A stretch of DNA of 27,331 nucleotides from Candidatus Thorarchaeota archaeon. GTDB lineage: Archaea > Asgardarchaeota > Thorarchaeia > Thorarchaeales > Thorarchaeaceae. Positions 1-27,331 of the stretch are shown here, in pieces. The translations under genes were made by a program, and so were the position numbers. Position 1 is the first letter of the stretch, and each line of letters begins with the position of its first letter. The stretch spans positions 1 to 27,331 of the forward strand of contig JBHLRS010000044.1 in NCBI GenBank assembly GCA_048882325.1, in the 5' to 3' direction. The notes below the pieces were generated by a model that saw nothing but the letters and a program-made list of their open reading frames with translations, searched no databases and had not been told where the DNA came from.

Positions 1-39
1 GCAAACCAGAAGTAGTCTTAATGTCCTTAGCTCTCAACT

Positions 40-843
40 ATGGAGATTGACACGGATGCCATATATAGACTGTTAGCAACCGATGATTCCGATGACATGT
101 TTTCCATAATTTCAAGTGTGATAAAAGATGAAATCCAGTCAAAGAAGGAGTGGGAGGAACTAGTCACCATCCTTGAAGTCGGATGTAAAGAGATCTATCA
201 GAAACATTGGCTTAAGACTCATCATGTGATGCTGTCTCTCTTTGGTATGCCAGAGCTTTTAGGTGTTGACTGTTCACTCTTCGATGAGTTACGGACTCTT
301 GAGGCGCCAAAAACCATGGAGCAAGCGTCAAGTGGTCTATTTTCTACCCTATCGGAGGTTGCTAGAAAACAATTCGAAAATGGAGGCTCAACTCTCTTCT
401 TTGATGTCAAACAAGTCGCATCTACACAATCGGCAATATTGGTCCCTGACCTGATTGAAGCCCGATTTCGAGAATCCATTCATATCTTGAATGAAATTGA
501 TGACCAGCTACCCTTACTTACAAAAGAGTGGGTCGATGTATCCCGCCTTTGGAGGACTGGAAATGGTTTTCGATTATTAAAAGCACGGAAATTAGGAATT
601 CACATACACCTCAAAGAGTACAAGGAGGTTCGAAACCAGCTTGCACTGGAATTGAATGTCGATCCTTCATATGTGAAAGAAACCAGTTATCGATTGAAGG
701 AGGAGGGAAAGGTGGTCTATATTCAACTTTCCAGAACACTTGATGAGTTTGTTACTGGGTTAATTGCATCTCGTGGGATAAGAGGAATTTTCGAACCACA
801 CTACAAGACATGGATCAATCATGAGGGCCTTGATGAATTCTAA
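40..843 (+). CDS. Hypothetical soluble protein (267 aa), no recognisable family
   Basis: Long ORF with globular-protein composition, converging on the ABC permease (2-nt gap). TTAAT about 20 nt upstream of the ATG suggests a leaderless start. No motif recognised. Confidence 0.8.
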   Translation: MEIDTDAIYRLLATDDSDDMFSIISSVIKDEIQSKKEWEELVTILEVGCKEIYQKHWLKTHHVMLSLFGMPELLGVDCSLFDELRTLEAPKTMEQASSGLFSTLSEVARKQFENGGSTLFFDVKQVASTQSAILVPDLIEARFRESIHILNEIDDQLPLLTKEWVDVSRLWRTGNGFRLLKARKLGIHIHLKEYKEVRNQLALELNVDPSYVKETSYRLKEEGKVVYIQLSRTLDEFVTGLIASRGIRGIFEPHYKTWINHEGLDEF

Positions 844-845
844 GT

Positions 846-1622
846 CTAGACTCCAGGTATCTTTGTCCGTTCATAAACCAATTCTAGAGCCTTCGAGAAA
901 GCTGTAATTATGATGAGGAAGATTAGCGCAGTGAATAAATAAGCTTCTAGAGCAAGAAACTCTCTAGTCACAATTAGATTAGCCTTAGCGAGTAGCTCCT
1001 CAACACCAATATAGTAAGCCACTACTGTGTATTTTGGCAAATAAGCCGCTTCATTGGACCAAGCAGGTATTACTCGCCTGAGGGATTGGGGAAGAATCAC
1101 ATGACGAATTCCTTGCCTATCAGACATACCAATTGATCTAGCGGCCTGTATTTGTCCAGCTCCAATTGAGGTGATAGCGCCGCGGAAATACTCAGCTTGG
1201 TATGCGGCACTGTTAAGACCCAGTGTGAGAATGCTCATTAAAATGGTATGACTGAGGATTTTGGTGTCCCCTAATCTGATAACCCAGTCAGAGTAGAGTG
1301 GAGCATACCCTAGTGATTCAAAATACCTGCTAATTGCAAAGGGTAGCATGAACAACAGAAACAATTGCACAAGAAGGGGTGTACTTCGAAATAGCTCAAT
1401 GTATGCAGTGGCAATCCTCGAACTCACTCGACCTCCATATTGCCGAACAATTGCTAAGAATAGACCAAGGAAGAATCCTATGACTAACGCGGTCAGATAC
1501 AGATACATTGTCATTCCGAAACCAGCAAGGATATGGTATCTATAGGTAATAATGAAAGAGAAATCCTGCTCAGGATGAAAATGAAGTGTATCATCCATAG
1601 TCCTCATCATCTTCACAACCAT
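846..1622 (-). CDS. Polar amino-acid ABC transporter permease (HisM/GlnP family)
   Basis: YIELFRSTPLLVQL and NSAAYQAEYFRGAITSIGAGQIQAARSIGMS (EAA-type loop) motifs, several TM helices, overlaps the ATPase stop by 1 nt. Confidence 0.95.
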   Translation of the reverse strand: MVVKMMRTMDDTLHFHPEQDFSFIITYRYHILAGFGMTMYLYLTALVIGFFLGLFLAIVRQYGGRVSSRIATAYIELFRSTPLLVQLFLLFMLPFAISRYFESLGYAPLYSDWVIRLGDTKILSHTILMSILTLGLNSAAYQAEYFRGAITSIGAGQIQAARSIGMSDRQGIRHVILPQSLRRVIPAWSNEAAYLPKYTVVAYYIGVEELLAKANLIVTREFLALEAYLFTALIFLIIITAFSKALELVYERTKIPGV

Positions 1623-2386
1623 TATTCTTGAAGTTCATTATCTCTTCCATAAAGAATCTCCAACCTATGGAGAAACCTTCTTGCTCGTTCAGACTTTGGC
1701 GACGTAAAGAAGTGTTGGGGAGTTCCCCGTTCAATAACCACACCTTCATCCATGAATATCATTTCTTGAGAAACAGCTCGTGCAAAGCCCATCTCATGAG
1801 TCACAACTACCATTGTAGTTCCGGCTTCAGCAATATCGAGCATCACTTGCAGTACCTCACCAATGAGCTCGGGATCTAGAGCTGATGTTGGCTCATCAAA
1901 CAAAATTACGTCGGGTTGCATCACCATAGCTCGTGCAATTCCGACTCGTTGTTGTTGCCCACCTGACAACTGAGCAGGATAGTGATCCGCCCAATCGGCC
2001 ATATGCACTTGTTCAAGTGCACGGTAGGCTCTCTCTTCAGCCTCAACCTTAGGAACATTCAGCACCTTCTCCAACCCAATTGACACATTCTTGAGGGCTT
2101 TAAGATGAGAGAAGAGGTTGAAATGTTGGAACACAAATCCAATTCGTGATCTTAGTGAGTTGAGGTCAACATTCTTATCAGTCAAACTCGTTCCTCGGAG
2201 AATGATATCTCCCTGGTCAGGAGTTTCCAAAAGGTTGATGCATCTGAGAAGTGTGCTTTTTCCTGATCCACTTGGTCCAAAAACTACTTTCACTTCTTTC
2301 TCCCTTACATCAAAGGAGATTCCTTTCAGTACCTCCAAATTGCCATAAGCCTTCCAAATGTCTTTTGCTTCCAACACAGGTTCCAT
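1622..2386 (-). CDS. glnQ: Polar amino-acid ABC transporter ATP-binding subunit (GlnQ/HisP family)
   Basis: Walker [17 protein letters not shown], signature LSGGQQQRV, Walker [15 protein letters not shown]-loop VTHEMGFAR. Symbol is family-level; the substrate is not determined. Confidence 0.96.
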
Positions 2387-2388
2387 TA

Positions 2389-3075
2389 TTATCCACCACC
2401 CAAACCCAAGTCTTTCAGTTTCTTTGTTTGTCGTTCGCCAATGAGCTTAGTGACGGGCAATGTGAAGAGCATGTAGATTATCGCGACAGTGAACATTATT
2501 GGAATCCAGAATTGAGGATAGGACATTGAGAATGCACGAGAGATCCTGAACATCTCAGCTACCCCGACAACTGCTGCATATGCAGAATCTTTGATAATCA
2601 CAGCATATTCGTTCGAAAACCCAGGCACAGCTATCCTCAAAGCTTGAGGTAGTACGATATACCTTGAAGCTTGTAACTGAGTCATGCCAATTGATCGAGC
2701 GGCAAGTAATTGTCCTTCACTCACTGAAAGAATGGCACCTCGATAAAGCTGGGACTGATAGGCGCCACTGCGAAGTGAAAGAGACAATATCACTCCAGCA
2801 AGAGTTCGGAATTGAGCTGGCACGAACCAAAATAGGTTCGGTATTCCCCACCCAAATATCATCATAAGAACAAGGATAGGGATTCCACGAAGGATTGTTT
2901 CATAGACATTTGAGAAAAACCGCATTTCTGGATTACCATAAACTCTCACCAAAGCAAGAATCAAGCCAATTATAAAACCGAAAATCAGACCAATAGCAGT
3001 AAGGAAAAGTGAGGTCGGTAGTCCATAGACAATGATGCTTTCAATCAAAGTCCATAGATCTACCGACTCTTGCAT
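2389..3075 (-). CDS. Polar amino-acid ABC transporter permease (second subunit)
   Basis: [37 protein letters not shown] and IIKDSA motifs. Start placed at ATG 3075 (MQESVDLW), 5 nt after SD GAGGTTGA; the ORF track starts at 3096. Confidence 0.94.
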
Positions 3076-3086
3076 GTTATTCAACC

Positions 3087-3866
3087 TCAGAGCCATTCTT
3101 GAATGAGACCATCAATTGTACCATCTTGAAGTGCTGCTGAGATTGCGGAATTTATCTCAATGAGCAAGCTATCTGCATTCCTACCGACATAAAGAACAGT
3201 CTGTTCTGCAGCCAGATTTAGGATTGTCTTGATGTTATAGATTGATGCAAATGCAGGTACCACTGGGGCATCAAGGAAAATGGCATCAACAGTTCCTGCA
3301 TCCAATGCAACAAACATCAAATCTGCTGTTGCGAATCGAGTCACAGTGACACCACTGATTGCACTGATTGCCTCATCCTCAATCGATCCGGTCTGCACAC
3401 CTACATTGTAACCATCGAGATCTTCTAGATTAGAGATAGATAGTGCTGAGTCGTTCATAGCAACAACAGACATCTCAGTTCGAAGATAGGGAATGCTGTG
3501 TTGCAGTATCGCTGCTCTAGATTCGCTTATGAACATGGCTGCAGCTATGACATCAATTGTCCCTGCTCTACAAGCTCCAACTAGAGAGGCAAACTCCATA
3601 TTTTGCCACACAAGAGTGACATTCAGAAAGTCAGCAACATATTCCATTAAATCCGCATCGAATCCTACTACATCATTTGTTGCGTTGAGGGATTCAAATG
3701 GTGGATAGTCGGCACTAGTTCCTACGATTAACTGGCCTCGGTTTACAACCCTTTGAAGGGAATTGTCTGCAGGAGTCGGTCCAATGGGAATGAATACCCC
3801 AAGTCCGAATCCTATCACGAGACCAATAACGAGGAATGCGATTGCCATTGTGTTTCTTTCGCTCAA
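3087..3866 (-). CDS. Amino-acid ABC transporter substrate-binding protein (SBP family 3), N-terminally membrane-anchored
   Basis: N-terminal TM helix, GTSADYPPFE, VGVQTGS and GTVDAIFLD motifs. TTG start with upstream GGAGGCG. First gene of a 4-gene operon. Confidence 0.95.
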   Translation of the reverse strand: MSERNTMAIAFLVIGLVIGFGLGVFIPIGPTPADNSLQRVVNRGQLIVGTSADYPPFESLNATNDVVGFDADLMEYVADFLNVTLVWQNMEFASLVGACRAGTIDVIAAAMFISESRAAILQHSIPYLRTEMSVVAMNDSALSISNLEDLDGYNVGVQTGSIEDEAISAISGVTVTRFATADLMFVALDAGTVDAIFLDAPVVPAFASIYNIKTILNLAAEQTVLYVGRNADSLLIEINSAISAALQDGTIDGLIQEWL

Positions 3867-4029
3867 GTATTTCTCGCCTCCACTTTGAATCTAAGTTGAT
3901 TCTCATAGCAATCGATTTCCGTTGTACAAATACATTGTGTTTTTGGAGGTGAGAGACATCAGAGAAGAAGTCCTGACAAGACAAGACTAATGAGTAGTGG
4001 TCACTCATCCAATCTAGTCAATCAAAGGA

Positions 4030-4845
4030 TTGGTTAACGTGTCACAGCTTGAAAAGGATATTCAGAAACTCATCGATGACTTAGGAGTAAATCCCAAAGA
4101 TGCTGACAAATGGCACACATTAGGAGTTGCATATCTACAGCTGAAGGAAGCTGACAAGGCGGAAGATGCATTCAAACGATGTCTTAAGCTCGACAAGAAC
4201 CATGCGAATGCTCTTGGTGATATTGGTAGTCTGTACATATTAAGGGGAAAGAACAGGAAAGCAATCAAGCATTTGGAGAAGTCGGTGAAGATTGAACCGG
4301 GGAAGTTTGAATATTGGTGTGCGTTGGGGGTAGCCTATTTCCAGGGAGGGAACTACAGTGATGCAGTTGAGGCGTTCCACAATTGTTTGGCAATCAATCC
4401 AGTGTTTTATGATGCCGTTGTATCTCTGGGAATGACATATAGTAAAATGGAGTTGTGGGAAAAAGCCCTAGAAACCCTGACCCAGGCAGAGAAACTGCAG
4501 CCTAATAGCTACCATGCGCTTAAGGCAATAGCTAAATCATTTAGGAATCTCAACAGGATGACAGAGTTAGAGCAGTTGTACATCAGAATGCATTCACTAT
4601 TCCCAAAGGATCCAGCGTTCGCAATGTATCTGGGGAAGATGGAGTTAGATCGAGGAAAGACTGAGGAAGGTCTAGCGTACTATAGGAAAGCAGTTGAGAT
4701 AGATCCAGGGGCACTCATTGGTTGGAAAATTCTCTCCGAAACACTTGAAAAAATGGGGAGAAAGAAGGAGGCCAAAGAAGCCCACTTGAAGTTCAAGGAG
4801 ATTGAAGAACAGATTAAACGAGAGAATGTTCGAATGATTGGCTGA
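4030..4845 (+). CDS. Tetratricopeptide-repeat (TPR) protein
   Basis: About 7 tandem 34-aa repeats with the W..LG..Y...G....A...F...L.L.P pattern. The start may be GTG 4039. Confidence 0.92.
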   Translation: MVNVSQLEKDIQKLIDDLGVNPKDADKWHTLGVAYLQLKEADKAEDAFKRCLKLDKNHANALGDIGSLYILRGKNRKAIKHLEKSVKIEPGKFEYWCALGVAYFQGGNYSDAVEAFHNCLAINPVFYDAVVSLGMTYSKMELWEKALETLTQAEKLQPNSYHALKAIAKSFRNLNRMTELEQLYIRMHSLFPKDPAFAMYLGKMELDRGKTEEGLAYYRKAVEIDPGALIGWKILSETLEKMGRKKEAKEAHLKFKEIEEQIKRENVRMIG

Positions 4846-4871
4846 AACCACTGCATGAAAAAGGAAAGTGG

Positions 4872-4898
4872 GGTGCAGGATTAGCGGTTTCCTGCACC
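4872..4898. terminator. Stem-loop between convergent genes, probable terminator or 3'-end structure
   Basis: Perfect 9-bp inverted repeat GGTGCAGGA/TCCTGCACC with a 9-nt loop, followed on the minus strand by CTTTCCTTTTT. Confidence 0.55.
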
Positions 4899-4910
4899 AT
4901 CGACCATCTA

Positions 4911-5294
4911 TCAAGACTTCATCTTCGCTTCATAATAGGCATAGAGGAAGAGAATCAGAAGAAACACTGTTAATACAACTTGAGCATACATTGTTGGAGG
5001 TATTATATTCGTCAATATTGCGTACAATTCCACAATGAGTCCTAGTATTAGAAAGGTGAGGTTCATGTAGACAACAAATTCTACATTCTCCCACATTGAT
5101 GATCTGAATGCTAGTAGGTTACCTATTGCAAATCCAATGAACAGGGCACCAATGAACCGATCCGCAAACTCCTCAAAGGGGAAGTTGAACAGTGTCGCAT
5201 GAGAGTCGGGGATTAGGAGCATCCATAGTCCGTAGATAAGTGCTACAAGTCCATCAATTAAAAATGAATATCTCAGAAACTTCGAAATTTCCAT
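4911..5294 (-). CDS. Small 4-TM membrane protein, paralog of 9849-10259
   Basis: Four hydrophobic segments. Aligns with the 9849-10259 product (R.[IV]GA..I..AIG.LLA[FY]R.S.W..VE). Confidence 0.85.
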   Translation of the reverse strand: MEISKFLRYSFLIDGLVALIYGLWMLLIPDSHATLFNFPFEEFADRFIGALFIGFAIGNLLAFRSSMWENVEFVVYMNLTFLILGLIVELYAILTNIIPPTMYAQVVLTVFLLILFLYAYYEAKMKS

Positions 5295-5354
5295 ATCTTA
5301 CCACCACACCCCATTCTACAGGGCCTTTGAAACTCACTTAGCTTCAATAAAAAA

Positions 5355-6131
5355 CTAATCAAATTTGAAGCATGTCATTGAAATTGATCCATAAATTGGC
5401 TTTTGATTGTATATCGTTGGTTCATTATCGGATTCACTAGAGCCAATAGCATAAAGTAATGGTAAGTAGTGATCCAATGTTGGATGGGCCTTCCTTCCGA
5501 TATCATCAAGGCCCTTGAAATCAATGAAAACATCCTCTTCCTTTGAGAGAATGGCATCCGTGACTCTCTCGTCAAACTCACGAGCCCAGTCATAGGTGAA
5601 CTCACTCGCATCGAAGACCACTGCTCCAAGATTGTGAACCAGGTTCCCACTGCCAATGATGAGAACTCCTTGCTCCCGCAGGAATTTGAGTCTGTGACCT
5701 AGGTCATAATGGAAACGTGGTGACTTTGTGTAGTCTATGCTTAGCTGAATTGTAGGGATGTCTGCATCTGGATACATCCTTTTCAGAACAGACCAAGTCC
5801 CATGGTCAAGTCCCCATGATTGGTCGAGTTCAATTGAGTATTCATTCAGGGTTTCCGAGATATTGCGTGCTAGGTCTGGAGCTCCAGGTGCAGGATACTG
5901 TTGTTGATACAATTCAGGTGGAAATCCATAGAAGTCATGGATAGTCCTCGGGGTCTCCATCGAAGTGATCATAGTTTTGGGTATATACCAATGAGCAGAA
6001 GCGCAGAGAATAACATCAGGTTTCGGGATATTTCTTGCTACCTCTACCCAACCCTCAGTAAACTCATTGTCCTCTATTGCGTTCATAGGTGAACCGTGTC
6101 CAATGAAGAGCGTTGGCATCAGCTGGGTCAT
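5355..6131 (-). CDS. ygiD: 4,5-DOPA extradiol dioxygenase (YgiD/LigB family)
   Basis: MPTLFIGHGSPMNA, SAHW, TIHDFYGFP, WGLDHGTWS, GSGNLVHNL, AHPTLDHYLPL and SISM motifs. Start probably ATG 6131 (track 6143). Confidence 0.93.
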   Translation of the reverse strand: MTQLMPTLFIGHGSPMNAIEDNEFTEGWVEVARNIPKPDVILCASAHWYIPKTMITSMETPRTIHDFYGFPPELYQQQYPAPGAPDLARNISETLNEYSIELDQSWGLDHGTWSVLKRMYPDADIPTIQLSIDYTKSPRFHYDLGHRLKFLREQGVLIIGSGNLVHNLGAVVFDASEFTYDWAREFDERVTDAILSKEEDVFIDFKGLDDIGRKAHPTLDHYLPLLYAIGSSESDNEPTIYNQKPIYGSISMTCFKFD

Positions 6132-6145
6132 GGTTCTACACAATC

Positions 6146-6517
6146 CTAGACATGTTGGTCGATGAGAATTGGATTCCCATCAGGATCTGTGACAGTAAAG
6201 CTCGCAGGTCCTGCAGTTGACTCATCAACCTCACCGACTATCTCCAGACCCTGCTCCTTAAAGTGACGCTGAAGTTCGCGAATATCAGTGAAAGAATCAA
6301 TCTCTTTGGCAAACTGATCCCACCCAGGATTGAACGTCAGTGTGTTTTTCTCAAGCATCCCCTGAAAAAGGCCGATGGTGTGGTCACCGTTCTTCATGAT
6401 AATCCAGTTCTCGGATATATCTCCATGAAAGTCTTCAAAGCCAATCTTCTTGTAGAACTCGTGAGAAAGTCTGATATCTTTCACAGCCAAACTAACTGAA
6501 AATGCACCGAGTTTCAT
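6146..6517 (-). CDS. VOC (glyoxalase/bleomycin-resistance) family protein
   Basis: MKLGAFSVSLAVKDI...IGLFQGM...LTFNPGW...GPASF..TDPDGNPILIDQH, typical of a widespread VOC subfamily. SD GAGGAG upstream. Confidence 0.92.
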   Translation of the reverse strand: MKLGAFSVSLAVKDIRLSHEFYKKIGFEDFHGDISENWIIMKNGDHTIGLFQGMLEKNTLTFNPGWDQFAKEIDSFTDIRELQRHFKEQGLEIVGEVDESTAGPASFTVTDPDGNPILIDQHV

Positions 6518-6633
6518 TAGTAACTCCTCTTTCCTTTTCTATCGTTAATTAATTACATAAGGAATCAGATAGGTGCAGAACGCTGAAGTGGTGTTTTTCT
6601 CTCCTTTTTTATGATTGAATTCCTTTGGAATTA

Positions 6634-7173
6634 TCATTGCCTTCGTGGAATACCCAAATATCTTGGAGTTGTTTCCAAATACTCTCGATAGGACTTACCA
6701 TATTTGTTTGTCAAAAACGCCTCTTCAAGCAATACTGTCCAGTGAAGATATGGTATGGTAATGAAGAAGTAGAAGAGAAACAGCATACTCCAGATTGAGT
6801 CCGACCATCCAATCAATGTTAGGCCTAGAAAGAAAATTGTCCAACCTAGATAAATAGGGTTTCGTGAATATCGATGAATTCGCGCTGTTGTTAGCCCAGA
6901 GTTGTGTGCAAATGAATGAAGTGCTAAGATACCAATGATCATTCCCACTATTGCAAGAGGTAACCCGATGTAAAACAGAATTCCGAAATTAACCGGGACA
7001 AAAAGGCTGATGATGAATCCCCCAATAATCCAGATCATTGCACCTGCAATTATCTTTCTGCTCGAGTACAGAAACTCAGGGTCGTCGAAAGGCGCTCCCC
7101 GTTTTCTATTTGCCCATGTTTGTACAGAGTAGGCAATAGCATAGCCTACTACATAGAAAATCCATAGGTTCAT
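6634..7173 (-). CDS. ICMT/PEMT-family integral membrane methyltransferase
   Basis: GLTTARIHRYSRNPIYLG and EEAFLTNKYGKSYREYLETTPRY motifs, 4-5 TM helices. ATGA overlap with the upstream paralog. Confidence 0.9.
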   Translation of the reverse strand: MNLWIFYVVGYAIAYSVQTWANRKRGAPFDDPEFLYSSRKIIAGAMIWIIGGFIISLFVPVNFGILFYIGLPLAIVGMIIGILALHSFAHNSGLTTARIHRYSRNPIYLGWTIFFLGLTLIGWSDSIWSMLFLFYFFITIPYLHWTVLLEEAFLTNKYGKSYREYLETTPRYLGIPRRQ

Positions 7174-7751
7174 GATTCTTGCACCTCTTGACTACTTTCA
7201 GGTATGTTGTCTTTGGCTCTGCCAAAATATCTTGGAGTCTTTTGCAGATATTCTTTGTAGGAGTCACCATACTTGTCAGAGAGGAAAATCTCCTCCTGCA
7301 AAACATTCCAGTGAAGATACACTGCAGTATAAATCAAGTAAATGAGGAAAAGAATACTCCATATTGAGGAAGACCAACCTATCAAGGTTAGACCAAGAAA
7401 GTATGTAGTCCATCCAATGTAGTTGGGATTTCGTGAGTATTGATGGATTCCAGTCGTTGCAAGACCTGGTTGGTTCGCGAATGAATGAAATACGATACCC
7501 ACTAGAATCAATCCAATCATAGCAACGACAAGTCCAAGATAAAACTGGACTCCAAAATTGATGGGAACAAAGGCGCCTATTACTAATCCACTGAGCATCC
7601 ATATTACTGCAGGTATCATGACTCTTCGTTGAGATGTAAGTTCCGGATCCTCGAATGGCATCCCCCGTTTCCTCTCAGCCCATATCCGAAGAGGATAGAC
7701 AATTACATACCCTCCCAAATAGAACAACCAGAGATTGAAGATCCCAACCAG
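7170..7751 (-). CDS. ICMT/PEMT-family integral membrane methyltransferase (tandem paralog), probable CTG start
   Basis: GIHQYSRNPNYIG and EEIFLSDKYGDSYKEYLQKTPRY motifs. The frame is open upstream of track start 7727 to a CTG at 7751 preceded by SD GGAGTTGA; the extension FNLWLFY matches the paralog's MNLWIFY. Confidence 0.88.
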   Translation of the reverse strand: MVGIFNLWLFYLGGYVIVYPLRIWAERKRGMPFEDPELTSQRRVMIPAVIWMLSGLVIGAFVPINFGVQFYLGLVVAMIGLILVGIVFHSFANQPGLATTGIHQYSRNPNYIGWTTYFLGLTLIGWSSSIWSILFLIYLIYTAVYLHWNVLQEEIFLSDKYGDSYKEYLQKTPRYFGRAKDNIPESSQEVQES

Positions 7752-7897
7752 CTGCAGTCAACTCCAAAATGAATTATGTTCCTATGAGAATAACTGTGCA
7801 TGATAAACATTTTCTCATGCTAATAGTAATCGTTGTAGACCGCGCTTACGACATTCGTGAGTAACTCGAACAGGTCTGTAAGAAACTCGTTTCCATT

Positions 7898-8278
7898 TCA
7901 GTTGACGGTTGACGACTCTCGTTTTTCGCTTTCTTGCTGCTGGCGATATAACCCAATGAAATAAGGAATGAGTCCTATTAATGCGAATGCTAAATTGAAT
8001 GACCAAGGCAGAATGAAGTAGGTCATTATTATCAGGCCAATTGAAACCGTTACTGAGCCCCATATCTCAATTAGATTACGATACTGTCCAAATAGACCTA
8101 TCATCAATGCAATCAGAGCGATAGACGCTATGACTGAAGAGCCAATCATGTCAAGGACTGGAGTATATTCCCAAAGAGAAAGTAGCTGCAGAATTGCAGC
8201 TAATGCGATCAAGAGATTGAAACTGATAAGATACTTGTCCTCTTTCATTGCAACCATAAAAGAAGAGCTTGCTTCCAC
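7898..8278 (-). CDS. Small 4-TM hypothetical membrane protein
   Basis: Four hydrophobic helices and a charged C-terminal tail. The true start may be a later ATG (8257 or 8248). Confidence 0.7.
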   Translation of the reverse strand: MEASSSFMVAMKEDKYLISFNLLIALAAILQLLSLWEYTPVLDMIGSSVIASIALIALMIGLFGQYRNLIEIWGSVTVSIGLIIMTYFILPWSFNLAFALIGLIPYFIGLYRQQQESEKRESSTVN

Positions 8279-8566
8279 ATGAAACTTACGGAAGTCCAGT
8301 TCGTCGCGTAAGATTCTCTACTGAACCAGCTCAGCTGAGAGGACCCTATTCGTGTTCAATCGCATTAATTGGAGATTCATGGCCGGCAAAGAGTGTAAGC
8401 ATCCCATATGGCATGAAGGTTATGTACAATCGATTCCTCATGTTAAAACCAGTATTTTTGATGCGGAATAAGATGAAGCTAGCTTTTGACTATCTCGTTA
8501 ATCTTACAATACCCAATCCTCTAGGCTTTTATATTTCATAACAACGCCCTCATCGGTGATGTAACT

Positions 8567-9748
8567 CTGACCGACCTCCAATTCTATATTACTGGCTCAG
8601 TTGGCGAACCTTCAGATGATGATCCTAACACTGTGGTTCGCAAAGAGGAAACGATCTCTATCCTATCTGAACTCATCCCCAAGCCCTTGGCGAGAGAAGA
8701 GCTTGCATCTGAAATGCAAAAACTAGTCCCGCACCTTCTAAAGATTGGAGTGCTAAAAGAGGAGGAAGGTTTGTTGTCACTCGGTTTTCCATGTTTCACT
8801 GAGAATGACTATCAGATGATGAACAAATCATTAGAAACAACAGCACAGAGTGTTGTAAATGCGCTAAGGGAAAACTGGTCCCTTATTTCAGAAATTGTGA
8901 CCAGAGTTGGTAAGTACTCCGGTACTCCTATTGAAGAGAAGCTTTACAATATTCTTGGATGCGTGATTCTGGATTGGTTCAGTTTGGGGTGGCTGTCAGA
9001 AGCAGGACTCATTTTCTACAGAAAAGAACAGCCAAACGGAAGCAGATATCTTCTGCAGGGTATTACCAAGGAGGCATATCAGACTAGTTTTTCTCGTTTT
9101 TGCTATTCATTTACAGCAGGAACTGAGGAGTGGAGATTCACTGTGTTTGGGCAGGCGAACGACAAGAGGTGGATAACACCTGAGCTTCAGGTGTATCAGA
9201 GTGGGACTATCAGAAAACATATGTTTGCACCAGAACCTCTTCCAGCTGTTAGTGCGTTATTCTCACAAATTGCCAACTACCATTTGCTTGCTCAAATTGC
9301 GGATACTCTCGCTATGGGTAATGTAAGTAGAAAAACAATCGAGGAATCATTCAATCTGGATGGGAATGCAAGTAAAGCCATAGAGAGATACTTGATTGAA
9401 TCCAAAATCATTGAATTGTCTAATGACTCCGTTTGGGTTCCAAGGTCTATGTTACTAACACTTCAAGACAAAGAGCCGCTTGATGAGCTCTACCATCTCA
9501 CAAGAAGTAGAATCATAGAGGCAGTCGCCAATGAAAAAGACAATCTGTTTAAGGAATATGAAGAAACGACATCAGGGAAACATGGCGTACCTTTTCTGGA
9601 AACCATGACTGACCTGTGGCACGATATTTTCTCTCGCACTATCAAGACATTTCTTGATGAGAAACTTATGAAGACAATGTATACTGAAGGTCAGACATCA
9701 TATAGTAGCTTCATCTGGAAAAAGGGAGTAATTGATTTCGAACTGTAA
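8567..9748 (+). CDS. Hypothetical protein with a two-fold internal repeat (possibly winged-helix), probable CTG start
   Basis: 371-aa track ORF from GTG 8633. The frame is open to CTG 8567, which lies 6 nt after GGTGAT and about 30 nt after TTTTATAT. The two halves share a pattern (see findings). Confidence 0.8.
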   Translation: MTDLQFYITGSVGEPSDDDPNTVVRKEETISILSELIPKPLAREELASEMQKLVPHLLKIGVLKEEEGLLSLGFPCFTENDYQMMNKSLETTAQSVVNALRENWSLISEIVTRVGKYSGTPIEEKLYNILGCVILDWFSLGWLSEAGLIFYRKEQPNGSRYLLQGITKEAYQTSFSRFCYSFTAGTEEWRFTVFGQANDKRWITPELQVYQSGTIRKHMFAPEPLPAVSALFSQIANYHLLAQIADTLAMGNVSRKTIEESFNLDGNASKAIERYLIESKIIELSNDSVWVPRSMLLTLQDKEPLDELYHLTRSRIIEAVANEKDNLFKEYEETTSGKHGVPFLETMTDLWHDIFSRTIKTFLDEKLMKTMYTEGQTSYSSFIWKKGVIDFEL

Positions 9749-9791
9749 AAAAAAGGAACCAATGTTTCTTGCAGAGAAGTCACTGCCTAAG

Positions 9792-9812
9792 GGAACTAGC
9801 GATTCTAGTTCC
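9792..9812. terminator. Stem-loop between convergent genes
   Basis: GGAACTAG/CTAGTTCC 8-bp inverted repeat with a 5-nt loop. An A-run just after the 9748 stop gives a U-tract on the minus strand. Confidence 0.45.
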
Positions 9813-9848
9813 ATTCCTATGTTTTTATTCTGATATCCTCTGTTAGAT

Positions 9849-10259
9849 TCACCGGCATTGAATGTACATGTAGAGATTCAGTACAAAAAACAGTACTAAC
9901 AGACCGGTCATAAACCAGCCAGCAATTGGAAGAGGCAACACCAACATATTCCATACCATTCCGATTGCACCAAACAGGTTCCACGCAACGAGAACTATGA
10001 CAAATAGCTCCACTTCTTTCCATGAAGAAGCTCGATATGCGAGGAGAGAACCTATTGCTAGCACAATCAGAATTGCACCCACAACACGACCTGAAGCAGT
10101 TTCAACCGGCCACTCAGTAATGGTGCTCCATGATTCCGGAGAGAAGAAATACCATACTCCGAAAATCAACGATACAATGAATCCGAATAGTAGGATATAC
10201 TTCGCAAAACTTGGGATTTCCCCGCTCATCATCATCCCTAGCTCCAGATGATGCTCCAT
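9849..10259 (-). CDS. Small 4-TM membrane protein, paralog of 4911-5294
   Basis: Four TM segments with clear alignment to 4911-5294. The start may be ATG 10235, after GGAG. Confidence 0.85.
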   Translation of the reverse strand: MEHHLELGMMMSGEIPSFAKYILLFGFIVSLIFGVWYFFSPESWSTITEWPVETASGRVVGAILIVLAIGSLLAYRASSWKEVELFVIVLVAWNLFGAIGMVWNMLVLPLPIAGWFMTGLLVLFFVLNLYMYIQCR

Positions 10260-10349
10260 TGCTTATCTAAATTCCTAAAGCTAGCGAACACACACAAAGC
10301 ACTGTTCGAACATTAGACAAGTTATCAAAATTGATGGTGACAGAAGAAA

Positions 10350-10424
10350 TGGAGCCGGCTCTGGGATTTGCACCCAGGTAGAACAGATTTGCAGTCTGTC
10401 GCGTAGCTACTCCGCCAAACCGGC
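10350..10424 (-). tRNA. trnC: tRNA-Cys (anticodon GCA), intron-less, CCA encoded
   Basis: Reverse complement GCCGGTTTGGCGGAGTAGCTACGCGACAGACTGCAAATCTGTTCTACCTGGGTGCAAATCCCAGAGCCGGCTCCA folds as a cloverleaf: acceptor GCCGGTT/AGCCGGC, anticodon stem ACAGA/TCTGT with loop CT-GCA-AA, T stem CTGGG/CCCAG, U73 discriminator typical of tRNA-Cys. TATA-like CTTAAAT about 30 nt upstream. Confidence 0.95.
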
Positions 10425-10572
10425 ACAGCTGTGAGGACAATCTTCATTCCTGATTTAAGGATGTCGGCAAAATCAGCAAGCAAAATCGAAATACACTCGG
10501 AGTAATTGAGTGGAACTGTCAAATAACGGTAAACCCTGGATTATGATTATCAAGTTTCAGAGGTTATGTGAA

Positions 10573-11421
10573 TTGAAGTATGGCATATACCCATATTGCT
10601 TTCTTTATGGAAATGGAAGCAAGGGAATAGACTTTCATGTAGACCTTGCAGTGGCAGCAGAAGATGCAGGGTGGGATGGATTCTTCATATGGGACCACAT
10701 CTGGGCATGCTGGGAAGGTACTATGGGAGTTGTTGATTCATGGATTGTAATGGCTGCTGTTGCTGCCAAAACTGAAGAGATCATGATAGGTCCTATGGTC
10801 ACACCAATTCCCCGTAGAAGACCATCAAAACTTGCAAGAGAAACTGCTTCACTTGATTGCCTATCAAACGGTCGATTGATATTGGGTGTAGGTCTTGGTG
10901 GTTTCCAAGAAGAGTTCGATCACTTTGGCGACACCTCTAATCCGAAAGTTCGAGCAAAGATGTTAGACGAAGGGCTCGAAGTACTTACAGGACTCTGGAG
11001 TGGTGAGCCATTCTCTTTTGAGGGGGAGTACTACCAGCAGAAGGAGGTGACTTTTCTCCCAAAACCTGTCCAGAAGAAGATACCAATCTGGGTTGCAGGT
11101 TATTGGCCAAAGAAAGCGCCTTTCAAGAGGGCAGCACGATATGATGGTGTGTTTCCTCTTGCGGGCGGGGAAGATGGGATAAGTATTGAGGGAATAAAAG
11201 AGACTCTCTCGATCATAGAGAAGGAACGAGGCAACCTCCTTAACTATGATGTAGTGGTTTCAGGTGATACTACAGGAGACGACAAGAAAGCAGATTCTGA
11301 GAAGATTCAACTATGCGCTGATGCAGGAATGACTTGGTGGCTAGAGTATCTCATAGATTGGGGAAAGAAGACTCCTAAAGATTTGATGAAACGTGTTAAG
11401 CAGGGGCCACCTGAACTTTAG
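10573..11421 (+). CDS. LLM-class (luciferase-like) flavin/F420-dependent oxidoreductase
   Basis: AEDAGWDGFFIWDH, IGPMVTPIPRRRPSKLARETASLD.LSNGRLILGVGLG and PKPVQ..IPIWVAG motifs. Start placed at TTG 10573 (MKYGIY) after GAGGT; track start 10510. Confidence 0.93.
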   Translation: MKYGIYPYCFLYGNGSKGIDFHVDLAVAAEDAGWDGFFIWDHIWACWEGTMGVVDSWIVMAAVAAKTEEIMIGPMVTPIPRRRPSKLARETASLDCLSNGRLILGVGLGGFQEEFDHFGDTSNPKVRAKMLDEGLEVLTGLWSGEPFSFEGEYYQQKEVTFLPKPVQKKIPIWVAGYWPKKAPFKRAARYDGVFPLAGGEDGISIEGIKETLSIIEKERGNLLNYDVVVSGDTTGDDKKADSEKIQLCADAGMTWWLEYLIDWGKKTPKDLMKRVKQGPPEL

Positions 11422-11564
11422 CAATTTTGGCAACTAATTTGCGGAAACAATGATTCAGCTGAGAGTGAATTCATCGTACATGGTATGAACATATGAGAAA
11501 GAATTTTCAGCAGGTATAAGTAGGAAAGGAAGCATATGCTCGAAATGCGAGGAGGCCAAATGAT

Positions 11565-13379
11565 ATGAAGCAAGTGATAACATCGTTAATTCTGATGCTT
11601 TTTATTGTGAGTCCAATCATTTGCTTAGGTGAGAGCCAAAATACTCCTGCAACAAGCAGCCTCTTGTATGCTGATGCTTTTAGGGATCTCCAGCCTGGAT
11701 GGACTTCCGAAACAATCTATCAGACCAATCCACTAGGACCTGCATCCATCTGTGAAACTGGCACTAACGAAGTATTAGTGCTAGACAAAGCATCTTCTGA
11801 AATTGTTGAACTCGAGCTAAATGGGAGTTTGTCAACTTATCTTCCTCTAGGAGATATTTCATTGGATGCTATTGCATTTCAAACAAATGCAAATAGAGTG
11901 ATTGGAATTGGGGATGGAGCATTCTACACATTGAATACAACATCTATTCATGTCATAAAAGAACATCCGCCCAATGTTACATTCTCAAATCTTGTTGTAG
12001 ATCCTTCAGATGACTCAATTTATACAGGCCACTGGATGAATGATTCTAGTATCTACCACTTCGACGTAAATGGTGAGTTCATCTCGACAGTTCGCACAGG
12101 GATTCTTGGATGCGCACAGCTCGCCGTTGATTCAGCACAGAATCTACTCTACTATTCAGAAACGTTTCCTGGTAGAATTACAAAGTTGAACATGACAACA
12201 AATACAACTTCGGTTCTAACATCAGGAATTGCAATCCCGGGGACCGGAGAAGGAATTAGTATAGCTACTGATCCATTGGGGAATCTCTATTATTTAGTTG
12301 CTGAGGGAACAGAGAAAGGGTTACACAAATACAATGGAACTGCATTTGAATTCGTTATGCCAGCAAAACTAGGGATAGGGGCGATAAGTTGGTCTAACAA
12401 GTTCAACTCATTTCTGGGGACACCAGGATATGGCGCATGTGTCGTACAATTCGATCCAGCTAAAACCGAGGCAGAAAGAATTACACCAACTGTCAATACT
12501 CGTGCAATCATTGAAACTTCAGATGGATTACTACTAATTGGGTTGGAAAAGGATATCTTCAGAATCGAATCAGGAACATTTACCCCGTTCATATCCGAGC
12601 TGCCATATCCATGTGGCGGATTGACCTTAGATGGTAGTGAAAATATCTATGCAAGTCTTAGCAACGACTCTGTGTTGATTCTGAAGGTTTTTCCAGATGG
12701 CTCAAATTCAACCTGGTTTCAAAAAGACTTGAAGGGATTTCCTAATGGTCTAGTATATGATTCAAAGAACAACCTCATGATTCAAATGACTAATAATTTC
12801 CAAAATGGGACATTTGACCTATGGAGATTACCTGTAGAAAGCCCCTATGACTATTCGAAAATCGCTACTATTGAAAATGCTACGTCTGGCGATCTAACTG
12901 TTGATAGATCTGGAAATATCTATGTTCTAGAACGGTCAGAGAATATATTATACAAAATACCTGATCAGACAGATATTGTAGAAACTGTAGCTATCAATGT
13001 TGTCGAACACGCATTTCTTGTGTATCCGCACATAGCATACTCAACTCACGCGGACGCTGTCATACTTTGTCGAAATGACGACCTTCAGGCGTGGCCAGTA
13101 AACGGGAGTAGCTCGTATATTCTCGGTGTGAGCGCTACAGGTATAGATCATGAAGGACTCTTTGAAAATGCAGAAAGAGATCTTGTCGGGACACATTCGG
13201 GGCAAATCTTCAAACTTCATTATGAAGAATCCGCAAGCGCAACTACACCATCAACAACAACTGAACCAACCACGCACCCTGTTGAACCGCCATCAATTCC
13301 CTTTGAGATGTTGGCTATTGTAGTTGGAGCGATGGTTGTCATAATTGCTATAGTGGTCTGTGTGAAATTGAAGCGTTAG
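11565..13379 (+). CDS. Secreted, membrane-anchored beta-propeller protein (NHL/SMP-30-like blades)
   Basis: Signal peptide; repeated blade motifs (LVVDPSDDSIY, LAVDSAQNLLY, IATDPLGNLY, LTLDGSENIY, LTVDRSGNIY); Thr/Pro linker; C-terminal TM helix + KLKR. SD GAGGAGG. Confidence 0.85.
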   Translation: MKQVITSLILMLFIVSPIICLGESQNTPATSSLLYADAFRDLQPGWTSETIYQTNPLGPASICETGTNEVLVLDKASSEIVELELNGSLSTYLPLGDISLDAIAFQTNANRVIGIGDGAFYTLNTTSIHVIKEHPPNVTFSNLVVDPSDDSIYTGHWMNDSSIYHFDVNGEFISTVRTGILGCAQLAVDSAQNLLYYSETFPGRITKLNMTTNTTSVLTSGIAIPGTGEGISIATDPLGNLYYLVAEGTEKGLHKYNGTAFEFVMPAKLGIGAISWSNKFNSFLGTPGYGACVVQFDPAKTEAERITPTVNTRAIIETSDGLLLIGLEKDIFRIESGTFTPFISELPYPCGGLTLDGSENIYASLSNDSVLILKVFPDGSNSTWFQKDLKGFPNGLVYDSKNNLMIQMTNNFQNGTFDLWRLPVESPYDYSKIATIENATSGDLTVDRSGNIYVLERSENILYKIPDQTDIVETVAINVVEHAFLVYPHIAYSTHADAVILCRNDDLQAWPVNGSSSYILGVSATGIDHEGLFENAERDLVGTHSGQIFKLHYEESASATTPSTTTEPTTHPVEPPSIPFEMLAIVVGAMVVIIAIVVCVKLKR

Positions 13380-13534
13380 AAAATATGAGCTGAAATAAGC
13401 AGGGGCACAGTTCATTCAGTTTGGAAATCACCACTCCTATTGCATTTTGACCTACTCTGTTTGTGAGGTTACTAATCACGAAAACCCTAACAGTCCTCCT
13501 AAGTTTACTTTGAGTTGTTTTATGGACTAACATA

Positions 13535-14260
13535 TTAGCTGAACACCAGCAGGTCTGGCAGAATCGAGTATCCGCTCAAGGTTATCGATGTGAGATTTAT
13601 TAGCACGTGGATAATTGCTAATGGCCACATGCTTTTTGATTTTCTATAAAGATAGATGTAGCCAATTGATATCAATGTCTGAATGGGTACAAATAATTCA
13701 CTGAATGGGAAAATGTATTGACCCTCAGGAAGGAACAAAACCCAGAAGAGAAGATGAATCAGACTTATGAAGACTAAGTACAAAAGACCCCCTATTGCAA
13801 TCATCCACTTCCTCTTTGGACCCTCTTTGAAGAACTCGGCATAGGAGTCGAAAGTATAGATCCAAATGAGTTGCTCAGAAAATGCATTCAGGGGTGCCCA
13901 GATTACAAGAGTGAAAATGAAACCCAGAAGGTTGAATTCTGATACTCGCTGAAAAGTGATTAGTTCGAATCCGATTAGAAGTAACTGAAGAATCAAGATC
14001 ACCATGAAGATTGAACTCATATAACCTGTGAACTGATTTCGAATTTCTCCCCTCCGTAATTCATACCCAACCGAGCCGCGTCTCCATCTTACGATTGCTA
14101 AACAGAAAACACCATAGTAAAGTATCAGTGGAATCAGTGCTCCCGTTGCATCGAACAAAAATCCGGCTGCAATGGGTAATCCTATTGCGGCCAAAGTAGC
14201 TAAAACTAGATCTAAATAAGTTGGTTCGAAGTTATCTGGGACATCAGAGAGAATTGTCAT
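13535..14260 (-). CDS. CPBP (Abi/Rce1, type II CAAX protease) family membrane protein with degenerate motifs
   Basis: About 7 TM helices, NAFSEQLIW at the EExxxR position, LIH, and YLYRKSKSMWPLAIIHVLIN (HxxxN motif). Confidence 0.75.
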   Translation of the reverse strand: MTILSDVPDNFEPTYLDLVLATLAAIGLPIAAGFLFDATGALIPLILYYGVFCLAIVRWRRGSVGYELRRGEIRNQFTGYMSSIFMVILILQLLLIGFELITFQRVSEFNLLGFIFTLVIWAPLNAFSEQLIWIYTFDSYAEFFKEGPKRKWMIAIGGLLYLVFISLIHLLFWVLFLPEGQYIFPFSELFVPIQTLISIGYIYLYRKSKSMWPLAIIHVLINLTSITLSGYSILPDLLVFS

Positions 14261-14518
14261 AATCGATTCGACTCATTCACCTTTGCTTTTTTCTTTTAGA
14301 AGTTGCTTTTTCACTGTCGTCAGCACTTTGTGGTCGAATTCGATTTATATGCTTGCTTTTCCAGTTGTGTATCTTTTCTCATCAAGCATTCTGGAAACTT
14401 CATCTTGAAGCACAACCGCCCTAATGCACGATATCCTTAGGATTCCTTTTCATGGAGCAAAATGGTTGAGCGTGACTCAAAAGATCATGTTCTCCTTTTG
14501 CTTTAGCGATATTAGATT

Positions 14519-15145
14519 TCAACGAACAATTGCACGTATCATAACTACTAGATTCTCAACAAATTTAGTATCAGCACCGAAATACCCTGGAAACATTATC
14601 TGATACGTCATCAAGGTTCCAATCATGCGTTCAATCACAGGCTCAGATCCCTTGATATCAATTGACTCGTCAGGGAACCTTTTTGACAAACTATCAATGA
14701 ATTCCACAAACATTCTCCAACCCTGAGTCATTGATTCGAGAGACTCAAGTGACTCAACGACATTCTCATACTTATCAACATCTACCAGCATCTCTATTTG
14801 CACTGCTGCAAGGAAGTGTCGATCATTCCTTCGTAATTCTAAAACAGCTTGCAAGAGCTTGCCTAGTACCTCATCGAATGTTTTTCCATGCAATAACTCA
14901 TCGGATTTCAATAACGACCCACTTGTCTCGAATGCAGCCTGTTGCATCTTCGATAACAACTCGGCTAGAATGGAAGTCTTTCCATCAGGAAAATGGTAGT
15001 AAAGAGTACCTATACTGACCTTTGATTGATAGGCGATATCATTTACATTAAGATTTGTGTATCCTTTTTTCCTGATTGCCCTTTCGGCAGTGCGCAAAAT
15101 CCGTTCTTTGGCTTTTGACTTTCTCATAACGATTGATATCTTCAC
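14519..15145 (-). CDS. TetR/AcrR family transcriptional regulator
   Basis: KERILRTAERAIRKKGYTNLNVNDIAYQSKVSIGTLYYHFPDGK is a TetR N-terminal HTH. Confidence 0.93.
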   Translation of the reverse strand: MKISIVMRKSKAKERILRTAERAIRKKGYTNLNVNDIAYQSKVSIGTLYYHFPDGKTSILAELLSKMQQAAFETSGSLLKSDELLHGKTFDEVLGKLLQAVLELRRNDRHFLAAVQIEMLVDVDKYENVVESLESLESMTQGWRMFVEFIDSLSKRFPDESIDIKGSEPVIERMIGTLMTYQIMFPGYFGADTKFVENLVVMIRAIVR

Positions 15146-15166
15146 CCAATCTCATATAACATCTTT

Positions 15167-15233
15167 GAATTCGAGTCGGAATCGAAAATCCTAAAAGGGA
15201 GAAATACGTAATAGAATCCGAGTCGAACTCGAA
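15167..15233. promoter_or_regulatory. Pair of pseudo-palindromic operator-like boxes in the TetR / methyltransferase divergent promoter
   Basis: GAATTCGAGTCGGAATCGAA (15167-15186) and GAATCCGAGTCGAACTCGAA (15214-15233) are 17/20 identical, each with dyad symmetry (consensus TTCGAGT-N3-ACTCGAA). Confidence 0.7.
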
Positions 15234-15249
15234 TAATGAAGGTATTAGA

Positions 15250-16068
15250 ATGACAAAGAAATTGAGCAGACAAGAAGTTGCTAAGCTTGGACTCTATGAT
15301 TTCCTAGGGTATATTGACGCATTTGATTCCCCATATATCGGAGGACTTGCTGGAACTCGCATGTTAATCGAACGCTTGGGTATACCAAAAGATGAGGATT
15401 TCCGAGTGCTTGAGGTTGCATGCGCATCTGGATTTACAAGCTGTATGATTGCTAAAGAGTATGGATGTCAGGTGACAGGGATTGATATCTCTGAGGTCCT
15501 AATCTCAAAGGCTCAGGACAGGTCTAAAAGAATGGGATTGACCAATGTTCGATTTCAGGTAGCAGACGCAACAAGACTTCCATTTGAAGACAATTCTTTT
15601 GATGCTGTTTTTGGAGTTGCAATAGTAGCGCTCCTCCCTATGAAAGAAGAATTATTACAGGAATTCAAGAGGGTCACAAAACCAGGAGGTTCTATCGGGA
15701 CCCTGGACCTCTTTGCTAAAAGTGGGGCGGATAAAGAGATTGTAGAATCCTTCAGCACTTCTATGAAAGCCCTCCTCGAATATGATGTGGCAATCTTGGA
15801 TATTCAGAGATGGAGAAGCATCTTTGAAAAGACAGGATTGGATAGTATTGATGTTGAAGAAAACTACACTGATGTTCTGCTAAATACAAGAAAACGTTCG
15901 GGTACTATCAAAGCTACGATGAAGATGCTCTATCACATGTTGATCAATGGTGCTATAAGAAAACGGATGATGAAGTTGATGGGTTTAAGAAAGACAGCCA
16001 TCATGAGGGATGACGAAGGATTCGAACATTTGGGATACCTAGTATTCACCGGTCGTAAGATGAAATAG
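15250..16068 (+). CDS. Class I SAM-dependent methyltransferase (Methyltransf_11/25-type)
   Basis: VLEVACASG (motif I), VTGIDIS, VADATRLPFEDNSFDAVF, RVTKPGG. Confidence 0.92.
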   Translation: MTKKLSRQEVAKLGLYDFLGYIDAFDSPYIGGLAGTRMLIERLGIPKDEDFRVLEVACASGFTSCMIAKEYGCQVTGIDISEVLISKAQDRSKRMGLTNVRFQVADATRLPFEDNSFDAVFGVAIVALLPMKEELLQEFKRVTKPGGSIGTLDLFAKSGADKEIVESFSTSMKALLEYDVAILDIQRWRSIFEKTGLDSIDVEENYTDVLLNTRKRSGTIKATMKMLYHMLINGAIRKRMMKLMGLRKTAIMRDDEGFEHLGYLVFTGRKMK

Positions 16069-16078
16069 AATGAAATAA

Positions 16079-16738
16079 CTACTCATTTCCACCTGCTATT
16101 TTAAGAAACTCCAAGGTACGTTTCCAAGCAAGTTGCGCTGCTGCTTCATAATAGGCATCCACGCAATCTGGCTCAAAGAACCAGTGTCCAGTACCCTCGT
16201 AGGTATAGAAGGTTACAGAGCGACCAGCTTTCTTCAGTGACTTCTCCAGCTCCTCTACATTTTCTCTTGACTCATAGGGATCATTCTCAGCAAAGTGACC
16301 TAGATAGTTTGCTCGTGATGTGCTATGGTCTACAGGCCCAGTACCATAAAACAAGACAACAGATCGAATGTGCTCAGGATCAGAAGCAGCGAGATCCAGT
16401 GCATAGTAAGAGCCCAAAGAGAAACTGACCACAGCAAGATCACAGTCTGTAGCTCCTGTCTTTTTACATAGAAATTTGACTGCCTCAGCAATCTCGGCTT
16501 TTGCTTGCAAGTAGTTCTCATCGAGGGTAGAGCCGAGAGATTCCGCTTCAGGAATAGTGTTGGCAACTTTACCATGATAGAGGTCCGGGGCAAAGGTCAG
16601 GAAGCCAGCCTTGGCCAATCTGTCACAGATGTTTCTTATAGTGGTATTCAATCCCCACCAAGCATGCAGGACCAGAACCGGAGCCGCGGAGCTAGATGGA
16701 GGAGTGACAAGATAGCCATCAGGTTGAGAAGTTGTCAT
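16079..16738 (-). CDS. Dienelactone hydrolase family alpha/beta-hydrolase
   Basis: VLVLHAWWGLN, APDLYHG, nucleophile elbow SFSLG, VLFYG, HFAENDPYE, YEGTGHWFFE and AAQLAWKRT motifs. Start ATG 16738 after AGGAGG (track 16759). Confidence 0.92.
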   Translation of the reverse strand: MTTSQPDGYLVTPPSSSAAPVLVLHAWWGLNTTIRNICDRLAKAGFLTFAPDLYHGKVANTIPEAESLGSTLDENYLQAKAEIAEAVKFLCKKTGATDCDLAVVSFSLGSYYALDLAASDPEHIRSVVLFYGTGPVDHSTSRANYLGHFAENDPYESRENVEELEKSLKKAGRSVTFYTYEGTGHWFFEPDCVDAYYEAAAQLAWKRTLEFLKIAGGNE

Positions 16739-16867
16739 TTTCCTCCTGATGGTGCACATAGCATTTAAGCATGTCCGCGTTGACCGAGGAAAACAGATTA
16801 GGAGGAGTGAGGGTGCCCTTGAATCTTGCAGATTATCTGCACAAGTGTTACATCACTATCAAGGAAA

Positions 16868-17833
16868 TCAATGCGCTCTTCGGTAGAGTACAACAACTAC
16901 TGCAATAGCTAGGACAAACACGGATGAAACACCTGCAATCAGAGGTATGTCCAGGGTACCGCTGGTTGGACTAGGAATCGAGATGTCTGTTGTTGTAGTG
17001 GTGGTCGTGGTCGAGCTTGAGAACTCAATGACGGATGCATCAATCAACCACTTTGAGACTCTGAGGAGAAGATCCCACTCAGAGTCAGGGTCAGTAAGAT
17101 CATCACCAAAGGTTGTGTCATCTCTGTTACTATCTTCCTCGTATTCGGGATGAGGGCTTGAGAGAAAAACTGTCCCTGCCTCATACTCGAATGCGACCAT
17201 ACCAATCTCACTGTTGGAGTCGTACGTTGCTATAGTATGTATAGAAGTCGCTTCATACGGATTTGGAGTGAAATGCTGAGAACCATAATACATAGTTGTG
17301 AAATTCTCTGAAAAATCTGAGAGGTCTGGTCCTTTTGAAGATTGGTTCACATGCATAGTAGTCATATGTATCAATTCGCCAGGTTCGCCCACAGGACCCA
17401 TGAACCCATTGAACAAATGTATGTAGCGTACAGCGAATGTTGCGCCGCCACAGATTCCAAAGTAGGACCCTCCATTAGCTACAAAACTAATGACCTTCTC
17501 ACGTCCTTCACTATCAAGCTCACTACTGCAGGTGGATTCCGACCCACCGGGAATAGCGAGAAGATCATAATCATCAAGAACACCATCAATTATCTGAGAA
17601 GCGGTGATATCTTCAACTGTCGCATTCATCCATTCAAACATACGAGTAAGAGCAATGCGACTAGATCCCATGACGCCATTTCCATTGTATATCGCAATAT
17701 TGACTCCAGTCAAATCGTCGTATTCACCTTGAGCTACAGTGGAAATAGGTGAAACAAGAATTAGACATAGAAGAGAAAGTAAACACATACCGAGTAATTT
17801 ATGCTTTTGAAACAATCTCATTCTCTGCGTCAT
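16868..17833 (-). CDS. Secreted, membrane-anchored BPL-N (class I glutamine amidotransferase-like) domain protein
   Basis: Signal peptide; IAIYNGNG, LLAIPGG, FVANGGSYFGICGGA and SSPHPE (Cys-His-Glu triad); poly-Thr linker; C-terminal TM + RRAH. SD AGGTGA. Confidence 0.87.
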   Translation of the reverse strand: MTQRMRLFQKHKLLGMCLLSLLCLILVSPISTVAQGEYDDLTGVNIAIYNGNGVMGSSRIALTRMFEWMNATVEDITASQIIDGVLDDYDLLAIPGGSESTCSSELDSEGREKVISFVANGGSYFGICGGATFAVRYIHLFNGFMGPVGEPGELIHMTTMHVNQSSKGPDLSDFSENFTTMYYGSQHFTPNPYEATSIHTIATYDSNSEIGMVAFEYEAGTVFLSSPHPEYEEDSNRDDTTFGDDLTDPDSEWDLLLRVSKWLIDASVIEFSSSTTTTTTTTDISIPSPTSGTLDIPLIAGVSSVFVLAIAVVVVLYRRAH

Positions 17834-17940
17834 GCGAAGTCACCTAACTCATGTTAAAAAGAGCAATCAGAAAGTAATTTAATAGTACACTTCAGCGCAG
17901 GCTTTCGCCTTCCCATAGATAAGGGAGAGGAAAACACAAC

Positions 17941-17986
17941 AATTGTGGAATTCGATTCAAATCAATGACCAAGCAATTCCACAATT
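17941..17986 (-). terminator. 12-bp perfect inverted repeat just downstream of the SnoaL gene
   Basis: AATTGTGGAATT / AATTCCACAATT with a 22-nt loop, 4 nt after the TAG, followed by TGTTGTGTTTT on the minus strand. Confidence 0.5.
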
Positions 17987-17990
17987 CTAG

Positions 17991-18350
17991 CTAAGGTTTG
18001 TTTAGGTCTTCCTCATAACTGACCTGTTTTCCGACATTATAGTAGGATACGATTTTTTCTATTTTACTTTCTCCTGCGAAAAACCAATCACTTACTTCCA
18101 TAGAGAAATCACCGGACCTCATGGTATATCGAACACAAGCCTTCTTCTGATCATAGATTTCATCATGAAGTTCAAAAGTATTACCCAAGAATGCATCTCG
18201 ATTGGCATCAACTACACTGAGATAAGACTTCTTGCCCTCAATCGTGCCATAAGGACTGGTGTGTTGGAAGTTCTCTTCTATCGGAATATTCTCGAAGTCT
18301 CCTTCCTCCCACTTCCTGAACCACAATTTGACTAATTCTCTTAGCTCCAT
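17991..18350 (-). CDS. SnoaL-like / NTF2-family protein
   Basis: WF.KWEEGDF...ENFQHTSPYGTIEGKKSYL...SDWF....KIEKIVSYY pattern. SD GGTGAT. Confidence 0.88.
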   Translation of the reverse strand: MELRELVKLWFRKWEEGDFENIPIEENFQHTSPYGTIEGKKSYLSVVDANRDAFLGNTFELHDEIYDQKKACVRYTMRSGDFSMEVSDWFFAGESKIEKIVSYYNVGKQVSYEEDLNKP

Positions 18351-18378
18351 TTTATCACCGAGTTCAACATCACATTCT

Positions 18379-19281
18379 TTACCTTATTTTATCCATTAGT
18401 CCAAATGCCTTTGCAGCAATAATCGGATTATAGTATTCCATCCACTCTGTTATTTTCCCTCTTTCATCAAATGTGAATATTGCTAGATAGTCATTCTCAT
18501 AGAGCCCCTTGCCGTTCAACAATGTTAGTTTTCCAGTATGCCTCATTATTACTCTATTTGGATTCTCGAGAGGAATAATCTCCTCGATCGGGAATCGAAT
18601 TTCTTCAAAATTAGAGGCGGCTTTCTGAATGGCTCGAAGGATCTCATTCTGACCGACAGTTTCAGCTGGAAACAAACCGGAACTATATGGATGAATCCAT
18701 TTTGCATCTTCAGCAAAGAGCTCTACAAATTCATCGAATCTTCTCTTCTCGAGAATTTTAACAAAGTTACGAACGGTCTCTACATTTCCATCTTTTGTCG
18801 ATGTTTTCACACTCCTCTGGGTTTGTGAAGTTAGGTGACTATCTAGTTTTTCAAAAGCATCATTCCAACCGTGAATTGCCCCATCTCTGAAATCCTTTGA
18901 CGGAAATCCAGTGTGACGAAACATCATCGTTGTCTTACCATCTTGCTCCTCAAGAGTAATTGAGATCTCGGTCTCTGGACCTGAGGACCCTTTTTGTGAT
19001 TGTGTATAGACGAGTTTATCGGGTTGTACAATTTCCTTGTATTCGCCACTCATCACGTTCTCGGGATCATCACCTGATTGCATACCATAACTATACGTCC
19101 CACCAACCTTGAGTTCACCTTTGCTAAAAGTAACGTCAAAATTCTGAGGACTGCTCCATTTCTTGATATGGTCATGGTCTGTCAGAGCTTTGAACAATAG
19201 ACTCTTTGATACTGCAAATTCCCTAACAATGATCAATTCATCATCATTCGAGGTGTTGAGTTCAATAAGATTAGAAGTCAT
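18379..19281 (-). CDS. SRPBCC (AHSA1-like) + SnoaL/PhzA-B-like (NTF2) fusion protein
   Basis: N-half: REF...LFKALTD.DHIKKW...GELKVGG.Y...GEYKEIVQPDKLVYT...GWNDAFEKL. C-half: FVELFAEDA...YENDYLAIFTFDERGKITEWMEYYNP. Start probably ATG 19281 (track 19308). Confidence 0.88.
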   Translation of the reverse strand: MTSNLIELNTSNDDELIIVREFAVSKSLLFKALTDHDHIKKWSSPQNFDVTFSKGELKVGGTYSYGMQSGDDPENVMSGEYKEIVQPDKLVYTQSQKGSSGPETEISITLEEQDGKTTMMFRHTGFPSKDFRDGAIHGWNDAFEKLDSHLTSQTQRSVKTSTKDGNVETVRNFVKILEKRRFDEFVELFAEDAKWIHPYSSGLFPAETVGQNEILRAIQKAASNFEEIRFPIEEIIPLENPNRVIMRHTGKLTLLNGKGLYENDYLAIFTFDERGKITEWMEYYNPIIAAKAFGLMDKIR

Positions 19282-19355
19282 AGCTATTCCCCTAGAAAGT
19301 ATTAACAATTGTTAATTACTTTGATTTAAGCCTTTGCTTGCAGGTGCCACCGCAA

Positions 19356-20630
19356 TCAATCAGATCTCTTCGTTGCTTTCACAATCAAGAACTCAGGTCT
19401 TCGCTCATCATCCCAGTAGGCTTCTCTTGGGTATTTTTGCACCACTTCATCAGAAACCTTTGGTTCACTCATCTCAACAATATGTAATCCGTTCTTTACC
19501 AACTCATTGACATACGAGCTTATTGGTCTGTGAAATTGAAGAAGTGGGGAAGGGAGCCAACTGAAGCCCTTCATTATTGCTGGGCGTTCATCAAAGTAAT
19601 TAATGATTAACCGAATTCTATCCTCATTTCTTTGAGAGTCCCATGGAACTCTAATACCCCTACATGCAGGAAATACGAATGCAGGATGAGTAATACTAAA
19701 CACAAAGACTCCATTATTCTTCAAAACTCTCGATACCTGTTTCAATGCTGCTCCGTAATCTGCAATATCCATTAGAGCCATGTTACAAACAACTTTGTGG
19801 AACAGCGACTCTCCAAACTCTTCTTCAAGTTTCTCAGCATTCAGCTTCTGATAATCAATACCTAATTTCTCTTCCTTCTCCTTTGCTATGGCGTGGTCAA
19901 GCATTCTCGAGATGTCAATTCCAGTCACCACAGCTCCACATCTTGCTAAATGTCTAGCAACGTTCCCTTCACCACAGGCGACGTCCAAGACCCGTTCATT
20001 CTTCTGGGCCTCCAGCAAGCGGTATACCTCTGGCAAGATGATGTTTGTATGGTGATATTCATCAGCTCTGCGCATGTTCTCTACCCAAGTAGGAGCTAAG
20101 GCATCCCATGTAGACTTAGGATTGTATTCCTCAAGAGACTCAAGTCTCTGAAATTCCAGAGGTCTTCCAAGTGAGATGATCCTTTCAGATCCCCATGAAG
20201 GATGAGGAGACTCTTGTGGAGAAATCACAGCTGTATTGCTAGGCTTCCACACGACAACATCTGATACATGTTGAAGATCACTTGTTTGGAATGGGTGAAT
20301 CCCGATATACTCGGAGTAATCTAGAGCTGGATTAAGTTTACCACATTTATCACACTGAATCTCATAGTAGTAGTCGTATACAAAGAATTCCACTCTCACC
20401 ATCCTTTCTTCAGAGCAATCCAGACAGGTGAATGTCTGACATTCAGGACACCAAGCAATCCCATTGAAGTGAACCTTATCCCCACACTTGCTACATTCAT
20501 ATTTCCAATGTAGTTCGCAGCGTGGAGTGAAGGATTGAACATCATTTGTGGCTAGGTTCACTGGATAATCCTTCACAACTTTGACATATTCAGAACAATA
20601 GAAACATGAGACATCTTCTGATGAGGGCAT
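19356..20630 (-). CDS. Cys-rich multi-zinc-finger domain fused to a class I SAM-dependent methyltransferase
   Basis: N-terminus has CxxC, CxxH and four further CxxC pairs. C-terminus has VLDVACGEG, VTGIDIS, CNMALMDI, RVLKNNGVFVFSITHP and FHRPISSY. Start ATG 20630 (track 20648). Confidence 0.9.
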   Translation of the reverse strand: MPSSEDVSCFYCSEYVKVVKDYPVNLATNDVQSFTPRCELHWKYECSKCGDKVHFNGIAWCPECQTFTCLDCSEERMVRVEFFVYDYYYEIQCDKCGKLNPALDYSEYIGIHPFQTSDLQHVSDVVVWKPSNTAVISPQESPHPSWGSERIISLGRPLEFQRLESLEEYNPKSTWDALAPTWVENMRRADEYHHTNIILPEVYRLLEAQKNERVLDVACGEGNVARHLARCGAVVTGIDISRMLDHAIAKEKEEKLGIDYQKLNAEKLEEEFGESLFHKVVCNMALMDIADYGAALKQVSRVLKNNGVFVFSITHPAFVFPACRGIRVPWDSQRNEDRIRLIINYFDERPAIMKGFSWLPSPLLQFHRPISSYVNELVKNGLHIVEMSEPKVSDEVVQKYPREAYWDDERRPEFLIVKATKRSD

Positions 20631-20792
20631 ACTCCATCTCCTAATCACTATTGATTAAATGGTGTGGATTCATCATCATGATGATAAGTCTTTCAGTACT
20701 TTTGACGTTTGATGTTTGATAATGGCCAAACTTTATTAACCCTCAGATTAATTTCAAAGTACTGATGACTTCAGAGTACTGGAGTTTTAACA

Positions 20793-21335
20793 ATGAGTAA
20801 TGATGAAGAAATAATGGAAATCGTCGGGAGAAACTTCCTGCGGAAATATTGGAAGATGACAACTGTGATGGTTGCGTTGATCATCGCAGCAGCAGTAGAA
20901 GCACTACTAGTATTCCTATGGTGGATTGCTGATGCGCAGCCTGGTCTGATTCCAGAATCCTTGGGAGATTGGTCAGTTGGCACCATAGTCATAACCATTC
21001 TTCACTTGCTATTCTGGGAGATTGTTCTAGTAGGCCTGTGGGTACTTGTTGCTGTTATTGTGCTGTATACCAGATGGTACAACAACCTTCCTGAAGAGGA
21101 TAAGTTTCCCAAGCGAGAAAGGGGTAGACGAGAACAAGGTGATGCATTCGGGTTTTTAGTCGGTATAACTTGGTTGATCTTCATTTGGGTGACAGGTGAC
21201 TGGAACCGAACCTTCGTTGATTGGACAGTGAATGATTGGGTATTCTCATGGTTATGGGCGATATTCTGGGATCTATTGATCTTTGGCATCCCCATCTTGT
21301 TGTACTTCGTCTATTGGGTTAGGAAAGATTCCTGA
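20793..21335 (+). CDS. Trp-rich 4-TM hypothetical membrane protein
   Basis: 16 Trp in 180 aa, four hydrophobic segments, SD GGAG and CTTTATTAA upstream. Confidence 0.82.
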   Translation: MSNDEEIMEIVGRNFLRKYWKMTTVMVALIIAAAVEALLVFLWWIADAQPGLIPESLGDWSVGTIVITILHLLFWEIVLVGLWVLVAVIVLYTRWYNNLPEEDKFPKRERGRREQGDAFGFLVGITWLIFIWVTGDWNRTFVDWTVNDWVFSWLWAIFWDLLIFGIPILLYFVYWVRKDS

Positions 21336-21494
21336 TATCTAGCTGAAGTGCCTGTCAGCAACCTCACAGCCCAAAATGCTTTGGGGTTGTTCGACGCACT
21401 TCCACACTCAGCAGTGATGCTATTGGAGAAACTGCTAAAGGTCTGTTAGTTTGGGTATATGTTGCCCTGAAAATCGGTCACGAGAACATCCAAG

Positions 21495-22970
21495 ATGACA
21501 GATATGAACGAGGAACAAACAGTAGACTTCGATGAGCGATTGCCATTCAAGTCAAAACTGGCATTTGGGTTGTCTCAAGGTTCCATCAATCTTTTGCAAG
21601 TAATCGCACTTGGTTCTGCTATCACGTTTTTTTACAATGTCAAATTGGGTTTGAGCGAGGAATGGATTTCCCTAGCTTGGATATTATTCGCTTTTTGGAA
21701 TGCAATTAATGATCCGTTATTTGGAATACTTCAAGAGAGAATAGACACGGACATAGGTAGGCGAATCCCTGTTCTTCGCTATGGTGCACCATTTTATGTC
21801 ATCACATTTGTCATCTGCTGGTTCCCATTCTTCGGAAGTACCCAAATCGCCTTGTTTTGGAACTTATTGTTCATCCTGTTTTTGTTTGACACTATGTTTA
21901 CCATGGTTGGATTAGTGATAACTGCACTGCCAGCTGAAATGACCATCACTCAACAAGCGAGGTCGAATCTCAGCTTGTACAATGTGATTCTAGGATCGAT
22001 AGGGGGCCTCTTTGCGATGGTTCTCCCCTTGATACTTCTCACCGATGAAACAACAACAACACTAAATCCGCTTTTCAAACCAGTAATTGTACTTGCGGCT
22101 GTTGGAGCTGGAGCAATTCTCTTCTTCTCAAGTTACGCACTTACAGAAAACGAGTACGCAAGGACGGAGGAGTCACTGGGATTCATTGAATCGATGGCGC
22201 AGACAGTAAAGAACAGAGAGTTCCTAGTTTTTGAAGGGATGAACTTCTTTCGTGAAATGGGTTTCACGATTGTGACTGGTTCAATGATATACTTCGTTCA
22301 GTATATCGTGAATCTGCAAGGCTTTGCAGCCTCCTTACCATTATTTGTTATCTTTGTTCTCATGCTGCTGTGTAGCTTTCTGGCTAATAGAATGGTGAAA
22401 CAAAGAGGGCTGAAACAGGTTTACATCTTGGGGCTCGTGACAACTAGCGCCGGTCTGATTATCCTGGGTATATCAGGACTTTGGATGATCGCTGTAATTC
22501 TGAGTTTTATTGTGATTGGAATAGGTCTAGCACCAGTGACCTTGATATGGTCACCACTTTTAGCAGATGTGATTGACTATGATGAGATTCTGACCGGTAA
22601 GAGGAGGGAAACAACGTATGCTGGAATGAATGCGTTGATATCAAAACCCTCAATCTCAATCGCTAATGCATTGTTCCTACTAGTAATCAGTGCTTTCGGA
22701 TTTGACAATACACAAAGTGTACAGACCAATTCAGCAATACTCGGAATAAGACTAGGATACACACTGATTCCTGCGTTTGGCTTTCTAATTGGTGCCTTCG
22801 TAATGTGGAAATGGTACAAGCTAGATGGAAAAGATTGGATGGACAAGAAAATCGAACTAGGAAAGATACACCTTCAGAAAGAGAAGGACTACATCGATCG
22901 ACTCCAAAGAGAAGGTAAAATCTCTAAGGTCTATCAGAAACTCTACGATGTTCGTGATGAAGAAATCTAG
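21495..22970 (+). CDS. MFS transporter, glycoside-pentoside-hexuronide (MelB/MFS_2) family
   Basis: About 12 TM helices; WNAINDPLFG, GRRIP and LLADVIDYDEILTGKRRE.TYAG motifs. Confidence 0.93.
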   Translation: MTDMNEEQTVDFDERLPFKSKLAFGLSQGSINLLQVIALGSAITFFYNVKLGLSEEWISLAWILFAFWNAINDPLFGILQERIDTDIGRRIPVLRYGAPFYVITFVICWFPFFGSTQIALFWNLLFILFLFDTMFTMVGLVITALPAEMTITQQARSNLSLYNVILGSIGGLFAMVLPLILLTDETTTTLNPLFKPVIVLAAVGAGAILFFSSYALTENEYARTEESLGFIESMAQTVKNREFLVFEGMNFFREMGFTIVTGSMIYFVQYIVNLQGFAASLPLFVIFVLMLLCSFLANRMVKQRGLKQVYILGLVTTSAGLIILGISGLWMIAVILSFIVIGIGLAPVTLIWSPLLADVIDYDEILTGKRRETTYAGMNALISKPSISIANALFLLVISAFGFDNTQSVQTNSAILGIRLGYTLIPAFGFLIGAFVMWKWYKLDGKDWMDKKIELGKIHLQKEKDYIDRLQREGKISKVYQKLYDVRDEEI

Positions 22971-23035
22971 CGTGAGATTTCAGATGAATTCTAGAGACCA
23001 CTGGATTTAAAGAACTAATACACAGAATCCAGCTT

Positions 23036-23527
23036 ATGATCAATTCCTCTGAGTTTCTTGACGTTCTCTATAAAAGAGGATTCGCTTTTGCTACTGGAGT
23101 TCCGTGTTCGTACTTTTCTCGAATAATAAATGGGCTTGAGAATTATGACACAATCAGCTACATCCCCGCGACACGAGAGGATGAAGCAGTTGGAATAGCG
23201 TCAGGCTTGGCTTTCGGAGGAGCACAGGCATTTGTCATCATGCAAAACTCTGGGTATGCAACTATCGGTGATGCATTAACATCCCTAGCTCAGCTATACA
23301 AGCTGCCTATGCTACTAATCATAAGCTGGAGGGGACTCGAACCAGACCGCGATTTTCCGGAGCACTCACTGATGGGTGAAGTGACAGAAGACATACTATC
23401 GAGTTATCGTGTGCCCTACTTTGAATTGAAGCAAGAAGACTGGCAAGCAACCCTAGACACCGCCCTTTCGAAGATGAATGAAACTTCGCAACCTGTTGCC
23501 TTACTGGTCAAACAAGGAGTGTTGTGA
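23036..23527 (+). CDS. comD: ThDP-dependent sulfopyruvate/phosphonopyruvate decarboxylase, alpha subunit (ComD-like)
   Basis: GVPCSY, IPATREDEAVGIASG, MQNSG and PMLLIISWRG...PEHSLMG motifs. TTTAAA about 25 nt upstream suggests a leaderless start. Substrate (sulfo vs phosphono) uncertain. Confidence 0.85.
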   Translation: MINSSEFLDVLYKRGFAFATGVPCSYFSRIINGLENYDTISYIPATREDEAVGIASGLAFGGAQAFVIMQNSGYATIGDALTSLAQLYKLPMLLIISWRGLEPDRDFPEHSLMGEVTEDILSSYRVPYFELKQEDWQATLDTALSKMNETSQPVALLVKQGVL

Positions 23528-24084
23528 AGATGTATGGTTTTGAGATTATCCAAGAGCTAGCGCAGGTGCTAAGTGATGATGAGGTGATTGTGAGCAGTAA
23601 TGGGAACATCAGTCGCCAAGTCTATCATTACTTACCGCAGCCCCAAATCTACCTACGAGGAAGCATGGGATTGCCAGTGTCAGTCGGTTTGGGAGTGGCA
23701 TTAGCTCGCCCAGAGAAACAAGTTCTGGTGGTTGTGGGGGATGGAAATCTTCTGATGGGTTTAGGTTCCTTGTCCACCACTTCATTTGCTAGACCGAGTA
23801 ATCTGAAAATACTAATCCTGGACAACAACGTCTATGCAACCACTGGAAACCAAGTAACCTCCTCAAAGATTCTGGATTACCCCCCTCTGCTTGACGGATT
23901 CAGGATACCGTACATCGTACCGATCCTACTAGAGGACTCTATTGAGGTGGTAAGGGAAAGACTTCATCTTTGGTTAGACGCTTCTGATTTATGTGTACTC
24001 CCAGCCATAGTCAATGCAAAGTCACCTGCGCTGGAGAATATCCCATTAAATCCTGAAGAGATCACAAAAATGCAAATGACATAG
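23524..24084 (+). CDS. comE: ThDP-dependent sulfopyruvate/phosphonopyruvate decarboxylase, beta subunit (ComE-like)
   Basis: NGNISR, GSMGL, ThDP motif GDGNLLM...LDNNVYATTGNQ. GTGA overlap with the alpha subunit. Confidence 0.85.
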   Translation: MKMYGFEIIQELAQVLSDDEVIVSSNGNISRQVYHYLPQPQIYLRGSMGLPVSVGLGVALARPEKQVLVVVGDGNLLMGLGSLSTTSFARPSNLKILILDNNVYATTGNQVTSSKILDYPPLLDGFRIPYIVPILLEDSIEVVRERLHLWLDASDLCVLPAIVNAKSPALENIPLNPEEITKMQMT

Positions 24085-24097
24085 ATGAGGTGTCTGG

Positions 24098-24637
24098 ATG
24101 GTTGGGCTTGAGAAGATGAAAGAAAGGTATCCTCGTGCGATGATGGTCGTGCAAGGATTGTGGATAATAATACTCTCAACAATTCTTGCGTATGTTATTT
24201 TTGCTCCATTCTTGATATTCGGTGCTGATGTTCAACTTCTAGTCGACTTTTTTACATATCCAGTTGACTTCATCCCTCTACCGTATAATTTGGTTGGTCT
24301 TCCTCTCTTGCCTTTTGGAATGTTCCTAGTTATCTGGGCAAACTACGTTCTGTTACATATTGGCAAAATTGGACTGAGAAACCGAGAGCCTATGCAAAGA
24401 CCATCGACACTTGTCCAAGTAGGACCCTACAGATTCACACGAAATCCGATCTACGTGGGAAATCTCATCATGGCTATAGGATTGACTATTGTTTGGAGTG
24501 GGTTGGTAATGTTGCTATGCACAATCATTATCTTCATTGTGTTCAGGCACTTCATCATTAGAGAGGAAACTATTCTGGAAGAGGAGTTCGGTGATGAGTA
24601 CAGGGACTTCAAGAACCGTGTCAGACGTTGGTTATAA
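24098..24637 (+). CDS. ICMT/PEMT-family integral membrane methyltransferase
   Basis: LVQVGPYRFTRNPIYVG and EETILEEEFGDEYRDFKNRVRRWL motifs. SD GAGGTG; 13 nt after the comE-like stop. Confidence 0.9.
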   Translation: MVGLEKMKERYPRAMMVVQGLWIIILSTILAYVIFAPFLIFGADVQLLVDFFTYPVDFIPLPYNLVGLPLLPFGMFLVIWANYVLLHIGKIGLRNREPMQRPSTLVQVGPYRFTRNPIYVGNLIMAIGLTIVWSGLVMLLCTIIIFIVFRHFIIREETILEEEFGDEYRDFKNRVRRWL

Positions 24638-24715
24638 CTCTACATACTAAGGACAACAGCTCAGAAGAGAGCGTCACAAGTATGGCACGGTTAGATTCTT
24701 TGTTTGACTCATATT

Positions 24716-25564
24716 TCACCTTCGTCTAAGGAAAATGATTGCTAACACAATGACAGCTGCAACAACACCGCCTCCAATAGCTATCAGCTCCCAAGACAGG
24801 GGTGACGGAGTTGTAGTTGGTGTTGTTGTGGTTGATGTTGTAGGTGTTGGCGTAGGTGTTGGCGTAGGTGTTGGTGTGGGTGTTATTGTATGATTGCATG
24901 GTGTTGGCTCGTCGTCGATAACCAGATTGTCAATTGCAGCACCAGCAGTACTGTAGCAATAGAACTCAAGATAAGTAGAAATTGTGACACCATTGTAGGT
25001 AAAGTGGTCTTCGAAGGTTCCATTGTAGTAGATGTCGAAGTGGCCATTACTTGTCCTGCTTATATCAATGTGGTGCCATCCTTGCATGGGATCCTTATTG
25101 AAACTTGAGTGAACTGGATGATAAAGTCCCTTCATCGACCAGGCGACGAAATACCAAGGACTTGGTGGGTGCCCCCAAGCTCCAAAAGCTATAAACTCAG
25201 AGGGGTAATTTGGGATTGGTCTGGATCCGTTAGACATGATATAGACATAGATAACTCCCAGAATATCTGAAGTGTCTGGAACAAACATATCGAAACTCCA
25301 AGTCCCTACATTCACGGTACTGTTGTGCCAGGCATAGTTGAGATCATCATCAAGTACCTTCAGTGTTCCTTCTGCATCTGAGAAGTTGCCTGGTATCTTG
25401 ACTAATGATGTATCATTTTGGTATGCAAATATTGTCCAATCTCCAAGTCCGCCTTCGAAGTTATCACTCCATACAACTGCTGCATTTGTGGTAGTTGTGC
25501 TTACTGAGATGCAGAGTACAAACATTGTAAATCCTGCAATCAGGCGCATGAATCTTGTTTTCAT
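24716..25564 (-). CDS. Secreted, membrane-anchored beta-sandwich (ConA/LamG-like) protein with Pro-Thr linker
   Basis: Signal peptide; VWSDNFE, GTWSFD, GWHHIDISR...FDIYYNG and IDNLVIDD; (PT)n linker; C-terminal TM + RRR. Start ATG 25564 after GGAGG (track 25591). Confidence 0.82.
   Translation of the reverse strand: MKTRFMRLIAGFTMFVLCISVSTTTTNAAVVWSDNFEGGLGDWTIFAYQNDTSLVKIPGNFSDAEGTLKVLDDDLNYAWHNSTVNVGTWSFDMFVPDTSDILGVIYVYIMSNGSRPIPNYPSEFIAFGAWGHPPSPWYFVAWSMKGLYHPVHSSFNKDPMQGWHHIDISRTSNGHFDIYYNGTFEDHFTYNGVTISTYLEFYCYSTAGAAIDNLVIDDEPTPCNHTITPTPTPTPTPTPTPTTSTTTTPTTTPSPLSWELIAIGGGVVAAVIVLAIIFLRRR
24840..24884. repeat. 12-bp coding tandem repeat (GTAGGTGTTGGC, about 3.7 copies) encoding PTPT
   Basis: Directly visible; encodes TPTPTPTPTPTPTPT. 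Confidence 0.85.
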
Positions 25565-25650
25565 ACAATTTTCCTCCCATCCTTTGTCCACGCGAACAAA
25601 GAACCATTTCTTCTGTTATTCGGTACTCATTAGCTCTGAGGGTTTTCTCA

Positions 25651-26865
25651 TCAGGATTCAAACTCTACGAACAGATCGTGTTCGGTGTTATTTAGGTAGA
25701 TATTGGCTGTTACAGTGTTGGTAAATGATTCATAGAGATAGATGCCAATCTTGTTGCTGTTGCAGGTGTTGCCTGTTAAGAAGTTCATATCTGAGAGATT
25801 GAGGAAGATGCCATAATTGCCATTTCTATTACACTTGTTGTTGAAGACTCGATTTCCACCTGAAGAAAAGAGGTAGATGCCACTTTCGGTGTTTTTGGAG
25901 CAGGTGTTACTCCACACGCGGTTGTCATGTGATCCATCTAGGAAGATGCCACGAATTGTATTGTCGTTGCATGTGTTACTAATAATAGCGTTATAATTCG
26001 ACCAAAAGAGGGAGATGCCAATCGAGTCGTTGGAGCAGTAATTGTTTTCCACTGTGATGTAATTCGAATCATGGAGGCCGATGCCAAAGTCAGCGTTGCT
26101 GATGCAGGTGTTGTTCTCCACGGTGTTGAAATCTGAGTTATAGATAATGATACCAACTGTGTTGTAGTTGCAGATATTGTTTATCTCTGTGTTAGAATCC
26201 GAGGCAGCATAGAGGTAGATACCTTGTTCGTTGCGGTTGCAGGTGTTGCCAGTCACATTGTTACCATCTGAATTTCCAAGGTAGATGCCATAATTGGTGT
26301 TGTTGTTGCAGATGTTGTTTGCAATAGTGTTGGAATATGAGTCATAGAGGGTGATGCCAGAGCCATTGCTATTACAGGTGTTGTTAACTAGCTCGCCGTT
26401 TGTAACATTTATCAGGAAGATTGCGGCTCCATCAATGCAGAAGCAGGGTCCATGACCCCAATAGGCACCAGTGATAATGCAGTTGCTAATGGTGAAGCTG
26501 ACTCGTGTATTGCTGATGTTTATACCATGGCCAACTACACCGCCAAGGTCAATTTTCAAACCGTCAATTATGTATGGATTCTCAGGAGATCCATCACCAA
26601 GCCACCCTTCTAGCAAAGCTATATCAGAGAAACTCGTATCCCCATCAATTATTATGGGAGTATGTCGGGTGAGTTTTTGTGGCTGACCATCTAGTATAAT
26701 TATTGGCGGTGGTCGGATCAAGTAATACGCCAGACCAGTTGTTGTCAACATGAATGTCAGACCAACAGCCATGATTGTTCTAGGTCTCAAATGCCAGTTC
26801 AAACCCGTTTTGGAACGTGGTGGAATAGGGCATATTCTTGAACGGTTTTTTATTTTTGATTCCAC
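25651..26865 (-). CDS. NosD/pectin-lyase-like right-handed parallel beta-helix protein with an N-terminal membrane anchor
   Basis: HTPIIIDGD...GWLGDGSPENPYIIDGL cap, then about 11 Asn-rich repeats (GIYL..S..N.[VI].[GN]N.C..N). Single TM at about residues 31-50, no C-terminal TM. GTG start after GAGGCGA. Confidence 0.92.
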   Translation of the reverse strand: MESKIKNRSRICPIPPRSKTGLNWHLRPRTIMAVGLTFMLTTTGLAYYLIRPPPIIILDGQPQKLTRHTPIIIDGDTSFSDIALLEGWLGDGSPENPYIIDGLKIDLGGVVGHGINISNTRVSFTISNCIITGAYWGHGPCFCIDGAAIFLINVTNGELVNNTCNSNGSGITLYDSYSNTIANNICNNNTNYGIYLGNSDGNNVTGNTCNRNEQGIYLYAASDSNTEINNICNYNTVGIIIYNSDFNTVENNTCISNADFGIGLHDSNYITVENNYCSNDSIGISLFWSNYNAIISNTCNDNTIRGIFLDGSHDNRVWSNTCSKNTESGIYLFSSGGNRVFNNKCNRNGNYGIFLNLSDMNFLTGNTCNSNKIGIYLYESFTNTVTANIYLNNTEHDLFVEFES

Positions 26866-27320
26866 TTCAGTCGCCTCTCAATTATTTCAACAAGATACAC
26901 GCCAAGTTCTGTTGGGGGCTTGTCATCTGGAAGAGGGATCTCCCATTCCTCTGCCAGTGTTCGAAGAGTCTTTAGGCATTGGTCCTGCATATCGCATGTA
27001 CCACAAGCACGCTCATGTTCATACCAAATCTGAAGACCAATCTTTGGAGAATAGAAGATGTATGTATCTGTATCGTAAGCAGCACAATAACCTTTGGCGA
27101 TACCAAATCGTGTGCTGATTCGTTCTATTTTTACCCGATTGACTGATGCAGTATGCTGAAGGAGTCGATAGATTCGTTCCTCAGCTGTCTTCTGTGCCAT
27201 GGTGACAAACGGTCGTGATACCTTCAGATCCTTTGCGATATCTGAGGGTCTCTCTCTCTGGCGACGCCTGAGCCAGATGTGACCTTGCTGTTTAGTTGGG
27301 TATCGAAGATATCTGAACAT
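26850..27320 (-). CDS. HTH (sigma70-region-4/Tfx-like) putative transcriptional regulator with a C-terminal H-x3-C-x2-C-x5-C site
   Basis: PTKQQGHIW...PSDIAKDLKVSRPFV..A...AEERI fits an r4-type HTH; QIWYEHERACGTCDMQDQC is a likely metal site. Overlaps the downstream gene by 16 nt. Confidence 0.8.
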   Translation of the reverse strand: MFRYLRYPTKQQGHIWLRRRQRERPSDIAKDLKVSRPFVTMAQKTAEERIYRLLQHTASVNRVKIERISTRFGIAKGYCAAYDTDTYIFYSPKIGLQIWYEHERACGTCDMQDQCLKTLRTLAEEWEIPLPDDKPPTELGVYLVEIIERRLKWNQK

Positions 27321-27331
27321 CTCTCGAACCT

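Follow-up and report, generated by a model that had tools for sequence, protein, structure and literature searches.

The locus studied here raises the question of whether a small, putatively DNA-binding protein and the single-pass membrane protein encoded directly behind it form a signaling pair in an archaeon, a domain of life from which, to our knowledge, sigma factors are absent. The two genes lie at one end of a 27,331-nt stretch of DNA from a Candidatus Thorarchaeota archaeon (contig JBHLRS010000044.1), hereafter the window. A sequence-only reading of the window had described a 156-residue helix-turn-helix (HTH) protein with an H-x3-C-x2-C-x5-C site whose gene overlaps the next one by 16 nt, and the open reading frames and the sequence itself confirmed that description (Table 1). 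We refer to the product of the first gene as the regulator and to that of the second as the partner.

Table 1. Features of the regulator-partner locus, in window coordinates
Feature	Position	Strand	Basis or description
Regulator gene	26850..27320	minus	ORF, 156 aa, ATG start; N-terminal r4/LuxR/Tfx-type HTH and C-terminal alpha+beta metal domain (both predicted)
HTH region, residues 10-60	27141..27293	minus	Secondary structure of AF2 model: helices 10-20, 25-32, long "stem" helix 36-60
Putative metal motif H102-x3-C106-x2-C109-x5-C115	26976..27017	minus	Read from sequence; conserved in family
Overlap of regulator 3′ end and partner start, 16 nt	26850..26865	minus	ORF coordinates
Shine-Dalgarno-like box GAGAGG	26874-26879	minus	Precedes partner start
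Partner gene	25651..26865	minus	ORF, 404 aa, GTG start
Cytoplasmic tail, residues 1-30	26776..26865	minus	Predicted interface, residues 8-17; Cys12 invariant
Tail motif I11-C12-P13-I14-P15-P16 (RICPIPP)	26818-26835	minus	Sequence
Single TM helix I31-I50	26716..26775	minus	Hydropathy scan; predicted N-in
Extracytoplasmic part: Pro-rich linker and parallel beta-helix (about 25678-26508)	25651..26715	minus	Pfam/NCBIfam matches
Third gene, co-directional surface protein	24716..25591	minus	Signal peptide, Thr/Pro stalk, C-terminal TM+RRR; 59 nt after partner stop

The AF2 model of the regulator was confident (pLDDT 92.9) and accounted for all 156 residues as an HTH (residues 1 to 60) and a cysteine-containing domain (62 to 156), the latter giving a pLDDT of 91.1 when folded alone. 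Sequence matches to the HTH were all below threshold, with Pfam HTH_23 at an E value of 0.032 and NCBIfam Tfx at 0.027 for the window's regulator, and GerE in 27 and Sigma70_r4 in 14 to 17 of 87 family members; beyond these weak HTH matches, no family for the regulator was found in Pfam or NCBIfam. Modeled residues 1 to 61 aligned with the HTH domains of sigma region 4, LuxR, and EnfR (VIA Z 5.5 to 7.6), which supports assignment of the predicted HTH to the r4/LuxR type. By direct reading, the second domain carries W99-Y-E-H102-x3-C106-x2-C109-x5-C115. Residues C106, C109, and C115 were invariant in 87 of 87 members, H102 was present in 80 of them, and the full H-x3-C-x2-C-x5-C spacing was found in the window's regulator and in 75 of the 87. 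Comparison of the C-terminal domain with the PDB gave a best VIA Z of 3.9 and no Foldseek match at an E value of ≤0.001, which is a missing match and not proof of a new fold. The 106 close homologs are all annotated "hypothetical," and in a set of 1.8 billion proteins the family forms 85 clusters at 50% identity.

The partner was likewise as it had been drawn from sequence, with a basic tail of 30 residues, one transmembrane (TM) helix, and an external beta-helix lacking a C-terminal anchor. Eight tail residues are lysine or arginine and one is glutamate, and the charge of +7 predicts that the N terminus is inside, according to the positive-inside rule by which the charge of a basic tail is used to read topology. 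No hydrophobic segment was present at the C terminus. The outer part matched PF05048 (E = 2.3e-45), PF13229 (E = 3.6e-30), and TIGR03804 repeats (E = 1.5e-42), and it scored 69 bits against the equivalog-level cutoff of 300 for NosD (TIGR04247); as judged from these families, it is a generic parallel beta-helix (PF13229, PF05048) of the NosD type. The tail matched no Pfam family at an E value of ≤10. Cys12 was the sole invariant column in 55 aligned partner N termini, the general motif being [hydrophobic]-C-[P/R/L]-x-P, and in 46 of 139 partners the residue that follows the cysteine was R, L, or Q instead of proline. A heme-regulatory CP motif was rejected as a reading of the tail because CP itself is not required, and a lipobox was rejected because the cysteine precedes the hydrophobic segment instead of following it.

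As a test, the sequence-only reading had asked whether homologs of the regulator are followed by proteins with a conserved Cys-Pro tail, a TM helix, and variable outer domains, and the answer was positive, far more widely than expected. Pairing was scored for the 150 distinct regulators whose downstream DNA could be read, which belong to Asgard archaea, Bathyarchaeia, and Methanosarcinales, a partner being a membrane protein with a cysteine tail ahead of the TM helix that starts within −120 to +70 nt of the regulator. Automatic scoring found such a partner for 139 regulators, and inspection of the remaining 11 found one for 7 more, to give about 146 of 150; locus L041 was masked by N. Overlaps or gaps between the two genes were typically −89 to +7 nt in homologous loci, and the seven regulators without H102 were still paired with Cys-tail partners. 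The beta-helix was swapped for unrelated domains in partners of orthologs, such that outer domains were NosD, PQQ propeller, bPH, DUF1673, DUF6159, or of unknown kind, and many partners, including DUF1673 and 160-residue proteins, had little or no outer domain for sensing. The module was present in 76 of 87 Thorarchaeia genomes, in up to 8 copies, in other Asgard families, and in Methanosarcina, Methanoperedens, and Methanococcoides. Within Methanosarcina, M. mazei has the regulator and M. acetivorans has DUF1673. All lineages with the regulator family are anaerobes. A search with a four-member sub-alignment of the regulator reached Baldr-, Hod-, Heimdall-, and Hermodarchaeota, Bathyarchaeia, and one Geoglobus. 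In a distant subfamily (locus C33), the three regulator cysteines are kept and four tandem membrane partners carry a cysteine-free tail, G(R/K)VFKP. We conclude that the window carries a copy of a two-gene module that is widespread in archaea.

In Methanosarcinales, the module includes a family that already has a name. Makarova et al. (2014) listed arCOG06827 as "MGWCP motif, DUF1673" and DUF1673 merely as "dark matter," without partner or function (PMC4158269). Methanosarcinales regulators were followed by DUF1673 proteins above the Pfam threshold (E = 5.8e-54; 123 to 184 bits versus a 30.4-bit cutoff), and in five Methanosarcina-like genomes all above-threshold copies (2 to 9) lay in one array right behind the single regulator, which verified the link between GWCP-like proteins, DUF1673, and such regulators that the sequence-only reading had put forward. 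The DUF1673 proteins share with the window's partner their position, their strand, and a [hydrophobic]-C-P motif at the N terminus, ahead of the first TM helix, but their membrane and outer parts are unrelated to those of the window's partner. The latter had no match to DUF1673 (PF07895) at an E value of ≤10, and no protein in its genome exceeded the cutoff.

One structure-prediction job for the regulator-partner complex gave an ipSAE of 0.81 (runs of 0.64, 0.81, and 0.81; best of three controls, 0.02), a mark that 58 of 80 solved complexes and 2 of 110 mismatched pairs attained. These counts apply only roughly because the modeling relied on our own alignments and included a 4Fe-4S as a passenger. 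The runs agreed on at least 81% of contacts, and the partner's own pLDDT in the complex was 47 to 53, its fold being uncertain. In the modeled interface, tail residues 8 to 17 face regulator residues 82 to 87, 97 to 106, 111, 115, 118, and 136 to 144, with tail C12 contacting W99, Y100, and C115, and the interface is centered on invariant residues of both proteins, including W99, Y100, C115, and P136 of the regulator. The model thus returned the contact at the cysteine site that had been suggested from the letters of the sequence, and a tail-regulator contact is to that extent model supported. A mutual-information test of tail positions against regulator columns was overwhelmed by common descent, and the interface did not stand out in it.

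We propose, with a probability of about 0.62, that the two genes form an anti-sigma-like module in which the cysteine tail docks at the cysteine cluster and tethers the regulator at the membrane. The first gene would encode a small transcription regulator that joins an HTH of the sigma-region-4/Tfx type to a C-terminal domain with the invariant C-x2-C-x5-C, usually preceded by H-x3, and the second, translationally coupled to the first, would supply the cysteine tail, the TM helix, and an outer domain that can be exchanged freely. The tail motif would dock on the C-terminal domain beside the cysteine cluster and so hold the regulator at the membrane, as an anti-sigma factor holds its sigma factor, and the tail cysteine probably completes or joins a Zn or [4Fe-4S] site made of three regulator cysteines and one tail cysteine. 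The regulator would be set free when the outer domain changes, the partner is lost, or the metal is oxidized or lost, and would then be able to act at its own promoter and at downstream surface-protein genes. Membrane sequestration, the identity of the metal, the signal, and the sign of regulation are the parts of this proposal that we infer.

One way in which the tail could be illusory is if translation began at Met32. The partner would then be no more than a secreted beta-helix protein carrying a signal peptide, and the "tail" would be untranslated leader. Gene callers adopt internal starts of this kind in some relatives, as at locus L052, where the gene is called from an ATG that lies 68 codons past the TTG opening a WCPHP tail. 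However, among 19 related loci the aligned partner start is GTG 11 times and ATG 8 times, always with a GGAGG-like box 8 to 10 nt upstream, and retention of start codon and Shine-Dalgarno box at the same aligned position supports the GTG start in the window, whereas a start at Met32 would leave the hydrophobic stretch with no charged n-region before it. Moreover, the tail cysteine is encoded by TGC and TGT and the tail prolines by all four codons while the residues stay constant, and this synonymous variation indicates that the tail is under protein-level selection. An untranslated tail is therefore extremely improbable, and clipping of the cysteine tail, which gene callers often do, is flagged as a systematic annotation error. 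A translated tail could nevertheless belong to a plain co-operon, in which the regulator autoregulates a surface- or membrane-protein operon without touching its products and the tail cysteine has another role, such as in membrane targeting, in a lipid or other thiol modification, or as a protease site. Consistent with a co-operon, the genes share one direction, and another gene for a secreted protein often comes next. A 46-nt block immediately ahead of the regulator gene is almost invariant in 12 orthologous loci, as an autoregulated promoter would be, and the regulator by itself supplies four potential ligands. Operon membership alone, however, does not explain an invariant cytoplasmic cysteine on otherwise unrelated proteins in three phyla, and the complex model was confident on invariant residues of both proteins when controls scored 0.02. 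Moreover, the motif is not found on membrane proteins generally: in the window's genome, C[PR]x[PT] tails occurred in 8 of 692 ORFs with a first TM helix at residues 15 to 60, the two convincing cases among the 8 being neighbors of regulator paralogs, and in Methanosarcina-like genomes the motif was limited to the array behind the regulator. We consider a plain co-operon unlikely.

The same pairing and interface evidence would also be expected if the regulator worked at the membrane, with the tail recruiting it there to be active or stabilized and the partner acting as a positive factor, in a ToxR/ToxS-like or co-activator arrangement. Because the predicted interface in the C-terminal domain leaves the HTH (residues 10 to 60) free, DNA binding while tethered is possible. 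No observation contradicts this arrangement directly. Arrays of up to 9 alternative tethers per regulator, however, fit competition or sequestration somewhat better than co-activation, and we regard a membrane-active regulator as quite improbable.

For the tethering model that we prefer, the chemistry of the docking site may be that of an iron-sulfur cluster, as H-x3-C-x2-C-x5-C appears to fit a His-ligated [4Fe-4S] site at least as well as Zn. The regulator has the spacing of the His-ligated clusters N5 of NuoG and FS4C of [FeFe]-hydrogenase (PF10588), and its C-x2-C-x5-C is the spacing of the WhiB-like (Wbl) proteins, but it has no significant sequence or fold match to the Wbl or PF10588 sites; matches to PF10588 at an E value of ≤1 were found in 25 of 87 members, the best at 0.0011 and all below the 27-bit cutoff. 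Because the regulator alone already offers four potential ligands (H, C, C, and C), the tail cysteine is not needed to complete the site. A metal shared between two chains has precedents in the CD4/CD8-Lck "zinc clasp," in which the short cytoplasmic C-x-C-P tail of a membrane protein holds a soluble signaling protein through one shared Zn, and in the Rad50 zinc hook, although these are eukaryotic, unrelated in sequence, and built from 2+2 cysteines instead of the 3+1 proposed here. We entertain only tentatively an intermolecular metal center of three regulator cysteines and the tail cysteine, in its most interesting form a [4Fe-4S] cluster, that tethers the transcription factor and lets it go when the center is oxidized or loses iron or when the partner changes.

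The resemblance to bacterial extracytoplasmic function (ECF) sigma and membrane anti-sigma pairs that the sequence-only reading had put forward stood for the layout of the genes and failed for the domains. As in such pairs, especially those with ZAS anti-sigmas (RsrA, RslA, ChrR, and RsiW), the gene for an r4-type HTH protein is adjacent to, and overlaps (by 16 nt here), that for a single-pass membrane protein whose N-terminal part is short and cytoplasmic and whose outer domain varies, and as in ZAS anti-sigmas an H-x3-C-x2-C motif lies at the putative contact. Consistent with the likeness, structural neighbors of the HTH were largely sigma region 4 domains solved with anti-sigmas (3hug, 5wuq, 4cxf, and 4nqw; Z 5.5 to 6.4). 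Unlike an ECF sigma factor, however, the regulator has only the region-4-like HTH and no sigma region 2 (no region-2 family among the 25 listed), its metal motif is in the DNA-binding protein and not in the membrane protein, and the predicted contact is on the C-terminal domain and not on the HTH. The partner offers a motif of about 10 residues in a tail of 15 to 50 in place of a helical anti-sigma domain of about 90, and no ASD or ZAS domain was matched in the window's partner tail by Pfam at an E value of ≤10.

The regulator also resembles Tfx and EnfR (MTH0916, PDB 1nr3; TON_1525, PDB 8hno; PMC10570040) in having an r4-like HTH, a long stem helix, and an alpha+beta head within about 150 residues, and the order of elements in its model is that of the "eighth note" fold, namely, HTH flag, stem helix, and alpha+beta head. 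EnfR was both the best sequence match (profile E = 2.4e-4) and the best Foldseek match, in which a probability of 0.96 to 8hnp came with a TM score of only 0.34 and an rmsd of 10 Å, and the VIA alignment to EnfR (Z 6.4) covered 52 HTH residues only. The Tfx model aligned with positions 8 to 97 of one regulator member (E = 8.8e-5), and the TIGR00721 cutoff of 60.25 bits was reached neither by the window's regulator (14.4) nor by the best member tested (22.4). Tfx and EnfR differ from the regulator in lacking a described membrane partner, and the text of the EnfR paper mentions cysteine 0 times (PMC10570040). ArnR and ArnR1 of Sulfolobus are membrane-bound archaeal transcription factors (PMC6396743) and likewise act from the membrane, but they are one-component proteins with HTH and TM helix in a single chain and have neither a separate tether nor a cysteine motif.

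The third gene is likely a member of the same operon. Of 5 close orthologous loci, 3 had a co-directional homolog in the same place, and in paralogous loci that position was taken by other secreted proteins. The gene had been called LamG-like from sequence, and the label was not borne out, as no Pfam LamG match was found at an E value of ≤1. The surface gene may be a target of the regulator; a search of the genome for further copies of the 46-nt upstream block returned two near matches only, both within coding regions, and so indicated no regulon beyond the regulator's own promoter.

Transmembrane signaling to transcription is poorly understood in archaea, and the module seems to be an archaeal equivalent, so far undescribed, of bacterial sigma/anti-sigma signaling. 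Neither a description of the regulator/Cys-tail pair nor one of partner-controlled membrane sequestration of an archaeal regulator was found in the literature searched. The module is small, clearly defined, and multicopy, with as many as 8 copies in a Thorarchaeal genome and as many as 9 tethers arrayed in Methanosarcina. It occurs in three archaeal phyla, among them the Asgard lineage related to eukaryotes, and connects two "hypothetical" families, namely, that of the regulator, for which Pfam has no model, and DUF1673. The predicted contact is specific enough to be probed with single cysteine mutants, and because the module occurs in Methanosarcina, the idea can be tested there and not in uncultured Asgard archaea alone. 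If the shared metal center is real, it would give DUF1673 its first function, and the module would be a redox- and envelope-sensing switch without a sigma factor, common to Asgard archaea, Bathyarchaeia, and methanogens.

Two overlapping minus-strand genes and a third lie at the right end of the window (see the table). The regulator sequence contains W-Y-E-H-x3-C-x2-C-x5-C, and its HTH segment matched profile models weakly (HTH_23, E 0.032; Tfx, E 0.027). The partner N-terminus is a tail of 30 residues with a net charge of +7 that contains RICPIPP; a single hydrophobic helix (I31-I50), a linker rich in Pro, and a parallel beta-helix (PF05048, E 2.3e-45; PF13229, E 3.6e-30) come next, and the protein has no C-terminal anchor. 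The sequence-only reading had described this pair, with its 16-nt overlap, Cys motif, basic tail, transmembrane (TM) helix and beta-helix, accurately. It had also called the third gene product LamG-like, which was not borne out, as the Pfam search gave no LamG match; a GGIII-like C-terminal region was matched weakly (NF041738, E 0.027). Three of five close orthologous loci have a third-gene homologue behind the partner, even where the partner outer domain differs; in paralogous loci, other secreted proteins take that place.

Coordinates of the regulator, its neighbors and related loci (first three rows, window positions; G000, the window's own genome; G615 and G625, Methanosarcina-like genomes)
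Feature	Location	Strand	Description
Regulator ORF	26850..27320	minus	156 aa
Partner ORF	25651..26865	minus	404 aa; GTG start 16 nt within regulator gene
Third gene	24716..25591	minus	surface protein: signal peptide, (TP)n Thr/Pro stalk, C-terminal TM ending RRR
Upstream 46-nt block	within G000:C83:81-145		nearly invariant among 12 orthologous loci
Gene upstream of regulator	G000:C83:287-1609	minus	same strand as regulator; 440-aa multi-pass, transporter-looking membrane protein
C56 paralogue	G000:C56:16661-17089		66% identity; cut off by contig end
C32 fragment	G000:C32:6-800		contig opens with beta-helix fragment 50% identical to window partner residues 67-216
C3 paralogue locus (L015)	G000:C3:38612-41036		50% identity; 47-nt overlap with 659-aa membrane protein
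C33 paralogue locus (L016)	G000:C33:26152-30048		27% identity
Logan assembly SRR28211862 locus	L052:2938-4323		public partner gene call starts at internal ATG (3142)
G615 regulator	G615:C1:107424-107855	minus	
G615 DUF1673 copies	107376 down to 101891		nine copies
G615 regulator and array	G615:C1:101891-107855		nine tandem DUF1673 genes behind one regulator
G625 regulator and array	G625:C1:230707-236071		nine tandem DUF1673 genes behind one regulator

Close homologues of the regulator (50-99% identical, about 156 aa) were all unnamed proteins from Thorarchaeota/Promethearchaeota MAGs, and only 85 clusters were recovered when 1.8 billion cluster representatives were searched exhaustively without a profile. 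The window's own genome holds three further paralogues, on contigs C56, C3, and C33; C56 and C32 may join, the assembly having broken at a repeat-rich partner gene. The family occurs in 76 of the 87 genomes of the class, in up to eight copies each, and its phylum-wide spread is patchy, being frequent in three families and without a match in the 135 genomes searched of another. A narrower alignment gave 74 loci in named genomes, most of them from Bathyarchaeia with several per genome, the remainder from Baldr-, Hod-, Heimdall-, and Hermodarchaeota and one Geoglobus. In a sample of 401 genomes of the Geoglobus phylum, about 55 genomes yielded roughly 65 full-length matches. Protein search indicated relatives of these in Methanosarcina (M. 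mazei, M. flavescens, and others), Methanoperedens, and Methanococcoides, all annotated "hypothetical protein" and without a Pfam domain.

In every group, the same-strand gene next to the regulator overlaps or abuts the regulator stop codon, and its product has a short basic tail with one Cys and then a TM helix. An automatic tally, which counted Cys-tail ORFs with a TM helix starting within -120 to +70 nt of the regulator stop, scored a partner for 139 of 150 distinct regulators with readable downstream DNA; 7 of the 11 "exceptions" also carried the motif on inspection, having been missed due to the ORF rule, a frameshift, or masked bases. The motif reads RICP[IV]PP, ACPIPP, or ACR[IL]P in Thorarchaeia (the C3 paralogue's partner has IIRACRIPKK before a TM helix at residue 52 and an outer part without a Pfam match), PVCLKQP or FICLEPP in Heimdall-like genomes, F[RK]xWCPQPP, DYCPQP, or DWCRIPPEPP in Bathyarchaeia, and IRKLMGWCPN in Methanosarcinales. 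Across 55 aligned partner N-termini, the Cys was, the start aside, the sole invariant column. Nothing beyond the TM helix is conserved: the partners variously continue as a NosD beta-helix, PQQ propeller, bacterial PH domain, DUF6159, or small multi-pass protein, or as nothing recognizable.

Some Methanosarcinales partners exceeded the Pfam DUF1673 threshold (E 5.8e-54 and 1.5e-35); the window partner is not a member by that model. In five Methanosarcina-like genomes, all 2 to 9 above-threshold copies lie on the same strand in a single array starting directly behind a lone regulator gene. Where nine tandem copies follow one regulator, a single regulator faces many alternative Cys-tail membrane proteins. 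The distant C33 paralogue keeps three Cys residues (H-x6-C-x2-C-x5-C) and is followed by four tandem membrane proteins of about 250 aa, the Cys-free tails of which share VIKPP..G(R/K)VFKP. We conclude that this locus is a Cys-free version of the regulator/membrane-partner layout.

That the tail is not translated is a reading that we consider highly improbable. The partner start is conserved in position (GTG in 11 related loci, ATG in 8), with a GGAGG-like box 8 to 10 nt upstream of each. Moreover, across three independent groups both TGC and TGT encode the Cys and the tail Pro and Gly codons take all synonymous forms while the residues stay fixed, indicating that it is the peptide, rather than a DNA or RNA element, that is under selection. 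As the motif falls downstream of the gene overlap, the regulator reading frame does not explain it. A lipobox reading of the Cys was rejected, as the motif precedes the hydrophobic segment. In the homologous Logan locus, the public gene call omits a 68-codon N-terminus with a WCPHP tail and TM helix, and many annotations probably miss the motif through clipping of this kind.

AlphaFold2 modeled the regulator confidently (pLDDT 92.9; 87-sequence alignment), with helices at 10-20, 25-32, and 36-60 (the last long), a four-stranded sheet at 63-100, a Cys loop at 101-111, and helices at 112-125 and 136-151. W16, G73, W99, C106, C109, and C115 are invariant among the 87 members. Residues 1-60 of the model resemble the HTH domains of sigma region 4, LuxR, and EnfR, at middling VIA Z values (5.5 to 7.6) that show HTH type, not family membership. 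The closest solved protein overall was Tfx-family EnfR (profile E 2.4e-4; Foldseek probability 0.96 but TM-score 0.34), the flag, stem, and alpha+beta head of which come in the same order as in the regulator (PMC10570040). Folded alone, the C-terminal domain (pLDDT 91.1) had no PDB neighbor above Z 3.9. The regulator is at best a very distant relative of Tfx/EnfR with a Cys domain added.

Zinc anti-sigma factors are characterized by H-x3-C-x2-C, the ligands of the His-ligated [4Fe-4S] clusters in NuoG (N5) and [FeFe]-hydrogenase are spaced as H-x3-C-x2-C-x5-C, and Wbl proteins have C-x2-C-x5-C. Subthreshold matches among the 87 members to PF10588 (NADH-G_4Fe-4S_3; 25), PCYCGC (26), and RseC (11) are hints only. 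To our knowledge, the lineages with the family are all anaerobes. We rate [4Fe-4S] slightly above Zn as the putative metal. H102 is present in 80 of 87 members, and the seven without it retain the three Cys residues and a Cys-tail partner; we infer that they fit a 3+1 Cys site, with His as an alternative ligand.

Regulator-tail contact was modeled in one complex job that combined the regulator alignment, a tail alignment trimmed to residues 1-32, and a riding 4Fe-4S cluster. The complex scored 0.81 (runs 0.64, 0.81, and 0.81) versus 0.02 for the best control, a mark that 58 of 80 solved complexes reached, as did 2 of 110 mismatched pairs, in a calibration that is rough for own alignments with a riding ligand. 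The runs had at least 81% of contacts in common, with partner pLDDT of 47 to 53. Tail residues 8-17 were placed against regulator residues 82-87, 97-106, 111, 115, 118, and 136-144, and the tightest predicted pairs joined tail C12 and P13 to W99, Y100, and C115. The contact thus joins the residues that are invariant in the two families, and on the regulator it is in the C-terminal domain, not the HTH. As no similar complex is known to us, the prediction is unlikely to echo a solved structure. The model supports, but does not demonstrate, tail-regulator binding.

We favor, at a probability of about 0.6, a mechanism in which the tail would hold the regulator at the membrane with its Cys at or in the metal site, and a change in either the partner or the metal would release it. 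The reading is weakened because the regulator supplies four ligands itself, because many partners lack a sizeable outer domain, and because the C33 subfamily keeps its three Cys residues opposite four tandem partners with Cys-free G(R/K)VFKP tails. That the two genes merely share an operon and their products never touch is unlikely, though it is the leading alternative, and both the complex model and the restriction of the tail motif to regulator neighbors argue against it: C[PR]x[PT] occurred in the pre-TM tail of 8 of 692 candidate ORFs of the window's genome, and the two convincing cases were regulator neighbors, such that the motif is not a general feature of its membrane proteins. A ToxR-like variant, in which the regulator is active at the membrane, seems less likely still.

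Upstream of the regulator, 11 nt remain before the window ends; the final 77 nt of C44, the window's contig, are identical to C83:1-77, an exact 77-nt overlap beyond which contig C83 continues the sequence. A 46-nt block there, AGTTAAAG..TTAGGTTAATTCTGTTAAGGTATTCGCATTAACTC, is preceded by a TTATTA box, and the DNA farther upstream is unalignable among the 12 orthologous loci. The block contains three GTTAA and one inverted TTAAC, which are replaced by GTTGAC/GTCAAC in paralogous loci. Lying between a TATA-like box and the start codon, it would suit an autoregulatory operator, for which it is a candidate and a lead.

In its working, the proposed tethering mechanism resembles an ECF sigma/anti-sigma pair, but the regulator lacks sigma region 2, the partner lacks an anti-sigma domain, it is the DNA-binding protein that carries the metal motif, and the predicted contact is outside the HTH; the pair is therefore not a member of that class. 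The tether principle is also like that of the CD4-Lck zinc clasp. No description of the regulator/partner pair was found in the literature searched. Partner-controlled membrane sequestration of a transcription regulator, as proposed here, would be of a known kind; what would be new is the parts and the domain of life.
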